The position numbers were made by a program, and so were the translations under genes. DNA of 64,000 nucleotides. Origin: Thermoplasmatota archaeon. Lineage in GTDB: Archaea > Thermoplasmatota > E2 > JACPAO01 > JAHFTW01. Positions 1 to 64,000 of the stretch are shown in pieces (within the stretch, counting starts at the first letter, position 1; each line of letters opens with the position of its first letter). Location: the NCBI GenBank assembly GCA_049602735.1, contig JBMYRW010000007.1, forward strand, positions 4,370 through 68,369, in the 5' to 3' direction. The notes below the pieces were generated by a model. The model worked only from the letters and a program-made list of their open reading frames with translations. It did not search any database and was not told the DNA's origin.

Positions 1-1580
1 GCTGCCTGGGTGGGGACGAAGGCTTCGACTTCAAGCCCGGCGAGGGCTTCAAGGAGACCGGCCGCGAGGTCAAGCTCCGCATGTGGGTCGAGGACCTCAT
101 CGAGATGGAGGTCTACCCTGGCTTCAAGGCCAACCTATGGGCGTTCTGCGCCGAGGCGAAGGACCCCAACGACCAGTACTCCGTGGACGCCATCGAGTAC
201 CGCCACCAGGAAGGGACGCTGATGACGACGGCCGGTGCTGCCCGCGATGCCCTTGGCGACAAGTGCAGCGTGCCCGGCCCGCAGCTGCGCGTCAAGCAGG
301 GCGACCGTGTCATCGTGGAGTTCCAGAACGAGCACTTCCACCCCCACACGATCCACTGGCACGGCCAGTACGTGCCCTGGGAGAGTGACGGCGTGCCCGG
401 CAACACCCAGGACTCCGTCACCCCCGGCACCAGCTTCACCTACGACTTCATCGCTCGCCGCGCCGGCACCCTGTGGTACCACTGCCACGTGGACACCCAG
501 TTCCACGTCATGCAGGGGCTCTTCGGCGTCATTATCGTGGAGCCGCAGGACGAGACCTACGAGCCCAAGGACATCGATCGGGAATACACGTTCGTCTACC
601 ACACGCTCGTGCGTGACCAGGTGGAGGCGATCCCCCTCAAGCCGGGCGAGGTCTTGGATCCTCACGCCAAGCACCGCCACGGTGCCACCTGCGGCGCCAG
701 CGGCATCCAAGGCTGCCAGAACCCACCCGTCGATGTCTCACCCGATACCTGGATGCTCAATGGCGTGAGCCTACCAAATACGCTCGAGGATCCGGATAGC
801 CTCATCAAGATCGATGTGGGCGAACGGGTCCGGGTCCGCTTCCTGAACGCTGGCGAGACGGTGGAGACGATCCACACCCACGGCCACGACATGCTCGTGA
901 CGCACCGCGACGGCAACCCCCTGCCGCCGGCGGCCCGCTTCTACGTCGACACCCTGCTCATCGGCCCCGCCGAGCGCTACGACGTGGTCATCGAAGGCCA
1001 CACGCCGGGCGCCTGGATGATGCACACGCACGTCGATGGCCATGTCACCAACGACCACATGGCCCCCGGCGGCGGCATGAGCATGATCGTCTACCCTGGG
1101 TTCGAAGACAAGCTAATGAGCAAGAAGGGCGAGCTTGCGGGCGGCCTACCGTACCAGGAGCCGCTCAACATCCCGGCCGACCTGTTCGACAGCGCCCTGT
1201 TCCGCTTCCTGGGCCCCGACAGCCCCAGCCCCACTTTGGAGGACTCCTGGACGTTCCCCGTCTCGTTCCCCTGTGCCTCCCGCAGCGCCACGTTCACGGC
1301 CGCACTTGACCCCAACCACCTCTTGGCAGGGCAGGCGCAGCCGGTGACGGTCACCTTGACGGCGCCGGATGGCACCCTGGTCAAGGAGTTCGCGCTCGAC
1401 TCAGGCAACCGCACCGCGTCCTGGAGCGAAGTGGCCGAGAACCTCCAGATGGGCGACTACACGGCCAGCGTCAGCGGCACGCTCGTCGACGGCAACCTGG
1501 AACTCTCTGTCCACGTGGACTACTACGAGACGGAAGACCAGCTCTCGGCGCTTGGTCGCAGTTGCGTCAACCCGGCGTAG
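1..1580 (+). CDS. Multicopper oxidase, 5'-truncated by window edge (probable lipoprotein)
   Basis: Copper-ligand motifs HWHG, HCHV, HTHGHD and MHTHVDGH in track ORF 81..1580. The same frame stays open back to nt 3 and reads CLGGDEG, which resembles the AGC-L/I-acidic lipobox of other secreted proteins in this window. The true start therefore lies upstream of the window. Confidence 0.85.
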   Translation, partial: CLGGDEGFDFKPGEGFKETGREVKLRMWVEDLIEMEVYPGFKANLWAFCAEAKDPNDQYSVDAIEYRHQEGTLMTTAGAARDALGDKCSVPGPQLRVKQGDRVIVEFQNEHFHPHTIHWHGQYVPWESDGVPGNTQDSVTPGTSFTYDFIARRAGTLWYHCHVDTQFHVMQGLFGVIIVEPQDETYEPKDIDREYTFVYHTLVRDQVEAIPLKPGEVLDPHAKHRHGATCGASGIQGCQNPPVDVSPDTWMLNGVSLPNTLEDPDSLIKIDVGERVRVRFLNAGETVETIHTHGHDMLVTHRDGNPLPPAARFYVDTLLIGPAERYDVVIEGHTPGAWMMHTHVDGHVTNDHMAPGGGMSMIVYPGFEDKLMSKKGELAGGLPYQEPLNIPADLFDSALFRFLGPDSPSPTLEDSWTFPVSFPCASRSATFTAALDPNHLLAGQAQPVTVTLTAPDGTLVKEFALDSGNRTASWSEVAENLQMGDYTASVSGTLVDGNLELSVHVDYYETEDQLSALGRSCVNPA

Positions 1581-1634
1581 GTCCGCAGCGGCCCGCGGCG
1601 CACACCCTGCGCCGGCCCTGGGGCCCCCTCAGCG

Positions 1635-1672
1635 CCTTCTCTCCCCCCTCTTCGCCCGCCCTTCTCCTCCTT
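1635..1672 (+). terminator. CT-rich tract downstream of the multicopper oxidase stop (putative archaeal terminator)
   Basis: ccttctctcccccctcttcgcccgcccttctcctcctt begins about 55 nt after the stop codon. The same kind of pyrimidine tract recurs after many terminal genes in this window. Confidence 0.35.
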
Positions 1673-1733
1673 GGGGTGACCAAAACCCTCAAAAGTCGGT
1701 CCGAGTGGCCACCGCCGTCAGGGAGCGCCCGCT

Positions 1734-2321
1734 ATGTATCGCGTCGTACAGATGGAGGACACGGTCCGGATTCCCCCGGAGATGATGGTGGAGGACCTGC
1801 AGTTCAGCCTGGAGATCCTGGTGCAGCAGGCCTTCGAGGGCCGCCTCACCAAGAACCACGGCGTGACGGTGCTCACGACCAACGTGCAGCCCGAGGGTGA
1901 CGGCAAGATCATCCACGGCGACGGCGCCATCTTCCAGAAGGTCGTCTTCGACGCCCTCACCTTCAAGCCGGACAACCAAGAGGTCGTCGACGGCATCGTG
2001 GCGGAGGTCGTCGAGTTCGGCGCCTTCGTGCACATCGGTCCTCTGGACGCCCTGGTCCACATGAGCCAGGTGATGAACGACTTCGTGTCCGCCGACGTGG
2101 GCAACGAGCGCATCACCGGCAAGGAGTCCGGCCGCTTCCTCGACGTGGGCGACAACGTGCGCGCCCGCATCGTGACCGCCAGCCTCAACGAACTGTCGCC
2201 CCGTGAATCGAAGATCGGTCTGACCATGCGCCAGCCCGGCCTCGGGCGCTTCGAGTGGATCGACGAGGACCGCCACAAGCAGCGCGAACAGGCTGCCGCC
2301 GGCGGCGCGGGGGCGGCGTAG
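1734..2321 (+). CDS. rpoE: DNA-directed RNA polymerase subunit E' (Rpo7)
   Basis: N-terminal MYRVVQMEDTVRIPP and an S1-like domain (VVEFGAFVHIGPLDALVHMSQV) typical of archaeal Rpo7. It is followed by spt4 in the conserved operon order. Confidence 0.9.
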   Translation: MYRVVQMEDTVRIPPEMMVEDLQFSLEILVQQAFEGRLTKNHGVTVLTTNVQPEGDGKIIHGDGAIFQKVVFDALTFKPDNQEVVDGIVAEVVEFGAFVHIGPLDALVHMSQVMNDFVSADVGNERITGKESGRFLDVGDNVRARIVTASLNELSPRESKIGLTMRQPGLGRFEWIDEDRHKQREQAAAGGAGAA

Positions 2322-2501
2322 ATGATCCGCGCCTGCAAGCAGGACCACTTCCTGTCCGAAGAGGCGATCTGCCCCCTGTGCGGCGGTCCCACGAGCAAGC
2401 AGTGGAGCGGGTTCCTGGCGGTGCTCGACCCGGCCAAGAGCGACCTGGCGGAGGCGATGAACATCTCCAAATCCGGCAACTACGCTCTGAAGGTCCGGTA
2501 G
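2322..2501 (+). CDS. spt4: Transcription elongation factor Spt4 / RpoE''
   Basis: 59-codon ORF below the track cutoff: MIRACKQDHFLSEEAICPLCGGPTSKQWSGFLAVLDPAKSDLAEAMNISKSGNYALKVR. It has a zinc-ribbon CPLCGG and the Spt4 C-terminal pattern ending in YALKVR. The ATG starts 1 nt after the rpoE stop. Confidence 0.8.
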   Translation: MIRACKQDHFLSEEAICPLCGGPTSKQWSGFLAVLDPAKSDLAEAMNISKSGNYALKVR

Positions 2502-2502
2502 C

Positions 2503-2694
2503 ATGATCGCCGACGTCACGGGACTCCCTAAGCCGGCCAAGGCGCTCCCCGAGGACGCCCAACAGCTCTTCGTGGACACGTACAACAAGGACTTCGGCTG
2601 GCGCCACAGTGAGGCCCACGCTGAGAAGGCCGCCTGGCGCATCGTCCTGCAGCGCTTCGAGGAGCGCGAGGACGGCACCTGGGCCAAGCTCTGA
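2503..2694 (+). CDS. ChaB-like small protein
   Basis: The pattern LPxxxxALPEDAQQLFVDTYNKDFG...AEKAAWRIVLQRFEEREDGTWAKL matches the ChaB family signature (LP..AQ.I....N.AW....A.KVAW..VK......W.K). Confidence 0.6.
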   Translation: MIADVTGLPKPAKALPEDAQQLFVDTYNKDFGWRHSEAHAEKAAWRIVLQRFEEREDGTWAKL

Positions 2695-2696
2695 AC

Positions 2697-3272
2697 ATGG
2701 CCGACTTGCGGCCGCCCGCCGACCGGCCTCACCTGCTGCCGGATGAGCTGCGGCCCCGCTTGGCCACCCCTTGGGCCATTGCGCTGTCCACGGACGAGTT
2801 GGCCGAACACCTGGCCGAGTGCCCAGCGGCGCCCCTGGTGGCCGTGGGCGACGTGGTGAGCCTGACGCTCAAGGAGCTGGGCCTCACCCCGCGGCTCTTC
2901 ATTTGTGACTACAAGACCCAGCGGGGCGAGGACGACGAGCGCTTCCGCCGCGAACTGGGCTCCTGGGGTGACCACGAGATCCGGGTGAGCAACCCGCCCG
3001 CCGTGGTGACCCGCGAGGGTTGGGACGCTGTGGCCGACGCCCTGGCGCGGCCGCCGCCGGCGTGCACCCGCGTCGTCGTCGAGGGGGAAGAGGACCTCCT
3101 GGCGCTCCCTTGTTTCCTCCTGGCTCCCCTGGGCGCCATCGTGCTCTACGGCGCGCCCGGACGCGGCGTGGTCCCGGTCGATGTTGACGCGGCTTTGAAG
3201 GAGCGCGTGACCGGCATCGTCGAGGCGATGGCGGAGGCAGCCGCACAAGGGGCGCCTGGCAAACCCCTATAA
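2697..3272 (+). CDS. DUF359 protein (archaeal GTP-dependent dephospho-CoA kinase family)
   Basis: Motifs VAVGDVVS, DYKTQR and VVEGEEDLLALP, plus the conserved position between spt4 and S24e in archaeal operons. Confidence 0.7.
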   Translation: MADLRPPADRPHLLPDELRPRLATPWAIALSTDELAEHLAECPAAPLVAVGDVVSLTLKELGLTPRLFICDYKTQRGEDDERFRRELGSWGDHEIRVSNPPAVVTREGWDAVADALARPPPACTRVVVEGEEDLLALPCFLLAPLGAIVLYGAPGRGVVPVDVDAALKERVTGIVEAMAEAAAQGAPGKPL

Positions 3273-3367
3273 GAGTCCACTCCTGGCGGCGCCTGCCCAG
3301 CTGACCGTTGGGCACCCTGTGACGCCCGGTCCTCCGCCTCGGCGGAGTGCCCGGCCAAGGAGACACC

Positions 3368-3673
3368 ATGACCGTTGAGATCAAGCAGACGGTGGACAAC
3401 GCCCTCTTCGCCCGCAAGGACGTCGAGTTCGTCATCCACCACGTCGGCAAGAACACGCCCAGCCGCGTCGAGGCGCGCCAGATGCTGTCCACCGAAGTGG
3501 GCACCAAGACCGAGAACGTCGTCATCGACCACATGGAGAGCGCCTACGGCATGCCCGCCACCAAGGGCACCGCCCGCGTCTACCAGTCCGCTGACGCCGC
3601 CCGCGCCACGGAGCGCAAGCACCTCCTGAAGCGCAACAATCTCTTCCAGGAGAAGAAGGAGGCCTCCGAATGA
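3368..3673 (+). CDS. rps24e: 30S ribosomal protein S24e
   Basis: [25 protein letters not shown]...[15 protein letters not shown] lies 7 nt upstream of the ATG at 3368, so the track start at 3347 (GTG) is less likely. Confidence 0.9.
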
Positions 3674-3813
3674 GCTCCCTGTACAAGGTCGATGGCGACA
3701 CCCTCACCCGCCTGAAGAAGGAGTGCCCCAAGTGCGGCCCTGGTACCTTCATGGGCGACCACAAGGACCGCCACGCCTGCGGTAAGTGCGGCTACATGGA
3801 AGCCAAGGAGTAA
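3670..3813 (+). CDS. rps27ae: 30S ribosomal protein S27ae
   Basis: 47-codon ORF below the track cutoff: [47 protein letters not shown]. It has a C4 zinc ribbon (CPKC...CGKC). The ATG overlaps the S24e stop (ATGA). Confidence 0.85.
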
Positions 3814-3822
3814 CCTCCTTGC

Positions 3823-4338
3823 CTAGGCGCTTGGCGCCTGTGCTTCCCTCTTCCCTTCCTTCTCCTCGATCGTTTTTGGACCCCCTTCCGCCAACGCCTT
3901 CTCCAGGAGCCGCAGCTGCTTCTTGAGCTGGTAGCGGACGAGCAGGGGTGCCAGCAGCTGGAGCCACTTGGGCATCGCCTTCCAGGATTCCCGGTTCGTC
4001 TGGACCACGCGTGTGGCGGCGCCGCCCTGCACGGGCTCGAACGCCATGGTCGCCTGGTAGTCCAGCAGCCGGTGCTCGATGCTCCAAGCCAAGCGGCTGG
4101 GGCGATCGTACACGGTCATCGTGCTCTCCAATTCCTTCGAGCGCTTGCCGATCGCCTGCTGGAACGCCCAACGGGCCCCTTCGCCAGGCCCGTCACCTTC
4201 AATCTGGGTCACGTCGCTCACCATGGGGGCCCAGTGCGGGTCGTTGGCCATGTCGGCCACGAAGTCGAACACCTGCTGCGGCGGGAACGGGAGGGTGCGG
4301 CGCACGGTCACGACGGTCATGGTCCGCCAGCCGGCCAT
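3823..4338 (-). CDS. SRPBCC/START-like (polyketide cyclase-type) protein
   Basis: 171 aa. The pattern VRRTLPFPPQQVFDFVADMANDPHWAP...W is typical of the SRPBCC ligand-binding fold. Confidence 0.55.
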   Translation of the reverse strand: MAGWRTMTVVTVRRTLPFPPQQVFDFVADMANDPHWAPMVSDVTQIEGDGPGEGARWAFQQAIGKRSKELESTMTVYDRPSRLAWSIEHRLLDYQATMAFEPVQGGAATRVVQTNRESWKAMPKWLQLLAPLLVRYQLKKQLRLLEKALAEGGPKTIEEKEGKREAQAPSA

Positions 4339-4471
4339 GGCGGCAAGAAGGTGCCGGCTGCTTCCCGCCTGCCAGGTTCAGATCCAACCGGCCAGCACTG
4401 CGGCCATCAGCAGGAGGGACAACAGGAGGCCGAGGCCCCACAGGCTGACGCTCCAGATCCAGGTGGGCAAA

Positions 4472-4545
4472 TGGGACCTGCCGGATTTGAACCGACGACC
4501 AGCGGGTTATGAGCCCGCCGCTCCACCAGGCTAAGCTAAGGTCCC
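4472..4545 (-). tRNA. tRNA-Met (anticodon CAT; Ile2/agmatidine type cannot be excluded)
   Basis: The reverse complement is GGGACCTTAGCTTAGCCTGGTGGAGCGGCGGGCTCATAACCCGCTGGTCGTCGGTTCAAATCCGGCAGGTCCCA. It has a 7-bp acceptor stem GGGACCT/AGGTCCC, anticodon stem GCGGG/CCCGC with loop CTCATAA, and T arm GTCGG-TTCAAAT-CCGGC. There is no encoded CCA. Confidence 0.85.
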
Positions 4546-4669
4546 GCAGGCCGCCGCGACGCCCGCGCCGTTTTTAGGCGGTTGCAGGCGCGCAGTCCTC
4601 TGGGGGACCGATCCACGCGGCGCGTCGGCCAGCGTTCCTGGTCGTTGTGGATGGAACGTTTGAACGTCC

Positions 4670-5269
4670 ATGCGGCCGCCTGGGGACTTCAAGAAGCGGG
4701 TCCGCAACATTATGAAGCGGACACCAATGGGCGCCTGTCCCATGTCGTCCGTGTGCCCCCAGTGTCAGGCGGTCAACGAATACGCCGAAGGCCAGGTGCA
4801 CGCCTGCCCTGAATGCGGCCACCTTGACTGGCGCGCCGGCACCGGCGGCCACGGCGAGCGCGGTCACGAAGGGCACGAACACCACGGCCATGCCCACGGC
4901 GCGCCCGAAGGCACGGTGCAGATGCACACGGACCTGGAACAGGCGCCTTGGGACGACGAGGAGGCCTGGGGCGACGCCGATGACGGCTGGAGCCCCGAAG
5001 AGACGGAACGTGGCGGCACCGACGGCCTCGCCGTCACCTCCATGATCCTGGGCATCCTCGGCTTCCTGAACCCCCTCAACATCCTGGCGATCATCCTCGG
5101 CTTCGTCGCCCTGGGTCGCCTGCGCCGCGACGAGCACAAGCGTGGCCGTGGCATGGCTGCTGCCGGCGTCATCCTGGGCGCTCTCTGGCTCCTGGCCGCC
5201 GCCCTGGCGCTCATCGCCTACGTCTCCTTCGACTGGGACCCGCCCTACTTCGACCCGTACAACGGATAG
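4670..5269 (+). CDS. Zinc-ribbon / His-rich / DUF4190-like membrane protein
   Basis: CPQC...CPEC ribbon, His-rich tract GHGERGHEGHEHHGHAHG, and two C-terminal TM helices with a DUF4190-like pattern (ILGILGF...AIILGFVALGRL...GRGMAAAGVILG). The start is uncertain (ATGs at 4670, 4712, 4727 and 4742). Confidence 0.6.
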   Translation: MRPPGDFKKRVRNIMKRTPMGACPMSSVCPQCQAVNEYAEGQVHACPECGHLDWRAGTGGHGERGHEGHEHHGHAHGAPEGTVQMHTDLEQAPWDDEEAWGDADDGWSPEETERGGTDGLAVTSMILGILGFLNPLNILAIILGFVALGRLRRDEHKRGRGMAAAGVILGALWLLAAALALIAYVSFDWDPPYFDPYNG

Positions 5270-5272
5270 TCC

Positions 5273-6190
5273 ATGCGCGTCGTCTTCGTCGGTCGCGACC
5301 GCAAGGTGCCGAAGCGCCTTGTCTTCTACCTACTCACGTTCGGTATCAGCCGCCGCATCTGGCTGCACCGCATCAACAAGGAAGTGGACGGCCACGAGTA
5401 CCTCAGCCTCAACACGCGGCTGATCGCCCTGTTGCTCGCGTTGCCGATCATCGGCCCCACCATCGTCACCAGGCAGTCGGCCAGGCGCGTCGGCGAGATG
5501 CTGGACGGCAGCCCCATCAAGTACGGCCCGCCGCTCCTGCTATGGCTGGCCACCTGGATCCCCCTCCTGGGCAATCTCTTCTTCATCGCATGGACGCAGA
5601 GCCGCCTCAACCGGTTCTGGGTCCACCAGCGCCAACACCCGGAGCACGGCGTCGAAGTGGACCTCAACTTCAACGAGGACCGCAAGTTCCTCATCGAGTT
5701 GGAGAACGCCCGCCGCCAGAGCTACTACGCCGGCAGCCAGTACGACCGTCGCCGGGAGCGCCGCCGGGAGATCTGGGCGGAGCGCCGGGAACGCTGGGAC
5801 GACGTACAGTCGGACCGCGTCGCCGTGCGCGAGGCGGGCGGCAGCACGCCGGTCCTGCCATGGAAGCGGCCGGAGCGTCCGGCCAAGCAGCGCCTGAAGG
5901 TGACCTGCGGCACCTGCGAGACGGCGTTCTCCTTGGTGCGGGACCCCTTGGCGGAGACCTCCATCGTCTGCCCCAAGTGTGCTACGACCGAGGTCCTTCC
6001 CTCCCTGCGCGGCGACACGCTGCGCAAGCCGGAGAAGGTCAACGTGCCCCGCGTCGCCGTCGACTGCCCCCGCTGCCAGCACCACTTCACCACGGGCCGC
6101 AAGCTGCGCGAGGCGACGCCGATCACGTGCCCCAACTGTGGCCTGGAGGACTCGATCCCGCCCTCCGCCGCCGCTGCGCCGCCAGCTTAG
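5273..6190 (+). CDS. DUF4234-like membrane protein with Arg/Glu-rich linker and two C-terminal zinc ribbons
   Basis: N-terminal LLTFGISRRIWLHRINKEV (DUF4234-like) with TM helices, then RRRERRREIWAERRERW, then CGTC...CPKC and CPRC...CPNC. Confidence 0.6.
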   Translation: MRVVFVGRDRKVPKRLVFYLLTFGISRRIWLHRINKEVDGHEYLSLNTRLIALLLALPIIGPTIVTRQSARRVGEMLDGSPIKYGPPLLLWLATWIPLLGNLFFIAWTQSRLNRFWVHQRQHPEHGVEVDLNFNEDRKFLIELENARRQSYYAGSQYDRRRERRREIWAERRERWDDVQSDRVAVREAGGSTPVLPWKRPERPAKQRLKVTCGTCETAFSLVRDPLAETSIVCPKCATTEVLPSLRGDTLRKPEKVNVPRVAVDCPRCQHHFTTGRKLREATPITCPNCGLEDSIPPSAAAAPPA

Positions 6191-7026
6191 GACGCGAACA
6201 GGGTGCGGCCGCGCCAGATGGACATGGTCGCGACCACCATGAGCGTCGCTGCGGCCACCAGGAAGAGTGTTGCGGCCATGGGGAGCGCGCCGAGGGTCGC
6301 CAGTGCCATCAGCACGGCCGGGATGGAGCCCATGAACGCGCCGGAGACGGCGAGGCGGCGTCCCTTGAGGCGCAGCGCGGCAATACCACCGCCCACCACG
6401 AAGAGGGTCATGGCGAGCAGGACCACCATGTAGATGCGGAGGCCGGTGACCAGCGCACCGTCGGAGATCCAAGCGTCATCGGGCGTGGCGGTCGCATCCA
6501 GGGTGACCGGCAGTGTCTGGCCGCCGAGGGCGAACGCCCGCTGCCAGGTGTCCAGGGCGGTCACGTTGACGCCCGCCTGGGGGGCCGTCGTGTTCCACCA
6601 GCCGCCTGCACCCGTGGTGCCGTTGGCCAGTGCCGAGCCCTCCATGTCCAGAAGGGTCACGTTGACGCCGACGGCGGGGTCGCCGGCTGGGCCCAGCACC
6701 TGGATCTCCAGGTCTCCGCCGGCTTGCGTGGCAAGCGCGTCGAGGCTGGCATCCAGCTGGGTCTCCACGAGGAAGAGGCTGGCGATGAGCATGGCAGCCG
6801 TGGCGGCCCCCATGGCGACCAGGATGATGCCGCCGCGCTGGACCCGCCGACGGGCCACGCTGCGCTGGATGTCCATCATGGTCGGGGCCGCCCCCACACC
6901 GCCGGCGGTCGTCGGCTTGGCGCCGGCGGGTCGGGCACCGGTGCCGCCACAACGGGGGCAGAACGTGAACTCGGCGGAGTCGTATCGCTCGCCACACTCG
7001 GCACAGTCCACCCGGTCTTCGCTCAC
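6187..7026 (-). CDS. Zinc-ribbon membrane protein
   Basis: N-terminal CAEC...CPRC ribbon, one TM helix, an extracytoplasmic Thr/Gly/Asn-rich segment with NxT sequons, and three C-terminal TM helices. Confidence 0.55.
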   Translation of the reverse strand: MSEDRVDCAECGERYDSAEFTFCPRCGGTGARPAGAKPTTAGGVGAAPTMMDIQRSVARRRVQRGGIILVAMGAATAAMLIASLFLVETQLDASLDALATQAGGDLEIQVLGPAGDPAVGVNVTLLDMEGSALANGTTGAGGWWNTTAPQAGVNVTALDTWQRAFALGGQTLPVTLDATATPDDAWISDGALVTGLRIYMVVLLAMTLFVVGGGIAALRLKGRRLAVSGAFMGSIPAVLMALATLGALPMAATLFLVAAATLMVVATMSIWRGRTLFAS

Positions 7027-7100
7027 GCGCCGCCGACCTGGGGGGCCGGCATAGCGCTTGCGCCGCCCGGCCGCCCGCCACCCAGGCCCCCGTCACGCTC

Positions 7101-8090
7101 ATGAGGGCCGCCCGGCTCGCGCGGCCCGTGCCTGGAGTGACCGCTGCCCTACTAGGGAACCTGGACGTGCGCCGCGAGTTCGGCAAGGTGGGGACGCAGA
7201 GCGACATCCACCTGCACGACTTCAAGACCGGCGACCTCGACGTGACCGTCATCGTGCCGGACCGCTACCCGGACAAGCTCCAGTCGCTCAGTTACGCGCT
7301 GACCGGCAGCGACGCAGCGATCCTCGTCGTGCCGGAACTGAACGCCCGGGTGGGCGAGCAGATCCTGGCCGCCGACGCCGCTGGCATCGCCCACGGTGCC
7401 ATCGTCCTCCAGAATTACCTGCAACCGGAGCAGATCCAACCGCTCCTGGCCGGCACGAGCCTGGAAGGCTGGAAGCTCTTCACGGAGGAGGACTGGCCCG
7501 CCGTCCGCGAACACATGGCGACCATCCCGTCGACGCCGAAGGAAGGTGCCGCCATGGTGCCGGTGGACCACCACTTCAACGTCAAGGGCGTCGGTGCCGT
7601 GGTGCTCGGCGTCGTGAAGCAGGGCGAGGTGAAGAAGAACGACAGCCTCGTCGCCCACCCCGCCGGCGTGCTGTGCCCGGTGCGCTCCATCCAGGTGCAT
7701 GACGTGGACGTGCCGACGGCCGTCACTGGCGACCGCGTCGGCCTGGCGCTTCGCAACACGGATGCCGACAAGCTCGACCGGGGCATGGTCCTGGCCCTCG
7801 CGGATGCGCCGTTGGAAAGCCTCGCCGTGGGCGCCCAAGTGACCTTCAAGCTGCGCCGCAGCCCCTTCAGCAAGCAACCCCTGGCCGCCGGCAGCGTCGT
7901 CCACCTCGGCCTCGGCATGCAGCTCGTGCCCTTGCGTCTGGAAGCGGACGCGCCCGGCGCTGGCCAGGAGGGCACCGTGACGGGCACCTTGGAGAAGGGC
8001 CTCGTCCACGCGCCTGGCGACCAAGGCATTCTGTGGCACATGGACAGTGCTCCGCAACGGGTCGTTGGACGCGTAGCTTTCAACGAGTAG
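7101..8090 (+). CDS. EF-Tu/SelB-like protein with degenerate G domain
   Basis: Clear EF-Tu domain-2 beta-barrel (PVDHHFNVKGVGAVVLGVVKQGEVKKND...VRSIQVHDVDVPTAVTGDRVGLALRN). The N-terminal region lacks a GxxxxGK[ST] P-loop and an NKxD motif. Confidence 0.6.
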   Translation: MRAARLARPVPGVTAALLGNLDVRREFGKVGTQSDIHLHDFKTGDLDVTVIVPDRYPDKLQSLSYALTGSDAAILVVPELNARVGEQILAADAAGIAHGAIVLQNYLQPEQIQPLLAGTSLEGWKLFTEEDWPAVREHMATIPSTPKEGAAMVPVDHHFNVKGVGAVVLGVVKQGEVKKNDSLVAHPAGVLCPVRSIQVHDVDVPTAVTGDRVGLALRNTDADKLDRGMVLALADAPLESLAVGAQVTFKLRRSPFSKQPLAAGSVVHLGLGMQLVPLRLEADAPGAGQEGTVTGTLEKGLVHAPGDQGILWHMDSAPQRVVGRVAFNE

Positions 8091-8113
8091 TTGTGGAGCG
8101 GATGCCAGCACAC

Positions 8114-8160
8114 AGTGCCGGCGGAGGCGCCGCAGCGCGTGGTCGGGCGCGCAGCGTTCG
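8114..8160. repeat. 47-nt direct repeat, copy 1
   Basis: agtgccggcggaggcgccgcagcgcgtggtcgggcgcgcagcgttcg. The core cagcgcgtggtcgg-N-cgcgc is shared with copy 2, which lies 78 nt downstream. Confidence 0.7.
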
Positions 8161-8191
8161 AGTAGCGCTATGGCGTTGATGCCGGGCACGA

Positions 8192-8238
8192 AGTGCCGGC
8201 TGATGCACCACAGCGCGTGGTCGGACGCGCGTCGTTCG
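8192..8238. repeat. 47-nt direct repeat, copy 2
   Basis: agtgccggctgatgcaccacagcgcgtggtcggacgcgcgtcgttcg. It aligns with copy 1 without gaps and most positions are identical. Confidence 0.7.
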
Positions 8239-8499
8239 CCTGAGAAGAAACGCCGCACCGGGCCGAAGGTGTAGCCAACCAGCCAGGTGTAGGAAGGCCC
8301 AGTGCGGCGGAGGAGAGGGTGCCCCCGCGGGTGGCGAGCAGGGGCGTCATCCAGAGGATGAGGACGCGCGATGCGTTCGGCTTCTGCCACCGTACGCGGC
8401 CCGACAATACCTTGGTCGTCCTCCACTCAGCTTTTGGCTTTGCAAAAAGGAATGCAGACGAAAGAAAAGGCCGAAGCGCCAGCCTAACAGTTAGGAATT

Positions 8500-8553
8500 C
8501 AAACAAAAAGGAGGCTCCGGGGCCATGCGGTCCCATTGAGGCGGCCCCGGAGC
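8500..8553 (-). terminator. GC-rich hairpin followed by a T-run on the minus strand (intrinsic-terminator-like, orphan)
   Basis: Perfect 11-bp inverted repeat gctccggggcc (8514-8524) / ggccccggagc (8543-8553) with an 18-nt loop. On the minus strand the stem is followed by ctcctttttgtttg. No annotated minus-strand gene lies upstream of it. Confidence 0.4.
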
Positions 8554-8731
8554 ACGGGTCGAAGGTGGTGGCATGACCCGGCCGCGGGCGGCTGGTCAAA
8601 GCGCCCGTCGGCAACCCCCATGACACGGCCAAAGGCAGAAGCGTTGGCTCTGCACAGAACCCGCACACCCGCACCCGCCACTCGGCCCCTGTTGCGGCGC
8701 CTTCTTGAGGGGCACCCGCCTGCGCGGCTTG

Positions 8732-9874
8732 ATGCAGTTCGAGCTGACCGACGACCAGCGCATGATCCGCGACATGGTGCGCGAGTTCGCCGAGAAGGAG
8801 ATCATGCCCGTGGCCTCCAAGCACGACCACGAGCACACCTTCCCTGAAGCGACCGCCAAGCGCATGGGCGAACTGGGCCTCCTGGGCATCACGGTGCCTG
8901 AACAGTACGGCGGCCCCGGAGCCGACTACATCAGTTTCGCCGTCGTCGCCGAAGAGATCGCACGCGCCTGTGCGAGCCATTCGGTCATCTTCGGCGCCTG
9001 CGCCAGTCTCACCGTGAGCCCCATCCTCAACTGGGGCAACGAGGAGCAGAAGCAGGAATGGCTGCCGAAGCTCGCCAGCGGCGGCGCCATGGGCTGCTAC
9101 GCCCTCACCGAGCCCACCGCGGGCAGCGACGCCGGCAGTCTCCTCACGAAGGCCACCCGCGACGGCGACGAATACGTCCTGAGCGGCCAGAAGGTCTACA
9201 TCTCCAACGGCGCCGTGGCCGATGTCTGCATCGCCTTCGCCCGCACCGACCCCGACTCCAAGGACGCCCGCGGCGTCTCGGCCTTCATCGTCCCCACGGA
9301 CACGGAAGGCTTCCGCGTCGGCAAGAACGAAGAGAAGATGGGCCTCAACGCCTCCTACACGAACCAGATCTTCTTCGAGGATGTCCGCATCCCTGCCGAG
9401 AACATCCTTGGCAAGGAAGGCGACGGCTTCAAGGTCGCCATGAGCACCCTTGACGTCGGCCGCATCATGGCCGCCAGCGGCTCCACCGGCATCGCCCGCG
9501 CCGCCATGGAGGACTCCATCGCCTACGCCAAGGAGCGCGTCCAGTTCGGCGTGCCCATCGCGTCCCATCAGGCGATCCAGTGGAAGCTGGCCAACATGGA
9601 CGTCAACATCGCCGCGGCGCGCCAGCTCTACCTGAAGGCCGCCTGGCTCAAGGACCAGGGCAAGCCGTTCACGGTGGAAGCCAGCCGCGCCAAGCTGTTC
9701 GCCAGTGAGATGGCCATGGATGCCACCCTGGATGGCGTGCAGATCCACGGCGGCAACGGCTACACCAAGGACTACAACGTGGAGCGCTACGTCCGCGACA
9801 TCAAGATCTTCGAGATCTTCGAAGGCACCAGCGAAGTACAGCGGATGGTCATCGCGCGTTCGCTGCTCTCCTGA
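8732..9874 (+). CDS. Acyl-CoA dehydrogenase (short/branched-chain type)
   Basis: MQFELTDDQRMIRDMVREFAEKE..., YALTEPTAGSD, and the C-terminal IFEGTSEVQRMVIAR signature. The start is placed at ATG 8732 rather than the track start at 8705. Confidence 0.9.
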   Translation: MQFELTDDQRMIRDMVREFAEKEIMPVASKHDHEHTFPEATAKRMGELGLLGITVPEQYGGPGADYISFAVVAEEIARACASHSVIFGACASLTVSPILNWGNEEQKQEWLPKLASGGAMGCYALTEPTAGSDAGSLLTKATRDGDEYVLSGQKVYISNGAVADVCIAFARTDPDSKDARGVSAFIVPTDTEGFRVGKNEEKMGLNASYTNQIFFEDVRIPAENILGKEGDGFKVAMSTLDVGRIMAASGSTGIARAAMEDSIAYAKERVQFGVPIASHQAIQWKLANMDVNIAAARQLYLKAAWLKDQGKPFTVEASRAKLFASEMAMDATLDGVQIHGGNGYTKDYNVERYVRDIKIFEIFEGTSEVQRMVIARSLLS

Positions 9875-9989
9875 GCGTGGCTGCCGCCAGCGGGACCAGG
9901 CCGCGCGTGGCCCTCTCGCCTTCCGTGGTGATGATGCGGTCTGGCATCACGCTGGTCACTCTGGCGTTGTTCTGGCCGGCATCTGGCTC

Positions 9990-10226
9990 TTGTTCTCGGA
10001 CCCTACGGCGATCGATCACCCTGCGGTGATCATCTTCTGGTTGACGCCGCTGGGTACCGGACTGGCGCTCATCGTGGCTCCGGCTGCTTGCCTGGTGGGG
10101 CTCGTCCTTCATGCCCTGGGCCGTGGGCGCGTCCGCCTCGTCACGGCGGGGCTGGCCGCGTGCACGGTCCTGCTGCCCGGGTCATGGTGGATCTGGGCGC
10201 TCAACAGTCCACCTCCGGGCATCTGA
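9990..10226 (+). CDS. Possible small membrane protein (start unresolved)
   Basis: Hydrophobic reading frame (AVIIFWLTPLGTGLALIVAPAACLVGLVL...AACTVLLPGSWWIWAL) downstream of the acyl-CoA dehydrogenase. There is only a TTG candidate start, and a competing 32-codon hydrophobic ORF lies at 9931..10029 in another frame. Confidence 0.25.
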   Translation: MFSDPTAIDHPAVIIFWLTPLGTGLALIVAPAACLVGLVLHALGRGRVRLVTAGLAACTVLLPGSWWIWALNSPPPGI

Positions 10227-10351
10227 TCGTGGCCTGGCGGCCCTCATCGCAGCCGCCATCGGGGGTGGTTGGCCCGGTGCCGGAGCCGGACCTCCAACAT
10301 GTTCATCTGGAATGGACAGGTCCATGGTCTGAGCTTCTGCTCGTGATGACC

Positions 10352-10609
10352 ATGAAACGCGTCACCCTCCTGGTTGCTGCCAGTCTTCTGACCGCCCTCC
10401 TTCTCGTTCCCGCCCCCGCGGCCGCCACCGCGCCCGTGACGGTCGAGCCCTGTCACGGCCCCAGTGGCTCCCAAAGCCATGGGGTCTACCTGAACGGGGT
10501 GCTCTTGGTTTGCGCGGCGCTCTTCACGTACGTCGGTGAATGTGAGGGCTTCCATGGCTCCGGCGTGGGGCTCTACGTCAACGGCCGCGAGGTCTTCTGC
10601 ATCCATTAG
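10352..10609 (+). CDS. Small secreted Cys-rich protein, family A paralog 1
   Basis: MKRVTLLVAASLLTALLLVPAPAAATA signal peptide. The mature part is about 58 aa with 4 Cys and a C-terminal GLYVNGREVFCIH. It shares the A-family pattern with the next two genes. Confidence 0.75.
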   Translation: MKRVTLLVAASLLTALLLVPAPAAATAPVTVEPCHGPSGSQSHGVYLNGVLLVCAALFTYVGECEGFHGSGVGLYVNGREVFCIH

Positions 10610-10618
10610 AGGTGGACC

Positions 10619-10870
10619 ATGAAGGCTCTCCTCTACGCGACGACGCTCGCCTGCGCCCTTCTGCTGCTACCTGCGGCCCCTACTTCGGCCGCTCCCCTGG
10701 AGGTCAAGGACTGTCCGGCGCCGCCGGGCATGTACGGGACCGGCGTCTATTGGCAAGGGTTCATGCTGGTCTGCGTGCCCTCGCCGGCCAAGGTCGACGA
10801 ATGCCGCGGCTTCCATGGTCCCGGCATCGGCCTGTACGCCAACGGCCGCGAGGTCTTCTGCATCCATTGA
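10619..10870 (+). CDS. Small secreted Cys-rich protein, family A paralog 2
   Basis: Signal peptide MKALLYATTLACALLLLPAAPTSAA and a mature part APLEVKDCPAPPG..GVYWQG..VC...ECRGFHGPGIGLYANGREVFCIH. GGTGG lies 3 nt upstream of the ATG, which is 9 nt after the previous stop. Confidence 0.8.
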   Translation: MKALLYATTLACALLLLPAAPTSAAPLEVKDCPAPPGMYGTGVYWQGFMLVCVPSPAKVDECRGFHGPGIGLYANGREVFCIH

Positions 10871-10877
10871 GGTGAAC

Positions 10878-11129
10878 ATGAAGGGACGAATCCTCGCCAC
10901 GTGCATGGCACTCTTCATCGTGGGTCTTGCCCCTGCAACCCATGCCTCTGCACCGGTGGAAGTCCGTGAATGTCCGGCCCCTCTGGGCTCGTATGGCATC
11001 GGCGTCTACTGGAACGGCAACCAGATGGCCTGCGTTCCGCTGGATGTCTATGTTCGCCAATGTGCCGGCCATCCCAGTGCTGGCTACGAACTGGTGGTGT
11101 TCGGTCGCGGCATGGGCTGCATCCACTGA
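10878..11129 (+). CDS. Small secreted Cys-rich protein, family A paralog 3
   Basis: MKGRILATCMALFIVGLAPATHASA signal peptide and a mature part APVEVRECPAPLG..GVYWNG..AC...QCAGH...GRGMGCIH. GGTGA lies 2 nt upstream of the ATG, which is 7 nt after the previous stop. Confidence 0.8.
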   Translation: MKGRILATCMALFIVGLAPATHASAPVEVRECPAPLGSYGIGVYWNGNQMACVPLDVYVRQCAGHPSAGYELVVFGRGMGCIH

Positions 11130-11135
11130 ACCGAG

Positions 11136-11168
11136 CCTCCTCGATGTCCCTCCTCCCCCTTCTGTTTT
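11136..11168 (+). terminator. CT-rich tract after the family A operon
   Basis: cctcctcgatgtccctcctcccccttctgtttt lies immediately downstream of the third paralog. Confidence 0.35.
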
Positions 11169-11192
11169 GAACGCCATCCGGCTCGCCGAGGC

Positions 11193-12182
11193 GTGCACGC
11201 CGGCGTACCCCTGGCCACCGAATCCCGCAGCGGTCGCATCGAGGCGGTCCATCAGGGTCACGCGGTCCTGTTGGCGCCGGATGGCACGGTGGCTGCATCG
11301 TGGGGCGACCCGGAGCTGGCGACGTACTGGCGTAGCAGCGCCAAGCCGATCCAGGTGCTCACGTTCCTCGCGGCCGGCGGCCCGGGCGCGATCGGGCTCC
11401 CGGACGATGAGGTGGTTGCCCTCGCCTGCGCCAGCCATTCGACGCAGCAGCGCCACCTGGACCTGAGCCGTCGTTTCCTTGCGGCGGCGGGGCTGGTGGA
11501 GGCCGACTACGGTTGCGGCGGCCACGAACCGATCGGGCCGGGCGGGGTCCCGGGCCCGTGGTCGGCGGTCCATAACAACTGCTCCGGCAAGCACGCGGCC
11601 ATGCTGGCGGCGTGTCGGTTGCGTGGATGGCCGACTGAAGGATACCTGGACCCGCACCACCCGATCCAGCAGGCCATCCTGGCCGACGTGGCACGTCTCA
11701 CCGGCCGCGACGCGGCGTCCATCGAGGTGGGCGTGGACGGTTGCCGGGCGCCGACGTTCTGGTTGTCGCCCTTGGACCTGGCGCGGGCGTTCCAGCGCCT
11801 CGACCAGGAGCCAGTCGGGCAGCGCGTCTTCGATGCCATGGCCCTGTGGCCGGTGCTGGTCGGCGGCGAGGGGCGTTTCTGCACGGCGTTGCCCCGCGCG
11901 ACCCGCGGTGATGTGGTGGGCAAGGTGGGGGCCATGGGGCTCTACGTCGCCCTCCACCGACCCACGGGAGCTGCGCTGGCGGTCAAGGTCACCTCCGGGC
12001 CCCGCATGCCGGTGCAGGAATCGGTGGCGTGCGCGCTGGCGGAGGCGGCGGGGTGGCTGGACGACGACGCACGCTCGGCGCTGGCACCGTTCCAGCGGCA
12101 GGTCCTGATGGATACGCGCGGCTGTCCAGTTGGGGAGCTGGAGCCATCGCTACCGGGCGGCAACCACGTTTCCGGGCCCTGA
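11193..12182 (+). CDS. Asparaginase II family (PF06089-like) protein
   Basis: SRSGRIEAVHQGHAVLLAPDG..., WRSSAKPIQ, CASHS, NNCSGKHAAML and GVDGC are motifs characteristic of the Rhizobium-type asparaginase II family. GTG start. Confidence 0.65.
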   Translation: MHAGVPLATESRSGRIEAVHQGHAVLLAPDGTVAASWGDPELATYWRSSAKPIQVLTFLAAGGPGAIGLPDDEVVALACASHSTQQRHLDLSRRFLAAAGLVEADYGCGGHEPIGPGGVPGPWSAVHNNCSGKHAAMLAACRLRGWPTEGYLDPHHPIQQAILADVARLTGRDAASIEVGVDGCRAPTFWLSPLDLARAFQRLDQEPVGQRVFDAMALWPVLVGGEGRFCTALPRATRGDVVGKVGAMGLYVALHRPTGAALAVKVTSGPRMPVQESVACALAEAAGWLDDDARSALAPFQRQVLMDTRGCPVGELEPSLPGGNHVSGP

Positions 12183-12220
12183 TCAAATGAATTCCGTGCA
12201 CGTGCGTCGATAACCAAACG

Positions 12221-12236
12221 GTTGCGAATCCAACCA
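12221..12236. promoter_or_regulatory. Inverted repeat GGTTG-N6-CAACC upstream of family B paralog 1
   Basis: aaacGGTTGcgaatcCAACC lies about 75-90 nt upstream of ATG 12309 and about 16 nt upstream of a TATA-like cctataac (12252-12259). Confidence 0.45.
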
Positions 12237-12308
12237 ACCCCCTGATGGCTCCCTATAACCGATCGGACCTCGTCAGAGGTCGCCGCACGAGCGGCATGAG
12301 GACCACCA

Positions 12309-12590
12309 ATGAAGACGAAGGCACTCCTGGCTATTGCACTACTTGCGACAACGGCGATCACCGTCGCTCCCCCGGCGGCTGCCCACCATCACTGCGACTC
12401 TCCGTTCAGTGACGTGCGCTACCTCTGCTACTACCTCGTCCACGACCCGTGGCGCGTCGTCTGCGACCAGATCAAGAAATACGTCGGGCCGGATCTTTGC
12501 TGGCTCGTCCCAAGCTTGACGGATGGAGCCCATCTCGCGGAATTGGAGCTGATCCAAAGCCCCATTGAAGGGTCGTCTCCTCAAGGGTAG
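12309..12590 (+). CDS. Small secreted Cys-rich protein, family B paralog 1
   Basis: Signal peptide MKTKALLAIALLATTAITVAPPAAA, then HHHCD...YLC...WRVVCDQIKKYVGPDLCW (4 Cys) and a variable tail. Confidence 0.8.
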   Translation: MKTKALLAIALLATTAITVAPPAAAHHHCDSPFSDVRYLCYYLVHDPWRVVCDQIKKYVGPDLCWLVPSLTDGAHLAELELIQSPIEGSSPQG

Positions 12591-12599
12591 CACGAACAT

Positions 12600-12627
12600 C
12601 ATCTCTTTTCCTTCCTTTCTTTTTTAT
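12600..12627 (+). terminator. T/C-rich tract after family B paralog 1
   Basis: catctcttttccttcctttcttttttat includes a T6 run, consistent with archaeal oligo-T termination. Confidence 0.45.
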
Positions 12628-12706
12628 CAATCGTGCAGGCAGCTAGATCTGCACCACGCCTCACGGCCTCTTCGACTCGACGCCAGGGCTCGCGGAATCG
12701 GAGCAA

Positions 12707-12719
12707 CGGTTCGGAACCG
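12707..12719. promoter_or_regulatory. Perfect palindrome CGGTTC-G-GAACCG upstream of family B paralog 2
   Basis: caaCGGTTCGGAACCGcc lies about 95 nt upstream of ATG 12813. A second inverted repeat GGTTT-N6-AAACC lies at 12723-12738. Confidence 0.5.
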
Positions 12720-12812
12720 CCTGGTTTTCGTACAAACCGAAGCTAGTATGGTATCTCAAATGTTGGATGGACTAGGTCGGATCGCTGCGGAAACGTAGCA
12801 GGATCGAACACC

Positions 12813-13079
12813 ATGAAATCCACCATGATTCTCGTATTGGGTCTGCTCTTGGCCACCCTAGGGCCCGCGAACCTAGGCTCCGCAGGCCACAACTGCGATC
12901 TGGAGAACCGGGACTTGGACTACGTCTGCGACAACTACCATTCTCCTGGAGGAATGACCTGCATCTGGATCAAGCACTACGTAGGGCCGGACCTGTGTTG
13001 GTTGCTCCATGAATGGTTCTTTGCCATTGGAGCCGATCTTGAGCCTACGCAACAGATTGCTGCCGGCCAACTTGACTGA
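12813..13079 (+). CDS. Small secreted Cys-rich protein, family B paralog 2
   Basis: Signal peptide MKSTMILVLGLLLATLGPANLGSA, then GHNCD...YVC...MTCIWIKHYVGPDLCW (4 Cys). Confidence 0.8.
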   Translation: MKSTMILVLGLLLATLGPANLGSAGHNCDLENRDLDYVCDNYHSPGGMTCIWIKHYVGPDLCWLLHEWFFAIGADLEPTQQIAAGQLD

Positions 13080-13103
13080 GTCGGCTGCACCCGGCCCCCA
13101 CGT

Positions 13104-13150
13104 CGCTTCTCGTTTTCCCCTCCATCGCCCTCGTTTCTTCGACCTCTTCT
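13104..13150 (+). terminator. CT-rich tract after family B paralog 2
   Basis: cgcttctcgttttcccctccatcgccctcgtttcttcgacctcttct. Confidence 0.4.
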
Positions 13151-13256
13151 GGAGGTTTCCGGCGATCGTCTGATCCGATGCTTATGAGCTGGTCCCGAAC
13201 CCACGGTTCTGCTGATGTTTCTCAGTAGAGCGATGGCTCCTACACTGATCAGAAAC

Positions 13257-13277
13257 GGTTCGGTTGTTCCACGAACC
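13257..13277. promoter_or_regulatory. Inverted repeat GGTTCG-N9-CGAACC upstream of family B paralog 3
   Basis: gaaacGGTTCGgttgttccaCGAACC lies about 75-90 nt upstream of ATG 13349. An additional GAACC-CAC-GGTTC lies at 13197-13209, and the direct repeat ccattggacag occurs at 13280-13290 and 13330-13340. Confidence 0.45.
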
Positions 13278-13348
13278 AGCCATTGGACAGTGGCTTAACC
13301 CTGGAACAGATTTCCGTCTCCTTGTCCCCCATTGGACAGGAACGAACC

Positions 13349-13648
13349 ATGAAGACGATGATGATCCTGATGACACTGATCGCGGCCTCCGCGATGATCC
13401 CGACCGCGCAGGCGGACCACGCGTGCCCCGACCCCGGCACCGACCGTGAATACATCTGTGAGAACATGCACACTCCTTGGAGGATCGTGTGCGATCAGAT
13501 CAAGAAGTACGTCGGTCCGAGCCTGTGCTGGATCTTCGGGGATCTCGAACATGAGGCCCAGACGGCGCTGTTCTCCGCGGCCGCTGGCGCCGAGTTCATC
13601 GATTTCCTGGGCGCCTCCGATTCGGATTCGTTCGAATCTCAAGCCTAG
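13349..13648 (+). CDS. Small secreted Cys-rich protein, family B paralog 3
   Basis: Signal peptide MKTMMILMTLIAASAMIPTAQA, then DHACP...YIC...WRIVCDQIKKYVGPSLCW (4 Cys) and an acidic tail. The start is taken at internal ATG 13349 of track ORF 13283..13648. Confidence 0.8.
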   Translation: MKTMMILMTLIAASAMIPTAQADHACPDPGTDREYICENMHTPWRIVCDQIKKYVGPSLCWIFGDLEHEAQTALFSAAAGAEFIDFLGASDSDSFESQA

Positions 13649-13741
13649 GCCTTGTAGGTAGGGGCTTCCCGATGCCGACGTAGCGCGGCTTCGGGGGCCT
13701 CTTCCCTTGCGGGTTAAGTGGCCTGCGGGTCTGGCCGCATC

Positions 13742-15979
13742 ATGGCCCTGGCAGACCTCGGCATGGACCCCCGCGTGGCGGCTGTGCTGGAAGACCAGGG
13801 CATCCAGGAGTTGTACCCGCCCCAGGTGGAGGCGTGGCAGGCGCTGCGTGGAGGCGGCAACGTCCTGGTGGCGGTGCCGACGGCGTCCGGCAAGAGCCTC
13901 GTGGCGTACCTGGCGATCCTGCACCGTTGGCTGGCGACGGGGAAGAAGGCGCTCTACATCGTGCCCTTGCGGGCGCTGGCGTCGGAGAAGCACGAAGAGC
14001 TGCAGGCGTTCAAGGAGCTCGGCCTCAAGGTGGGCCTCGCGACGGGCGACCTGGACGAGCGGGACCCGCGCCTCGGTCGCTTCGATGTCATCGTCTGCAC
14101 CTCCGAGAAGGCGGACAGCCTGCTGCGCCACCGCACGTCGTGGGTGGATGACATCGGCTGCGTGGTGGCGGACGAGCTCCACCTCATCCATGAGCCCAAG
14201 CGCGGCCCGACGCTGGAGGTGATCCTCAGCCGCTTCCGTGGCCTGCTGCCGGATGCCCAGATCGTCGGCCTTTCTGCCACGGTCACCAACGCGGCGCAGG
14301 TGGCCCGCTGGCTCGGCGCCGACCTCGTCCATTCCACGTGGCGCCCCGTCGACCTGCGCCTGGCGACGTACCACGGCAACGCCCTGGAGTTCTGGCAGCC
14401 CCACGGCGAGAAACGGGAGCTGGAAGCGGGCGGCGACCCCGTGGTGGGACTCGTGGAGGACGCCATCGACCAAGGCGGCCAGGCCCTGGTGTTCGTGAGC
14501 ACCCGGCGATCGGCCGAGGCCCAGGCGAAGCGCCTTGCCGGCCCGGTCGCCGCCAAGCTCAACGCCGAAGAACTGGCGGCGCTGGAAGAGGCCGTCGGGG
14601 AGCTGGCCAAGGGCAGCGGCGACGACGTGCCGTCCAACGTCAAGGCCCTCCAACTCCTGGTCAAGCGCGGCGCCAGCTACCACACGGCGGGACTCGACTC
14701 GGCGCAACGACGCTTCATCGAGGACGCCTTCCGCCGCGGCCTGATCAAGGTCCTGTGCGCCACGCCGACCCTGGCGGCCGGCGTCAACACCCCCGCCCGG
14801 CGGGTCATCATCCGCGACCTGCGGCGCTTCGAGGCCGGCTATGGCAACGTGCCGCTGCCGGTGATGGAGGTGCAGCAGATGATGGGGCGCGCCGGCCGGC
14901 CCCGTTACGACCCCTACGGCGAAGCGGTCCTCTTGGCCAAGAGCGCCGAAGAGCGCGACGCCATCGTCGAGACGTACCTCCTGGGGGAATCGGAGCCGGT
15001 CACGAGCAAGCTGGCCGGCGAAGGGCCCCTGCGCATCCACACGCTGGCCAGCATCGCCGGCGGCTACTGCGCCACCTTCGCCGAGCTGCGCGCCTGGCTG
15101 GAGTCCACCTTCTGGGCCGCCGAGACCGACACGTGGATCCTCGAAGAACGCCTGGAGGACGTGCTCTGGTTCCTGGAGGACAACGGCTTCGTGGAGCGGG
15201 ACGGCGGCCAGCTGCGCGCGACGCTGTTCGGCAAGCGCACCAGCGACCTCTACATCGACCCCGCCTCCGCGCTCCGTCTGCGGGAAGCCCTCGGCTCCGC
15301 CCGGCCCAAGGCGACGGACATGGGCCTGCTGACCGCTGTGGCCGGCTGCCCCGAAGTGTTCCCGCTCTACCTGCGCAAGGCGGACGACTGGGTGCAGGAA
15401 CGCTACTGGGAACTGGAAGGGGAATGGCTCGTGGACGACCGCGACATGGAGGCGGCCATGAGCTTCGCGAAGACCGCGCTGCTGCTGCGGGACTGGATGA
15501 ACGAGGTGCCGCAGCGGGACATGGAGGAACGGTACCAGATCGGCCCCGGCGACGTCCGGCTGCGCCTCGATACCGCGCGCTGGCTCGTCCACGCGTTCCG
15601 TGAACTGGCCCGCGCCTTCCGCGCCGACTGGCAGGCCCACCTGGCCGAGATCGGCGTCCGTCTCGAATCCGGCGTCAAGAAGGAGCTCCTCCCGCTCCTG
15701 AAGCTCCGCAACGTGGGCCGCGTCCGCGCCCGCACCCTCCACGCCGCCGGCTTCCACACGCCGGACGCCCTCAAGGGAGCCCCCGTCGCGCGGCTGGCTG
15801 CCCTCGCTGGGGTCGGCGACCGCATCGCCCGCGACCTCCTGCGCCAAGTGGGCGACGACCCGGATGTGGCGCCCAAGGAGCAGCCCCCCGCTCCGAAGGC
15901 GAACCCGGACGAGGACGACGGGGCCCCGCCCACGCCGGACAACGGTCAAGCCAGTCTGGCACAATGGGGGGGCGCGTGA
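13742..15979 (+). CDS. hel308: Ski2-like DNA helicase Hel308
   Basis: ELYPPQVEAW, Walker A PTASGKS, the DELH box (VVADELHLI), ATPTLAAGVNTPARRV and MMGRAGRP. The N-terminus MALADLG fits Hel308 better than the GTG at 13718. Confidence 0.9.
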   Translation: MALADLGMDPRVAAVLEDQGIQELYPPQVEAWQALRGGGNVLVAVPTASGKSLVAYLAILHRWLATGKKALYIVPLRALASEKHEELQAFKELGLKVGLATGDLDERDPRLGRFDVIVCTSEKADSLLRHRTSWVDDIGCVVADELHLIHEPKRGPTLEVILSRFRGLLPDAQIVGLSATVTNAAQVARWLGADLVHSTWRPVDLRLATYHGNALEFWQPHGEKRELEAGGDPVVGLVEDAIDQGGQALVFVSTRRSAEAQAKRLAGPVAAKLNAEELAALEEAVGELAKGSGDDVPSNVKALQLLVKRGASYHTAGLDSAQRRFIEDAFRRGLIKVLCATPTLAAGVNTPARRVIIRDLRRFEAGYGNVPLPVMEVQQMMGRAGRPRYDPYGEAVLLAKSAEERDAIVETYLLGESEPVTSKLAGEGPLRIHTLASIAGGYCATFAELRAWLESTFWAAETDTWILEERLEDVLWFLEDNGFVERDGGQLRATLFGKRTSDLYIDPASALRLREALGSARPKATDMGLLTAVAGCPEVFPLYLRKADDWVQERYWELEGEWLVDDRDMEAAMSFAKTALLLRDWMNEVPQRDMEERYQIGPGDVRLRLDTARWLVHAFRELARAFRADWQAHLAEIGVRLESGVKKELLPLLKLRNVGRVRARTLHAAGFHTPDALKGAPVARLAALAGVGDRIARDLLRQVGDDPDVAPKEQPPAPKANPDEDDGAPPTPDNGQASLAQWGGA

Positions 15980-16488
15980 ACGACGACCCCGACAACCAGG
16001 TCGCATGGGCGGCCGCCCGCGGCCCCGCCAAGCTGGCGGACGTGCTCTTCACCGCCAAGAAGGTCAACCGCCTGGCGCCAACGCAGGTGGTCCGCGCCGA
16101 TCGGGTGCTGGGGGATGCCCACGTCCGCAGCGCCGCGCTCCACGCCCACCGCGCCTTCGCCGAGGGCCGCAACCAGGCGGACCGGTTGGAGGTGGAGTTC
16201 ACCCGTTACCTGGCCGGGGAACGGCAGATCAAACGCGCCATCGCCAAGATGGGGCTCCCCGACGTCGCCGATGCCCTCGTGGTCGTGGCCCTCGGGGAGA
16301 AGCGGACCGATGCCGTGCAGTTGTTCCTCCATCAGCTGGGGCTCGTGGAGGACGACGCTTTGGCGGACGCGACGCCAGAGAAGCTGGCAGACTGGGGCTT
16401 CACGTCGGAGCAGTTCGCCGCCACGACGCCCAAGGTCCACGGCGATCTGGTGCTCGAGGCGGTGGCCGCCGTCGACCTCATGAAATGA
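15976..16488 (+). CDS. cgi121: KEOPS subunit Cgi121
   Basis: LEVEFTRYLAGERQIKRAIAKMG and C-terminal LVLEAVAAVDLMK match the archaeal Cgi121 pattern (ILVR.SGQRQI.EAI...G ... LEKIALIELKK). The GTG at 15976 overlaps the Hel308 stop (GTGA). The ATG at 15964 is an alternative start. Confidence 0.6.
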   Translation: MNDDPDNQVAWAAARGPAKLADVLFTAKKVNRLAPTQVVRADRVLGDAHVRSAALHAHRAFAEGRNQADRLEVEFTRYLAGERQIKRAIAKMGLPDVADALVVVALGEKRTDAVQLFLHQLGLVEDDALADATPEKLADWGFTSEQFAATTPKVHGDLVLEAVAAVDLMK

Positions 16489-16594
16489 GGGGGCGCGGGC
16501 GGCGGTCAGTCACGTTGATATAGGGCACCGGGGTCGGCGGCTCCTACCGGGCCCGCGGGGCCCGCAGTACGCCCACAGAAGGCGTGCGTGACCT

Positions 16595-16668
16595 GGTCCC
16601 ATGGGGTAGCTTGGATATCCTGAAAGCTTGCGGAGCTTTTGACCCGTGTTCGAATCGCGGTGGGACCG
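16595..16668 (+). tRNA. tRNA-Arg (anticodon GCG)
   Basis: GGTCCCATGGGGTAGCTTGGATATCCTGAAAGCTTGCGGAGCTTTTGACCCGTGTTCGAATCGCGGTGGGACCG. It has acceptor stem GGTCCCA/TGGGACC, anticodon stem AAAGC/GCTTT with loop TTGCGGA, and T arm CCGTG-TTCGAAT-CGCGG. Confidence 0.85.
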
Positions 16669-16801
16669 CTTCATCCGGAACGGTCCATCCGTTTCCGGTC
16701 CTTCGCCTGCGGCGCGAGCCGCCCTGGCTTCCACTCCAGGTATAGTGCTTTCTCCTAGCTCTGGCGAAAGGGTTTACCCCACCAGGCACCAAGTAGAGTG
16801 C

Positions 16802-16942
16802 ATGAGCGAGCGGGACATGGATTCCTACTGTGAGGTCTGCACCGAGGTCACCACGCATCACGTCAGCGCCGACGACCCCGGCTCCTGCGTCTGCACGGTC
16901 TGCGACCACAGGCAGTTGCTCATGGTCCCGATGGACGACTGA
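16802..16942 (+). CDS. Small zinc-ribbon protein (46 aa)
   Basis: MSERDMDSYCEVCTEVTTHHVSADDPGSCVCTVCDHRQLLMVPMDD. It has a CxxC...CxxC pattern and GC-rich third codon positions. A TATA-like gtatag lies about 60 nt upstream. Confidence 0.45.
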   Translation: MSERDMDSYCEVCTEVTTHHVSADDPGSCVCTVCDHRQLLMVPMDD

Positions 16943-16947
16943 CGGGG

Positions 16948-17109
16948 CTACCAGACCCTGTCCAGGTCCAGGTCGTCCCCTTCGTCGTCCGCCTCTTCGG
17001 CGGCCGGTTCGGGGGCCTCTTTGGCCTTCTTGCGGCGGCGTTCCAGCTCATCGAACTGGTCCAGCAGGCCTCGAGGACGCTTGTCGTCCTCGCCCCGGCG
17101 CCGCTTCAT
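16948..17109 (-). CDS. Possible small charged protein (53 aa)
   Basis: MKRRRGEDDKRPRGLLDQFDELERRRKKAKEAPEPAAEEADDEGDDLDLDRVW. GAAGGGG lies directly upstream of the ATG. It is convergent with the zinc-ribbon ORF. Confidence 0.3.
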   Translation of the reverse strand: MKRRRGEDDKRPRGLLDQFDELERRRKKAKEAPEPAAEEADDEGDDLDLDRVW

Positions 17110-17179
17110 ACCCCTTCGAGTCCGGCCGCGAGCATAACCATGCCGGAACGGCCAAGCCCACCAGGCCTTTGGCTGGTGC

Positions 17180-17833
17180 GTGAAGGCGGCGGTCCTCGAT
17201 TTTGACGGCGTGGTGGCCCAGAGCATGGAACAGCACGCCGAAGCGTACCGCCTGGCCCTTGCGCCCCTTGGCGTCGACGTGAGCCAGCAGGCGGTCTTCG
17301 AACGTGAAGGGGCGCGCAGCGAGACGATCATCGCGGACCTCCTTGCGGCGGCGGGTCGCCCAATCCCGGACGAACAAGAGATCGGGCGCCTGGCGGACAC
17401 GAAGCAACGGCACTTCCGTGAACTGGGCGAGGTGCGGCTCTATCCCGGGGCCCAGCAGATGGTCGAAGCCCTGGCCGCCAGCCCTCTGAAGCTGGCCCTG
17501 GTGACCGGCACGCGCCGCAGCAACCTGGAACGCCTCATCCCGGACCTCCTGCCCCTGTTCGATGCGGTGGCGGCGCAGGAGGACTACACGCACGACAAGC
17601 CCCACCCTGAGCCGTACGCCAACGCCGCGAGCGCGCTGGGCCTCGCTCGAGCGGACTGCATGGCCTTGGAGAACGCGGTGCGGGGCGTCGAGAGTGCCCG
17701 AGCTGCAGGCTACGGCCAGGTCTTCGGCATCGCGACCACCATGCCCGCCGAGCGCCTCCTTGATGCCGGGGCCGCGCGCGTCGTGGCCGACCAGGCTGAA
17801 GCGACCGCCCTCTTGCTGGATCAGGCCGCGTGA
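17180..17833 (+). CDS. HAD-superfamily hydrolase (beta-phosphoglucomutase-like subfamily IA)
   Basis: Motif I DFDGVV, motif II LVTGT and motif IV ENAVRGVESARAAG. GTG start. Confidence 0.8.
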   Translation: MKAAVLDFDGVVAQSMEQHAEAYRLALAPLGVDVSQQAVFEREGARSETIIADLLAAAGRPIPDEQEIGRLADTKQRHFRELGEVRLYPGAQQMVEALAASPLKLALVTGTRRSNLERLIPDLLPLFDAVAAQEDYTHDKPHPEPYANAASALGLARADCMALENAVRGVESARAAGYGQVFGIATTMPAERLLDAGAARVVADQAEATALLLDQAA

Positions 17834-18318
17834 CCCGCGCGCCGGTGGTGGGCGTCATGGGTGGCGGGAAGGCTGCACCGGCGGTCACGCAGCTCGCCGA
17901 AGCACTAGGCGCCGCCGTCGCCCGCCGGGGCTGGTGGCTGCTGACGGGTGGCCGCGATGCCGGCGTCATGGCGGCGGCGACCCGAGGGGCCAAGCACGAG
18001 GGCGGCCGCGTGGTCGGCGTCCTTCCTGGTCGCCGGGGCGACGGCGGCGAGGCTCCGGGCCTGGACCTGGCGATCTACACCGGTATGGGGGATGCGCGCA
18101 ACGTGGTCAACGTGCTCTCCAGCGACGTCGTCCTGGCCCTGCCGGGCGGCGCGGGGACGCTCTCGGAGGTGGCGTTGGCGGTGAAGTCCGGCATCCCCGT
18201 GGCCCTTGTCGTGCCCGATGGCGCACCCGCATGGGCGGCCGAGCTTGGCGTGCCGTGCCTTCCCGACGTGGCTGGCGCCGTCGCGTGGGTCGACGAGCGG
18301 CTTCAGGCGAAGAGCTGA
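17830..18318 (+). CDS. TIGR00725/LOG-like Rossmann protein
   Basis: VGVMGGG...LLTGGRDAGVMAAATRGAKHEGGRVVGVLP...PGGAGTLSE is typical of the LOG / lysine-decarboxylase-like family. It overlaps the HAD stop (GTGA). Confidence 0.6.
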   Translation: MTRAPVVGVMGGGKAAPAVTQLAEALGAAVARRGWWLLTGGRDAGVMAAATRGAKHEGGRVVGVLPGRRGDGGEAPGLDLAIYTGMGDARNVVNVLSSDVVLALPGGAGTLSEVALAVKSGIPVALVVPDGAPAWAAELGVPCLPDVAGAVAWVDERLQAKS

Positions 18319-19436
18319 CGCGCGGCGGCCACATCGGCGGGTCGCTCGTTGGGGTCGTCGCGGCATAGGGCGCTCACGATCTTCTGGTCCTCCTCCGGTA
18401 CACCCGCGTCCTTCAGGGCTGCCAGGAGTTCGTCGTGTTCCCAGCCCCGCTGCGGCCGTTGGCCCATGCAGAGGAACGCGTACAGCCGGCCGAAATTGCA
18501 CAGGTCGCTGCGCACGGTGCCACGGGCACCAAGACCGTCGTCCTCCTTGCGCCGCATCTCAGGGGCGATGTACCCCGGCGTGCCGAGTGCCGCCCGACTG
18601 CGCACACAGCCATCCACAAGGGGTCGCGCGACGCCGACATCGATGACCTCCAAGTGGCCGTCGTCGCGGGCGATGAAGTTGCCCGGCGCCTGATCGAGGA
18701 GCAGGAAGCCCTGCTCGTGGCAGTGGCCAAGGATGTCGAGGATCTGCGTGGCCCAAGCGAGCCGCTTCGACCGGTCATCGGTCACGGGCGGGGCCGCCTT
18801 GTTGAGCGGCTCGCCGACGGCGTAGCTGCGCACCATGTGCAGAAGGCCGCGATGGGTGAAGCCGTCCACCAGGCGCGGGATGAGGGGATGGTCGAGGCGG
18901 CCCAGGATCGCCATCTCGATCGCCGTCGCCTTCTGGCCGGTGCGGATGGAGTTGAGGACGCCCCAGGCATGCTTGACGATCACTTCCTGCCCGGTCTGTC
19001 GGTCCTTGCACAGGTGGGCGATGCCCATGGAGCCACGCCCAATCTCCCGGATGCGCTCGTAGCGGCCGGCGAAGACCTCGGGCGGCTCCTCCAGGGGAAG
19101 CTCGAGGTAGCCCAGGTTGCGCAGGCGCCAGATGTACTTCCGGGCGAGCTTGCGCTTGTCGCGGCTGCGCAGGATGCGCTCTGTGGGGTAGTCCGGCATC
19201 GCTTTGCCCATCTCTTCCAGCGTGGCGCCTTGGGCCAGGCCATCGATGACGTCGAGGCAACTGGCGTGGACGCGTTGCCAGGTGTCCGAGCCGTCCCAGT
19301 AGACCTCGCCCCAGGAAGGTTCGCCTTCGAGGCGGCGCGTCGGGGGGAGGCGGTCGATCACGGGCGGCGGGAAGAAGCGCTCCGGCTCCTCCACGTCGGG
19401 GACCTCCAGGCCGAGTTGCTCCGTCAGGCTGCGCAC
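18303..19436 (-). CDS. Ser/Thr protein kinase with N-terminal PqqD(RRE)-like winged-helix region
   Basis: Kinase motifs: Gly-loop IGRGSMG, VIVKH Lys, catalytic LLLDQAPGN (non-RD), DVG (DFG-like) and APE. Residues ~43-112 (EVYWDGSDTWQRVHASCLDVIDGLAQGATLEEMGKAM...KLARKYIWRLRNLGYLEL) follow the PqqD-like pattern. The GTG start overlaps the pmbA stop by 13 nt. Confidence 0.75.
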   Translation of the reverse strand: MRSLTEQLGLEVPDVEEPERFFPPPVIDRLPPTRRLEGEPSWGEVYWDGSDTWQRVHASCLDVIDGLAQGATLEEMGKAMPDYPTERILRSRDKRKLARKYIWRLRNLGYLELPLEEPPEVFAGRYERIREIGRGSMGIAHLCKDRQTGQEVIVKHAWGVLNSIRTGQKATAIEMAILGRLDHPLIPRLVDGFTHRGLLHMVRSYAVGEPLNKAAPPVTDDRSKRLAWATQILDILGHCHEQGFLLLDQAPGNFIARDDGHLEVIDVGVARPLVDGCVRSRAALGTPGYIAPEMRRKEDDGLGARGTVRSDLCNFGRLYAFLCMGQRPQRGWEHDELLAALKDAGVPEEDQKIVSALCRDDPNERPADVAAARQLFA

Positions 19437-20767
19437 GACACCCCTCCCCCCGAGAGCGCCGTGAAGGTTCCGCTTCGCGCCTCCACCTGTTCGCGCCCCA
19501 CGCCGTGCAGGTCCCGCATCAGGTCGTGGACGTTGCCGCCGATCGTCGTATGGGGCAGCGCGTGGACCACTTCGCCCTTCTCGATGAGGAAGCCGAACGG
19601 TGCCACGACGCTGAAGTCGCCCGTCGTCCGGTTGCTGCTGAAGAAGCCGGCCAGAGGATCGGTGACCAGGACGGCGCGGTCTTCGGCCGCGATGAGCTCC
19701 TCCAGGCTCTTGTCGCCACCACCCACCACGGGATGGACGGGTGCCACGCCGACGCCGCTGCTCCAGCCGCCGGCGCGCAGGCCCCGGCCGTTGCTGCCGG
19801 TCCCCGCTGCGGCCCCAGACCGGGTGTCATGGAGCACGTTCCGCAGGAGGCCATCCGTGACGAGGTCCAACGGATCGCACGGTGTCCCTTCATGGTCGAA
19901 CCGCCGGACGCGGTGGCCAGCGGGGGCGTCGCGGATGTCCAGAAGCGGCGAAGCCACCTGTTCGCCCAAGCGCCCCGCGAAGGGGCCCTTGCCCGTCTCG
20001 ACGAGCCGCCCGGAAAGGGGGTGGAGGAACATGGAGACGAACTGGCCGGCCGCTTGAGGTGCCAGCACCACGTCCGTGACGGGGCGACCAAGGGGTTTGT
20101 GCTGGAGGGCATCTGCGGTGCGACGGGCCAGGGCGCCACCCACGCGTTCGATCTCCGACATCTGGAGTCCTTCGCGGGCGGCCAGCAGGTCCATGCCGGT
20201 CCGCTGGGCCTGCGTGCCCACCTCGCCGGCGCGCGTGTCCAGCAGCATCCATTCCAAGGACGTCTCGTCCCACGCCTGGTGCCCCGTGTCGTTGGCGACC
20301 GCGAAGCGACTGCGGCTGGAGGCGACCGTGACCGCCCGGTAGGTGCAGGCCTCCTGGTCAAGCGCCGCCATCGCCGCCGCGCCAAGCGCCTCCAAGCGCG
20401 CTGGGTCAGGGTCCCGGAACACTTCCGGCGTCGCCGAGGGCGTGTCACTCGACCTTGTGGCCGGTGCGGCGAAGCCGGCAAACGCCACATCCACCGGGGC
20501 CTGACGGGCGGCCAGGCACGCCTCATCCACCAGTTCCGCGATGCGGCCGGAGCCAGAACTGGACGCCTGGCCGGGCCGGCCGTCCACCACGACGCGCAGG
20601 GCCATCCCCAGGCTGTGGCTTGCCTTCGGCGCCGTGAAGCCCTCCCGGCACACCCAGTTGAGCGACCGCCCCTCCTGGATGAACGCCTCGGCGTGGTCGG
20701 CGCCCGCGGCCAGCGCCCCCTCGACGCTCCGTTCGGCGTGGTCCTGCAGCTCTTCGATGGGCCTCAT
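19424..20767 (-). CDS. pmbA: PmbA/TldE metalloprotease partner subunit
   Basis: TldD/PmbA family fold with no HExxxH motif. The start MRPIEELQDHAERSVE at 20767 gives an ATGA overlap with the tldD stop, so the track N-terminal extension to 20857 is rejected. Confidence 0.8.
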   Translation of the reverse strand: MRPIEELQDHAERSVEGALAAGADHAEAFIQEGRSLNWVCREGFTAPKASHSLGMALRVVVDGRPGQASSSGSGRIAELVDEACLAARQAPVDVAFAGFAAPATRSSDTPSATPEVFRDPDPARLEALGAAAMAALDQEACTYRAVTVASSRSRFAVANDTGHQAWDETSLEWMLLDTRAGEVGTQAQRTGMDLLAAREGLQMSEIERVGGALARRTADALQHKPLGRPVTDVVLAPQAAGQFVSMFLHPLSGRLVETGKGPFAGRLGEQVASPLLDIRDAPAGHRVRRFDHEGTPCDPLDLVTDGLLRNVLHDTRSGAAAGTGSNGRGLRAGGWSSGVGVAPVHPVVGGGDKSLEELIAAEDRAVLVTDPLAGFFSSNRTTGDFSVVAPFGFLIEKGEVVHALPHTTIGGNVHDLMRDLHGVGREQVEARSGTFTALSGGGVSCAA

Positions 20768-22185
20768 GCCACCTGCCCACCGACCAGGGCCTCCGAGACG
20801 AGGACCTGCGGGCCGCCCGTGCCCACGTGGATGAGCGACTGGTCCCATTTGCCACATCCACCGAAGAACGTGGTGCGCAACCGGAAGTCGTCGGTGATCG
20901 CTTCGATGTTGCCGAAGAAGTCGAGGATGTTGCCGTTGATGGTGGCCATCTTGATGGGGTGGGACAATTCGCCGTCCTCCACCCAGTAGCCGCCTTCGGA
21001 CGTGAACGTGAAGGAGCCGTCGGAGCGGGGCGCCCCGCCGCGTCCCCCTTGCAGGTAGACGCCGGTGCCCAGGGCCTCCAGTGCCTCCTCTTGGCTGTGG
21101 TCGCCGGGCTCCATGAACGTGTTGCGCATGCGGACGATGGGCGCGTGGCTGACGTTGAGCGCCCTGGCGCTCCCCGTGGCCGCCACGTCCTGGTCGGAAG
21201 CCGAGTCCCGGCCGTGCAGGTACGCCGTCAGGGCGCCTTGGTCCACCAGGGTCACGTCGCGGCCCGGCGTCCCCTCCTGGTCGAACGGCACCACCACGCC
21301 ATGCTTGACCGGCCCAGGCATCCGTGGCACATCCCGGATCGTCACGTCACGGGGGGCCAGTCGTTCACCCAGCCGGTCCTGGAGGACGCTCCAGCCGGGG
21401 GCGACCACGTCGTACTCCGTCAAATGGCCGAAGCTCTCGTGCACCATGATGCCGGTGAGCTTGTTGTCGCAGAGGGTCCGGTAGCGGCCGGCCGTGATAG
21501 GCTTCGCCTCCAGGTCGACCTTCGCGGCGCGCCCGGCCGCCCTGCCGAGCGCCTCGGGGCCCCCTTCGTCCTCGTAGTCGCCGAAGCCCAGCTCGCCGCC
21601 GCGCCATTCGTTGCCGCTGCCATGGCGCGCACCATCACGGGCGAGCGTCTGGACGAGCAATGTGGAGAGCAGGTTCTCGGAGACCACGTGGCCTCCCGTC
21701 GAGTTGGCCACGACGGTCAGACCGCGCCGGGCACCGAAGCCCACCTGGGCCACCTGCCCAGGGACCTCTTCAAGCGCCGCCTCCTCCGCGCGCCGAAGCA
21801 GCCCGTAGGCCGCTTCGTCGGGGACGTCGTGGGGGTGTTCGCGGACATCTGGTGTGTGACGCCCCTTGTGGTCATGGAGGTCAGGAGCAAAGCCGTCCCA
21901 TCCCTGCCTGGCGTTCGCCTGGGCCAAGCGGCCGGCCTGGTCGACCAGGTCCCGGAGCGCATGGTGGGTCAGTTCGTTCGTGTAAGCGTACGCCGACGCG
22001 GCGCCCTCGAAGGCGCGGATGCCGATGCCGCCCACGTGGCTACGCCCCGCCGATCGGAGTTGGCCGTTGCGCAGCACCCATCGCCGGTCCTCTTGGATGT
22101 CGAGCCGTACCTCGAAGGCGGAGAGTCGTTGCTGCGCCAGTTCGACGGCTCGCTCGGTCCAGGATTCAGCGTCAGTGGGCTCCAC
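20764..22185 (-). CDS. tldD: TldD metalloprotease
   Basis: HExxxH-type motif GIMVHESFGHLTE. The start is set at GTG 22185 (VEPTDAESWTERAVELAQ), which has AAGGAG upstream. The track extension to 22404 has no homology-like content. Confidence 0.8.
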   Translation of the reverse strand: MEPTDAESWTERAVELAQQRLSAFEVRLDIQEDRRWVLRNGQLRSAGRSHVGGIGIRAFEGAASAYAYTNELTHHALRDLVDQAGRLAQANARQGWDGFAPDLHDHKGRHTPDVREHPHDVPDEAAYGLLRRAEEAALEEVPGQVAQVGFGARRGLTVVANSTGGHVVSENLLSTLLVQTLARDGARHGSGNEWRGGELGFGDYEDEGGPEALGRAAGRAAKVDLEAKPITAGRYRTLCDNKLTGIMVHESFGHLTEYDVVAPGWSVLQDRLGERLAPRDVTIRDVPRMPGPVKHGVVVPFDQEGTPGRDVTLVDQGALTAYLHGRDSASDQDVAATGSARALNVSHAPIVRMRNTFMEPGDHSQEEALEALGTGVYLQGGRGGAPRSDGSFTFTSEGGYWVEDGELSHPIKMATINGNILDFFGNIEAITDDFRLRTTFFGGCGKWDQSLIHVGTGGPQVLVSEALVGGQVA

Positions 22186-22203
22186 GGCAGGCTCCTTGGA
22201 ACG

Positions 22204-22270
22204 GAAGGTTGTGGGTTCAAAAGTGGGGGGTAGAGAGAGGGTAGAGGGAAAGTTTGGGGTCAAAACGGCA
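22204..22270 (-). terminator. CT-rich tract with T-runs downstream of the 36-aa ORF
   Basis: On the minus strand it reads ccgttttgaccccaaactttccctctaccctctctctaccccccacttttgaaccc, lying between the small ORF stop and the tldD start. Confidence 0.4.
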
Positions 22271-22282
22271 ACGTGCCGAGGC

Positions 22283-22393
22283 TTAGATAGCCTCGTCAGC
22301 GGTGGTACCGTTCGTGTCGTCCGCGCCCGTGGAGGCACCGGACGTGTCCAGGTCACCCAGCTCGGGCAGTTCGGGGATGTCGACCAGCAGCAT
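22283..22393 (-). CDS. Unannotated 36-aa acidic Ser/Thr-rich peptide (candidate precursor peptide)
   Basis: MLLVDIPELPELGDLDTSGASTGADDTNGTTADEAI. AAGGAGGTGA ends 7 nt upstream of the ATG. About 30 of 36 codons end in G/C. It has its own AT-rich upstream region and a CT-rich tract downstream. The peptide has 9 acidic and 0 basic residues. Confidence 0.6.
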   Translation of the reverse strand: MLLVDIPELPELGDLDTSGASTGADDTNGTTADEAI

Positions 22394-22470
22394 TTGTTGT
22401 TCACCTCCTTGAGGAGTTCCGGGGGCAGCAGCCAGCTGCTCCCGCGGCAAACCGGACCATTGCCCTACAG

Positions 22471-22479
22471 TAGATAAAG
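22471..22479 (-). promoter_or_regulatory. TATA-like element upstream of the 36-aa ORF
   Basis: On the minus strand it reads ctttatcta, about 80 nt upstream of the ATG, in the only AT-rich stretch between the ABC stop and the peptide ORF. Confidence 0.35.
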
Positions 22480-22509
22480 AGTCTCAAGCGTTACCGGTTT
22501 ATCGAACTT

Positions 22510-22525
22510 TGAACAATCCTGTTCA
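22510..22525. promoter_or_regulatory. Inverted repeat TGAACA-N4-TGTTCA upstream of the TATA-like element
   Basis: tgaacaatcctgttca has perfect 6-nt arms and lies about 30 nt upstream (sense orientation) of the TATA-like element. Confidence 0.4.
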
Positions 22526-22565
22526 TTGGAAACAAGTCCGTGGGGAGAGGAGCCGGCGAGGGGGC

Positions 22566-24668
22566 TCATGCAGCGCCTGCCTGGACCGTCTCCTGACGGA
22601 ACGCCACCGGCGTCGCACCCTGTTCGTGCAGCCACCCATCGAGCCGCTCTAGGTTGTCCACGGGGTCCTCCAGCAGGATGTGCAGGGCCCGGCCCCTTCC
22701 GGTGGCCGCCTTGACGCCGGGCGCCGCGCGGAGAGCAGCCACCAGGCCGGCCAGGGGTTTGGCGAGGGTGACGTGGATCCAATCCGCTTCGGTGTCGACA
22801 TCCGCTGGTTCTGGTTCGGCCGCCGTCGCATCATGCCCGAGGTCCTGCAGGCGGACGTAGCGGGCGTAGGCGCCGCCCTTGGCCAACAGGGCAGCGTGGC
22901 GCCCCTGTTCCACGATGCGCCCCTTCTCCAGGACGACGATCATGTCGGCGTCGCGGACGGTGGAGAGCCGGTGGGCGACGGCGACCACGGTGCGGTCGCG
23001 GCTCACACGGTCGATCGCTTCCTGCACGAGCCGCTCGGTGGCCGTGTCGAGGGCGCTGGTCGCCTCGTCGAGGATGAGCAGGTCAGGGTCGGCCAGGATG
23101 GCGCGGGCGATGGCGAGGCGCTGGGCCTGCCCGCCGGACAAACGGACGCCGCGGTCGCCGATGACCGTGTCGTAGCCGTCAGGGAGCTCCTGGATGAAGG
23201 CGTGGGCGTTGGCCTGCTTGGCCGCCTCCATCACTTGGGCGTCCGTGGCCTCCGGGTTGCCGAAGCGCAGGTTGTCCGCCACGGAGGCGTGGAAGAGGAA
23301 GGTGTCCTGGGAGACCACGGCGACGCGGCGACGCCAGTCCTTGATGCGGAAGCGTCGCAGGTCGGTGCCGTCCACGGTGACGCGCCCTTCGGTGGGGTCG
23401 AAGAGGCGGGTGAGCAGGTCGATGATCGTGGACTTGCCGGCGCCGCTGCCGCCTACCAGGGCGACCTTCTGACCCTTGTTGATGGTGAGGTCGATGCCGT
23501 CGAGGACCGCCGGTTCGTCCGCCTCGTAGTGGAACCGGATGCCCTCCAGTCGCACGGCCTGCCGGAGCCCAGGGAACGCCTGGTCGCCGTCGGCGAGGTA
23601 GCTCTTGTCCTTCCGTTCCATGAAGTGGACGATCGCTTCCAGGTACGGCAGCTCCGATTCCAGCGTGGCCCGCAGGCGGGCATAGTCGCCGCTACGGCTG
23701 AGCAGGGGAAGCAGCAGCACGCTGAAGAGACCCAGGATGACGAGCCAGTCCCCGTCGGAGCGGTCCAGCAGCAACGTGGCACCCACCAGCACCGTGGCCA
23801 CGAGGGCGTTGCTGGCGATGAGGTACAAAGCAGGCACAAGGGCGCTGATGCGGGCGCGGCGGAACTGGTCCCGCTGCATCTGCGTCAGTTCACCCATGAA
23901 CCGCGTCCGGGCCTCCTCTTCGCGGCCGAACTGATGGATGAGCTTCATGCCCTGCAGGGACTCCAGGCTGACCTGGTGGAGGCGCAGGCGGCTTTCGCGG
24001 ATGCGGTGGCTGAGCGCCCGGATGAACACCTGCAATTTGCCGAGGCTCAGGTTGACGATGATCGCCAGTCCCACGGCCAACAGGGTGAGCTGCCAGCTCG
24101 TGAGCGCCATGGTGACAAAGACCGCCAGGAAGCTCGTGGAGGTGCGTACGGCGTTGAGCAGCTCGTTGACGATGCGGGTGGAATGGCTGGGGAACGAGTG
24201 CATCAACGTGAACAGGTTCGCCTGCTTCTCCTTGTTGATGAAGCGCTGCTCCACGCCCACCACGTCATCGAAGACCATGGCGCGCAGGTCGCGGCCCACC
24301 TGGATGCGGATGAGGTGGGCGACGCGGCCGTACCCGTAGCTGACGGCGGCCTTCAGGAGCGCGATCGCGAAGAACAGGAGCGCCACCAATTGCACCCGCT
24401 CCACCACGGTGAGGCCTTCGAAGAGGGGCAGCAACGCGGCGATGGGGGTGTCCTGCGCGAGGCTGCCGTCGCTGCCGCGCAACGTGGCCAAGAGCGGCAC
24501 GAACACCATGAAGTTGGCCACCTCGAGGGCGGTCAACAGGAGGATCAACGCGAAGGCGGCCGCCAAGAGTAGAGGGTGGCGCAGCACCACCCGCATCAGG
24601 AAACCAAGGCTCTGGCGACGGGGCAGCGGCTGATCGGTTCCCATGTGTTCTTCGCGGACCTTCTTCAT
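22566..24668 (-). CDS. ABC exporter (fused TMD-NBD, MsbA-like) with ~90-aa C-terminal extra domain
   Basis: Six-TM ABC membrane domain, Walker A GGSGAGKST, signature LSGGQAQR and Walker B LLILDEATSALD. An extra C-terminal WIHVTLAKPLAGLVAALRAAPGVKAATGRGRALHILLEDPVDNLERLDGWLHEQGATPVAFRQ follows. The start is uncertain (ATG 24668 or 24644; the track start at 24722 overlaps the gcvT upstream region). Confidence 0.85.
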   Translation of the reverse strand: MKKVREEHMGTDQPLPRRQSLGFLMRVVLRHPLLLAAAFALILLLTALEVANFMVFVPLLATLRGSDGSLAQDTPIAALLPLFEGLTVVERVQLVALLFFAIALLKAAVSYGYGRVAHLIRIQVGRDLRAMVFDDVVGVEQRFINKEKQANLFTLMHSFPSHSTRIVNELLNAVRTSTSFLAVFVTMALTSWQLTLLAVGLAIIVNLSLGKLQVFIRALSHRIRESRLRLHQVSLESLQGMKLIHQFGREEEARTRFMGELTQMQRDQFRRARISALVPALYLIASNALVATVLVGATLLLDRSDGDWLVILGLFSVLLLPLLSRSGDYARLRATLESELPYLEAIVHFMERKDKSYLADGDQAFPGLRQAVRLEGIRFHYEADEPAVLDGIDLTINKGQKVALVGGSGAGKSTIIDLLTRLFDPTEGRVTVDGTDLRRFRIKDWRRRVAVVSQDTFLFHASVADNLRFGNPEATDAQVMEAAKQANAHAFIQELPDGYDTVIGDRGVRLSGGQAQRLAIARAILADPDLLILDEATSALDTATERLVQEAIDRVSRDRTVVAVAHRLSTVRDADMIVVLEKGRIVEQGRHAALLAKGGAYARYVRLQDLGHDATAAEPEPADVDTEADWIHVTLAKPLAGLVAALRAAPGVKAATGRGRALHILLEDPVDNLERLDGWLHEQGATPVAFRQETVQAGAA

Positions 24669-24798
24669 GTCGCCGACGGGCGTACGGGGTGCCGTTGATA
24701 GGTGTTGGCGGGGCGGTACCATCGAGGACGGTACACCGCGCCCGACCGGCCTCGCCGGTCGCCCTAGCCTTGAAAGCCGCCGCCGCGTCCGCCGCCGC

Positions 24799-25875
24799 GT
24801 GACCCTCCGGACCGCCCTCTACGAAGCCCACCAGGAGCTCGGCGCCACCTTCACGCCGTTCGCCGGCTACGACATGCCGGTCCATTACGGCTCCATCAAG
24901 GAGGAGCACCACGCGGTCCGACAGCACGCCGGCCTCTTCGACGTGAGCCACATGAGCAACCTCCTCCTGTCCGGGCCCGGCGCTGCGGCGGCCCTGTCGG
25001 CCGTCTGCCCGTTCGACGCGGCGGCCCTCGAGGTCGGACGTGGCAAGTACACGGTCGTCCTGCGTGACGACGGCACCATCCTCGACGATGCCTTCTGCTT
25101 CCGCACGGGGGAGGAGAGCTTCGAGTTCATCCCCAACGCCGGCATGAACGAAGCCGTCGCAGACCACCTGACACGCCACGCGCCTCGGGGCGCCGGCATG
25201 TTCCTGCTCGACGATGCCAGCGAGCACCGTGCCATCCTGGCGTTCCAAGGCCCGGCCGCCCGCGACCTGCTGGCCACCGTGATCAAGGAGGGCGAGCTGC
25301 CAAGGTTCCACCGGGCCACCACGTGCACGGTCGCCGGCCAGGAGTGCCTGGTCACCGGCACCGGCTACACGGGCGAGAAGGGCGTGGAACTCTACCTGCC
25401 CGCCACGGGCGCCCGGGCCGTCTGGGACGCGCTTGCGGGACTCGAGGGGGTACGACCGATCGGCCTAGGCGCCCGCGACACGCTGCGCCTGGAGAAGGGG
25501 TACTGCCTCGCCGGGCACGAGTTCGAAGGCGGCCGCACCCCGTTGGAGGCCGGCCTCGGGTTCGTTGTCGACTGGGACCAGGAGTTCCTGGGCAAGGCAG
25601 CCCTTCAGGCCCAACGCGCCAGCCGGGACCACGACCGCCTCGTGGCGCTCACGGTGGCCAGGGGTGTCCCCCGCCAAGGCATGGATGTCGTCCCCACAGG
25701 TGGCGGCGACCCCGTCGGCACCGTCACCAGTGGCACCATGAGCCCCAGTCTCGGCCACGGCATCGCCCTCGCCTACGTCGCCGCCGACGCCCCCGACGAG
25801 TTGGCGCTCCAGGTGCGCCAGAAGGTGGTCCCGGCCCAGCGCGCGAAGCTCCCGTTCGTCCCGTCCTCCTCCTGA
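24799..25875 (+). CDS. gcvT: Glycine cleavage system aminomethyltransferase T
   Basis: LRTALYEAHQELGATFTPFAGYDMPVHYGSIKEEHHAVRQHAGLFDVSHM. GTG start at 24799; the track extension from 24643 is not homologous-looking. Confidence 0.85.
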   Translation: MTLRTALYEAHQELGATFTPFAGYDMPVHYGSIKEEHHAVRQHAGLFDVSHMSNLLLSGPGAAAALSAVCPFDAAALEVGRGKYTVVLRDDGTILDDAFCFRTGEESFEFIPNAGMNEAVADHLTRHAPRGAGMFLLDDASEHRAILAFQGPAARDLLATVIKEGELPRFHRATTCTVAGQECLVTGTGYTGEKGVELYLPATGARAVWDALAGLEGVRPIGLGARDTLRLEKGYCLAGHEFEGGRTPLEAGLGFVVDWDQEFLGKAALQAQRASRDHDRLVALTVARGVPRQGMDVVPTGGGDPVGTVTSGTMSPSLGHGIALAYVAADAPDELALQVRQKVVPAQRAKLPFVPSSS

Positions 25876-25962
25876 TGCGGGGACTTCCCGCCCCCGTGTG
25901 AGGGGCTTGGGTCACGTGACCGAACGCCTCTAAAGCGGACGCCGGACTGGCCGACGCTACCC

Positions 25963-27300
25963 ATGCGCATCGTCGTGGGAGGTGCCGGGGAGGTGGGCTA
26001 CAACGTGGCCCGCGCCCTCTACGAAGAAGGCCACGATCTGGCCGTCATCGAGTCCGATCAGGACCGCATCGAGCGGTTGCAGGACCTCGACGTCATCGTC
26101 ATCGAAGGCAACGCCGCAAGCCGCAGCTGTCTACGCGACGCCGGCATCGAGGACGCCGAGCTCTACATCGGCTGCACCGGCGACGACGAGGTCAACATGG
26201 TAGGCTGCGCGCTCGCCAAGACCTACGGCTGCCGCACCTTGGCCCGCATCAACAGCATCGACTACCTCGACCAGCCCTACAGCGACCAGTATGCGTCCAT
26301 GGGCATCGACATGGCGGTCTGCCCCGAGCTCGTGGCCGCCATCCGCATCGGGCGCCTCTTGGCCCAGCCGAACCTGGTGGCCGCCGAGGTCTTCAGCCAC
26401 GGCAAGGTGTTCGTGGCGGAGGGCCGCGTCGCCGACGACGCCTTCGTCGTGGGCAAGAAAGTGGCCGACGTGGAACCCCCGGCCGGCTTCAACCTGGTCG
26501 CCATCTACCGTGGCGACGACATCCTTATCCCAGGCGGGAGCACCAAGTTCGAGGCGAAGGACCGCCTGCTGATGGTCCTCACCTCCATGGACGTGCTGAA
26601 GGAAGTGGAACCCTACATCGGCCAGGCGAAGGAGCTGGAGCCGGAGAAGGAGATCCGCCGCATCATGATCGGCGGCGCCACACGCGTCGGGCTCCACCTG
26701 GCCCGGTTACTGCAAGGGCGCCGCGACGTGGTCCTCGTGGAGAAGGACCCGGCCCTTTGTGAACTGGCGGGCGAGCAGCTGCACAAGGCGCTCGTCGTCC
26801 ACGGCGACGTGACGGACCGCAACCTGCTCATCCAGGAGAACGTCGACACGTTCGATGCCTTCATCGGCACGGAGAAGGCGGAGGAGTACAACGTCATGAG
26901 CTGTCTGATCGCCAAGCAGCTCGGCGTGCGCAAGACGGTGGCGCTGATCACCCAGCCGGAGCTCAAGCCCCTCGTGGAGACCCTCGGCATCGACCTCGCC
27001 GTCGCTCCCCGGCTGTCGACCGTCGGCGCGCTCCTGAAGGCGAGCCACAGCGACGCCGAGAACCTGAGCCTCCTCCACCAGGGCGAAGCGCAGGTGCTGG
27101 AGGTCCGCGTCGGCATCAACTCCCCCGTGGCGGGCAAGAAGATCAAGCGCGCCCACTTCCCTGCCAACAGCCTTGTCGGCGCCATCGTGCGCCAGGATAC
27201 GGTGCTGATCCCCCGCGGCGACGACCGCATCGAAGAGGGCGACACCCTCATCGTCTTCGCGCTCACGGAAGAGGTGAGCCGGTTGGAGCGTCTGTTCTGA
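25963..27300 (+). CDS. trkA: Trk potassium uptake protein TrkA (tandem RCK/NAD-binding)
   Basis: Two Rossmann motifs (VVGGAGEVG and MIGGATRVG), each followed by a TrkA-C domain. Confidence 0.9.
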   Translation: MRIVVGGAGEVGYNVARALYEEGHDLAVIESDQDRIERLQDLDVIVIEGNAASRSCLRDAGIEDAELYIGCTGDDEVNMVGCALAKTYGCRTLARINSIDYLDQPYSDQYASMGIDMAVCPELVAAIRIGRLLAQPNLVAAEVFSHGKVFVAEGRVADDAFVVGKKVADVEPPAGFNLVAIYRGDDILIPGGSTKFEAKDRLLMVLTSMDVLKEVEPYIGQAKELEPEKEIRRIMIGGATRVGLHLARLLQGRRDVVLVEKDPALCELAGEQLHKALVVHGDVTDRNLLIQENVDTFDAFIGTEKAEEYNVMSCLIAKQLGVRKTVALITQPELKPLVETLGIDLAVAPRLSTVGALLKASHSDAENLSLLHQGEAQVLEVRVGINSPVAGKKIKRAHFPANSLVGAIVRQDTVLIPRGDDRIEEGDTLIVFALTEEVSRLERLF

Positions 27301-28847
27301 TGCGCATCCCGGAGGTGCTTGGCCGACTGCTGCGATGGCAGGGCCTGGCCCTCCTGGCCCTGGCGGTGCTCTCCCTCTGGATCGACCGGGGCCACGCAGG
27401 CTACAGCGTCGGCGCCCTGGACGTGCCGCGCACGGTGCTCGTGCACGCCACCAGCGGCGCCTTGGCCATGGGGCTGGGTCAGTCCCTGGTGATCCTCGCG
27501 GCGGTCCGTCCTCGCCCTGGGGACCTGGACGACCGTGAAGCGGTGCTGGCCGCATCCCTGGGTTGGCTTGTGGCCGCCGCTGCCGCCACGCTGCCGTTCC
27601 TCCTCTCGGGTAGCTTCCCGAGCCTCGCCGCGGCGTGGTTCGAGGCCACCAGTGGCGTCACGGCGACAGGTGCCACCGCCTTGACCGGGCCGTTCGCTGA
27701 CCATCCGCCGTCACTACTCGTCTGGCGGGGCGTCCTCCAGATGGGGGGTGCGGTCCTCTTCATCCTGGTCACGATCACGTTCCTTGCTCGCGTGACGCAG
27801 GGGCCGCAGACCCTGCTGCCGCCGTCCGCGCGGGCCCATAGCCACCGGTTGGCGCATCGTGGCCGTGACACCGCCCGGATGGTCCTGCCCTTGATGGCGG
27901 GCCTGTTCGCCGTGCTCGCGGCGCTCGCCACGGTCGTACTGGGTCTGGGCGGCATGGGGTGGGGCGATGCGGCGCTGCACGGCGCCCTGCTGTCGGCCGG
28001 GACCGTCTCCACGGGCGGCTTCGTCGGCCTGGAAGGCAGCCTGGCCGCCTACGGTTCGCCGTGGCTGGACGCACTCCTGGTGCCGTTCATGTTGCTGGCA
28101 GGCGCCAGCGTGCTCCTGCTGCGCCCAGGGCCCGGGCGGGGCGGTGGTGGCGGTCGCGGTCGAGGCCTGGCCCGTTTTGCCGGGTTGTACAAGGACGTCG
28201 AGGCCAGACTGTACGCGGCCATCTTCGTGGCGGCCTCCCTCGTGTTGGCGGGGACCTTGTGGCGTCACGGGGAGGGTGTCGGCCTGGCGGTCGGGCACGC
28301 CGCCTTCATGGTCGCCTCCCTGCTTTCCACGACGGGTCACGCCAACGCCGAGGTCGCCTCCTGGACCGCCGGCGCACGCTTCCTCCTGTTGGGCCTGCTG
28401 TTCACCGGCGGCATGGCGGGCTCCGCTGCGGGCGGCCTGAAGCTGGTGCGCGTCGTCGTGCTGGCCCGTGTGGTGCGGCGGGAGTTGGTGCGCCTGCGCC
28501 ATCCCCGCGCCGTGGTGCCCGTGCGGCTGCGTGGTAAGCCCCTGAAGGAGCCGACGCTCATGGCCGCCGTGGCGGTGCTCTTCGCGTATCTGACTACGTG
28601 GCTCGTGGGCACCCAGGCGCTCCTGGTGGCACAGCCGGGCCTCGGCGTGGTCAATGGCGGCATCCTGGCCGCCAGCAGCCTCGGCAACGTGGGCTTCAGC
28701 TTCGGCATTCTGGACGCAGACGGAGGCTACGACCGGCTCGGCGCGGCGGGCAAGACGGTGCTGTCGCTTCTCATGTGGGCAGGGCGACTGGAGATCTTCG
28801 GCGCCCTGGCGCTCTTCACCCGGTCGGCGTGGCGGCGCGGCACGTAG
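27300..28847 (+). CDS. trkH: Trk potassium transporter membrane subunit TrkH
   Basis: Polytopic membrane protein with TrkH motifs (FEATSGVTATGAT, TGGF, NVGFS). The ATG overlaps the trkA stop. Confidence 0.85.
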   Translation: MRIPEVLGRLLRWQGLALLALAVLSLWIDRGHAGYSVGALDVPRTVLVHATSGALAMGLGQSLVILAAVRPRPGDLDDREAVLAASLGWLVAAAAATLPFLLSGSFPSLAAAWFEATSGVTATGATALTGPFADHPPSLLVWRGVLQMGGAVLFILVTITFLARVTQGPQTLLPPSARAHSHRLAHRGRDTARMVLPLMAGLFAVLAALATVVLGLGGMGWGDAALHGALLSAGTVSTGGFVGLEGSLAAYGSPWLDALLVPFMLLAGASVLLLRPGPGRGGGGGRGRGLARFAGLYKDVEARLYAAIFVAASLVLAGTLWRHGEGVGLAVGHAAFMVASLLSTTGHANAEVASWTAGARFLLLGLLFTGGMAGSAAGGLKLVRVVVLARVVRRELVRLRHPRAVVPVRLRGKPLKEPTLMAAVAVLFAYLTTWLVGTQALLVAQPGLGVVNGGILAASSLGNVGFSFGILDADGGYDRLGAAGKTVLSLLMWAGRLEIFGALALFTRSAWRRGT

Positions 28848-28900
28848 TCCAGCTTGCCGCCTGAGCGTCCTTTCAAGAGGGGCGCGGGGCTCGCGGCGCC

Positions 28901-30703
28901 GTGGCCGGCCAACAGGTGACGGACGAGCAAGCGGAAGCGGCCCGAGTCGCCCTGGCCGCCATCGCCGCAGACGTCGCCGTCGCGCTGGAAGCCGGCAAGG
29001 TCCACCACAAGGACGGCCTGCACAAGGTCAAGCAGCAGGCGGCCCGGCGCCACCGTGCGCCCCGCATGCCCAGCGACCCCGACCTGGTGCCCTTCCTGCC
29101 CGAGGCCCTGGTGGAGCGGTTCGCGCACCTGCTGCGCAAGAAGCCGACGCGCAGCCTGGCCGGCGTCGCCGTGGTCGCCGTCATGAGCAGCCCCGCCCGT
29201 TGCCCCCACGGCACCTGCATCTACTGCCCCGGTGGCCCCGACGTGGACGCGCCGCAGAGCTACACCGGCTTCGAGCCGTCCACCATGCGGGCCAAGCGGT
29301 TCGACTACGACCCGTACCGCATCGTCCAGCATCGCCTGGCGACCCTGGAGCACAACGGCCACGCCATCGACAAGGTCGACCTGGTCGTCCAGGGGGGCAC
29401 GTTCCCCAGCCGCGACGCTGCCTACCGGGACTGGTTCATCGCAGGGCTCTACGCCGCCCTCAACGATGGCCCCGCCGAGGCGCCGGACGCCGACGTGGCC
29501 ACCCCGCTGCCGCTCACGGAGGCCGCTTGGCGACTCCTGGATGACGACGCCCGCGCTGCACGGCTGCGGGCCCTCCAACAGGAGAACGAGGGTGCCCGGT
29601 GCCGCGCCATCGGACTCACCATCGAGACGAAACCGGACTGGTGCCTGGAAGCACACGTGGACGAGATGCTGCGCTACGGCGCCACCCGCGTCGAACTCGG
29701 GCTGCAATGCCTCGACGACGACACGCTGCGCTTCGTCCACCGCGGCCACACCCTGGAAGAGAGCAGGCGGGCCATGCAGATCGCTCGCGACGCCGGCCTC
29801 AAGCTCTGCGTCCACATGATGCCGGGCCTGCCCCGCGGCCGGCGGGACGCGCCCGACGGCGGCAAATGGGCCACCGACGAGGCGGAGGACATCCGGGACA
29901 TGGAGCGCCTCTTCGCCGAGGAGGACTGGCGCCCGGACCTGCTCAAGATCTACCCGACGCTGGTCGTCCAGGAGGGCGAGACGGGCCTCAAGGCGGCCTG
30001 GGCCCGCGGCGACTACGTCCCCTACGATACCGCTGCCGCCACCCGCGTCGTGGCAGCCTCGAAGCCCCTCGTGCCGGAATGGTGCCGCATCCAACGCATC
30101 GACCGGGACATCCCGACCACCCACGTGGAGGCCGGTGTGCTCAACAGCAACCTGCGCCAACTGGCCCAACTGGAGCTGCAACGCAAGGGCAAGGCGTGCC
30201 GCTGCCTGCGCTGCCGGGAAGTGGGCCACCGCCAACTCGCCGGCGGCCCCGCCGCCGACCCGGACCGGTTGGTGCTCGTCCGGCGCGACTTCGATGCCTC
30301 CGGTGGCAAGGAGGCCTTCCTCTCCTTCGAGGACCCGGAAGCCGACGCCGTCGCCGGTTACCTGCGCCTGCGGCTCGTGGGGCCCGACGCGCACCGCTCA
30401 GAGGCCCGTGCCGACGCGGGTCCCGTTGCCATCGTGCGCGAGGTGAAGGTCCCCGGCGTGGCGCAGGCCCTCGGTGCGGACGCGGAGGGCGGCGGCGAAG
30501 GGGGCTGGCAACACCGAGGCCTTGGCGCCAAACTGCTGGCGGCCGCCGAAGAGGTGGCGTTCACCGAATGGGGCGCGGCGCGCGTGCTGGTCATCGCCGG
30601 CGTAGGCGTGCGGGCGTACTACCGCAAGCACGGCTACCAGGACCTGGGTCCCTACGTCGCCAAGGACGCCCACGAGGCCGACTCGACGGGCGCACAAGCA
30701 TAG
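28901..30703 (+). CDS. elp3: Elp3-family radical SAM / GNAT tRNA modification enzyme
   Basis: Radical SAM cluster CPHGTCIYCPGG, the Elp3 central domain, and a C-terminal GNAT (WQHRGLGAKLL). Confidence 0.85.
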   Translation: MAGQQVTDEQAEAARVALAAIAADVAVALEAGKVHHKDGLHKVKQQAARRHRAPRMPSDPDLVPFLPEALVERFAHLLRKKPTRSLAGVAVVAVMSSPARCPHGTCIYCPGGPDVDAPQSYTGFEPSTMRAKRFDYDPYRIVQHRLATLEHNGHAIDKVDLVVQGGTFPSRDAAYRDWFIAGLYAALNDGPAEAPDADVATPLPLTEAAWRLLDDDARAARLRALQQENEGARCRAIGLTIETKPDWCLEAHVDEMLRYGATRVELGLQCLDDDTLRFVHRGHTLEESRRAMQIARDAGLKLCVHMMPGLPRGRRDAPDGGKWATDEAEDIRDMERLFAEEDWRPDLLKIYPTLVVQEGETGLKAAWARGDYVPYDTAAATRVVAASKPLVPEWCRIQRIDRDIPTTHVEAGVLNSNLRQLAQLELQRKGKACRCLRCREVGHRQLAGGPAADPDRLVLVRRDFDASGGKEAFLSFEDPEADAVAGYLRLRLVGPDAHRSEARADAGPVAIVREVKVPGVAQALGADAEGGGEGGWQHRGLGAKLLAAAEEVAFTEWGAARVLVIAGVGVRAYYRKHGYQDLGPYVAKDAHEADSTGAQA

Positions 30704-30737
30704 CGTCTTAGGCACCCCGTCGCTTGTCCACGGGCGC

Positions 30738-31247
30738 ATGAGCTCCAAGAGCATCTTCCACCTGGAGAAGTACCCGTTCTTCCTGTCCCGCGTCGTCGAG
30801 CTCAACAAGCTCTACAGCCCTGACAGCGACCTCCACGACCTGCTCGCCATGGACCCCGAGGCGTGGCAGGAAGCGGCCCAGGGCGTCGACCCCGACCCCA
30901 AGACCAAGATGGGTCGGGCGCTCATCGTGCGCCGCTGCCTGCACGCCCTGCATGCCAACTTCCCTTCCGGCGCCCCGGTGCATGAACAGGTCGCCTACTT
31001 GGTGCGTGGCTTTGCCGGCATGCGGCTCTTCGATGAGGCCAACTTCCGCACCGGCTGGGACTACGCCGGCGAACTCCTACAGCACAACGACCTCGCCCTG
31101 ACGGAAGCGGACCACGGCGTGCTGGGCAACGACCTCTTCGAGCGCGTCGAAGCGGCCTACGGACCCTTCATGGACAAGAAGGCGCTCCTCGACCGCGACG
31201 ACGTCTTCGACTTCCTGGCCGCCTGGTTCCAGGACCGCATCGCCTGA
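30738..31247 (+). CDS. Hypothetical protein with degenerate Fic-like motif
   Basis: RLFDEANFRTGW aligns position for position with the Fic motif HPFxEGNGRxxR, but has Arg in place of the catalytic His and Trp in place of the last Arg. Confidence 0.5.
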   Translation: MSSKSIFHLEKYPFFLSRVVELNKLYSPDSDLHDLLAMDPEAWQEAAQGVDPDPKTKMGRALIVRRCLHALHANFPSGAPVHEQVAYLVRGFAGMRLFDEANFRTGWDYAGELLQHNDLALTEADHGVLGNDLFERVEAAYGPFMDKKALLDRDDVFDFLAAWFQDRIA

Positions 31248-31325
31248 GCGCCCGGGCCTCCGTGCGCTGGGGCGCCCGCGGGCCCCTGACGCCAAACCTA
31301 TACCACCGGAGAACTCCGGACCGTC

Positions 31326-31766
31326 GTGCCCCCGACCGTGTTCGACGCCATCGTCGCCGGTGACATCCCGTGCGACAAGCTGTACGAGGACGACCGTGTC
31401 CTGGCTTTCCTGGACATCAACCCCCTGCGTGAGGGCCACGCCCTGGTCATCCCCAAGAAGGGCGCCCCCAAGATCGAGGAGCTGGACCCGGCCGACGCAG
31501 CGGCGATCATGACCGCCGCCCAGCAGATCGTCCCCCGCCTGGTGGCCGCCACGGGTGCCCAGGATGCCACCCTCGCCATCCACGACGGCCCGGCCGCCGG
31601 CCAGGAGGTCCCCCATGTCCACCTGCACATCATCCCCCGCAAGCCCGGTGACGGCGGTGGCCCCATCCACGCTCTCTTCCTGGAGGACCGGCCCGTGGTG
31701 AGCGGCGAGGAGCGCGCGGCCCTGGCGGCCAAGGTGCGAAGCGAACTGGTGGCGGAGGCGGCCTGA
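31326..31766 (+). CDS. HIT-family nucleotide hydrolase/transferase
   Basis: Histidine triad HVHLHIIPR and N-terminal VFDAIVAGDIP. GTG start. Confidence 0.85.
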   Translation: MPPTVFDAIVAGDIPCDKLYEDDRVLAFLDINPLREGHALVIPKKGAPKIEELDPADAAAIMTAAQQIVPRLVAATGAQDATLAIHDGPAAGQEVPHVHLHIIPRKPGDGGGPIHALFLEDRPVVSGEERAALAAKVRSELVAEAA

Positions 31767-32167
31767 TGGCGGTCTTCACGGTCCCCGTCGAGGTGCGCTT
31801 CAACGACATCGACGGCATGGGCCACGTCAACAACGCCCTCTACCTCACCTTCCTCGAACAGGCCCGCATGAAGTTCTTCACCGAACAGGCCGGCGCCACC
31901 AGCGAGAAGGACTTCCCGTTCATCCTCGCCCACGCGGCGCTGGACTACAAGTTCCCCATGACCATGGATGCCCAGCCGGAGGTCCGCATGTGGACCAGTC
32001 GCATCGGCGGCAAGTCCTGGGACTTCGACTACGAGATCCGCGGCGGCCGCACGGGGCGCATCTATGCCACCGGCAAGACGGTCCAGGTCGCCTACGACTA
32101 CCAGTTGGACAAGAGCGACCGGCTGGAAGGGGACCTGCGCAAGCTGGTCAAGGCCCTGGAGCCGTGA
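31766..32167 (+). CDS. 4HBT-fold acyl-CoA thioesterase (YbgC-like)
   Basis: VRFNDIDGMGHVNNALYLTFLEQAR hot-dog thioesterase signature. Confidence 0.8.
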   Translation: MAVFTVPVEVRFNDIDGMGHVNNALYLTFLEQARMKFFTEQAGATSEKDFPFILAHAALDYKFPMTMDAQPEVRMWTSRIGGKSWDFDYEIRGGRTGRIYATGKTVQVAYDYQLDKSDRLEGDLRKLVKALEP

Positions 32168-32688
32168 TGGGGCCCGACGACACGGACGAGGCACCCCGCA
32201 AAGGCATCCCTGCTTCCTGGTTCGTGGCCCCGGTGGGCGTGCTGTTCGTCGTGCTCGTCGTGGTAGGGGCCGTCGACCTCTATCAGAACGTCACCAACGA
32301 CCACGGCGCCTGGGAGGTCTGGACCGAGGATCCGCTACGCGACGACGAGCGGGACATCCTGCACCACCACGCGGAACGCACGTTCTCCTTCGAGGCGATC
32401 ATGAGCAGCCGGGACATCCTGGTGGGCGGCGGGTATGCCGGGACTTTGCCGCCAGGGCAGTACACGCTGGAGGTCCAGGGGGATCCTGGTGGCAACGTGA
32501 CGTACGAGACCGTCACCGGCAACACCGGCCGCTGCGAGATGGACGGCGGCGCCTGCACGTTCACGTTCAACGTCACTGAGCCCTGGAAGCCGGCCAAGGA
32601 GCAGTACGCCATCCGGTGGCTGCATGAGGCCCCCACGGACACCGAAGGCTACCGTCTGGTGGCCCGCGTCACCGTCGCCACGGACTAG
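32167..32688 (+). CDS. Membrane-anchored hypothetical protein
   Basis: The ATG overlaps the thioesterase stop. It has one TM helix (WFVAPVGVLFVVLVVVGAV) followed by a soluble domain with NxT sequons. No family was recognised. Confidence 0.5.
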   Translation: MGPDDTDEAPRKGIPASWFVAPVGVLFVVLVVVGAVDLYQNVTNDHGAWEVWTEDPLRDDERDILHHHAERTFSFEAIMSSRDILVGGGYAGTLPPGQYTLEVQGDPGGNVTYETVTGNTGRCEMDGGACTFTFNVTEPWKPAKEQYAIRWLHEAPTDTEGYRLVARVTVATD

Positions 32689-34040
32689 GGCCAGGGCGCC
32701 AGCGGATAACGGTCGAGTACCTCACTGTTGTAGAGGCGCCCCTGACCATCGCGTACCACGGGGCCGTAGGGCGAATCGGCGAAGCCGTCGCTGTCGCGGT
32801 CCGTGTGGTCGTGGCGGCTCCAGAAGTTGCCACCGATCTGCGGGCCGCCCAGGACGTTGGGGCCCGGCTGCGGCTCCACGTACCAGTCGTGGGGCAACGG
32901 ATGCGCGCCCCCCGTCGGTTGGAACGGCAGACGCTCCAGGGACGGGAAGGTCTCGCGCAGCATGTCCAACACGGCGCCCAGGTCGCATTCCCGCTCCGAG
33001 AACGCATCGCGGAGGTGGTTGTCGAACACGTTGTCGTAGATGATGCCCTGGGCGCTGCACCCGAGGCGCATGCCGTCGATGTTGCCCAGGAAATGGTTCC
33101 GGGTCACCACGTGGTCGCCGGCCGCGTAGGTGAGGTACCCCACGTCGTTGTCAAGGATCTGGTTGTCGGCGATCAGGAACTGCACGAAGATGCCGCTGAT
33201 GCCGGCGATGAACACGCCCACCTCGTGGTCACGCACCGTGTTGTGCTGGACGAGCACCGCACGTTCAGGGGCACTGTCGATCCAGATCCCATACTGGAAA
33301 GGCTCCACGCGGGCCGAGCGGTTGGAGTCGATCGTGTTGTGTTCGATGAGCAGGACATCCGGCTGGGAGGCGCGCACCGCGCCGCGGATCGTGTTGTTGG
33401 AGATCTCGGCGTCGCCACAGCCCCGCATGCCGACCTCCGCGCGTAGGATGTTGTGCTCGAAGACGCCCTCGAGGCACCGGTCCATGAGGAACGCTCCGTT
33501 GAGGATCGTATTGTGGTGGACGTGCCAGCCGTCCAGGTCGATGATCTGGGCACTGAAGACCGTCCGTCGGATGAAGTTGTGGCGTACTTCCAGATCGACC
33601 AGATCGTCCCCGACGATGCCGAAGGCGCACGAGGCGAAGTCGTTGCGGATGATGTGCAGGTCGATGCTCGTCTCCGCCTCGATGCACTGGTGCAGGAGGG
33701 CGAACCGGTTGTGTTGGATCGTCACGTTATGGGTGCTGGCCAGGTGGATACCGGTCTGGCCGTCGTGGATGTGGTTGAGCCGGATCAGCAGACTCGACAC
33801 GGTCCCGGTCACGGAGATGCCGGTGCCGCCGCTTCCGGCCGTGATGTCGTACCCTTCGATGATGTAGGGATCGGCCGGCACCCCGCTGCCCGGCCAGCCT
33901 TCCAAGGCCGCCTGGGCTGCCAGGTCGGCGTCGCTGGTGATCACAATGGGGGCGTGGGGTGTCGCTGCCGGGGCGCTGGGCAGGCCCACCAGGACCAGGA
34001 GCACCAGCGCGGCCCAGGCGCCGGAGCGTGGGGCGAGCAT
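32685..34040 (-). CDS. Secreted right-handed beta-helix (NosD/CASH-like) protein
   Basis: Signal peptide MLAPRSGAWAALVLLVLVGLPSAPA and many repeats of the N-x-[IF]-x-x-N / H-N-T-[IV] type that are characteristic of parallel beta-helix repeats. Confidence 0.65.
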   Translation of the reverse strand: MLAPRSGAWAALVLLVLVGLPSAPAATPHAPIVITSDADLAAQAALEGWPGSGVPADPYIIEGYDITAGSGGTGISVTGTVSSLLIRLNHIHDGQTGIHLASTHNVTIQHNRFALLHQCIEAETSIDLHIIRNDFASCAFGIVGDDLVDLEVRHNFIRRTVFSAQIIDLDGWHVHHNTILNGAFLMDRCLEGVFEHNILRAEVGMRGCGDAEISNNTIRGAVRASQPDVLLIEHNTIDSNRSARVEPFQYGIWIDSAPERAVLVQHNTVRDHEVGVFIAGISGIFVQFLIADNQILDNDVGYLTYAAGDHVVTRNHFLGNIDGMRLGCSAQGIIYDNVFDNHLRDAFSERECDLGAVLDMLRETFPSLERLPFQPTGGAHPLPHDWYVEPQPGPNVLGGPQIGGNFWSRHDHTDRDSDGFADSPYGPVVRDGQGRLYNSEVLDRYPLAPWP

Positions 34041-34135
34041 GAGTTTGAGCCGGCATCCGCTATGTTAATGCTTGGCAGGCGAGGGGCTGCGGAGGCAGGC
34101 CCAACCCTGAAGAGCCCCCTCAGGGTCGCCGCCGC

Positions 34136-35428
34136 GTGAGCGAGCCCCGCGATGGCGACCGCGTCCGTGTGACCACCCAGGACGGCCGTGAGCATGAAGG
34201 GGTGCTGATGCCCCGCCATGCCTTCAGCAGCCCCGACACGTTGGTCCTGAAGCTGGACAACGGCTACAACCTGGGCCTCCCCGCCCAAGGGGCCACCGTA
34301 GAGCTCGTGGCGGCTGCCAAAGCGCGCCCGAAGATGGCCGGTCTGCCCGAGGAAGACCCGTCGAAGCCGACCGTGGCGATCCTGGGCACCGGTGGCACCA
34401 TCGCCAGCTTCGTCGACTACCGCACCGGCGGCGTCTACCCGGCCACGCGGCCGGAGGAGCTGGCCGCCGCGGCGCCGGAGATCTTCGATACCGCTAACGT
34501 GCGCGCCGAGGTGGTCTTCAACCAGTTCAGCGAGGACCTGCAACCGGACGACTGGACCAAGATCGCCGAGCGGGCCGCCTGGCACCTCAACAACGGCGCC
34601 CGCGGCGTCGTCATCCCCCACGGTACGGACACGCTCGCCTACACGGCCGCCGCCCTGGCGTTCTGTCTCAAGGACCTGACCGGGCCCGTGGTGCTGGTCG
34701 GCGCCCAACGCAGCAGCGACCGTCCCTCCAGTGACGCCGGGCTCAACCTGACCGCCGCGGTGCAGGCCGCAGCGCAGGCCGAAGCCGGCGAGGTCTTGGT
34801 CGCCATGCACGGCTCCAGCGACGACGACGCCGTTGCCCTTCACCGGGCCACGCGGGTGCGCAAGATGCACACGAGTCGCCGCGACGCCTTCCAGTCCGTC
34901 AATGTCCCCCCGATGGGTGAGGTCCGCGACGGCAAGGTCCACCTCATCGGCGCCCGCCCCACCGCTTCCGGCCCCGTCCAGGTGGATGCTGTCTGGGACG
35001 AGGACGTCTCCATGATCACCTCGTACCCTGGCCTGTGGCCGGACCACATCGAGGACGTGGTGCGCAAGGCAACGGTGATCGTCGGCACTGGCCTGGGCCA
35101 CATCGCCCGCCGCTGCTTGCCGGGCATCGAGGCGGTCATCGGCCGTGGCGCCCACGTGGTGATGGCGAGCCAATGCATCCATGGCCGCACGAACCTCAAC
35201 GTCTACGCCACGGGGCGCGACCTGCTCCAGCTTGGCGTCCTTCCCGCCGAGGACATGTTGCCCGAAGTGGCGTACATCAAGATGATGTGGATCCTCGGGC
35301 ACACCCAGGACCCGGACGAGGTCCGCCGTCTCTTCCTGACACCGCTGGCCGGCGAGATCGCCGCCCCCACGGCCCCGGAATCCTACGGGCATCTCGCCGA
35401 TGCGGTGGTCCCGGAGGCCAAGGCATGA
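34136..35428 (+). CDS. gatD: Glutamyl-tRNA(Gln) amidotransferase subunit D
   Basis: Asparaginase-like core ILGTGGTIAS, HGTDT and the archaeal GatD N-terminal domain. It is followed by gatE. Confidence 0.9.
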   Translation: MSEPRDGDRVRVTTQDGREHEGVLMPRHAFSSPDTLVLKLDNGYNLGLPAQGATVELVAAAKARPKMAGLPEEDPSKPTVAILGTGGTIASFVDYRTGGVYPATRPEELAAAAPEIFDTANVRAEVVFNQFSEDLQPDDWTKIAERAAWHLNNGARGVVIPHGTDTLAYTAAALAFCLKDLTGPVVLVGAQRSSDRPSSDAGLNLTAAVQAAAQAEAGEVLVAMHGSSDDDAVALHRATRVRKMHTSRRDAFQSVNVPPMGEVRDGKVHLIGARPTASGPVQVDAVWDEDVSMITSYPGLWPDHIEDVVRKATVIVGTGLGHIARRCLPGIEAVIGRGAHVVMASQCIHGRTNLNVYATGRDLLQLGVLPAEDMLPEVAYIKMMWILGHTQDPDEVRRLFLTPLAGEIAAPTAPESYGHLADAVVPEAKA

Positions 35429-37395
35429 GCGGCGCGAGCGGCATGAGTGGCGACGAGGCGCGCCGTCTCGCCGTCGAGGCCGACGCGGGTGAGCTGGACT
35501 ACGAAGCGCTCGGCTTCAAGTGCGGCCTGGAGATCCACCAGCAGCTCGACACCACCAAGCTCCACTGCCCTTGCCCCAGCCAGGTCGTGGACCCGGACGA
35601 AGTGGCCCGCCGTGCGACCGTGCAGGTGGACCGCCGCCTGCGCGCCACGCAGTCCGAGCTGGGTGACACGGACGCCGCCGCCCTCGCCGAGGCACGCCGT
35701 CGCCGCAGCTTCCGTTACCTGGCCCTCCAGGACGCCACGTGCCTGGTGGAGCTGGACGAAGAGCCGCCCCATCCGCTCAACCCCGACGCACTCGACGTGA
35801 CGCTCCAGCTCGCCGGCCTGGTGGGCGCCACGCCCGCTGCCGAGGTGCACGTCATGCGCAAGACCGTCATCGACGGCAGCAACACGAGCGGCTTCCAACG
35901 CACCGCCCTCGTGGCCACCGGAGGCAGCATCGACGCCTCCGTGGAGGACCCGGCCTACCCGGACGTGCCCGTCTGGACGATCGCCGTCGAGGAGGACTCG
36001 GCCCGCAAGCTCGCCGAAGGGCCGGGTGGCCTGGTCACCTACACGCTCGACCGCCTCGGCATCCCCCTCATCGAACTGGCGACCGGCCCCGGCATCGTCG
36101 ATCCGTTCCACGCCCAGGCGACGGCCCGCCGCATCGGAGGCCTCCTGCGCGCCACCGGCCGCGTCAAGCGTGGCCTGGGCACCATCCGTCAGGACCTCAA
36201 CGTCAGCATCGGCGTGGGTGACCGCGTGGAGATCAAGGGATGCCAGGACCTGCGCGCCGTGCCCAAGGTGATCGAGAACGAAGTGCGCCGCCAGCTCTGG
36301 CTGCACCACATCCGTGAGAGCCTCGCCGAGCGCGGCTTCGACCCCGACGTGGTGCCGGAGCCCGTGGACGTCACCGAGGCGTTCGCGGCGTCCCAGTCCA
36401 AGGTCGTCAAGGGCGCCCTGAAGCGTAAGGGCAAGGTCCTCGCGCTGGGACTCCCCAAGTGGAACGGCCTCATCCAGGGCGGCGCCAAGGACGGCCCCCG
36501 CATGGGCCGCGAATTCGCCGACCACGCCAAGGTCGCCGCCGGCGTCCGGGGGGTCTTCCACAGCGACGAACTGCCCGCGTACGGCATCGAACTACCGGAG
36601 GTCGAGGGGGTCCACAAGAGCCTCGGACTCGGCCCCGACGATGCCTTCGTGCTGTGCGTCGAACAGGAACCGGTCGCCCGTCGGGCCCTCGAAGCGGTCG
36701 CCGAGCGTGCCCGCGCCGCCACCGGGCCCAGCCCCAAAGAGGTGCGCGCCGCTCAGCCGGACGACTCCACCCGTTACCTGCGCCCGCTGCCCGGCGCCGC
36801 CCGTATGTACCCTGAGACCGACATCCCGCCCAGCCCCGTCGGAGCCGACGTCTGGAACGATGTCCTCGCCCGGCTGCCGGCACGGCCCGAAGAGGTGGTC
36901 GCCAGGCTCACCACAGGTGGCCTCTCGGAGGACCTGGCCGGCCAGATGGTCCGCGATGGACGCGTGGCCGCCTACGACGACCTGCTTGCCGCCGGCGGCG
37001 AACCGGCCCTCGTGGCCCGCATCCTGCTCCAGTTGCTCCCCGAACGCACGAACCAGGAGGCCCTTCTGGCCCGCGTACCGGAGCTCCTGTCCGCTCTGGC
37101 CGACGGCGCCTTCGCCAAGGAGGCCCTTCCCGAACTGTTGGTGGCCCTCGACGACGAGCCCACCATGGGCATCGAAGCGGCCATCCAAGCCGCAGGGGTC
37201 GCCGCCGCTGATGCATCGCTTGTGGACGACATCGTCGCCAAGGTGATCGCCGACCGCATGGACTTCGTCAAGGAGCGCGGCATGGGCGCCATGGGTCCCC
37301 TGATGGGACCGGTCATGGCCGAACTGCGCGGCAAGGCGGACGGCAAGGCGGTCTCAGATGCCCTCAAGAAGCACCTGGGGGCCGCGCTCGCCTAG
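35425..37395 (+). CDS. gatE: Glutamyl-tRNA(Gln) amidotransferase subunit E
   Basis: GFKCGLEIHQQL, NTSGFQRTA and a C-terminal YqeY-like tail. The start ATG at 35425 overlaps the gatD stop, so the track extension to 35035 is rejected. Confidence 0.9.
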   Translation: MSGASGMSGDEARRLAVEADAGELDYEALGFKCGLEIHQQLDTTKLHCPCPSQVVDPDEVARRATVQVDRRLRATQSELGDTDAAALAEARRRRSFRYLALQDATCLVELDEEPPHPLNPDALDVTLQLAGLVGATPAAEVHVMRKTVIDGSNTSGFQRTALVATGGSIDASVEDPAYPDVPVWTIAVEEDSARKLAEGPGGLVTYTLDRLGIPLIELATGPGIVDPFHAQATARRIGGLLRATGRVKRGLGTIRQDLNVSIGVGDRVEIKGCQDLRAVPKVIENEVRRQLWLHHIRESLAERGFDPDVVPEPVDVTEAFAASQSKVVKGALKRKGKVLALGLPKWNGLIQGGAKDGPRMGREFADHAKVAAGVRGVFHSDELPAYGIELPEVEGVHKSLGLGPDDAFVLCVEQEPVARRALEAVAERARAATGPSPKEVRAAQPDDSTRYLRPLPGAARMYPETDIPPSPVGADVWNDVLARLPARPEEVVARLTTGGLSEDLAGQMVRDGRVAAYDDLLAAGGEPALVARILLQLLPERTNQEALLARVPELLSALADGAFAKEALPELLVALDDEPTMGIEAAIQAAGVAAADASLVDDIVAKVIADRMDFVKERGMGAMGPLMGPVMAELRGKADGKAVSDALKKHLGAALA

Positions 37396-37512
37396 GTCGC
37401 CGCCGCCCACAGCAGGCAGGCAGACTCCTGCGGGCCGACAGCCACGGCACCGAATCAGCTAAGTGTAGCGCCATCTCTGTTCGAGAGACCATACGTGGTC
37501 GGAGTCACGATC

Positions 37513-37809
37513 ATGAAGCACGTTCTTCTCGTGGCTGCGCTGACGGCCCTTGCCTTCGCGCTGCCCCTCGACGCCCAGGCGACCTGCGACGCCAACGACG
37601 AATACACGACCGCTGGTCTGCTGTACATCGACGACCACCTGACCAACCCGTCGGACCACCCGACGGCCACGCCGCTTCCGGTCCCCTACGTGTACCTGGA
37701 GACCAACGGCCAGGCGGGCCTGCAGCGCGAAGTCCCTGACGACGACGGCTTCAGCATGGACGCCTCGGGTCACTGCGGCTCCAACAACCCCGACCAGTGG
37801 CTCTTCTGA
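37513..37809 (+). CDS. Small secreted protein, family C paralog 1
   Basis: Signal peptide MKHVLLVAALTALAFALPLDAQA. The mature part has 2 Cys and the motif YLETNGQAGLQ...CGSNNPD, shared with 38506..38799. Confidence 0.7.
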   Translation: MKHVLLVAALTALAFALPLDAQATCDANDEYTTAGLLYIDDHLTNPSDHPTATPLPVPYVYLETNGQAGLQREVPDDDGFSMDASGHCGSNNPDQWLF

Positions 37810-37818
37810 AGCCCTGAT

Positions 37819-37848
37819 CCTTCCTCTTCCTTCCCTTCCTCGCTTTTC
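37819..37848 (+). terminator. CT-rich tract after family C paralog 1
   Basis: ccttcctcttccttcccttcctcgcttttc lies between the stop codon and the maf ATG. Confidence 0.35.
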
Positions 37849-38418
37849 ATGATGATCCTTGCCTCAGCGTCGCCCCGACGCCAGAGCTTGTTGGCCGACC
37901 TTGTACCATCGTTTGCGGTCGAGCCCGCCGGCATCGATGAGTCGCTTCCTCCCGGCATCAAGGCAGAGGCGGCGGTCGTCCGGCTTGCTCGTGCCAAGGC
38001 GGAGGCGGTGGCCCAGCGGCATCCCGGACGGCCGGTCCTGGCGGCCGACACGCTGGTGGAGGCCAACGATGGCGCGATCCTCGGGCAACCGACCGACGAG
38101 AGCGAGGCGATCGCCTCCATGCGCCGCCTGAGCAGCGGGGAGCACCGCGTCTGGACCGGATGGTGCCTCATCGACGCGGATGGCCGCGTGCAGCACGGAC
38201 GTGAAGCGACGGTGATCCGGCTGGACCCGCCGCCTGGGCTGCTGGAGGCCTACGTGGCCCAAGGCACGTGGCAGGGCCGGGCAGGCGGCTATGACATCGA
38301 GGATGCACTGCTGGCGCCCCATCTTCTCCTCGTAGAGGGCACGCGGGAGAACGCCATGGGTCTCCCGATCGGCACCTTGGCACCGCTGCTCGCCAGTCTT
38401 GGGCCTGTCAGACCGTGA
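37849..38418 (+). CDS. maf: Maf-like nucleoside triphosphate pyrophosphatase
   Basis: MMILASASPRRQSLL N-terminus and GAYGIQ-like GGYDIED. Confidence 0.85.
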   Translation: MMILASASPRRQSLLADLVPSFAVEPAGIDESLPPGIKAEAAVVRLARAKAEAVAQRHPGRPVLAADTLVEANDGAILGQPTDESEAIASMRRLSSGEHRVWTGWCLIDADGRVQHGREATVIRLDPPPGLLEAYVAQGTWQGRAGGYDIEDALLAPHLLLVEGTRENAMGLPIGTLAPLLASLGPVRP

Positions 38419-38505
38419 CACGAAATGGGGGAAACGGTTAAGGGCGATCCAGGCGCCTCACGGAAAACCGTCCGAAAGGGCGGTGCTGGTCTAAGGAGAG
38501 TAACC

Positions 38506-38799
38506 ATGATTCGACATACCCTGGTCCTGGCAGCCTTGACGGTCCCGCTGCTGGCCACCATCCCCGCCACGTCCGCCGCTTGCACCACCGACGACGGTGC
38601 CACCGGCTTCGGCCTCAACGCCGCCGTGGTGCCCGATGCTGTCTTCGATGCCATGCCGTTCTACGGCGAGTCCCCGCAGCGCTACCTCGGTGGCGACCTG
38701 TACTACTACTACGGCTCTGACGGCATCTTCTACAAGGAGAGCAACGGCGAGCCTGGTCTGCAGACCGGCTGCGCCAACTCGGACACCTACGTCCTGTAG
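38506..38799 (+). CDS. Small secreted protein, family C paralog 2
   Basis: TAAGGAG lies upstream of ATG 38506. It has signal peptide MIRHTLVLAALTVPLLATIPATSAA, 2 Cys, and the motif YKESNGEPGLQTGCANSD. Confidence 0.7.
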   Translation: MIRHTLVLAALTVPLLATIPATSAACTTDDGATGFGLNAAVVPDAVFDAMPFYGESPQRYLGGDLYYYYGSDGIFYKESNGEPGLQTGCANSDTYVL

Positions 38800-38821
38800 G
38801 TCCCCCGACGTCCCTTGGACG

Positions 38822-38862
38822 CCCTTTCTCTCCCCCTTCGGCCCCTTATTTTTCCCTGATTC
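38822..38862 (+). terminator. CT-rich tract with a T5 run after family C paralog 2
   Basis: ccctttctctcccccttcggccccttatttttccctgattc. Confidence 0.4.
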
Positions 38863-38933
38863 TGATGTGAGTCCATGCGCCAGCGTGCGCGCCGCGTCGT
38901 TCCCCTTTTGACGGGGCTCCTCGTCGCCGCTGT

Positions 38934-40823
38934 GTGGAGGAGACCATCGCCGTCATCGGCGCCGGGACCATGGGTGCACAGATCGCTCTGGCGTTCGCTC
39001 AGGCTGGCCATACGGTGAACCTGGCGGACCGTGACGAAGCGACCGCCGAGGCGGGCAAGCAACGCATCGCGGAGGGCCTGGAGCGCCGGGTCGCCAAGGG
39101 ACGCCTCGCGGCAGACGGCATCCTGGCCAGGATGCGCCCCGTGGGCAGCGTGGAGGCCGCCGTCGAAGGGGTCGCCATGGTCGTCGAAGCGGTCTTCGAG
39201 GACCTGGCGATCAAGCAGGACCTGTTCCGCCGTCTTGGCCAGATGTGCGGCCCGGAGGTCCTGCTGGGCACGAACACTTCGAGCTTCCGCGTCCGGGACC
39301 TGGCGGCCGCAAGCGCCCATCCGGAGCGCGTCGTCGGCCTCCACTTCTTCCTGCCTGCCTCCGTGAACCTCCTCGTGGAGGTGGTCCAGGCGCCCGACAC
39401 CTCCGACGAGGCTTTCGCCCGCACCTGGGACCTCGTGGAGGGCATCGGCAAGACGGTGATCCGCACCGGCGATGCTCCCGGCTTCGCGGTCAACCGATTC
39501 CTGCTGCCGTGGATGAACGAAGCGTGCCGCGTGCTGGCGGCCGGCGAGGTCCCCATGGGCACGTTGGAGGTCGCGGCGCGACAGGTCTTCGGCATCGGGA
39601 TGGGCCCTTTCGCCCTCATGAACGCCACGGGGCTCCCCGTGGACCATCACGCCGTGCGCACGCTCTTCGATCACCTGGGTGACTACTACGAACCTGATGC
39701 TGAACTGGCCCGCCGGGGCGACGCGAATGAGCCCTGGGTGCTGCCCACCAGCGACGAAGAGCCAGCGGACCTGACGGCCGAGGAAGCCCTGGAGGCGGTG
39801 TGGCCTCTGACCGCGGCGGCGCTCGGCGTCGCGTGCCACCTCGTGGAGGAAGGCGTGGCGACACCCCGCGACGTCGACCTGGGTGCCACAGTGGGCCTCC
39901 GTTGGCGCCGTGGCCCGTTCGCGCTCATCCGTCACCTGGGCCCGGAGCGTGTGCTCGGCTGGGTCAAGCGCCTGAACGACCGGTGGGGCGACGCCTTCCC
40001 GGTCCCCGCCCTGCTGGCGGATTGGGCCAGCGGCGTGGCCGAAGTCGAGGTGCCTGCGGTGGCCGTCGAGCGCTTCCGCGACGTGGCCCGGTTGACCCTC
40101 GATACCCCTCACCGACTCAACGCCTTGTCCCCGCGTCTGCTGGCCGACCTGGAGGCGGGGCTCACCTCCATTGAAGGGGACCCTTCGGTGCGCGCGGTGA
40201 TCCTCACGGGCCAAGGCAAGGCGTTCGCCGCCGGCGCGGACGTGCCGGGCATGATGGCCATGAGCCAGGAGGAGATGACCGAGTACGCGGCGTACGGCAA
40301 CAGGCTCTTCGACCGCCTGGCGCGGCTGCGTTGCCCGGTCGTCGTGGCCCTCAACGGCCTCGCCCTGGGCGGCGGGTTGGAGCTGGCGCTCTGCGGGGAC
40401 ATCCTGGTCGCCTCCGACAAGGCACAAGTGGGCCTCCCGGAGGTCAAGCTGGGTCTGCATCCGGGCTGGGGTGGCACCCAGCGGTTGCCCCGCCGCATCG
40501 GCGTCGGGCGGGCCAAGGACCTGATCCTCACGGGGCGCAACGTCCCGGCCGCCGAAGCCCATGCGATGGGGCTCGTCGACCGCGTGGTGCCCCACGTCCG
40601 TCTGCAACGGGAGGCCCTCGAACTAGCCCGCAACCTCACGACCAACGGCCCGCTGGCCATGGCGGCCGCCAAGTGCGCCATCGATGACGGCTTCGGCCTA
40701 CCCTTCGAGGACGCCATGGCCGTGGAGGCAGCATCGCTTGCGACGCTGAATGCCAGCAAGGACCGTGCCGAAGGGCTCGCGGCCTTCGTGGAACGCCGAC
40801 CGGCACGGTTCGAGGGTGCCTGA
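38934..40823 (+). CDS. Fused 3-hydroxyacyl-CoA dehydrogenase / enoyl-CoA hydratase
   Basis: N-terminal NAD-binding VIGAGTMGAQIA with an HCDH C-terminal domain, then a crotonase fold (GKAFAAGADV, LNGLALGGGLELAL). GTG start. Confidence 0.85.
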   Translation: MEETIAVIGAGTMGAQIALAFAQAGHTVNLADRDEATAEAGKQRIAEGLERRVAKGRLAADGILARMRPVGSVEAAVEGVAMVVEAVFEDLAIKQDLFRRLGQMCGPEVLLGTNTSSFRVRDLAAASAHPERVVGLHFFLPASVNLLVEVVQAPDTSDEAFARTWDLVEGIGKTVIRTGDAPGFAVNRFLLPWMNEACRVLAAGEVPMGTLEVAARQVFGIGMGPFALMNATGLPVDHHAVRTLFDHLGDYYEPDAELARRGDANEPWVLPTSDEEPADLTAEEALEAVWPLTAAALGVACHLVEEGVATPRDVDLGATVGLRWRRGPFALIRHLGPERVLGWVKRLNDRWGDAFPVPALLADWASGVAEVEVPAVAVERFRDVARLTLDTPHRLNALSPRLLADLEAGLTSIEGDPSVRAVILTGQGKAFAAGADVPGMMAMSQEEMTEYAAYGNRLFDRLARLRCPVVVALNGLALGGGLELALCGDILVASDKAQVGLPEVKLGLHPGWGGTQRLPRRIGVGRAKDLILTGRNVPAAEAHAMGLVDRVVPHVRLQREALELARNLTTNGPLAMAAAKCAIDDGFGLPFEDAMAVEAASLATLNASKDRAEGLAAFVERRPARFEGA

Positions 40824-41443
40824 TGGACCGACAAGGGCTCCTGTGGGTCATCGTGGCCGACCTGGCACTCGTGGCGGCCGGCGCGCTCGCGTACGTCACC
40901 ACATGGCGCCTCCTGTTGGCCGCTTTCGTGGCCGGCGTCGTGGCCCTACCGGGCGTGCTGGACCTCCGCAAGGCGGCCCGGGAAGCCCACGGCACGGATG
41001 CCGAAGCCGCAGCGCTATGGCTGGACAAGGCGCTCAGCTACCTCATCGGGCTTCTGACGACGGCCGTGGTGCTCATCGTTCTGCCGTACCTGACCACGGG
41101 CGAGGACGGCAGCCTCTGGCAGTACCGCAGCTACGCCGGGCTCGGCCTGGCTGTCGTGGGCGGCGGCTGGCTCCTCTGGCACGCCGCCCTGCTGCAGGCC
41201 CTGCGTCCCACAGAGCGCCCCTTCGCCACGCCCCCGGCGCTCCTCACCCTCGTGCTCACCGGCGTCGCCCTCGTACTGCTGGTCCAGGGCTACGACGACG
41301 TGGTGCTCATGGACCGCGTGGACGGCGTCGACGTGCCCACGGTGGACCTGACCCTCACGGCGCTGGTCGTCGGTGCCGCCGGACTCCCGTGGGCCCTGGC
41401 CGCCCTGCGTGAACGGGCTCCTGCCGGAGGCGCCCCGACGTGA
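40823..41443 (+). CDS. Polytopic membrane protein, unknown function
   Basis: About six hydrophobic helices. It has ATGA and GTGA overlaps with its neighbours, which suggests co-transcription with the FadB-like and E1 alpha genes. Confidence 0.5.
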   Translation: MDRQGLLWVIVADLALVAAGALAYVTTWRLLLAAFVAGVVALPGVLDLRKAAREAHGTDAEAAALWLDKALSYLIGLLTTAVVLIVLPYLTTGEDGSLWQYRSYAGLGLAVVGGGWLLWHAALLQALRPTERPFATPPALLTLVLTGVALVLLVQGYDDVVLMDRVDGVDVPTVDLTLTALVVGAAGLPWALAALRERAPAGGAPT

Positions 41444-42510
41444 GCAGGAAGCCCACTGCCCCAAGGCTACCCGTTGCGCGCCTGCGTGAGGCGTTCGCCA
41501 CGATGCTGCTTGTCCGGACGCTCGACGACAAGCTCAGCCTCTTGCAACGCCAGGGACGCATCGGCTTCTACGGCGCCTGCACCGGCCAGGAGGCGACACC
41601 CATCGCGACCGCCATGGCGTTGCGGCCCGAGGACTGGATCTTCCCGGCCCTGCGCGAAGGGGCCGCCGCGCTCCACCGGGGCCTCAGCCTCGAGCATTAC
41701 GTGGCACAGTGCTTCGGCAACGCAGCGGACCTCCAGAAGGGCCGCCAGATGCCCTGCCATTACATGTCCCGCGCCGTCAACCACGTCAGCTGGAGCAGCT
41801 GCATCGCCACCCAGCTCACCCACGCCGCCGGCGCGGCCTACGCGGCCAAGGTGCGCGGCGACGACGTGGTCACCGTCGGGTTCATGGGCGACGGCGCCAC
41901 CAGTGAAGGAGAGTTCCACAGCGCCCTCAACTTTGCTAGCGTGCAGCAGGTGCCGTGCGTCTTTGTCTGCCAGAACAACCAGTTCGCCATCAGTGTCCGC
42001 CATGACCGTCAGACGGCCACCAAGACCTACGCCGAGAAGGCGGCGGCCTACGGGATGCCGGGCGTGCGCGTCGATGGCAACGACGTGGAGGCGGTCCACG
42101 CCGCCGTCACCGAAGCCGTGGAGCGCGCGCGCAGCGGAGACGGCCCCACCCTCATCGAGGCGGTCACGTACCGCATGACGCCCCATTCCAGCAGCGACGA
42201 CCCCAGCCGCTACCGCGATGACGCGGAAGTGGAGGAATGGGCCAAGCGCGACCCGTTGCTGCTCCTGCGCAAGCGGCTGCAACAGGAGAAGGACGGCTGG
42301 AGCCAAGCATGGGAAGACGAGCTTGCGGCGCGCTTCTCGGCGGAGGTAGCCGAAGCGATCGCCGCCGCTGAAGCGGCTGCGCCCGTGGCACCGGAGAGTC
42401 TCATGGACGACGTCTACGCCGAACCACCCGAGCTGCTGTCCACCCAGCGCCAACGGCTCCTGCAAGCCGTCGCCGACGGTGAAGTGACCTGGCCGCCGCA
42501 GGCCGACTAG
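41440..42510 (+). CDS. 2-oxoacid dehydrogenase E1 component, alpha subunit (TPP-dependent)
   Basis: TPP motif GFMGDGATSEGEF...NN, QGRIGFY and YRMTPHSSSDD. No E1 beta, E2 or E3 gene is adjacent. Confidence 0.85.
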   Translation: MSRKPTAPRLPVARLREAFATMLLVRTLDDKLSLLQRQGRIGFYGACTGQEATPIATAMALRPEDWIFPALREGAAALHRGLSLEHYVAQCFGNAADLQKGRQMPCHYMSRAVNHVSWSSCIATQLTHAAGAAYAAKVRGDDVVTVGFMGDGATSEGEFHSALNFASVQQVPCVFVCQNNQFAISVRHDRQTATKTYAEKAAAYGMPGVRVDGNDVEAVHAAVTEAVERARSGDGPTLIEAVTYRMTPHSSSDDPSRYRDDAEVEEWAKRDPLLLLRKRLQQEKDGWSQAWEDELAARFSAEVAEAIAAAEAAAPVAPESLMDDVYAEPPELLSTQRQRLLQAVADGEVTWPPQAD

Positions 42511-42613
42511 GGCGACCGCACCCTGAACGGTGCAACGCGACCCACTTGGCTGCGCAACCTACTTGGGCGGCGGGGCGGCTCGAAGGGCAGGTCCGCTTGG
42601 ACCCGAGGTCACC

Positions 42614-43207
42614 ATGGACATCCGTACCCTCTTCGTCGCCTTGTTCAGCATCCTGCTGCTCTCGTCGCCCCCGGTCGTCGCCGGCCCGGGCAACACCTGC
42701 ATCCTCACCGTCGATGGGGCACCCCCGACGGCCGTCTCGTCGGGTGGCAACACGGCCAGCCAGATCGTCACCCTGAACTGCCCCGATGGCACCGAACGCA
42801 TCGGCGAGCCGCGCGTGACGTACGCCGTCAACGCCAACGGCCAGGGCGGCACCGGTGTCGGCGGGCTCGGGAACGCCCCGCCCACCGTGGATTATCTGGG
42901 ACGCAACCAAGCGCCTGATACGAGCGCCCTACCGGCGAGCATCCGCACCCTCCTGGACGTGCTGGAATCCGCCAGTCCTGAGATCGACAGCCCCGGCTTC
43001 CCCAACATCGCTCGGGGCCTGGGCATCGAGAACCTGGAGGACCTCGCCGACCTCGTGCTGGTGGGGGAAGGACGCTGGCAGGACCAATGGCTCGTCATGG
43101 TGCCCAACCTGAGCACCTACGGCATCACGTTCTGCGTCGACCTGGACGTGGACGGCGATGGCGTGATCGACTGCGACCTGTGCGTCTCCTGGGGCCAGTG
43201 GCACTAG
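42614..43207 (+). CDS. Secreted hypothetical protein with C-terminal DxDxDG-type motif
   Basis: GAGGT lies upstream of ATG 42614. It has signal peptide MDIRTLFVALFSILLLSSPPVVAG and a C-terminal DLDVDGDGVIDCDLC (calcium-binding / dockerin-like pattern). Confidence 0.55.
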   Translation: MDIRTLFVALFSILLLSSPPVVAGPGNTCILTVDGAPPTAVSSGGNTASQIVTLNCPDGTERIGEPRVTYAVNANGQGGTGVGGLGNAPPTVDYLGRNQAPDTSALPASIRTLLDVLESASPEIDSPGFPNIARGLGIENLEDLADLVLVGEGRWQDQWLVMVPNLSTYGITFCVDLDVDGDGVIDCDLCVSWGQWH

Positions 43208-44304
43208 GCTTCGGCGCGTAGGGCAGCGACCACGGCGTCCGCGGCGGCGGTCGTCGTGGCCGAGCCACCCAGGTCCGGCGTGAGCGCGCCGCCTTGGATG
43301 GCCGAGCGCAGCGCCGCTTCGACGTCTGCGGCGGCATCCGCGTAACGGGCCCCATGGGTGGGGGCCAGGTGATTGAGCATCATCTGGATGCACTGCACCA
43401 TGGCGTACGGGTTGGCGGCGTTCTGGCCGGCGATGTCGGGGGCGCTGCCGTGGACCGGCTCGAAGACCGCGTGGTGGTCACCGATGTTGCCGCTGGCCGC
43501 CATGCCCATGCCACCCTGGAGGACGGCGGCCAGGTCGGTGACGATGTCGCCCAGCATGTTGGGTGCCACGCCGACGTCGAAGGCGGCCGGGTCCCGCATG
43601 AGCGCCTGGGTGAAGGCGTCCACGTACTGGGTCCCGGTGGGGATGTCCGGGTGGTTGGCTGCGACCTCGTTGAAGCAGGCGCGGAACAGCCGGCAGCCGG
43701 CGCGGACGTTCGCCTTGTCGATGCAGGTGACGCTGCTGTCGGGTCGGCCGGCGGCGATCTCGAACGCCTTCTCGTGGATGCGGAGGCTGCCCTTGCGGGT
43801 GATCACACGGGTGTCGATCGCCATCTCGTCCACGTCGGCCCGGCTGAGGGTCCCCCGTGTCGGCGTGTAGCTACCCTCTGTGTTCTCCCGCAGCAGCACC
43901 AGGTCGACCTCGTCGGGGCGCCAGATCTGCGTGAACCGGTCGCCGATGCGGTGGGGCACGCCTTCGTAGAGCTTGCAGGGGCGCACGTTGGCGTAGAGGT
44001 CGAGGCCGAAGCGCAGGCCGAAGACCACGCCGGCCCCCGCGATGTCGCCGTTGGGCAGGCTGACGCCGGGCCAACCGACGGCGCCGAGCAGGCTCGCATC
44101 GGCCTCCCGGCACGCCTCCAGGCCGCCCTCCTCCCATTCGGCGCCATGTCGCTGGTAGTGCTGGGCGCCGCAACCGACCGTCTGGACATCTACGCCCAGC
44201 CCGTAGGCTTCGGCGGCGGCATCGAGGACCTTCAGGCCTGCGGCGAGCACGTCGGGGCCGACGCCGTCACCTGGCAGGGCGACGATCTTGGCGGTCTGGG
44301 GCAT
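43204..44304 (-). CDS. Isocitrate/isopropylmalate dehydrogenase family enzyme (LeuB- or tartrate/D-malate dehydrogenase-like)
   Basis: IVALPGDGVGPDV, LLRENTEGSYT and GSAPDIAG motifs. The substrate cannot be decided from sequence alone. Confidence 0.8.
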   Translation of the reverse strand: MPQTAKIVALPGDGVGPDVLAAGLKVLDAAAEAYGLGVDVQTVGCGAQHYQRHGAEWEEGGLEACREADASLLGAVGWPGVSLPNGDIAGAGVVFGLRFGLDLYANVRPCKLYEGVPHRIGDRFTQIWRPDEVDLVLLRENTEGSYTPTRGTLSRADVDEMAIDTRVITRKGSLRIHEKAFEIAAGRPDSSVTCIDKANVRAGCRLFRACFNEVAANHPDIPTGTQYVDAFTQALMRDPAAFDVGVAPNMLGDIVTDLAAVLQGGMGMAASGNIGDHHAVFEPVHGSAPDIAGQNAANPYAMVQCIQMMLNHLAPTHGARYADAAADVEAALRSAIQGGALTPDLGGSATTTAAADAVVAALRAEA

Positions 44305-44326
44305 GCGGCGGCGACCGAAGGGCCGC

Positions 44327-46105
44327 TTAAGAGGTCAGGTGACCGGCGCCCGGCAGTTCGTCATGGGGCAGGGGAACGCCGCCCGGGTCCAGGGGCAGGT
44401 GCAGCACGGCGCCGCCGTCGCCCAGGTGGACGAGGCTGCGGGCGAACGTGGGGTCCTGCGTGATGTCAGGCGTGTTGTTGCTGAGGGTCAGACGCAGTGT
44501 GGCGCCGGCGGGGATGACGTCGTACTGAGGGTAGAAGTCGATGCGCAGCGGGTACCGTTCGTCCGGGGTCAGGTCGCTGGGGCTGCCTTCGCCGTCGCGG
44601 TGGCGGGTGTCCTGGTAGCCGGCGTTGGTGCAGACCGCCTGGCCGCCGCCGTTCAGTTGGCACGCGTGGCCATCGACGGAGAGTACCGCTGCCCAGTGGG
44701 TGCTCGTGGTGTCCGTGGTCAGGTTCAACTCCAGGTACGGGCGGCCAAGGAGGCGCAGCTCCTGGTCGGTCTTCCAGGTGAACGTGAGGCTGTCGGGGGC
44801 GTCGAGGACGACGCCGTCGCCTTCCACGTTGGTGAGGCCCAGGTTGCTCAGGACCTCCTCGGGGTAGTCCACGATCTCCAGGTCGCCGGCCGCCGCTGCG
44901 GCGTCGCCGGGCGCGGAGAGGACGCCGTCAGCACCCAGTTCCAGGGGTAGCCAGGGCTGGTCGAGGGGCGGGAACGCTTCGTGGCCCCACCACTGTTCCG
45001 TGTCGTCCTCCACCAGCACCGGGGGCAGGATGTCCAGGATGCCGTTGTCGCGGCCGAGCAGGAAGTGGTCGTACCACGCATTGAGAAGGCCGTCCCAGTC
45101 CTCCCGGTCGGGGTAGGCGTGGCGCCATTGTCCGAACAGGCCCCGCTTCTCGCTCTGGATGTCGTTGAAGAGGGGGTCGATGTGGATGGGGCGGACGTTC
45201 CAGTCGGCAAAGCCGTGCACGTGCAGGACGCTGGCGGTGATGTTGGCCGCCATGGGGCGGTAGTCCCGTTCGGCCCAGAAGTCCGTGCGGTCGCCGCTGT
45301 GATCGAGCCCCGCCGCCATCGCCTCCTGTTGGCACTCCAGTTTCTCGGGGTAAAGGAGCGCGTTCTCCGGGTCCGTCGAGGGGACCACGCTGCCGGCCAG
45401 GTAGCTCACCATGCCGAGGGTGGGCTGCAGTTCGTAAGGGACGCCACGGTAGAAGCTCCAGTCGTATTGGTTGCTCACCGAAGCGACCGGGACGATCGTC
45501 TTGAGGCCCGGCGGGTCCATCATGGCGGTGGTGAACTGGGTCTCGCCGTCGTAGCTGGCGCCGTGCATGCCGACGTTGCCGTTGCTCCAGTCCTGGGCCG
45601 CCAGCCATTCCACGTAGTCGTAGCCGTCCTGCCACTGTTCGGGGCCGGTCTGGTCGATGCAGCCGCCGGCGTTGTGGTTGCCGCGCACGTCCGCGAACGC
45701 CACCGCGTAGCCGCGGGGCACGAAGTACTCCACGAGCGAGGCGCTGTAAGGGGGGTCCTCCAAGGGAAGGGGCCCTTCACCCTCGCCGCCGTCGCCCTCG
45801 GGCAGATCCGGGTCCTGGTACGGGGTGAACTTGAGGATGGTCGGCACGCCGTCTTCGTGGACGCCGGTGGGCAGGTAGTAGTCGACGTAGAGCTGGGTGC
45901 CCAGGGTGCCGTCGAAGGTCGCTTCAAAGTGGCCGAGGACCTCGTAGATCGGTTGGGTGAGCCCCTCGCGGAGCCCGGCCGCGAGGTCGCTGGCGGCACC
46001 GTCGCCTCCGTCATCGTCGCTCAGGCAACCGGCCAGGCCGACCGCGAGGAGCAGCAACGGCAACGCGAGCGGTGCGACCGGGAAGGTGCGCGGCGCCTTC
46101 AGCAT
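44327..46105 (-). CDS. CocE/NonD (X-Pro dipeptidyl-peptidase S15) family hydrolase, lipoprotein, paralog 1
   Basis: Lipobox LAGCLSDDDGG, nucleophile motif GMHGASYDG and a C-terminal beta-sandwich. The start is ATG 46105 or GTG 46114. Confidence 0.8.
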   Translation of the reverse strand: MLKAPRTFPVAPLALPLLLLAVGLAGCLSDDDGGDGAASDLAAGLREGLTQPIYEVLGHFEATFDGTLGTQLYVDYYLPTGVHEDGVPTILKFTPYQDPDLPEGDGGEGEGPLPLEDPPYSASLVEYFVPRGYAVAFADVRGNHNAGGCIDQTGPEQWQDGYDYVEWLAAQDWSNGNVGMHGASYDGETQFTTAMMDPPGLKTIVPVASVSNQYDWSFYRGVPYELQPTLGMVSYLAGSVVPSTDPENALLYPEKLECQQEAMAAGLDHSGDRTDFWAERDYRPMAANITASVLHVHGFADWNVRPIHIDPLFNDIQSEKRGLFGQWRHAYPDREDWDGLLNAWYDHFLLGRDNGILDILPPVLVEDDTEQWWGHEAFPPLDQPWLPLELGADGVLSAPGDAAAAAGDLEIVDYPEEVLSNLGLTNVEGDGVVLDAPDSLTFTWKTDQELRLLGRPYLELNLTTDTTSTHWAAVLSVDGHACQLNGGGQAVCTNAGYQDTRHRDGEGSPSDLTPDERYPLRIDFYPQYDVIPAGATLRLTLSNNTPDITQDPTFARSLVHLGDGGAVLHLPLDPGGVPLPHDELPGAGHLTS

Positions 46106-47736
46106 GCGAAGCACCTCATGGGGGTGGGCTGGACCGGCATCAGATCCTCGTCGCCCATGACGAGCGGCAGGTGGATGGTGGCGCTCTCCAGGTCGTACGT
46201 GACGCCGGTGGGGGCCAGGGGCGCGAAGGTCCTGGTCGGCGCGTCGCCGACGCTCACGATCCAGATGTGCCCCGGCGGCAACACGTCCTCCTGGGGGTAG
46301 AAGGTCAGGCTGTACTCCACGGGCACGCCGGGCAGCACCGGAGAAGGAGGGCCTTCGAGGCCGTCGCGCAAGGTGGCGCGCAGCACCGCCTCATTCATCC
46401 AGACCAGCTCGCCGGTGCCGGGGTTGATGCTCCACAGGGTGGCGGAGATCACCGGGTCGGGGTTGAGGCTCGTGGCCGTGATGTTGAGGATGGGGGAGCC
46501 GCTGTAGCGCAGCGTCTCGTTGAAGGAGAACAAGGGGATCGCGAAGCCGCCCCGGTCGTTGTCCGTGTCAGGGTCGAGGGTGACCCATTGGTCGGCGGGC
46601 AGGGGCCAGGTCTCCGTGGCGCGCCAGAGGCCGTCGGTGCCCTGGACCTCGTAACGCGGCTCGCCCAGGAGGCCGGTGTCGATGCCCTTGAGCCAGTGGT
46701 CCAGCCAGCGCAGCATGGTGAGGTTCCAGTCGGTGCGCATGGGGTAGACGTGGCCGGTGCCGGACTCCTGCCACTGATGCAGCCAACCGGTCACCTCGAT
46801 GCCGTCCGGCAGCCGCTCCACCCAGTCGGTGATGTGGTCGGGCTTGACGTTCCAGTCCTGCAGGCCGTGGACGAAGAACAGGCCGCCCTCCCAGTCGGAG
46901 TCGGCGATGGAGCGCTTCCAGTCCCGTTCGATCCAGTAGGCGTCCTTCATGCCGTGCAGCGCCGAGCCGGTGCCGCTGGCCACGTGGCCCACCGCTTCAG
47001 GGCAGGCGACGTCCTCGACCAGCCGCAGGAGGCTGGCGGCGTCCTCGTCCTGGGGCTCCATGTATTCGTCGAGGGTGAAGCTGGCGTAGTAGCGCGGCGT
47101 GAAGGCGAGGCCGTTGACAGACGGCACACCGTGGTAGTAATTGTAGGCGTACATGTCCGTGATGCCACTGACATGGAAGACCGCCTTCAGGGCCGGGTGG
47201 GGGTTCTTGGCGATGAGGCCGTTCTGGGTGGTGGAGTCGTAGGACTTGCCACCGACACCGATGTTGCCGTTCGACCAGTCCACGTTGGCGTAGTGGTCGA
47301 TCACCTCGTACAGGTCCTGCACCTCGCGGTCGCCGGCGATCTCGAAGCAGCCGCCCGAATGGCCGGTGCCGCGGATGGCCGCCAGCACCACCGCGTAGCC
47401 GCGGGGGACGTACTCGCTCACCATGTAGCGGGCGAAGGGGTCGCCGCCTTCTTCCGCCGTGTCACCCCAGTAGGGGCTGAAGTTGATGAACACAGGCACC
47501 GGCTCGTCCGTGTCCGGGCGGTACACGGCGTGGTGCAGCTGGACGCCATCGCTGGCAGGCAGCAGCTCTTCGACGACGGGAAGGATGTCGAACCGGACCG
47601 CCGACAGGGCATCGAGGCCGAACGGCGCTGCAAGGTCCTGGCCGTCGCCGGTGCCCTCGTCGCCACCGTCAAGGCAGCCAGCAAGGGGGATCATCAACAG
47701 GAGGGCCGCGAGGCTCCGCCACTTCATACGGGCCAC
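46099..47736 (-). CDS. CocE/NonD (S15) family hydrolase, lipoprotein, paralog 2
   Basis: Lipobox LAGCLDGGDEG and nucleophile motif GVGGKSYDS. It is collinear with the downstream paralog. Confidence 0.8.
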   Translation of the reverse strand: MARMKWRSLAALLLMIPLAGCLDGGDEGTGDGQDLAAPFGLDALSAVRFDILPVVEELLPASDGVQLHHAVYRPDTDEPVPVFINFSPYWGDTAEEGGDPFARYMVSEYVPRGYAVVLAAIRGTGHSGGCFEIAGDREVQDLYEVIDHYANVDWSNGNIGVGGKSYDSTTQNGLIAKNPHPALKAVFHVSGITDMYAYNYYHGVPSVNGLAFTPRYYASFTLDEYMEPQDEDAASLLRLVEDVACPEAVGHVASGTGSALHGMKDAYWIERDWKRSIADSDWEGGLFFVHGLQDWNVKPDHITDWVERLPDGIEVTGWLHQWQESGTGHVYPMRTDWNLTMLRWLDHWLKGIDTGLLGEPRYEVQGTDGLWRATETWPLPADQWVTLDPDTDNDRGGFAIPLFSFNETLRYSGSPILNITATSLNPDPVISATLWSINPGTGELVWMNEAVLRATLRDGLEGPPSPVLPGVPVEYSLTFYPQEDVLPPGHIWIVSVGDAPTRTFAPLAPTGVTYDLESATIHLPLVMGDEDLMPVQPTPMRCFAC

Positions 47737-47799
47737 GACCCGCCGCGCGTCTTGACCGTTGCCGTGGCAGGGTGCCCGCTCGAGGCCCCGGTGGCCTTC

Positions 47800-48726
47800 T
47801 CAGGCCTGTCCGCGCAGCCGCTTGACGCGCTCCTGGATCGGCGGGTGGGTGGCCCAGACGCTCTCCTTACGCACCCGCTTGAACGGATTGGCGAAGTAGA
47901 GGCTCGCCACCGTGCGGTCGCTGCGGTGCGACTCCTTGGGCTCCTCGCCGCCGATCTTCTCCAACGCCCGCGCCAAGGCCTCCGGGTTCCGGGTCATGTG
48001 GGCGCCGCTGGCGTCCGCTAGGTACTCCCGTTTGCGGCTGATGGCCATCGAGGCCATGCGGGCAAAGAGCGGCGCCAGCATGATGAACACGATGGCGACT
48101 ATGAACAGGACGATCATGATGCGGGGGTCCATGCGGTCGTTGCCGCCGCCGCGCCCACGGCCTCCGAAGATGAAGCCCCACCAGAGCATCTCGCCGATCA
48201 TCGCGATGATGCCGATGAGCGCGATCGTGTAGGTCTGGATCTTGATGTCCTGGTTGAGGATGTGGCTCATCTCATGCGCCAGCACCCCTTCCAGCTCCTC
48301 CGCGTCGAGGCGTTTCATGGCCCCCTTGGTCACCGCGATGACGCCCTCTTCCGGCTTGCGACCGGTGGCGAAGGCGTTGATGTCCTGCGAGGGGGTCACG
48401 TAGACCTTCGGCATGGGCAGCCCGGCGGCCAGGCTCAGCTCTTCCACCTTGTACAGCAGGAGCTTCTCCGCGCGAATCTTGGGGTCCGCCGGCTTGGCGC
48501 GGGCCGCGCGCAGGATGGCGTCTACGCTGAAGCTGCTGGCCGATGCGAGGTAGACGAGGCCGAAGACCAGGGCGAAGCCGGCGGTCAGGATGGGCGGGTA
48601 GCCCAGGATGATGCCGATGGAGAGGGCCATGCCCCAGAGGATCAGGAACATCACCACGAACAGGCGCACCGTGGCGCGCTTGTTGCGACGGATCTGCTCG
48701 TCGAGCAGGAGGGGGCCGCGTGCCAT
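47800..48726 (-). CDS. htpX: HtpX-like M48 zinc metalloprotease
   Basis: HEMSH zinc motif (LAHEMSHILNQD), four TM helices and a C-terminal THPPIQERV. Confidence 0.9.
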   Translation of the reverse strand: MARGPLLLDEQIRRNKRATVRLFVVMFLILWGMALSIGIILGYPPILTAGFALVFGLVYLASASSFSVDAILRAARAKPADPKIRAEKLLLYKVEELSLAAGLPMPKVYVTPSQDINAFATGRKPEEGVIAVTKGAMKRLDAEELEGVLAHEMSHILNQDIKIQTYTIALIGIIAMIGEMLWWGFIFGGRGRGGGNDRMDPRIMIVLFIVAIVFIMLAPLFARMASMAISRKREYLADASGAHMTRNPEALARALEKIGGEEPKESHRSDRTVASLYFANPFKRVRKESVWATHPPIQERVKRLRGQA

Positions 48727-48817
48727 CTTCTGGTCGCCGAGGCTGGCCTGATGGAAAACCCCGCGCTCCTAACCTGCCGATGCACCGGTTTTTTTAGCGT
48801 CGGAAGAATGGGCCCTG

Positions 48818-49906
48818 GTGGCGCCTGCTGGCCCTGCTCTGCTGACCTTCGTTCTCCTGGCGGCTGCAACGGCTGGGTGCCTGGGCGCAGGGACGGTCGA
48901 TTCCTGTGGCCAAGAGATGGAGTGGCTGCTATGGCACCAGCCCGGCCTCTACGGCTCCCTGGAGCCGACGCAAAGGGATGACTGGCAGAACTTCACAGCC
49001 GACGGGCGCGACGCCGTGACCTTGGACACCCAGTATCGGATCACGGACCATGCAGTCTTCTTCAGCCAATCCGTCGACAGGGACGAGAGCTGGCCCTTCT
49101 GGGTGCAACACCCGACCCTGGCCGCCTTCGGGACGCTCTGGTACGAAGACCTTCGTTGGAACCCCGTCGACGATGTCGAGTTGCGGTTCAATCTGGATGC
49201 TCCCGCGTACCGTCAGGAACCGGTGGGTGACGATGACTTCACCCTCTCTCTTGACGCCGTTGTCCATCGATCCGGCTTGGATGAGGTGGCCTATGGCGAC
49301 CTGAGGTCCATGTTCTTGGACCAGATGCTGGAACACGATGCCCCTCGGCCGCCGATGCCTGAAAGGCATTGGTCATTCTTGCAGTTCCAAGCCCAGCGGG
49401 AACCTCCCTTGGAGGGACCCTTCAGGGTCCAGGCGATCGTGGACGACGTGGAGGGTCACCTAGCAAAGGCCCGCCTGGAACCGTCGATCCACCCGTTCTC
49501 ACCTGATTGGCTCGATGGCATCGGCCAGGTCGGGTTCGCCGTCGAAGGTTGGCTTGACGAGCCCGGCTCGGCGTGGTTCCAGTTGGGTCACGCATTCCGG
49601 GGCGCCGCGGCGCTTGGAGAGGGGCCCGTGCTGATGCTCCAGGTCCTCCCCGGTGATGTGGCCCTTCTCATGCATCGGCTGGCGAGGGAATCCTGGTCGG
49701 GGCCGCAGTCCCATGATCCCCCTGTGGAAGGCCCGATCCCGAAGCCTTCGTCGGTGGGCAACGAACCCTGCCTGCTGGGTCCGCGTGCCCTTCAAAAGGT
49801 CGCCCTGGCGCGCTTCGGGCAAGCCGGACTCGACCTCGCCCCAACGGACGTCCACGGCGGCCGAGGGAGCGAAGTGAAGGTCGATGACGTACTCAAGGTG
49901 CTCTGA
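48818..49906 (+). CDS. Hypothetical lipoprotein
   Basis: The GTG start gives VAPAGPALLTFVLLAAATAGCLGAG (lipobox). No family was recognised. Confidence 0.5.
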   Translation: MAPAGPALLTFVLLAAATAGCLGAGTVDSCGQEMEWLLWHQPGLYGSLEPTQRDDWQNFTADGRDAVTLDTQYRITDHAVFFSQSVDRDESWPFWVQHPTLAAFGTLWYEDLRWNPVDDVELRFNLDAPAYRQEPVGDDDFTLSLDAVVHRSGLDEVAYGDLRSMFLDQMLEHDAPRPPMPERHWSFLQFQAQREPPLEGPFRVQAIVDDVEGHLAKARLEPSIHPFSPDWLDGIGQVGFAVEGWLDEPGSAWFQLGHAFRGAAALGEGPVLMLQVLPGDVALLMHRLARESWSGPQSHDPPVEGPIPKPSSVGNEPCLLGPRALQKVALARFGQAGLDLAPTDVHGGRGSEVKVDDVLKVL

Positions 49907-49933
49907 GCCGTCGATGCGAAGGCAGCTGGAACC

Positions 49934-50497
49934 CTAGAAGCTCACTTGGGGGACCGCCTTGGTCGCCTCGGGGACCTCCAGCATGGGCTTCTCTTCGCCT
50001 TTGCCGACCATGTTGGCGATGAGGTTGGCGGGGAACACCTCGATGGCGTTGTTGAAGGCCAGCACGGCGTCGTTGTAGAACTGGCGCGCGGCGGCGACCT
50101 TGTTCTCCGTGTGCGCCAGTTCGTCCTGGAGCTGCAGGAAGTTGGTGTTCGCCTTCAGGTCCGGGTAGGCTTCGGCGACGGCGAAGAGCTTGCCCAGCGC
50201 CTGCTCCAGGAACCCTTCGGCGGCCATCGCTTCTTGCCGGTTGCCGGCGGAGAGGAGGGCGGCGCGGGCCTGGGTGACGCTGTCGAGGGTCTCCCGTTCG
50301 TGGCTGGCGTACCCCTTGACGGTCTCCACCAGATTGGGGATCAGCTCGCCGCGCCGTTGCAGCTGCACGTCGATCTGCGCCCAGGCGTTGTCGATGCGGT
50401 TCTCGGCGCGCACGAACGAGTTGTAGAGGCTGATGATCCAGGCGACCAGGATGACCGCCACGACCACGAGGCCGATGGTGATCCAAAGGGAGACCAT
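49934..50497 (-). CDS. lemA: LemA family protein
   Basis: MVSLWITIGLVVVAVILVAWIISLYNSFV...AWAQIDVQLQRRGELIPNLVETVKGYASHE. The start is at internal Met 50497. Confidence 0.85.
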   Translation of the reverse strand: MVSLWITIGLVVVAVILVAWIISLYNSFVRAENRIDNAWAQIDVQLQRRGELIPNLVETVKGYASHERETLDSVTQARAALLSAGNRQEAMAAEGFLEQALGKLFAVAEAYPDLKANTNFLQLQDELAHTENKVAAARQFYNDAVLAFNNAIEVFPANLIANMVGKGEEKPMLEVPEATKAVPQVSF

Positions 50498-50612
50498 GGC
50501 TTCGCACCCGGCGGCGCGCGTATAAGGGCCCGGTCTGGCACTTCTTGCCAGACGCCGCTGTCTCCAGAAGAGAAGAAGGAGGGGATCGGGCCAGGCACGG
50601 CCCGCGGGGGGT

Positions 50613-50987
50613 CTATCCGGCGCGGCAGTCGAGACCGGCACGGATGGACGTCCGCCAGCAGTCGTCCTCGACGTATACCTCACCCTTCCAGGGGCCGATG
50701 GTGAGGCTCACGCCCGCTGCTTCGAGTTCCACTTCCCCGGCGAAGCCATAGCAGTGGCCGGGTCCGAAGAGTGCGCAGAGCGCGGCCTGGATGGCGTGCT
50801 GGGGGCAGTCCAGGGCTGCCAGGGCGTCCTGGACCTGCTCAGGCGTCAGCCCCACCAGGTGGTTCAGGGCGATGGTGACGGCGTCGCTGCTGGTGATGCA
50901 CTTCTGTACGGCCGCGGCCTGTGGCGTCGCCACCAGGGCCGTGCTGGCGATCAAGAGCAGGGCCGCGAGGGTCGTCGTGGTCTTCAT
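50613..50987 (-). CDS. Small secreted Cys-rich protein (6 Cys)
   Basis: Signal peptide MKTTTTLAALLLIASTALVATPQAAA and a mature part of about 98 aa with 6 Cys. It lies directly downstream of LVIVD paralog 1. Confidence 0.6.
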   Translation of the reverse strand: MKTTTTLAALLLIASTALVATPQAAAVQKCITSSDAVTIALNHLVGLTPEQVQDALAALDCPQHAIQAALCALFGPGHCYGFAGEVELEAAGVSLTIGPWKGEVYVEDDCWRTSIRAGLDCRAG

Positions 50988-51151
50988 GTCGTTCTTCCTG
51001 CCCACGAAGGGCGGAGCGTCATCCACCACGCATGCTACTTAAGCCGAGCAAGGCAAAGGCCTGCGACCTGCGCCAAGGCCGGATGTCGAAGAAGGCGGCC
51101 ACCTGCCGCTGCACCGGGGAAGGTGCAAGCGGGGTCGGATGGGGCCTGATC

Positions 51152-52504
51152 CTAGGCGACCGGTAGCAGGGGTGCCTCGATGGTCAGGACGTCCATGCCG
51201 CGTTGGATGTCGCCGGTGAACAGGTAACCCTGGTAGTACCAGACGTCCCAGGTGATGCCGGGCCCGGCGGCGTCGAGGCCGATGGGGCGCCATTGGTCCA
51301 CGATGCGGGGGTTGGCCACGTCGTTGAAGTCCACGAGGATGACGCCCGCGCCGTAGAAGCTCATGGCGAGGTGGTTCGTCTGTTCGATGATGCGGCCGAA
51401 GTGGCTCGTGCAGGTGGCGTGGCTGTGGTAGGCGGCGACGCTCAGGCGGCTGACGTACTGGGGCGCGGTCTCGTCGGCGAGGTCGTAGAACCACAGGTTG
51501 CCGCTGGGCCCGCTCTGGGTCTCGCCGGTGACCGGGTTCTCTAGGTAGTAGTCGCAGGCGGGGGCACCGCCGCCTCCCGTCTCGTCGCCCACCACGAGCA
51601 CGGTGGCATCATGGTTGACCATGGCCAGGTGACTGATGGAGAGGGGCGTGGAGTCGGGCAGTCCGATCTCCGAGATCACCTTGGGGTCCAGGGCGTCGGT
51701 GATGTCCCAGACCTGGGTGACGCCGATGCCGGCGCAGTAGCCCCGGAACTTGCCTTCGGTGGCGTTCAGGTACCACATGATGTCGTGGCAGCCCGCACCG
51801 TTCTCCCAGTCGAGGGCCAGGATGGGCTGCTCGGGGTCGCTCAGGTCCCAGATGTCGGTCGCAACACCGCTGGAGGGGCTGTTGTAGAGGATCGGCGTGC
51901 CGGGCAAAACGGCGAGGTTGTGGCTCGTGTAGGCCATCTCGATCTCCACCAGGAGGGCCGGGGCGGTCGGGTCGGTGACGTCGGTGACGTAGACCGTGCC
52001 GCCGCCCGCCGTGGAGACCAGGATGAGGCGGCCGTCGGGGTAGGCGATCGTCTCAGCGTCGCGCATGGGGACATCCAGGCTGCCGACGACCTCCGGGTCG
52101 GCCGGGTCGCTGATGTCGACGACGTTGAGGGGGCCGCCCGTAGCACCCACGTAGGCATGGTGGCCGAAGACGGCGATGCCGGCACCGCCACCGCCGCCGC
52201 CACTGTCGGACTGGCCCACGAGGCCGGCCGCCAGACCGAGGCCGGGGACGTGGGTCAAGTGGGCGAGGGCACCCAGTTCATCGGGTAGGCCGCGGTGGGC
52301 GGGGGGCAGCCAGGCGTCCGGCAGCCCTTCGCCGTCGGCGCCGTAGGTGGCGTAGCCGAACTCGGGGTGACTGTCCCAGTACGGGAGGTCGAGGTCGTCC
52401 GCCGCGCGGGGCGCAGGGAGTTCATCGGCGTCGGCATCATCGTCGCCGATGCAGCCGGCCAGGCCGACCACGGTGAGGAGGCCGACGGCAAGAAGGAAGC
52501 GCAT
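51152..52504 (-). CDS. LVIVD-repeat beta-propeller lipoprotein, paralog 1
   Basis: MRFLLAVGLLTVVGLAGCIGDDDADADE lipobox and repeated [VI]-x-D-[IV]-[ST]-D-P-x-x-P motifs (VVDISDPADPEV, VTDVTDPTAPAL, IWDLSDPEQPIL, VWDITDALDPKV). Confidence 0.75.
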   Translation of the reverse strand: MRFLLAVGLLTVVGLAGCIGDDDADADELPAPRAADDLDLPYWDSHPEFGYATYGADGEGLPDAWLPPAHRGLPDELGALAHLTHVPGLGLAAGLVGQSDSGGGGGGAGIAVFGHHAYVGATGGPLNVVDISDPADPEVVGSLDVPMRDAETIAYPDGRLILVSTAGGGTVYVTDVTDPTAPALLVEIEMAYTSHNLAVLPGTPILYNSPSSGVATDIWDLSDPEQPILALDWENGAGCHDIMWYLNATEGKFRGYCAGIGVTQVWDITDALDPKVISEIGLPDSTPLSISHLAMVNHDATVLVVGDETGGGGAPACDYYLENPVTGETQSGPSGNLWFYDLADETAPQYVSRLSVAAYHSHATCTSHFGRIIEQTNHLAMSFYGAGVILVDFNDVANPRIVDQWRPIGLDAAGPGITWDVWYYQGYLFTGDIQRGMDVLTIEAPLLPVA

Positions 52505-52526
52505 GGGCGCCCAGGGGCGGCGTGGC

Positions 52527-52979
52527 TTAAGGAGCATCTGGCGCCGAGTGCAGCACCAGGGGCGCCGACGTGGCGGGGACGACCAGCACGGGCAGCGGGC
52601 TCTGGCGGACCACCGACTCGGCCACCGAGCCCAGCATGGCCCGCTTGAGCCCCGTGCGACCGTGCGTCCCGATGACGATGGCGCTGCAGCCGTTCTCTTC
52701 GGCCACCGTGATGAGGGCCTTGGCGGGGGGATCGGCGACCCGTTGGACCGTCGCCACCAGCACGCCGTGGGCTCGCGCCTCTTCGGCCCAGACGGTCAGC
52801 AGGCGAAGCCCTTCCTCGGCGGCCAGGTTGTCGCCGGCCTGGGGAGACGGCGCACCGCCGGGCACGATGTGGCAGAGGACCAGTTCGCGGCGTCGGCCGC
52901 CCGACCAGACGATCGCCTGGTCCAGGGCCTTGCGGGACGCGTCGCCGAAGTCGACCGCGACGAGGAGGGCGCCCCTCAT
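52527..52979 (-). CDS. Universal stress protein (UspA family)
   Basis: LVAVDFGDAS...IVIGTHGRTGLKRAMLGSVAESVVRQSPLPVLVV. Confidence 0.85.
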   Translation of the reverse strand: MRGALLVAVDFGDASRKALDQAIVWSGGRRRELVLCHIVPGGAPSPQAGDNLAAEEGLRLLTVWAEEARAHGVLVATVQRVADPPAKALITVAEENGCSAIVIGTHGRTGLKRAMLGSVAESVVRQSPLPVLVVPATSAPLVLHSAPDAP

Positions 52980-53446
52980 GCCTTCCGACCAGGGTCTGGT
53001 CGGGGCACGACAAGCACCGGCCGGTCGCTGCGGCGGACAACCTCTTCAGCGGTGGAGCCCAGGATCATGCGCTTGAAGCCCTTGTGGCCATGCGTACCGA
53101 CCACGATGACTGGGGCATCAAGGCGCCTCGCCGTATCAAGGAGCAGCCGGGCAGCCGGGGCATCCTCTACGATGGTCTCCACGTCGATACCTTCGGCGCG
53201 GGCCATGTCGGCCGCCTTGGTCAATACAACAAGTTCCTCCTGTTGTTGTATTCGTGCGACGCGGGAGTCGTCGCTCGCCGTCGGTGAACTGGCCAGCCCC
53301 TCGAAAGGAGGCGGCGGCGAGAAAGCATGGACCAAGGCCAGATCGGCGTCAAGGTCCTTGGCCAGGCGGACGGCCGCCGCGAACGCGATATCCCCCTGTG
53401 GACTTTCATCATGACCGACAACGATTCGAGGGCGGGCAGGTGTCAT
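52976..53446 (-). CDS. Universal stress protein (UspA family)
   Basis: IVVGHDESPQG...IVVGTHGHKGFKRMILGSTAEEVVRRSDRPVLVV. The start is at ATG 53446, so the track extension to 53818 is rejected. Confidence 0.85.
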   Translation of the reverse strand: MTPARPRIVVGHDESPQGDIAFAAAVRLAKDLDADLALVHAFSPPPPFEGLASSPTASDDSRVARIQQQEELVVLTKAADMARAEGIDVETIVEDAPAARLLLDTARRLDAPVIVVGTHGHKGFKRMILGSTAEEVVRRSDRPVLVVPRPDPGRKA

Positions 53447-53510
53447 GGGATTCCCTGCTAAGATGCCCCGTCCTGCTAGAAGGCATCTGCGCTGGTTCCC
53501 AGCTACGGTT

Positions 53511-54035
53511 CTACGTTTCCCGGGCGGCGAGGCGGCGCCGGACCAACGGCACCAGTCCACCCGCGTCGAGGATCTCGAACGCCTTGTCGGACAGGGGGAT
53601 GCCCTGCTGTTCGATGCCGGTCGACGCGTTCCGGATGAAGCCTTGCTGAAGGTCCACGGTGACGTAGTCGCCGTCCTGGGCGAAGTCGGCTTCCAGGCTC
53701 GGCACCTCCAGGACCGGTAGGCCGACGTTGAGGGCGTTGCGGTAGAAGATGCGGGCGAAGCTGCGGGCGACGACGACGGGGACGCCAGCACCCAGCATGG
53801 CCAGGGGGGCGTGTTCACGGCTGCTGCCGCATCCGAAGTTGTCGCCGGCCACGAGCACGTCGCCTCGGCGCACCTTCTTGGGGAACTCCTCGTCGTAGCC
53901 CTCCAGCACGTGCTTGCCCAGCCCTTCGGGATCGAGGATCGTGAGGTACTTGCCCGGCGTGATCATGTCCGTGTCGATGGAGTCGGGCAGGCTCCAGCAA
54001 CGCCCGCTGAAGCGGGTCTTGGCCATAGGGGTCAT
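53511..54035 (-). CDS. leuD: 3-isopropylmalate (or homoaconitate) dehydratase small subunit
   Basis: Aconitase swivel domain with [12 protein letters not shown]. It has a 4-nt overlap with the large subunit gene. Confidence 0.8.
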
Positions 54036-55342
54036 GCGGCCACCCTCCCGGCATCGAGGTGCTCGCGGGGGTCCGTCAGCCGGCCTTCCAGTGCCGTCAC
54101 GGCCGCCGTGGCGGGGCTCACGAGGTAACTCTTGGACTCCGCGTGGCCCATGCGGCCGCGGTAGTTGCGGTTCGACGTGGAGACGCAGACCTCGTCCTTG
54201 GCCAGGACACCGCCCATGCCGCCGAAGCAGGCGCCGCAGCTGGCTGGGTTGAAGACGCCGCCCGCCTCTGTGATCGTGCTGATGATGCCGTCCTCGAGGC
54301 AGCGCTTGTAGATGCTCGTGGAGGCCGGGTAGACGATGAGCCGGGTGCCGCGCTTGACCTCGCCGCCCCGCAGGATGTCTGCCACTTCCTTCAGGTCCTC
54401 GTAGCGGGCGTTGGTGCAGCTGCCCACGAACACCTGGTCGACGTGGCCCACGTCCGGCGCCGCCTCGCGCACGGGCACCACGTTCTCCGGCGACGGCGGC
54501 AAGGCAACCATGGGCTCCAGGCCGTCGCAGTCCACGTCGTAGCGGGCCGCATAATGGGCCTCCGTGTCGGGGGCCAGGTCTGCGTGGCGTTCTACTTCGT
54601 CACCGCGGCCGTTGGCCAACGGGGAGGCGCGCAGGTAGTCGATGGTCGCCTGGTCGGGGGCCATCATGCCGGCTTTGGCGCCCATCTCCGTGCTCATGTT
54701 GGTGAGGGTGAACCGTTGGTACATGGGCATGGCGTCCAGGGCGTCGCCGCCGAACTCCACGGCCTGGTAGCGGGCGCCGTCGTCCCCCATGCGGCCGATG
54801 AGGCTGAGCACCACGTCCTTGCTGCTGACGGGGGCGGCGAGGCTGCCGTGCAGGTCGATACGGATGGAGGGCGGCACCCGCATCCAGAGGCTCCCCAGGG
54901 CGAAGACGGCGGCCATCTCCGTCGGGCCGATGCCGCACGCGAAGGCACCCAGGGCGCCGGCCATGTTGGTGTGGCTGTCGGTGCCCACCACCAGGTCGCC
55001 AGGAAGGCAGAACCCTTCCTCCGCGAGGATCTGGTGGCAGATCCCCTGACGCCCCACATCGTAGATATGGTGCAGGCCGAACCGCTCGCAGTACTCCCGG
55101 ATCGTCTTGTGCATGGCGGCGCTGGAGGCGCTGGAGGCCGGCACCCAATGGTCGATGGGGACCACGATGCGGTTGGGGTCCCAGACCTTGGTTGCACCCA
55201 TCTCCTCGAACGGTTTGACCAGTTGCGCCAAGGCCTCATGGGCCATGGCCGTGTCCACCTGGCAGTCCACGACCTCGCCGACGCTGACCTTCTCTTGGCC
55301 GCCCTTGAGGGCGAGCACCTTCTCCGCCAGGGTGGCCGACAC
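54032..55342 (-). CDS. leuC: 3-isopropylmalate (or homoaconitate) dehydratase large subunit
   Basis: Aconitase family motifs VGTDSHT, GSCTNARYEDL and SNRNYRGRMG. Confidence 0.8.
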   Translation of the reverse strand: MSATLAEKVLALKGGQEKVSVGEVVDCQVDTAMAHEALAQLVKPFEEMGATKVWDPNRIVVPIDHWVPASSASSAAMHKTIREYCERFGLHHIYDVGRQGICHQILAEEGFCLPGDLVVGTDSHTNMAGALGAFACGIGPTEMAAVFALGSLWMRVPPSIRIDLHGSLAAPVSSKDVVLSLIGRMGDDGARYQAVEFGGDALDAMPMYQRFTLTNMSTEMGAKAGMMAPDQATIDYLRASPLANGRGDEVERHADLAPDTEAHYAARYDVDCDGLEPMVALPPSPENVVPVREAAPDVGHVDQVFVGSCTNARYEDLKEVADILRGGEVKRGTRLIVYPASTSIYKRCLEDGIISTITEAGGVFNPASCGACFGGMGGVLAKDEVCVSTSNRNYRGRMGHAESKSYLVSPATAAVTALEGRLTDPREHLDAGRVAA

Positions 55343-55496
55343 GCGGGCCGCACAGTCGGGCGGCTATAGCGGATTTGGTTCCACGCCTTGTGCGCGATGT
55401 TCGCAGCTGTGCAGGCTCTCGCCTGCGTCGCCGTGGTCTCGGCGGGAAACCAGTTAAGTAGCCAACACGGGGCTCCACCGCCTTGAAGGTGGTATC

Positions 55497-56090
55497 ATGC
55501 AACGAACCATGCTCTTGTTCGCAACGCTTGCCCTCGTGACGGCAGCCCTGCCGGCCGCGGCCGACGACATCGACTCCGACCAGATCGCGGCCGACTGCCG
55601 CGACGTGACCGTCCACCTCGGCGGCGAAGACCACAGCCCGGAACTACCTGATCCCCTCGGCAGTACCGCTGCGACGGACGAAGCCCACGCGGCCGCCAAG
55701 GCGACCGCCTGCCCCCACGCGGGTGCCTCCTGTCATCAGGACTTCGGCCCCTTGGATGCGGGCGAGGACTTCACGTTCATCAACTGCTCCGTCGGCGGCG
55801 GCCACGAAGGCGAGACCGACTCCCGGTTCTGCGTGCCGTTCCGCCACGTCGACCTCCGCGACGCCTGCAACGACAACATGACGCCCATCGAGGAGGCCCA
55901 AGCGACCGGCCCCTGCGGTGAAGGCTACCCCCGCACCGACGCCGGTCAGGGCGTGCGCGTCCGCGTCTTCGCCGATGGCGCCGCCGTGCTGGTCACCAAC
56001 ACGGACTGTGGCCTGGACCACGTGCGTTGCCAGGTGGACACGGTCCCGGCCGGCTCCCTGCCCAGTGGGCCGTACTGCACTGGCATCTGA
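55497..56090 (+). CDS. Secreted acidic Cys-rich protein (10 Cys)
   Basis: Signal peptide MQRTMLLFATLALVTAALPAAA and an acidic mature part of about 175 aa with 10 Cys. It is convergent with LVIVD paralog 2. Confidence 0.6.
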   Translation: MQRTMLLFATLALVTAALPAAADDIDSDQIAADCRDVTVHLGGEDHSPELPDPLGSTAATDEAHAAAKATACPHAGASCHQDFGPLDAGEDFTFINCSVGGGHEGETDSRFCVPFRHVDLRDACNDNMTPIEEAQATGPCGEGYPRTDAGQGVRVRVFADGAAVLVTNTDCGLDHVRCQVDTVPAGSLPSGPYCTGI

Positions 56091-56106
56091 GCCAGCGCGT
56101 ACCGCG

Positions 56107-56143
56107 CCTCTTCTCCCTCATTCCCCCGCCCATCCTGTTCTCG
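56107..56143 (+). terminator. CT-rich tract after the 10-Cys protein gene
   Basis: cctcttctccctcattcccccgcccatcctgttctcg. Confidence 0.35.
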
Positions 56144-56213
56144 TCGCCCGCGCGCCTGTCGTTGACCCCGTCTTCGAGTGGCTACGCTGGCGGTCCTTCA
56201 CATCGACACCAGA

Positions 56214-56285
56214 ACAGAGGGAGGCATAAGGCAAGGGAAGGTGGAAAGAGGGAGGGGGGAGAGGAAAAGGGAAGTGGACGGAGAG
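56214..56285 (-). terminator. CT-rich tract (minus strand) after LVIVD paralog 2
   Basis: The plus strand is a long purine run agagggaggcataaggcaagggaaggtggaaagagggaggggggagaggaaaagggaagtggacggagag. It is therefore pyrimidine-rich in the sense of the converging minus-strand gene. Confidence 0.35.
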
Positions 56286-56290
56286 CCGCC

Positions 56291-57643
56291 CTAGGTCAGC
56301 TTGAACACGTCGAGGCCACGGGACAGGTCACCGGTGAAGATGTACCCTTGCCAGTACCAGGCGTCCCAGGTGTCCGTGCCTTCCTCGAAGCTGGCCGCGA
56401 AGAACGGCGCCGCGGGGTCGCTGAAGTCGACGATCTGGACGCCGCGGCCGTAGAAGGCCACAGCGACCTGGTCGCGGTCCTCGATGAGACGACCGAAGTG
56501 GGCGGTGCAGGTGGCCAGCACCTCTCCTTCGGTCAGGAGGGAGGAGGGGCTGATCCAGCCCACGAGCAGGGGGCTGGTCTCGTCGCTGATGTCGTAGAAC
56601 CAGAGGTTGCCCAGGGGGCCGCTGAGCCCCGCCGCGTTGACGTCGCAGCCCGGGGGCACAGCGCCGCCACCGGTCTCGTCACCGACGATCAGCACGGTGC
56701 CGTCGTGGTTGGTCATGGCCAGGTGGCTGAACAGCACCAGGGGGACGGAGCCGCTGGGAAGAGCGGGGACGCCGTGGTGGGCCGGCACGGTGGTGATGAC
56801 CGTGGGGTTGGCCGGGTCGGCGATGTCCCAGATCTGGCTGGCCTCGATGCCGGCGCAGTAGGCGCGGTAGCGCTCCGTCTCGGCGTCGATGAAGGTGGTG
56901 ATGTCGTGGCAGCCGTAGCCGTTGGCGAAGTCGTCCAGGCGGACCGGGTTCTCGGGGTCGGTCAGATCGAAGATCTCCGTGACGCCGGTGGCCAAGGCGG
57001 GGATGTGGCCTTCGCCGCCGAGGCCGCTGGTGCTACCGCCGCTGCTGCCGGCGTTGTACACGATGGGCGTACCGGGCACGACGACCGCGTTGTGGCTGCT
57101 GACTTCCAGGGAAGGCAGCTGGATCGGGTTGCGGGGGTCCGTGATGTCGAACGTGTGGATGGGGCCATTGGAGGCCATCACAGCGACCAGGCGACCATCG
57201 GGGTAGGCGATGACGTCGGCGTCGCGCACGCTGATGTCGAGGTCGGCGACCTTGACGGGGTTGAGCGGGTCGGCGATGTCGACGATGCTGCCAGGGCCGT
57301 TGCCACTCACGATGGCGTAGTGGCCAAAGACGGCGATGCCGGCACCGGCAGCGACACCTTCAGCGGAGCCGAGCAGCTCCAGGCCGGTGATGGTCTCAGG
57401 GACCTCGACCGGCTGCGGGGGCAGCCAGGTGGCCGGCAGGCGGTCGCCGGTGAAGCCCGTGTAGTCGGTCGCCGTGGGGAAACCGAAGGCGGGGTGACTG
57501 GCGGTCTGCCGGTCGATGTAGTCGATGGGCTGGAACAGGTCCACGGCCGGCAAAGCGTCGCCGTCCGTGGCGTCGGAGTCGCCGTCGAGGCAGCCCGCGA
57601 GGGCCATCATGGCGAGCGTCCCAGTGATGAGCAAGGTGCGCAT
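56291..57643 (-). CDS. LVIVD-repeat beta-propeller lipoprotein, paralog 2
   Basis: MRTLLITGTLAMMALAGCLDGDSDATDGD lipobox, LVIVD-type repeats (IVDIADPLNPV, TFDITDPRNPI, IFDLTDPENPV, IWDIADPANPT), and collinearity with 51152..52504. Confidence 0.75.
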   Translation of the reverse strand: MRTLLITGTLAMMALAGCLDGDSDATDGDALPAVDLFQPIDYIDRQTASHPAFGFPTATDYTGFTGDRLPATWLPPQPVEVPETITGLELLGSAEGVAAGAGIAVFGHYAIVSGNGPGSIVDIADPLNPVKVADLDISVRDADVIAYPDGRLVAVMASNGPIHTFDITDPRNPIQLPSLEVSSHNAVVVPGTPIVYNAGSSGGSTSGLGGEGHIPALATGVTEIFDLTDPENPVRLDDFANGYGCHDITTFIDAETERYRAYCAGIEASQIWDIADPANPTVITTVPAHHGVPALPSGSVPLVLFSHLAMTNHDGTVLIVGDETGGGAVPPGCDVNAAGLSGPLGNLWFYDISDETSPLLVGWISPSSLLTEGEVLATCTAHFGRLIEDRDQVAVAFYGRGVQIVDFSDPAAPFFAASFEEGTDTWDAWYWQGYIFTGDLSRGLDVFKLT

Positions 57644-57721
57644 GGGTCGCTCTCGACCTGAAGCCCTATTTGAGGTTTATCGTGCCTTCCAGTAGAGCGG
57701 CCGTTGCCGGTTCAAGGCTCC

Positions 57722-57771
57722 AAAAGGGTAGGGAAAGGACAGAGAAAGGAAGAGAGGGAAGGAAAAGGGGG
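57722..57771 (-). terminator. CT-rich tract (minus strand) after rpoN
   Basis: The plus strand reads aaaagggtagggaaaggacagagaaaggaagagagggaaggaaaaggggg, which is pyrimidine/T-rich on the sense strand of the ribosomal operon. Confidence 0.4.
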
Positions 57772-57799
57772 AGCCGCGCAGGCTACGCGGTCGCCTCGA

Positions 57800-57991
57800 T
57801 CACTCGTACGGCGCGGCGGTCTTGAGGACGTCCGCGTGGGCGATGATCATGCGGCGGCAGCAGAACCGGGACAGGCCAGTGGCGTCGAGCGCCTCCTTGC
57901 CGTCCTTGCCGGCAGCCAGTTCCGCCTGGAACACCTCGTAGGCCGAGCCCACGACGGTGCCACAGGTGAAGCAGCGCACAGGGATGATCAA
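57800..57991 (-). CDS. rpoN: DNA-directed RNA polymerase subunit N (Rpo10)
   Basis: (M)IIPVRCFTCGTVVGSAYEVF...LSRFCCRRMIIAHADV. The start is TTG 57991, with GGTGAT just upstream and 4 nt after the S9 stop. The longer track ORF is rejected. Confidence 0.85.
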   Translation of the reverse strand: MIIPVRCFTCGTVVGSAYEVFQAELAAGKDGKEALDATGLSRFCCRRMIIAHADVLKTAAPYE

Positions 57992-57995
57992 ACGA

Positions 57996-58400
57996 TCACC
58001 TGTACGACTTCTGGCGCTTGGCGCGAGCACCACGACCCAAGGGCTTCTTCGTCTCCTTGGTACGGGTGTCGTTGACCAGCAGGGTGCGGTCGTAGGCCAG
58101 GTACTGCGTCTTGAGCTCGTCGTCGCCGGTGTACTCGATGATACCACGGGCGATGGCGGTGCGCACAGCGTCCGCCTGACCCATGACACCGCCGCCTTCG
58201 ACGCTGACCTTGATGTCCAGCTTGTCGGCCTTCTTGCCGGCGATGAAGAGGGGTTCCTCCATCTTCAGGCGGGCCAGCTCGGGCTCGATGATGGCGAGGG
58301 GGACCTTGTTGACGCGGACCTTGCCGCTTCCCTTCATGACGGCGGCGCGGGCCACGGCCGTCTTGCGCTTGCCGCTCGTGTTGATGACTTTCTTGGGCAT
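57996..58400 (-). CDS. rps9: 30S ribosomal protein S9 (uS9)
   Basis: [11 protein letters not shown]...[18 protein letters not shown]...[24 protein letters not shown]. Confidence 0.95.
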
Positions 58401-58403
58401 GTC

Positions 58404-58835
58404 TTAGGCCTCCTTCATGCGCTCGGGGGCGCCGAGGTACGTTGCCAGCTGCCCGACGGTCAGGAACGCGCGGGCGTCGCGCTGGGCGGCTTCCAGGGTG
58501 ACGGCGGTCTCGCCGGCCAGCTCCTTGGGGACGCCGATGTGGGCCTTGACACGCTTGTAGGCGGCACGGCCACTGGACTTCTGGTAGGGGATCATGCCGC
58601 GCACGGTGCGCTTCACGATCAGGTGAGGTTCACGGGGGAAGTAGGGACCCTTACGCATGGTGCCCACTTCGCGCTTGAACTTGTAGCGCTCCTGGATGGC
58701 GGTCTTGGAAGCACCCACGATGATCGCCTTCTCGGCGTTCACGATGTGCACCTCTTCGCCCTCCAGGGCCTTCTTGGCGACGTGCGTGGCCATGCGGCCC
58801 AGCACCAATCCGCTTGCATCGATGACGGTCACCAT
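58404..58835 (-). CDS. rpl13: 50S ribosomal protein L13 (uL13)
   Basis: MVTVIDASGLVLGRMATHVAKKAL...VRGMIPYQ. ATG 58835 has GGTGAT upstream. Confidence 0.95.
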   Translation of the reverse strand: MVTVIDASGLVLGRMATHVAKKALEGEEVHIVNAEKAIIVGASKTAIQERYKFKREVGTMRKGPYFPREPHLIVKRTVRGMIPYQKSSGRAAYKRVKAHIGVPKELAGETAVTLEAAQRDARAFLTVGQLATYLGAPERMKEA

Positions 58836-58840
58836 CTCAA

Positions 58841-59209
58841 TCACCCGAGGATCCTGCACTTCTCACCCTTGGGGAAGGCGGCGACACCCTCCTGCATGGT
58901 GAGGACCTTGCCACCCGCCGCGGCGATCTTGGCCTTGGCGGAGGAGCTGGCGTTGTACGCGATGACCGTCACGGGCTTCGTGAGGTCGCCGGCGCCCAGC
59001 AACTTGCCGGGCACCACGGCGTTCTCGCCGTCGCGCAGGTAGGCTTCCAGCTTGCTGACGTTGACCTGTGCCCAGTTGCGAGACGGCTTCTCCAAGCGAA
59101 GCGCGATGTCTCGCCAGATGGGGGCTTCATTCTCGCGACCAGCGTTCTTGAGGTCGCCGATGAGGCCCACGAGCACAGGATTCGACTTCCGGTCGATTCC
59201 TTTTGCCAT
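58841..59209 (-). CDS. rpl18e: 50S ribosomal protein L18e (eL18)
   Basis: MAKGIDRKSNPVLVGLIGDLKNA...VVPGKLLGAGDLTKPVTV. AAGGAG lies upstream of ATG 59209. A TATA-like ttcatatacc (minus strand, 59273-59283) lies about 68 nt upstream. Confidence 0.9.
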   Translation of the reverse strand: MAKGIDRKSNPVLVGLIGDLKNAGRENEAPIWRDIALRLEKPSRNWAQVNVSKLEAYLRDGENAVVPGKLLGAGDLTKPVTVIAYNASSSAKAKIAAAGGKVLTMQEGVAAFPKGEKCRILG

Positions 59210-59289
59210 GGTTCTGACTCCTTCGACACCGGACAGCCAGTACGGCTGCCGATGCGGCGGCGAGAAGGGGGTGGTATATGAAGTGTGCC

Positions 59290-62200
59290 TCACCCTTCAG
59301 AGGGGACGGGCGGCTCCAACGGCACCCAAAACCAGAACGTGGCGCCTTGGTCGGGGCCGTCGCTGTCGACGCCGAGGCTGCCGCCGTGTTGCTCGATGAT
59401 GCCTTTGCAGATGTAAAGCCCGAGGCCGGTGCCGCTGGGGGCGTCGGGTTGGTGGGCGTGGGCCTGGCTGAACGGCTGGAACAGCTTCGCCTTCTGTTCG
59501 GGGCTCAGTCCGCGTCCTTCGTCGGTGAAGGTGACGCGAAGGCCGTCCTCCTCCTGGTGGCGTTCAGGCGCTGCTTCGATGGTGATGGTGCCACCGGGGG
59601 GGCTGAACTTGATGGCGTTGCTCAGGAGGTTGTCGAGCACTTGGCTCAGCCGCTCGGGGTCGGCCGTGAGTCCCAGGTCCTCGGGGGCGGTGAGGGTGAC
59701 GGTCACGTCCTGGCGTTCGGCCTGCACTTCGAAGCTCTGGATCGACGTCCGCGCCAGGCTGCCCAGGTCGGTGGGGCCGGGGCGCAATAGGAGGCGGTGG
59801 CTCTCCAGGCGGGCGACGTCGAGGAAGTCCCGGACGAGGTGGGCGAGGCGGTCGACGTTGCGGCCGACGATGGCCAGCGCGTGCTCTTGGCGGTCGTCCA
59901 GGTCGCCGAGGCGGCCGGAGCGCAGCAGGTGCAACTGCAGTTGCAAGGGCGTGAGGGGCGTGTTGAGTTCGTGGCTGGCCGTGTTGAGCAGGGCCGTCTT
60001 GAACCGGTCCATCTCCTGGAGCTTCTGGATCTCCAGGAGGCGCTCGAAGGCGATGCGGTCGGCCTCGGCGGCGGCGGCCCGTTCCGTGATGTCGCGGACG
60101 GCCGCCATCACTTGGGTGCCGCCGTCGGTCTTGATGGGGCTGAGGCTGATCTCCACGGGGAACTCGCTGCCGTCCTTGCGGCGGGCGCGCAGGTCGCTGC
60201 CGGCGCCCATGGGGCGCTTGCGGGGCTGGTCGCCGTAGCGCTTGCGGTGGCCCTTGTGGGCCGCGTGGTAGCGTTGCGGGATGATCGCCTCCACCTTCTG
60301 GCCCAGGAGCTCCTGGCGGTCGTAGCCAAAGAGCTGTTCCGCCTGTTCGTTGACGAGAACGATGGTCCCTTCTGGGTCGGCGAGCAGGAAGGCGTCGGGG
60401 GCGGACTCCAGGAGCGCCTCGAAGCGGAGTTCGGCGGTCTTCTGGTCGGTGACGTCCTGGGCGGTGCCCAGGAGGCGCGTGGGTCGTCCTTGGTCGTCCA
60501 CTTCGACGCGGCCGACGCTGTGCACCCAGCGCACCTCGCCGTCGGGGCGACGGATGCGGTGGTCAAGGGTGTAGGGGAGGTGGTCCTGCATCGCTTGCCC
60601 CACGGTCGCTTCCACGCGCTCCCGGTCGTCCGGGTGCAGCCGCTCCACGTAGGCTTCGTAGGTGGCGGCGAAGGCGTCGGGGGCCAGGCCGAAGAGGCGG
60701 TACAGTTCGTCGCTCCAACGGATGCTGTTGGCGCCAACGTCCCATTCCCAGCTGCCCACGCGGGCCACGGCCTGGGCTTCGGCGAGGCGTGTCTTGCTCT
60801 GCCGGAGTTCCTGGGTCATACGGTCGGCCATGTGGCGGGCCCGTTGCCCGGTGGTGGACGCCGTGGCGACGACGACGGTGAGCAGGATGGAGACGGCGCC
60901 GCCGGCGGCCAGGATGCCCCAGTGGACCAGGGATTCGGTGTCGCTGAGCAGGCCTGGCGGACGTTGCAGGGTGATGAGCCACGTGGTGCCGAACACGTCG
61001 GCCTGGAACGTGCGTGACGCGGCGGCGTCCGTGGTGGCTCCTGGGCCTTCGCTGCCGTACAGGAGGGCGCCGTCGTGGTGCACCTCGAGTTCCGGGCGAA
61101 GCGTCGTGCCTTCGAGGCGGTCCAGCATCGCCGCCATGAGGTCCGGGACCCGCAGGACGACCACGGCGTACCCCATCACGTCGAGCTGGCTGGTGCTGTG
61201 GGTGTGCACGGGCTGGACCAGGAGAAGGCCGGCGGCATCCTCCTGTTCCTGCACCAGGATGATGGGCCGGGTGGCGGCGATCTCGCCGGTCGCTGCGGCG
61301 CGTGTGAGGGCCTGGGCGCGGCGCTCCTCGAAGTAGAGGTCCAGCCCAAGGGCCGCCTCATTGCCTTCGAGAGGGGAGATGTAGGTGACCACGGCGTGCC
61401 GCGCAGCGCCGGGGCGCTCTGGGTGGACGGGGTGCCCCGTGCTGGCCACGTGATCGGCCAGTCCGTCGGGTCCAAGGTCGGTGGAATAGGAGATCGCCTG
61501 GATGCCGCTGTGCCGCTCGAGGATATGGGCATCCCGGACGTAGGCTTCGAAGGTGGCCGCATCGGCGCCGTCCGTGGCTGCCAGGAAACCAGCGGTCTGG
61601 GCTAGAAGGTCCTCGTAGGCCGCTAGTTCGCCGGCCAGACCCTCCTGTACGGCGGCGATATGCTGGTCGAAGCGCTCCTGGGCCAGCTCTTCCTCCAGGT
61701 CCTGGGCAAGGCCGCTGCCCAGCACCGTGGCGCCCGCCAGCGGCAGCAAGGTCACCAGGGCAATGGCGGAGGTGGTCCAGCCGTGGCGCCCTTGGACGCG
61801 GTCTTGGGCGGCGTGGCCGGACGTGGCCAACAGGGTGATCGCCGCCGTGGCCAGGAAGCCTTGCAACAGGAGAAGGCTCTCGTTAGGATCCAGGCGGACG
61901 AAGAGCCCGCGCCCTATGACGGTCCCGGCGATCGCGATGCCGGCCGTCGCCAACAACGAGGCCGAGCTGCCGGCCGGACCCAACCGCAGGGCAGGCCAGA
62001 TGAGGCCCGGCAACAGGACGAGGAGCCACGCCGGGTCCCGCTCGCCGGGCGGCAGGAAGAGTGCCGCTGCGACCAGGCCGTTGACCAGCATGGCGAAGGC
62101 GCCCCAGCCCCGTTGTTGGCAGCGGCTGTAGGACAACAGGAGCGGCGTCAACAGGAGGGCGCCGGCCGTGTCGCCCAGGGCCCACGTGAACCAGATGGAC

Positions 62201-62667
62201 GAGGCGGCCGACGCGGGTGCCAGGCCCCAGAACAGGAGGCTTGCGGTGCCGATGGACGCGCTGGCCACCGGTCCCAGGATGCCGGCTGCCGCCACGAACC
62301 GCAGGGCCTTGCCACCCGTCTCGAACGGCGTGGGCCCCGACCACCGACGCGCCAGGAGGCCACCCAGGAGCGCTTCCAGGGTGTTGCCGGCGGCGATCGC
62401 GAGACTGGACGGGATGTGGCCGGACGTGGTGAAGTTGACCAGGAACGCGCCCGCAAGGACGGCCGGCGCGACCCGGCGGCCCCACAGGAAGACCGCCGCG
62501 ATGGCAAAACCGGTGGGCGCCCACACGGGGGAGGCCTGGACGTGGCTGGTGGCCAACAGGAGGCTGGCCCTACCGAGGCCCCAGTAACCCAGGGCCAGGA
62601 GAAGGAGCCCCAAAGGCCGCACGGGCCAAGGGGTCCTGCTGCGGGCATCGCGCCCGTCCCCGTCCAT
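59290..62667 (-). CDS. Sensor histidine kinase: MASE1 - CHASE - 2x PAS - HisKA - HATPase
   Basis: MASE1 membrane domain (WAPTGFAIAAVFLWG...FLVNF), CHASE (ISYSTDL...VVTYISPLEGNEAALGLDLY), PAS (GSWEWDV...IRWSDELYRLFG and FEALLESAPDAFLLADPEG), H-box ASHELNTPL, and G-boxes GTGLGLYICKGIIEQHGG. The start is provisionally Met 62667. Confidence 0.85.
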   Translation of the reverse strand: MDGDGRDARSRTPWPVRPLGLLLLALGYWGLGRASLLLATSHVQASPVWAPTGFAIAAVFLWGRRVAPAVLAGAFLVNFTTSGHIPSSLAIAAGNTLEALLGGLLARRWSGPTPFETGGKALRFVAAAGILGPVASASIGTASLLFWGLAPASAASSIWFTWALGDTAGALLLTPLLLSYSRCQQRGWGAFAMLVNGLVAAALFLPPGERDPAWLLVLLPGLIWPALRLGPAGSSASLLATAGIAIAGTVIGRGLFVRLDPNESLLLLQGFLATAAITLLATSGHAAQDRVQGRHGWTTSAIALVTLLPLAGATVLGSGLAQDLEEELAQERFDQHIAAVQEGLAGELAAYEDLLAQTAGFLAATDGADAATFEAYVRDAHILERHSGIQAISYSTDLGPDGLADHVASTGHPVHPERPGAARHAVVTYISPLEGNEAALGLDLYFEERRAQALTRAAATGEIAATRPIILVQEQEDAAGLLLVQPVHTHSTSQLDVMGYAVVVLRVPDLMAAMLDRLEGTTLRPELEVHHDGALLYGSEGPGATTDAAASRTFQADVFGTTWLITLQRPPGLLSDTESLVHWGILAAGGAVSILLTVVVATASTTGQRARHMADRMTQELRQSKTRLAEAQAVARVGSWEWDVGANSIRWSDELYRLFGLAPDAFAATYEAYVERLHPDDRERVEATVGQAMQDHLPYTLDHRIRRPDGEVRWVHSVGRVEVDDQGRPTRLLGTAQDVTDQKTAELRFEALLESAPDAFLLADPEGTIVLVNEQAEQLFGYDRQELLGQKVEAIIPQRYHAAHKGHRKRYGDQPRKRPMGAGSDLRARRKDGSEFPVEISLSPIKTDGGTQVMAAVRDITERAAAAEADRIAFERLLEIQKLQEMDRFKTALLNTASHELNTPLTPLQLQLHLLRSGRLGDLDDRQEHALAIVGRNVDRLAHLVRDFLDVARLESHRLLLRPGPTDLGSLARTSIQSFEVQAERQDVTVTLTAPEDLGLTADPERLSQVLDNLLSNAIKFSPPGGTITIEAAPERHQEEDGLRVTFTDEGRGLSPEQKAKLFQPFSQAHAHQPDAPSGTGLGLYICKGIIEQHGGSLGVDSDGPDQGATFWFWVPLEPPVPSEG

Positions 62668-62794
62668 GCCTGTTGCTGCACGTACCACCTGAAGAGGCCC
62701 AGCAGGAAGGCCGGGGTCCGCTGGGGACAAAGGGGACAAGGGGGCATGCCCCCCGCCACGGTGGTTGAAGACCCGGAGGACTCCAGCAAGGTGC

Positions 62795-63310
62795 ATGTCC
62801 CTCACCCAAGCCGGCCAGCCAACGCGCCGCCTTCTGGTGGTGGATGATGAGCCGGACATCCTGGAATCCCTGCGCGACCTGTTGCAGGCGGGCCTCGACC
62901 ACGTCACCGTGGAGACGGCCGCCTCTGGCGCCCAGGCTCTGGAACTCCTGGAGCATCAACACTTCGCACTCCTGGTGAGCGACTTCAAGATGCCCGGCAT
63001 GGACGGGTTGGAGCTGCTGCGCCGGGCCAAGGACATGGCGCCCAAGGTGCCGCGGGTCCTCATGACGGCGTTCCCTGACCTCCAGATCGCCATCCGGGCG
63101 ATCAACGAGGCGGCCATCGAGAACTTCTTCACGAAGCCCTTGGACGCCGAGGAGGTCCTCAACAAGACCGCGGCGATCCTGGACCGCCGGCAGGCCGAGA
63201 TGCACCGTGACCGGGCGTTCGCCCGTGCCATGGAGCTCGCCAGCCACGGCGTCCACCATGACGACGACGGAGCCGACGAGAACGCCTCCAGCAAGGGAGG
63301 TGCCGCTTGA
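62795..63310 (+). CDS. CheY-like response regulator (receiver only, acidic tail)
   Basis: LLVVDDEPD, phospho-acceptor LLVSDFKMPGMDG, LMTAFPD and FTKP. Confidence 0.85.
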   Translation: MSLTQAGQPTRRLLVVDDEPDILESLRDLLQAGLDHVTVETAASGAQALELLEHQHFALLVSDFKMPGMDGLELLRRAKDMAPKVPRVLMTAFPDLQIAIRAINEAAIENFFTKPLDAEEVLNKTAAILDRRQAEMHRDRAFARAMELASHGVHHDDDGADENASSKGGAA

Positions 63311-63666
63311 CCACGACCGTGGAACTGCGGCGCGCCTGCCAGGACGTCCTGGACGACCTCGTGGCGGGCCGCGACGGCCTGCCTGCGTTGGAGGCCTGGC
63401 CCAGCAGCGCTGACGTGGACACCGTGGCCGCCATGTCGGCCGCCCTCTTTGGTGCCGCAGCCGCTTCCCTGGCCGAGTTCTCCGAGAACGGCGTCGAAGC
63501 GATCCTGGTGACGGCCGCCGGCCGGCGCCTCTCCGTGCTCGGCGTGGACGAAGAGCACGTGCTCTCCGTCGTGCTGCAACGGGAGGCGGAACTGGACCAC
63601 CTGGACCATTTGCTCGCCGATGGCCTGGACCGTCTGCGCCGCGAACTCGGAGCCGCCGAGGACTAA
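63307..63666 (+). CDS. Roadblock/LC7 (MglB-like) domain protein
   Basis: About 119 aa with the alpha-beta-alpha pattern typical of Roadblock/LC7 (...VLDDLVAG..G..A.......G.......D...VAAMSAALFGAA...). The TTG start overlaps the receiver stop. Confidence 0.45.
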   Translation: MTTTVELRRACQDVLDDLVAGRDGLPALEAWPSSADVDTVAAMSAALFGAAAASLAEFSENGVEAILVTAAGRRLSVLGVDEEHVLSVVLQREAELDHLDHLLADGLDRLRRELGAAED

Positions 63667-63667
63667 G

Positions 63668-64000
63668 ATGTTCGACGTGCCGGTGCTCGACCGCGACCTC
63701 GGGTCCCAGAAGGGCCCTGTCCTGCTGCGCCATGAACTGGGTGTGCGCGCCACGCCCTTCCTGGTCTCAGCGGCCGCGCGGCACCTGCAACGTGGCGGCC
63801 AGGTGGCCTGGTTGGCCACCGACCGACCCCCCACCCGGTTCCGCGACGAGGTGGCCGAAGCCGGCGCCGACGTGGAGCACCTTCTCCTGTTGGACGGCCA
63901 TGGCCCCCGCCACCATTGGCCGGACCCTGAGGCGACCCCGGTGCCCCTGGATGACGGAGCGCGCATGCTGCGGACCCTCGACGAGGTCCCCGGCGACGCC
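63668..64000 (+). CDS. KaiC/RecA-superfamily ATPase-like protein with degenerate Walker A (3'-truncated by window edge)
   Basis: MFDVPVLDRDLGSQKGPVLLRHELGVRATPFLVSAAARHLQRGGQVAWLATDRPPTRFRDEVAEAGADVEHL follows the KaiC-like pattern (GLD.LLGGG...G...L..G..G.GKT......F......GE...Y...EE). HELGVRAT sits where GxxGxGKT would be. The frame is open to the end of the window. Confidence 0.4.
   Translation, partial: MFDVPVLDRDLGSQKGPVLLRHELGVRATPFLVSAAARHLQRGGQVAWLATDRPPTRFRDEVAEAGADVEHLLLLDGHGPRHHWPDPEATPVPLDDGARMLRTLDEVPGDA

Follow-up and report, generated by a model that had tools for sequence, protein, structure and literature searches.

RREs are the main handle for the genome mining of new peptide natural products, and, to our knowledge, very few RiPP pathways are known in archaea. 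The systems for linear polyphosphorylated peptides (LPP) of Bacillota combine an RRE, a kinase, a leader peptidase and an MsbA-like pump to make linear phosphopeptides (PMC13381572). In the case of phospeptin from 'Ca. Eudoremicrobium', co-expression of EmbM with EmbA was reported to give a phosphorylated peptide (PMC9259500). A structural paper from 2023 described the class II-V lanthipeptide enzymes as having no identifiable RRE (PMC10604976), and TldD-type proteases were found to occur within RiPP clusters (PMC12257519). Here, we analysed a stretch of 64,000 nucleotides from a Thermoplasmatota archaeon (hereafter, the window), which encodes a Ser/Thr kinase that is preceded by a PqqD-like N-terminal domain (N-domain). 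The most likely product of the cluster around this gene is a phosphorylated peptide that is secreted, for which there are as yet no biochemical or expression data.

The gene for the RRE-kinase fusion (18303..19436, minus strand, stop codon included), as defined by its ORF and translation, has a GTG start and encodes 377 aa. The original prediction had marked a PqqD-like region at 19101-19310, and codon mapping showed that this segment encodes exactly residues 43-112. The peptide quoted for it, EVYWDG...GYLEL, matches these coordinates because the codon of residue 43 lies at 19310-19308 and that of residue 112 at 19103-19101 on the minus strand of the window. The gene is the K1 paralogue, i.e., the copy directly after TldE, and the K1 clade had a support of 98/94. 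Its N-terminal extension (residues 1-24; 19365..19436, minus strand) carries the K1-specific motif E-x-P-x-x-E-x-P-x-R-F-F-P, which is kept among the K1 homologues; in the full-length AlphaFold2 model, the extension forms short helices at 4-7 and 18-21, and the block-mean pLDDT values for residues 1-30 were 85, 95 and 97. A Pro-rich linker (residues 114-119; 19080..19097, minus strand) joins the RRE to the N-lobe of the kinase. The stretch P-L-E-E-P-P-E-V-F covers residues 114-122 and runs on to R125, with residues 120-122 falling inside the kinase part (18306-19079); among 66 family representatives, P119 was kept in 59, F122 in 44 and R125 in 62. The full-length model (pLDDT 95.7, pTM 0.91) indicates that the RRE and the kinase, connected by this conserved linker, would form one rigid unit, their predicted mutual arrangement being considered fixed because of the pTM of the whole protein.

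According to AlphaFold2, Foldseek, profile searches and hhalign, the PqqD-like RRE spans residues ~31-113 (19098..19346, minus strand). The presence of a PqqD-like region was therefore borne out, but its limits had been drawn too narrowly at 43-112, as strand 1 already lies at 33-35. The further elements that were assigned by DSSP in the AlphaFold2 model were two strands (42-47, 52-57), three helices (58-68, 73-79, 91-107) and a short strand at 111-112; the N-domain modelled alone reached a pLDDT of 90.9. We observed the PqqD topology in the models, that is, a three-stranded antiparallel sheet followed by three helices. A Foldseek search with the model against the PDB, which had been proposed as a check, ranked the lasso RREs TbiB1 (5v1v/5v1u) and TfuB1 (6jx3) first, followed by LynD, CteB, TigE, ThcOx and SuiB, all of which are RRE-bearing RiPP enzymes. 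TbiB1 in complex with its leader (5v1v) was matched with an E-value of 0.01, a probability of 1.00 and a target TM of 0.66, and TfuB1 (6jx3) also had a probability of 1.00. RREs or RRE-bearing RiPP enzymes made up 10 of the 11 best PDB matches, and the structural similarity to solved RREs that is expected of an RRE was found. The Foldseek E-values for the N-domain were only ~0.01. The list also contained two methyltransferases whose RRE content was not checked, 8hkr in fourth place and 5do0 in places 14 and 23; the winged-helix DNA-binding domains 5ju7 and 1pdn appeared low in it.

With a cut-off as permissive as E <= 10, the Pfam PqqD model (PF05402) matched neither the window domain nor a single one of the 18 N-domains of the family, and the NCBIfam models also left the window domain and these 18 N-domains unmatched. 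The family-scan matches that did appear for the N-domains at E <= 10 (Ubiquitin_4 and RovC_DNA-bd) were rejected as noise. A family profile was built from the 18 N-domains and searched against 1.84 billion proteins, which gave 99 matches, ~85 of which had the N-domain before a kinase in proteins of 320-405 aa. All nine of the non-kinase matches that were checked were Pfam PqqD proteins, including one lasso B protein; the Pfam-verified PqqD proteins were reached at E-values of 3e-6 to 1e-3, and no small proteins other than PqqD were present among the checked matches from this library. When the profile was compared with the PDB sequences, the best single-stretch match was TbiB1 (E 0.011), which was colinear over 70/91 residues. 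hhalign of the N-domain against PqqD gave a probability of 97.4% and an E-value of 1e-11, with a comparison set that was drawn from the profile's own matches. Similarity to accepted PqqD members was thus observed at the profile level, and the resemblance is well beyond chance. Of the PqqD pattern that had been read into the sequence, the overall resemblance stood and the placement of the Gly did not: in the profile-profile alignment, it is G70 (AQG), and not D65-G66, that falls on the invariant PqqD Gly. An unrelated fold with no similarity to PqqD, which would have refuted the original prediction, was not seen, the fold and the profile searches both pointing to PqqD. The evidence supports the N-domain as a true but divergent RRE of the PqqD superfamily (PF05402, IPR008792) that can be recognised only by profile and structure. 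Its helix 3 has a net charge of +8 in the window protein and is net positive in 92% of the family members. A word-indexed homologue search with the full protein returned one close relative (42% identity), the others being generic kinases that matched the kinase half. A match from Patescibacteria (L056) without the N-domain was dropped from the family.

The remaining part of the protein (residues 120-377; 18306..19079, minus strand) is a Hanks-type Ser/Thr kinase domain of the non-RD kind with all of the catalytic residues present, in which Pfam Pkinase (PF00069) covers residues 126-366 (E 5e-22). The motifs that had been listed for it earlier (Gly-loop, VxK Lys, D..P.N, DxG and APE) were found again in the translation: the Gly-loop GRGSMG at residues 133-138, VIVK with K155, the catalytic loop FLLLDQAPGNF with D248 and N253, DVG with D266 and APE at 291-293, along with E174 as the alphaC Glu. 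Residues G133-G138, K155, E174, D248, N253, D266, E293 and R365 were conserved in at least 90% of the 66 representatives. The set of Hanks-kinase motifs is complete from the Gly-loop to the subdomain XI Arg, and the kinase does not belong to the RD class because LLD stands where HRD would be. The earlier non-RD assignment extends to the whole set of 66 representatives, in which this position reads L-[LFCY]-L-D (L-L-L-D in the window). Judging by its residues, the domain is catalytically intact, i.e., a predicted active Hanks kinase, although there is no biochemistry. In Foldseek, its best match was PknB (1mru, E 1e-14), and the nearest solved structures were those of PknB and the CaMK kinases. 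The best NCBIfam match of the window protein was the kinase part of LanL (E 2e-27), in which only positions 183-451 of 851 were matched with 95.9 bits against a cut-off of 650. Specific kinship with LanL was rejected as a family trait, as the PknB, MAD6 and LanL models scored about equally across the 66 members; because of this lack of a specific affinity to RiPP kinases, a protein substrate cannot be excluded.

The cluster comprises an ABC exporter, a gene for a peptide of 28-36 aa, TldD, TldE and one to three RRE-kinases, and the kinase gene sits after TldE wherever the contigs allow. The start of the kinase gene and the stop of TldE overlap by 13 nt in all three of the loci that were checked (the window, L012 and L029). 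The TldE/PmbA subunit (19424..20857, minus strand) matched Pfam PmbA_TldD_3rd with an E-value of 7e-48. The TldD subunit (20764..22185, minus strand), which was identified by its HExxxH motif (HESFGH), all three PmbA_TldD Pfam domains and synteny, likely starts with the GTG at 22185, after AAGGAG. Further upstream lies a 36-codon candidate precursor (22283..22393, minus strand), MLLVDIPELPELGDLDTSGASTGADDTNGTTADEAI, with a conserved leader-like N-half and a C-half rich in Ser/Thr/Asp; AAGGAGGTGA is located 6 nt upstream of its ATG. Four further genomes have small ORFs homologous to it upstream of the cluster, preceded by the same ribosome-binding site and present as two tandem copies in one of these genomes, and every genome whose upstream region is on the contig (5/5) had a small ORF with a GGAGGTGA ribosome-binding site. 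Searching the loci for the LGDLD motif as DNA recovered only one homologue, and the distant peptides were obtained by scanning for ORFs and ribosome-binding sites. The peptide sequences known so far, of which there are only five, are 28-36 aa long with 5-8 Ser/Thr and a net charge of -5 to -9; none of them contains Cys, Lys or Arg, and the variable half is Ser/Thr-rich in all five. The leader consensus is M-M-L-x-D-L-P-x-L-x-x-L-G-D-L-D, in which P7 and L/V9 are invariant and resemble xxPx[L/V] within the leader motif of lasso peptides that is bound by the B1 RREs (PMC13381572). An AT-richer spacer (22394..22565, minus strand) with a TATA-like ctttatcta is the probable promoter for peptide-TldD-TldE-kinase, which is an inference from sequence reading only. 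It is flanked by an MsbA-like ABC exporter (22566..24722, minus strand; Pfam ABC_membrane and ABC_tran; exact start uncertain), which has fused membrane and ATPase domains and an extra C-terminal domain of ~100 aa. A homologous exporter adjoins the kinases in L029, L030, L031 and L032.

TldD-TldE-kinase(s) together with the ABC transporter were observed in at least eight genomes from several Thermoplasmatota families, and the distribution of the cluster within Thermoplasmatota is sporadic (11/401 genomes). Most of the contigs in this comparison were short metagenome fragments. More than one TldD/E pair was present in 5/32 genomes of the same family, and these five include all three known carriers of the cluster; each of the three has its extra pair on the same contig as the cluster. 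The cluster TldD/E is a dedicated second pair that was found only in the carrier genomes, beside their housekeeping pair. The HAD hydrolase and SLOG genes were rejected as cluster members and are regarded as conserved flanks because they are also found in a relative that lacks the cluster, which keeps both the HAD-SLOG and the GcvT-TrkA flanks. In one genome (G191), the kinase persists beside only a TldE remnant, and for this reason the kinase may also act without the full cluster. The locus has the make-up of a generic RiPP cluster, i.e., a short precursor gene with a conserved leader and a variable core, an RRE enzyme, a protease and an exporter that are conserved across genomes.

We consider it reasonably likely that the protein is a leader-guided peptide kinase in a pathway of RRE docking, core phosphorylation, leader removal by TldD/E and ABC export. 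It is inferred that the RRE would bind the conserved N-terminal leader of the 28-36-aa peptide and that the leader would slot in between strand 3 and helix 3, which is strongly basic, to form an additional strand, for which there is no complex model. Docking would bring the C-terminal core, which is rich in Ser/Thr/Asp, to the kinase for phosphorylation of one or more Ser/Thr; this modification of the peptide is likewise only inferred. The TldD/TldE of the cluster would then cut off the leader, this step being an inference, as is the order of the steps, and the adjacent ABC exporter would secrete a short, very acidic, linear phosphopeptide, with both the export and the modified product remaining inferred. 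The adjoining leader-like peptide and the basic helix 3 opposite an acidic peptide provide indirect support for leader binding. It is also possible, although we propose it only tentatively, that the cluster represents a new archaea-specific RiPP class, i.e., linear, multiply phosphorylated acidic peptides made by RRE-fused Hanks kinases, in which K1-K3 are sub-functionalised and TldD/E trims to the first phospho-residue. The paralogues K1, K2 and K3, each with its own RRE, would then perhaps each write a different site, and, as a result of the trimming, phosphorylation would both decorate the product and set its N-terminus.

A generic Hanks kinase domain that is closest to PknB would also suit a peptide-sensing signalling kinase, i.e., a cytoplasmic peptide-responsive regulatory module. 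The RRE would then bind the peptide as a ligand and not as a substrate, binding would activate or inactivate the kinase, and other proteins (TldD/E, the ABC exporter or unrelated ones) would be phosphorylated. Being non-RD, the kinase may be controlled by means other than activation-loop phosphorylation, the rigid packing of the RRE and the kinase (pTM 0.91) would suit allosteric control, and G191 retains the kinase without an intact protease. We nevertheless find such a role unlikely: the Ser/Thr-rich variable half in all five peptides is substrate-like, maturation and secretion account better than signalling for a dedicated protease and exporter, and all of the experimentally characterised RRE-enzyme fusions known to us act on the peptide that they bind (PMC10604976). 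It appears quite unlikely that, as in the class III/IV lanthipeptides, phosphorylation is merely an intermediate, with phospho-Ser/Thr turned into dehydroamino acids spontaneously or by a lyase encoded elsewhere and a dehydrated peptide as the product. In RiPPs, Hanks-like kinases are known for phosphorylation followed by elimination (PMC10604976), and the window kinase scores best against the LanL kinase part (E 2e-27), but this affinity is not family-wide among the 66 members, and a lyase or cyclase gene was absent from all of the clusters examined. Moreover, the Cys-containing core of the class III/IV lanthipeptides is missing from the five peptides, and lanthionine cannot form because they have no Cys, while stable linear phosphopeptide RiPPs are known (PMC9259500, PMC13381572).

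The failure of the curated PqqD models to detect the N-domain, together with the methyltransferases 8hkr and 5do0 in its Foldseek list and 5ju7 and 1pdn low down in it, could be taken to mean that it is a generic winged-helix module for contacts with DNA or protein, for which the small-ORF neighbourhood would be meaningless. This is very unlikely in our opinion; the strand-first order, with three strands and then three helices, is that of PqqD and not of a classical winged helix, the top structural and sequence matches are RREs, and the N-domain always occurs with the kinase and, where the contigs are long enough, with the set of peptide, protease and exporter. A role in anti-phage defence as a stand-alone Ser/Thr kinase of the PD-T4-6 or MAD6 kind within a variable genomic island is hardly credible. 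The cluster is indeed accessory, inserted at a variable site and only sporadically distributed, and the PADLOC PD-T4-6 and mad6 models match the kinase domain with E-values down to 5e-23, but these matches do not reach beyond the generic kinase fold, no defence model in PADLOC is matched by TldD, TldE or the peptide, and the PD-T4-6 and MAD6 systems have no place for an RRE, a precursor-like peptide or an exporter. Membership in a defence system was rejected, as the PADLOC matches were confined to the generic kinase and ABC ATPase folds.

The RRE-kinase fusion was suspected from the outset to be an undescribed architecture, and we came across no account of a Hanks kinase with a fused RRE, nor of any pathway in which a phosphopeptide is made by an RRE-fused Hanks kinase with TldD/E. 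If the reading as a leader-guided peptide kinase is true, this is the first case known to us in which a eukaryotic-like kinase is recruited to a peptide by an RRE. The RRE solution would then also have been applied to a eukaryotic-like protein kinase, in archaea, whereas the Hanks kinases of RiPPs, LanKC and LanL, are notable for lacking an RRE. RRE-based mining probably overlooks the N-domain because the Pfam PqqD and NCBIfam models miss it; the 18-sequence profile recovers ~85 representative fusion proteins. A 36-aa peptide, a 377-aa enzyme and a protease pair offer a test system for a docking domain that gives a generic kinase single-substrate specificity. A secreted polyphosphorylated acidic peptide, should this be the product, might, speculatively, bind metals or minerals or inhibit proteases. 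Phospeptin reportedly inhibits proteases.

Among the known systems, the best structural and sequence matches of the N-domain are TbiB1 and TfuB1 (5v1v, 6jx3), whose fold and order of strands and helices are identical to its own. However, these are discrete proteins of ~90 aa that pass the leader on to a protease and a cyclase, whereas the N-domain is covalently joined to a kinase, and the identity is only ~15%. EmbM of phospeptin is said to be a LanM-type (lipid-kinase-fold) enzyme with a kinase unrelated to the Hanks type. Phospeptin (PMC9259500) shares with the proposed archaeal system a linear, stably phosphorylated RiPP and a single kinase-type maturase; its host is bacterial. In the case of TldD/TldE of microcin B17 and of PbsP/BpmI (PMC6395948, PMC12257519), the shared feature is a TldD-family HExxxH metalloprotease that removes the leader of a RiPP, as is inferred for the archaeal cluster. 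Microcin B17 of E. coli borrows the housekeeping TldD/E and PbsP works alone without TldE (PMC6395948, PMC12257519), whereas the archaeal cluster has a complete second TldD and TldE pair of its own.

LanKC and LanL (PMC10604976) also use a leader-dependent, non-RD Ser/Thr kinase fold that phosphorylates a ribosomal precursor. They contain lyase and cyclase domains and lack an RRE, and it is to the kinase and lyase domains that their leader binds, in the form of a helix (PMC10604976). In contrast, the archaeal fusion has an RRE and lacks a lyase, a cyclase and a peptide Cys; the lyase and cyclase domains that LanKC/LanL would require were not found in the 377-aa protein using Pfam. The logic of the LPP systems and of the paeninodin-type phosphorylated lasso peptides (LppK/PadeK with the discrete RRE LppB/B1; PMC13381572) would be shared in that the RRE reads the leader and the kinase phosphorylates a Ser of the core, and they also have in common with the archaeal cluster a dedicated peptidase, which removes the leader in these systems, an MsbA-like ABC pump and, as inferred for the archaeal cluster, a linear phosphopeptide as the product. 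Moreover, the structural neighbours of the N-domain are lasso B1 RREs, and the archaeal leader keeps a P-x-L/V element like that of the lasso motif. The kinase of LPP/paeninodin is, however, HprK-like (P-loop), a requirement that the archaeal protein with its Pkinase fold does not meet, the Hanks type having an unrelated fold. The RRE is a separate protein in LPP/paeninodin and is fused to the kinase in the archaeal protein, and the peptidase is SpI-like or B2 in the former and a TldD/TldE heterodimer in the latter. The hosts are bacteria on the one hand and Thermoplasmatota archaea on the other, whose cluster has no nucleotidyltransferase. The archaeal system is an analogue, and not a member, of the LPP/paeninodin type.

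The open reading frame of the RRE-kinase (18303..19436, minus strand; 377 aa, GTG start) contains the stretch marked in the original prediction, 19101-19310, as residues 43-112, and these match the quoted peptide exactly. Its N-terminal domain (N-domain) gave nothing relevant in Pfam or NCBIfam, either as residues 1-126 at E <= 10 or when 17 homologous N-domains were scanned singly. In the AlphaFold2 model of residues 1-125 (pLDDT 90.9, pTM 0.78), strands are found at residues 33-35, 42-46 and 53-57 and helices at 58-68, 73-79 and 91-107, and a full-length model based on 66 sequences repeated this fold (pLDDT 95.7, pTM 0.91). The strand-first order is that of PqqD/RRE domains, whereas a classical winged helix is helix-first. 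Foldseek, which had been proposed for such a model, was run on residues 1-125 against the PDB and ranked lasso-peptide RREs at the top: TbiB1 with its leader (5v1v, 5v1u; E 0.01, probability 1.00, target TM 0.66), next TfuB1 (6jx3_B), and then LynD, CteB, TigE, ThcOx and SuiB, which are all RRE-bearing RiPP enzymes. The E-values were modest, yet the match list consisted almost purely of RREs. For the profile of alignment A4, which comprises 18 N-domains gathered from related genomes, the best single-stretch match among PDB sequences was also TbiB1 (E 0.011), and the alignment was colinear (profile positions 26-97 against chain residues 16-85 of 91). An exhaustive HMMER search of 1.84 billion representative proteins with the same profile (E <= 1e-3) returned 99 matches, about 85 of which were 320-405 aa long and carried the domain N-terminally. 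Nine of the remaining approximately 12 (92-248 aa, E 3e-6 to 1e-3) were checked, and all nine were Pfam PqqD proteins; eight were above the PF05402 cut-off (E 5e-10 to 7e-28), P0171 was below it (18.3 bits, cut-off 23.4), and one of the nine also has a lasso B2 transglutaminase-like domain. The 97.4% probability that hhalign gave for A4 against five of these PqqD proteins is inflated because the proteins compared had been picked out of the matches of that same profile. Since the fold, the Foldseek ranking, the PDB profile match and the exhaustive search agree on an RRE, the unrelated fold that would have refuted a PqqD-like region was not encountered. We consider it highly probable that the N-domain has a PqqD-type RRE fold, and we place the protein in the PqqD/RRE superfamily as a divergent member that is fused to a Hanks kinase. 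Apart from this, five proteins of 899-2734 aa (P0144, P0155, P0157, P0160 and P0168) showed 4-8 repeated partial matches to the N-domain profile, of 30-50 positions each, which could be helical sub-motif repeats, and P0074 (676 aa; exhaustive search) has a kinase, a second RRE and a second kinase in a single chain, which reflects either tandem paralogues that have truly fused or gene calls that were merged.

The kinase half is an ordinary Hanks kinase (Pkinase domain at residues 126-366, E 5e-22 in the Pfam scan), and every motif named in the original prediction was found in it: the Gly-loop GRGSMG (residues 133-138), the VIVK lysine K155 with E174, the catalytic loop FLLLDQAPGNF with D248 and N253, DVG with D266, and APE at 291-293. 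It is also non-RD, as had been stated, because the position of the HRD arginine is occupied by leucine. Across 66 family representatives, conservation of the catalytic residues was 90% or higher, and L-x-L-D occupied the HRD position in all 66; judged by these residues, and without biochemistry on activity, the family is predicted to comprise active, uniformly non-RD kinases. In a structure search, the closest solved structures were PknB and CaMK-type kinases (approximately 260-350 aligned columns among the 50 matches listed, about 270 for the closest), and none of the 50 matches listed paired a kinase with such an RRE domain. The best NCBIfam match was the kinase segment of the class IV lanthionine synthetase LanL (E 2e-27). 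Special kinship with lanthipeptide kinases is not claimed; the scores of the PknB, MAD6 and LanL models are about the same across the family.

On the minus strand, the kinase gene is preceded, in this order, by an ABC exporter (22566-24722), an AT-richer spacer of 172 nt, a 36-codon ORF (22283-22393), TldD with a HESFGH motif (20764-22185) and TldE/PmbA (19424-20857). Between the GTG start of the kinase and the TldE stop there is a 13-nt overlap (19424-19436), and the identical overlap was found at the related loci L012 (1348-1360) and L029 (3802-3814), i.e., in three genomes and two families in all, which suggests that translation of the kinase is coupled to that of the protease subunit. Where contigs were long enough, TldD, TldE and a transporter of the MsbA-like or ABC-2 type recurred as neighbours, with one to three RRE-kinases in tandem. 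Hel308 and Cgi121 genes, found nearby in the Pfam scan, mark the organism as archaeal. The exporter has an extra C-terminal domain of about 100 aa after its ATPase (22566-22860), in place of which the exporter tail in genome G128 (L031 2-300) carries a CPSC...CPRC zinc-ribbon-like motif.

The 36-codon ORF encodes MLLVDIPELPELGDLDTSGASTGADDTNGTTADEAI, with a ribosome-binding site, AAGGAGGTGA, 6 nt ahead of its ATG. Homologues with the same ribosome-binding site head the cluster in four other genomes (MMLIDLPTLDGLGDLDGTDASDSTGDPTETG, MMLGNLPSLPAIGDLDSDGASDTTGDEA, MMLGNLPTLPALGDLDSDGNTTTTGDEA and, in two tandem copies, MMTIDIPTVDEALNLDGTSGSAETGATETA), and the ORF was present in all five genomes whose contigs extend over the upstream region. 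P7 and L/V9 are invariant in the conserved N-halves of the peptides. The C-halves vary but in every case lack Cys, Lys and Arg, bear 5-8 Ser/Thr and have a net charge of -5 to -9; from sequence alone, a leader followed by a core, as in a precursor peptide, is the predicted anatomy. In solved RREs, the leader groove is lined by helix 3; in the RRE-kinase family, this helix carries a net positive charge in 92% of the members, and its charge is +8 in the window protein. Lasso B1 RREs read the leader motif [Y/W]xxPx[L/V/I...] (PMC13381572), which the P-x-L/V element of the peptides recalls, a resemblance and not a test. At locus L027 (G082:C99), two tandem peptide genes with identical products (9828-9920 and 10270-10362), each with its own GGAGGTGA, lie upstream of the kinase paralogue K1 in the order peptide-peptide-kinase-TldD-TldE, unlike in the window.

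The N-domain profile was found in 11 of the 401 Thermoplasmatota genomes searched, and all matches lay within kinase-size ORFs, bar two marginal ones (E about 0.006). At least one TldD/PmbA match occurred in each of the 32 same-family genomes, nearly all with one full pair, and more than one pair in five: the cluster carriers G000, G253 and G310, as well as G408 and G409, which belong to the genus of G310 and were not checked for the kinase. Two full pairs, the second more divergent, were present in G000, G253, G310 and G408, and in all three confirmed carriers the second pair was on the cluster contig. The TldD/TldE of the cluster is an extra copy dedicated to it, and the cluster itself is an accessory insertion. 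A relative without the cluster (G143:C1) retains the HAD-SLOG and GcvT-TrkA flanks, which enclose unrelated small Cys-rich secreted ORFs; the insertion site seems to act as a hotspot of variable genes for secreted peptides. At L064 7847-8868, syntenic with window 18303-24722, at least two small ORFs that encode a signal peptide and several Cys lie in the SLOG-GcvT gap. In a tree of 19 kinases, the window kinase was placed inside the supported K1 clade (98/94), whose members directly follow TldE wherever the contig covers the upstream region (in G191, only a TldE remnant); the extra copies of the tandem arrays group in the other clade, and the window's genome has K1 only. In G191 (L026, contig C25), an 86-aa ORF at 10494-10754 is the C-terminal end of TldE/PmbA and the sole remainder of the protease genes, directly downstream of which the intact RRE-kinase (10742-11848) adjoins an unrelated ORF that resembles, by look only and without a domain scan, an aminoacyl-tRNA synthetase. 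This looks like a decaying cluster whose kinase has outlived its partners.

All of this evidence comes from metagenome-assembled sequence, and there are no biochemical, complex-model or expression data. With its observed fold and homology, the RRE would dock the peptide leader, a binding that is inferred; the fused kinase, whose catalytic site is intact, would phosphorylate Ser/Thr of the peptide core, which is an inferred substrate; and the dedicated TldD/TldE pair would then cut off the leader. The ABC pump of the conserved cluster, with its conserved peptide gene, would export a short acidic linear phosphopeptide, although the export and the order of the steps are likewise only inferred. 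We regard the whole chain, from leader docking through core phosphorylation and leader removal to export, as reasonably probable. The protein might instead be a signalling kinase that senses a peptide, which is possible but unlikely. Slightly less likely still, phosphorylation could be a prelude to dehydration, but the clusters are without a lyase or cyclase and the peptides without Cys. It is very improbable that the N-domain is merely a winged helix of the generic kind, without any part in handling a peptide, and a defence kinase is the least credible reading, as its PADLOC matches were to generic folds only.

In the literature searched, no architecture that joins an RRE or PqqD domain to a protein kinase domain was described, in line with the original prediction, in which such a fusion was not recognised from known architectures, and nothing describing such an architecture was found for RiPP kinases in Thermoplasmatota. 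To our knowledge, LanKC and LanL are the kinases of Hanks fold that act on RiPPs. They work without an RRE, because class II-V lanthipeptide enzymes "contain no identifiable RRE"; in ThurKC, the leader is bound as a helix by the kinase and lyase domains (PMC10604976). RRE-guided peptide phosphorylation is already known with an HprK-like kinase and a discrete RRE, in paeninodin-type lasso peptides and in the linear polyphosphorylated peptides (LPP) of Bacillota, whose systems also employ a leader peptidase and an MsbA-like pump (PMC13381572). What is new here is a different kinase fold (Hanks, unrelated to HprK-like), an RRE that is covalently fused rather than discrete, a dedicated TldD/E pair rather than that leader peptidase, and an archaeal host rather than Bacillota. 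EmbM of the phospeptin system is reportedly a LanM-type kinase. Co-expression of EmbM and EmbA yielded phospeptin, a linear diphosphopeptide (PMC9259500). TldD-type proteases are found inside other RiPP clusters (PbsP, BpmI; PMC12257519), and microcin B17 is matured by TldD/E, as cited there (cf. PMC6395948). The window protein is a member of neither the lanthipeptide synthetase family nor the LPP family; by analogy, its system probably works like LPP.

Follow-up and report, generated by a model that had tools for sequence, protein, structure and literature searches.

Leader removal by TldD/TldE has been described for microcin B17, klebsazolicin and a microcin C analogue, and cluster-encoded proteases of the TldD type are known for pearlin/ammosamide and for biphenomycin, where BipI trims both ends of the peptide (PMC10885120, PMC12707348). 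For E. coli, a 'pencil-sharpener' model has been described in which ~13 residues are left before the first bulky modification and ~15 free residues are needed (PMC10885120). In phosphorylated lasso peptides of the paeninodin type (BsfK/BsfB1), the precursor still carries its leader when it is phosphorylated, and its kinase is strongly stimulated by a separate RRE protein (PMC10368454). The archaeal RiPPs reported so far (haloarchaeal lanthipeptides and other classes detectable by antiSMASH) resemble the locus described here in that a small peptide lies beside tailoring and export genes, and a RiPP survey of 11,644 archaeal genomes mentions neither a kinase nor TldD nor phosphorylation (PMC12144867). 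Our full-text literature searches revealed no description of a kinase-TldD/E-peptide cluster, and we infer that existing class rules would probably miss such a gene set. To our knowledge, few peptide natural products of archaea have been described, and genome mining is limited to classes for which rules already exist.

We analyzed a cluster of this kind in a stretch of 64,000 nucleotides of Thermoplasmatota DNA (the whole of this stretch is referred to as the window). Its genes are located on the minus strand, in the order ABC exporter, peptide, TldD, PmbA/TldE and Ser/Thr kinase:

22566..24644, minus strand: ABC exporter with fused transmembrane and ATPase domains (MsbA/HepA-like), 692 aa (Pfam, NCBIfam, L004 gene call)
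22283..22393, minus strand: gene for a 36-aa precursor-like peptide, MLLVDIPELPELGDLD followed by TSGASTGADDTNGTTADEAI (translation, codon-position GC, 11 loci, alignment, held-out HMM)
Peptide residues 1-16, minus strand: conserved leader-like part, MLLVDIPELPELGDLD (peptide alignment)
Peptide residues 17-36, minus strand: variable acidic Ser/Thr-rich part, TSGASTGADDTNGTTADEAI (peptide alignment)
20764..22185, minus strand: TldD-type metalloprotease, 473 aa, with a GTG start and a HESFGH zinc motif (Pfam)
19424..20767, minus strand: PmbA/TldE partner, 447 aa, without HExxxH (Pfam, L004 gene call)
18303..19436, minus strand: Ser/Thr protein kinase, 377 aa (Pfam Pkinase, NCBIfam, AF2 model)

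The tldD stop and the pmbA start share 4 nt, and the start of the kinase gene overlaps the end of pmbA by 13 nt. The genes that border the cluster are housekeeping genes unrelated to it: GcvT at one end and, at the opposite end, an LDcluster4 protein and a HAD hydrolase. Judging from the comparison of related loci, the 36-codon ORF is almost certainly a real, conserved small gene. An earlier sequence-only reading of this DNA had placed it ahead of tldD, and Pfam confirmed that the gene downstream encodes a TldD homologue; that reading gave no strand for the ORF, which is the minus strand.

The window TldD has PmbA_TldD domains 1, 2 and 3, and both members of the pair were assigned to this family by Pfam (PF01523, PF19290 and PF19289). 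In the family, HESFGH was present in 9 of 9 TldD members and HExxxH in none of 9 PmbA members, and the active heterodimer has likewise been described as a TldD with the motif and a TldE lacking it (PMC10885120). The window pair fits the definition of a TldD/TldE (MEROPS M103) heterodimer, with HExxxH, a paralogue without it and PmbA_TldD domains in both. Equivalence to the NCBIfam equivalogs was not met, as the window TldD scored 203 with the archaeal model (cutoff 635) and 144 with the E. coli model (cutoff 513). In a neighbor-joining tree, the nine TldDs whose context was inspected define a clade of exactly 60 representatives, with a short stem; other archaeal TldDs (Bathyarchaeia, Thor- and Heimdallarchaeia), ~34-38% identical to the window TldD, fall outside it. 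The clade is small and is known from metagenomes only.

The pair is similar to those of the microcin B17, BipI and pearlin/ammosamide systems, in which a TldD with HExxxH and a TldE/PmbA without it are also found beside a small precursor (PMC10885120, PMC12707348), and the role expected from both microcin B17 TldD/TldE and the cluster-encoded types is the same, namely trimming of the unmodified flanks of a modified peptide. The window pair differs in that it sits inside the cluster, belongs to its own clade and comes from an archaeal organism, and the modifying enzyme is a protein kinase rather than YcaO/McbBCD, MNIO or PEARL. The window leader is also only ~16 residues long, which is at odds with an unmodified E. 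coli ruler model: if that model applied as it stands, with ~13 residues left and ~15 needed (PMC10885120), such a leader would hardly be shortened.

The minus-strand translation of 22283-22393 is MLLVDIPELPELGDLDTSGASTGADDTNGTTADEAI followed by a stop codon. It contains six Asp and three Glu residues, no Lys, Arg or His, no Cys and no signal sequence, and seven Ser/Thr residues occur within the final 20, in agreement with the sequence, charge and composition first reported for it. When the protein collection was searched with a 40-aa query containing the peptide, only the identical peptide and no other homologue was found. Since a direct search could not reach them, homologues were sought via the neighboring genes. 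TldD relatives comprised ~60 cluster representatives with 41-59% identity to the window TldD, and neighborhoods were recovered for ten of these, plus scan matches. In 11 related Thermoplasmatota metagenome loci, an acidic, mostly Ser/Thr-rich ORF of 28-36 aa heads the cluster, and these ORFs correspond to 10 distinct peptides. Wherever a recovered locus extended upstream beyond the cluster start, such an ORF was present there; it immediately precedes TldD in 10 loci and comes before the first kinase in L078/L079, and the TldDs of peptide-bearing loci are 34-59% identical to that of the window. The peptides of the related loci are as follows:

L046: MMLGNLPSLPAIGDLDSDGASDTTGDEA
L045: MKTDLPTLAEGLDLDGTDGSEGTTTQTEI
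L047: MKLADTPSVDGVLDADGSDGDAEASPNTELA
L049: MKLANTPTIDAALDLDGTSTTSGGDGTTTGDTESEL
L078/L079/L051 (two tandem copies): MMTIDIPTVDEALNLDGTSGSAETGATETA
L050: MKLLVEQESDLEFLLGTTTADDNSDATSNTTEI
L082/L083: MKLLAELSLSDAVDGTTADNTAGESGSDASGEL
L081: MNMRAILVVTSSLLEGEETTTDGVTESDSASDEIDL
L080: MMSNVTGAGITGLLESLGVDLEGAGVDTQ

Alignment of nine family peptides (a tenth was read from L080) revealed a conserved N-terminal part of 15-17 residues, M-[KLM]-L-x-[DN]-x-P-x-[LIV]-...-L-D-L-D-G, with a second subtype that starts with MKLL[AV]E. The C-terminal half differs among the peptides in both length and sequence and keeps its composition, with abundant Thr, Ser, Asp, Gly, Glu, Asn and Ala; the peptides usually terminate in E-[ILA], and multiple precursor copies occur in some loci. 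Neither the window peptide nor any other intact member of the family contains Cys, the only one being in a frameshifted copy in L047. A conserved N-terminus joined to a variable C-terminus is the leader/core pattern typical of RiPP precursors, and the generic criterion for such precursors (a conserved recognition part plus a variable core) was met. Thus, the suggestion that the ORF looks like a RiPP precursor gained support from its conserved leader-like half, from its variable C-terminal half and from its context of a TldD/E pair, kinases and an ABC exporter, while modification remains unproven. The L-x-x-L spacing first noted in the N-terminal half does exist (Leu9, Leu12 and Leu15); it is better described as part of a conserved P-x-L...LDLDG motif.

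Beside the peptide, the core of the family cluster consists of TldD, PmbA, one to three paralogous kinases and the ABC exporter. The catalytic D-x4-N and DxG motifs were found in all 19 kinases examined and the Gly-loop and beta3-Lys patterns in 18 of the 19, the L080 kinase not matching the search pattern used. An N-terminal extension of ~85-130 aa precedes the kinase core in every one of them. In the window kinase, an RRE-like beta3-alpha3 domain occupies residues 1-~120 and a Hanks-type kinase domain residues ~125-377. Its best NCBIfam match was the kinase part of LanL (E = 2e-27; 96 bits versus a cutoff of 650), covering only positions 183-451 of the 851-position model, and family-wide the LanL model scored no better than PknB. 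The AF2 model of the whole protein (pLDDT 88) had PknB, CaMKII and similar kinases as top structural matches, and the modelled kinase domain is that of a generic Hanks-type kinase. A search of 1.84 billion representative proteins yielded only 75 kinase relatives at E<=1e-30, and the kinase family is therefore small; these relatives are mostly 320-395 aa long, and their match begins within or near the N-terminal extension.

The N-terminal domain is predicted to have strands at residues 33-35, 42-45 and 54-57, followed by helices at 58-68, 73-79 and 94-107. Strands first and helices second is the order of PqqD-like RREs and not that of DNA-binding winged helices. When modelled alone (pLDDT 77, from a 3-sequence alignment), the domain had as its best PDB fold match the lasso RRE TbiB1 bound to its leader (5v1u/5v1v), with a Foldseek probability of 0.99-1.0, a target TM-score of 0.61 and a weak E-value of 0.016-0.04. 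Further fold matches included TigE, LynD, TruD, CteB and TbtB (E-values of 0.016-0.6 overall), and 8 of the top 15 PDB fold matches were RRE-containing RiPP enzymes. An RRE was not detected in this domain at the sequence level, either by Pfam (E<=10) or by a PDB profile search. The relationship is therefore only suggestive, and the modelled domain is termed RRE-like on the basis of weak matches.

Several known RiPP systems share parts of this scheme. LanKC and LanL, like the window cluster by inference, direct a Hanks-type Ser/Thr kinase to a leader-bearing peptide, whereas the window kinase is a stand-alone protein of ~370 aa with a different, putative leader-binding domain and no lyase or cyclase. 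The trifunctional synthetase required of a class III/IV lanthipeptide system was not met (96 versus 650 bits with LanL; five-gene cluster), and without Cys, lyase and cyclase the system is not a lanthipeptide one. The phosphorylated lasso peptides (BsfK/BsfB1), in which an RRE assists a kinase acting on the precursor, resemble the pathway that we propose for the window; the best fold match of the N-terminal domain is a lasso RRE, and the P-x-L element of the peptide leader is reminiscent of the lasso YxxPxL motif (a resemblance that is untested). The lasso kinases, however, are HPr-kinase-like and do not form one protein with the RRE, whereas the window protein joins a Hanks kinase to the RRE-like domain. 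The cluster proteins include no lasso cyclase (Asn-synthetase-like), B2 protease or HPrK-like kinase, and the window peptide has no evident macrolactam acceptor pattern. A linear azol(in)e peptide of the microcin B17 type was likewise rejected, as the cluster has no YcaO/McbBCD-like gene and the peptide no Cys. Thus, the defining features of lanthipeptide, lasso and azole-peptide systems were each tested and not met.

Our preferred interpretation, which we consider fairly probable, is that the 36-aa ORF encodes the substrate peptide of a RiPP-like kinase/TldD-E/ABC pathway whose chemistry is entirely inferred. The peptide gene would be transcribed from its own promoter and, given a strong Shine-Dalgarno (SD) sequence, efficiently translated. 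The RRE-like domain of the kinase may then bind the conserved segment of ~16 residues (D/N-x-P-x-L/I/V...L-D-L-D-G), and the kinase domain may add phosphate to several Ser/Thr residues of the C-terminal segment, which is variable and acidic. The TldD/TldE metalloprotease of the cluster would trim the unmodified flank(s), and the ABC exporter would secrete the product, probably a multiply phosphorylated, strongly anionic peptide. The gene is conserved, the gene set co-occurs and the catalytic motifs are intact. Everything from leader binding to secretion, including every chemical detail, is inferred only, with no experiment or expression data behind it.

Since the five-gene cluster contains no lyase or cyclase and the peptide no Cys, the simplest product would be a linear peptide with several phosphates and a strongly anionic character. 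Whether the end product is in fact a phosphopeptide is doubtful, and retention of the phosphate is a guess. It is conceivable, if improbable, that the phosphate is only an intermediate which is eliminated to give dehydroalanine/dehydrobutyrine, or replaced, by an unrecognised activity, and that a dehydrated linear peptide is exported. The best NCBIfam match of the window kinase is indeed the kinase part of class IV LanL, and elimination comes after phosphorylation in class III/IV lanthipeptides (PMC10604976). However, the minimal window cluster holds no further gene, the LanL match stops at the kinase part without any lyase or cyclase domain, the peptide offers no Cys for Michael addition, and the preference for LanL over PknB is lost family-wide.

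We regard the cluster as a candidate new RiPP class made of familiar parts in a combination for which we found no description. A more specific proposal is that it represents the founding example of a new archaeal class, defined by leader-guided multi-site Ser/Thr phosphorylation by RRE-fused kinases, TldD/E trimming and ABC export; we put this forward tentatively and consider it somewhat unlikely in this full form. If it is true, the cells would secrete a polyphosphorylated, polyanionic peptide, a type of microbial natural product not yet described, which might serve in the binding of metals or minerals, in signalling or in antagonism. The hosts of the cluster are never-cultured Thermoplasmatota of soil and sand. 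Leader-guided phosphorylation, if true, would define a new RiPP class and make available a compact, leader-dependent peptide kinase with which phosphopeptides could be produced, and the dedicated TldD/E pair with its very short leader would be a test of the 'pencil-sharpener' model.

TldD and PmbA were present in every locus and an ABC exporter in every locus with enough sequence, and the co-location of protease and exporter that serves as a criterion for RiPP clusters was met. The exporter is either a fused MsbA-like protein, with orthologs in L047, L049, L050, L081 and L082, or of a two-gene ABC-2 type (L003, L078 and L080). The window exporter has a variable C-terminal extension, and no C39 peptidase domain was detected in it by Pfam or NCBIfam, so that processing would fall to TldD/E. 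In one locus, an Rce1/CPBP-like membrane protease is present in addition. The occurrence of an exporter in all sufficiently covered clusters, in two unrelated architectures, argues that export belongs to the system.

This pattern bears on the possibility that the peptide acts inside the cell as a small acidic protein, i.e., a kinase substrate, a regulator or an antidote-like partner turned over by TldD/E, with the exporter serving another purpose. The peptide has no signal sequence and the function of the product is unknown, and TldD/E degrades unstructured peptides such as CcdA in E. coli (reference cited in PMC10885120). We nevertheless give this explanation little weight. Besides the constant presence of an exporter, RiPP precursors typically show the tandem or multiple copies and the variable C-terminal half seen here, and the kinase N-terminal domain looks like an RRE rather than a DNA-binding winged helix. 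In addition, the kinase, TldD, PmbA and exporter point to no known defence system in PADLOC: anti-phage defence was rejected because the set as a whole had no match, TldD and PmbA had none, and the kinase and ABC ATPase gave only generic domain matches to scattered models (mad6 and PD-T4-6; mad3 and mad8).

The candidate expression signals and other elements around the peptide gene are the following:

22446..22480, minus strand: putative archaeal promoter, read from the sequence and inferred (no transcript data)
22471-22480, minus strand: TATA-like TCTTTATCTA of the putative promoter
22446-22453, minus strand: conserved GGTTTGCC, ~17-19 nt downstream of the TATA-like element
22401..22408, minus strand: SD GGAGGTGA, ending 7 nt before the ATG (sequence; same SD in related loci)
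22262..22278, minus strand: short hairpin CGGCA-CGT-TGCCG followed by TTTT, just past the peptide stop (sequence; MFE structure)
22217..22252, minus strand: conserved pyrimidine-rich tract CTTTCCCTCTACCCTCTCTCTACCCCCCACTTTTGA between the peptide gene and tldD (comparison of loci)

In full context, the window SD is AAGGAGGTGA with the core GGAGGTGA, and the same core (GGAGGTAA in L049) is found 4-7 nt ahead of the peptide start codon in all related loci. The octamer occurs six times in the window, ~3 being expected, and the SD alone is thus not statistically remarkable. In the absence of transcript data, we infer that GGTTTGCC is probably the transcription start region of the peptide gene, which would give it a 5' UTR of ~55-60 nt. 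The TATA...GGTTTGYCC arrangement is also found upstream of the peptide genes in L045, L046 and L049. The hairpin is present in the MFE structure, although the fold is not significant versus shuffles, and it was not flagged by a simple terminator scan; it may act as a partial terminator or stabilise the mRNA, and other loci have stronger GC hairpins immediately 3' of the peptide stop. Pyrimidine tracts similar to that of the window are present in L045, L046 and L049 and in the L001 remnant. A scan of the peptide region for bacterial-type promoters and terminators found nothing, as expected in an archaeon. RNA folding of this region revealed no significant structure versus shuffles and an Rfam search no credible match; a single sub-threshold Rfam match, on the opposite strand, was to a eukaryotic nanos element.

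These elements leave room for a regulatory upstream ORF, in which translation itself and not the product would control the tldD-pmbA-kinase operon: the ORF lies directly upstream of tldD, with a hairpin or a pyrimidine tract in between. We consider this very unlikely. The amino acids are conserved through synonymous changes, a family-specific motif and the C-terminal E-[ILA] are maintained, the peptide is duplicated in some loci, and no significant RNA structure accompanies it. Moreover, in L078 the gene that follows the peptides is the kinase gene rather than tldD.

The reading of the ORF as a protein-coding gene is supported by several comparisons. Codon-position GC of the ORF is 0.68/0.46/0.81, close to the mean of the six adjacent genes (~0.72/0.47/0.88), and neither of the two alternative frames has a gene-like pattern. 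Conserved peptide residues are specified by differing codons, including TCC versus AGC for Ser. A peptide HMM was trained on nine peptides, with the window peptide left out, and run against all six-frame ORFs of 800 kb, a set containing the complete window plus 581 kb of control loci. Among ORFs not used for training, that of the window came first (E = 0.072), and the best control had an E-value of 3.2. No comparable peptide was found in control TldD loci from a scan of genome contigs (mostly Bathyarchaeia, ~28-31% identity), nor upstream in P0083/L084, whose TldD (39% identity) lies outside the clade.

Together with the intact ORF and the same SD at the cluster head in 11 loci, the held-out rank supports the proposal that this is a real small gene. 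Two of the outcomes named in advance as refuting it did not materialize. An intact ORF is retained at the corresponding position in homologous loci, the sole disrupted copy being a second paralogue that lies next to an intact one in L047/L048 and carries an identical 1-nt frameshift in two samples, and conservation at the RNA level alone is not supported in view of the differing codons, the lack of an Rfam family and the absence of a significant fold. A chance ORF is a natural concern in a region of 68% GC, where long spurious ORFs are common (e.g., 468-aa and 152-aa antisense ORFs over tldD) and where the SD octamer is found at about twice its expected count, but conservation across the 11 loci and the other comparative evidence effectively refute it.

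Some loci were uninformative. The cluster has decayed, or the contig is cut, in the kinase orthologue loci L001/L002 and L003, and a tentative peptide remnant in L001 received no support from the alignment. A kinase-profile scan of metagenome contigs detected only three true relatives, all on short contigs. The description of the ORF as unannotated found indirect support only. In the protein collection, the exact window peptide derives from a Logan gene call alone (P0001), and the adjacent proteins are also listed by NCBI, where proteins identical to the kinase and TldD are assigned to a Thermoplasmatota archaeon MAG. In three related loci, the peptide is absent from the NCBI-derived gene tables and present in the ENA/Logan tables, which illustrates an annotation gap.

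A composition filter applied to 4-15 kb on both strands recovered one such ORF type per locus except in L080, where the peptide, which has only five Ser/Thr residues, was read by eye and not via the filter; two unrelated ORFs, in L001 and L046, also passed. The tandem copies in L078 are identical in DNA sequence over the SD and from start to stop, with four differences in the SD-start spacer and unrelated flanks.

The presence of the peptide gene in gene tables depended on the table's source. It was missing in the NCBI-derived tables of all three related Thermoplasmatota loci that had them (L046, L078 and L080), whereas it was called in the ENA/Logan tables of L079, L081, L050, L047, L049 and L082. 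Annotation thus appears to miss the peptide family systematically. Two antisense ORFs overlap tldD and the peptide gene:

Window 20827-22233 (+), 468-aa antisense ORF
Window 22019-22477 (+), 152-aa antisense ORF

Neither had the family matches expected of genes; these ORFs are spurious and typical for a 68% GC genome.

Two noncoding elements flank the peptide gene:

Window 22446-22480, minus strand, TATA-like box and GGTTTGYCC, 5' of the peptide gene
Window 22217-22252, minus strand, pyrimidine-rich tract TCCCTCT...CCCC...CTTTTGA, between the peptide gene and tldD

The upstream arrangement was also observed 5' of the peptide genes in L045, L046 and L049, with a spacing of 16–19 nt from the TATA-like box to the conserved GGTTTGYCC across the four sequences. 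It is probably an archaeal promoter with a transcription start, from which the 5' UTR would be ~55–60 nt long. In addition, a GGGAGGY motif located 55–80 nt 5' of the ATG was common to L047, L050, both tandem copies of L078 (a and b), L081, L082 and L046. The pyrimidine-rich tract was kept in L045, L046 and L049, as well as at ~9690-9740 of L001, a kinase orthologue locus with a decayed cluster; loci without it had GC-rich hairpins directly 3' of the peptide stop codon. No significant fold was found for the tract, which could be a termination signal, an attenuation signal or an anti-SD element.

Within the cluster, adjacent genes overlap, and remnants of this organization were detected in two decayed loci:

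Window 20764-20767, tldD/pmbA overlap, 4 nt
Window 19424-19436, pmbA/kinase overlap, 13 nt
L001 9789-11107, decayed cluster
L002 2444-3762, decayed cluster

These overlaps suggest translational coupling of tldD with pmbA and of pmbA with the kinase gene. The 13-nt overlap recurs in L046, L047, L049 and L050, and also in L001 and L002, where pmbA is reduced to its final ~74 codons, whose overlap with an intact kinase gene is retained. Compared with the syntenic locus L049, both have lost the peptide gene, tldD, the second kinase gene and the ABC genes.

Additional peptide copies were found in related loci:

L047 1037-1130 and L048 1-90, second peptide paralogue, MRLVDTPTIDG / LPDIDGTDGDPCTDEGTGMG
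L078/L079 5246-5338 and 5688-5780, tandem pair of peptide genes

The second paralogue carries an identical 1-nt frameshift in two independent samples, as well as the only Cys seen in the peptide family. Possibly this copy is a pseudogene; alternatively, it may depend on frameshifting. The tandem copies have identical DNA in the Shine-Dalgarno sequence and throughout the ORF from start codon to stop; the spacer between these two parts differs at four positions. Their flanks are unrelated to each other, a pattern that points to gene conversion, or to a very recent duplication, confined to the SD-plus-ORF unit.

Several accessory features varied among loci:

Window 17180-17833 (+) and L046 5889-6533, HAD-family hydrolase gene adjoining the cluster
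Window ~22566-22810, minus strand, ABC exporter C-terminal extension, ~80 aa past the ATPase domain
L078 13037-13966, Rce1/CPBP-like membrane protease gene at the cluster edge

It is possible that the hydrolase is a phosphatase. Its adjacency probably reflects synteny rather than function, because all loci other than the window and L046 lack the gene. The hydrolase gene lies at opposite cluster ends in these two genomes, and the cluster is inverted relative to their common helicase/CGI-121/HAD neighbourhood. The exporter extension had no Pfam family match; L047 and L082 lack it, L050 and L081 have a different one, and in L049 it is ~190 aa long. The membrane protease gene was seen only in L078; CPBP proteins frequently serve as bacteriocin immunity factors.
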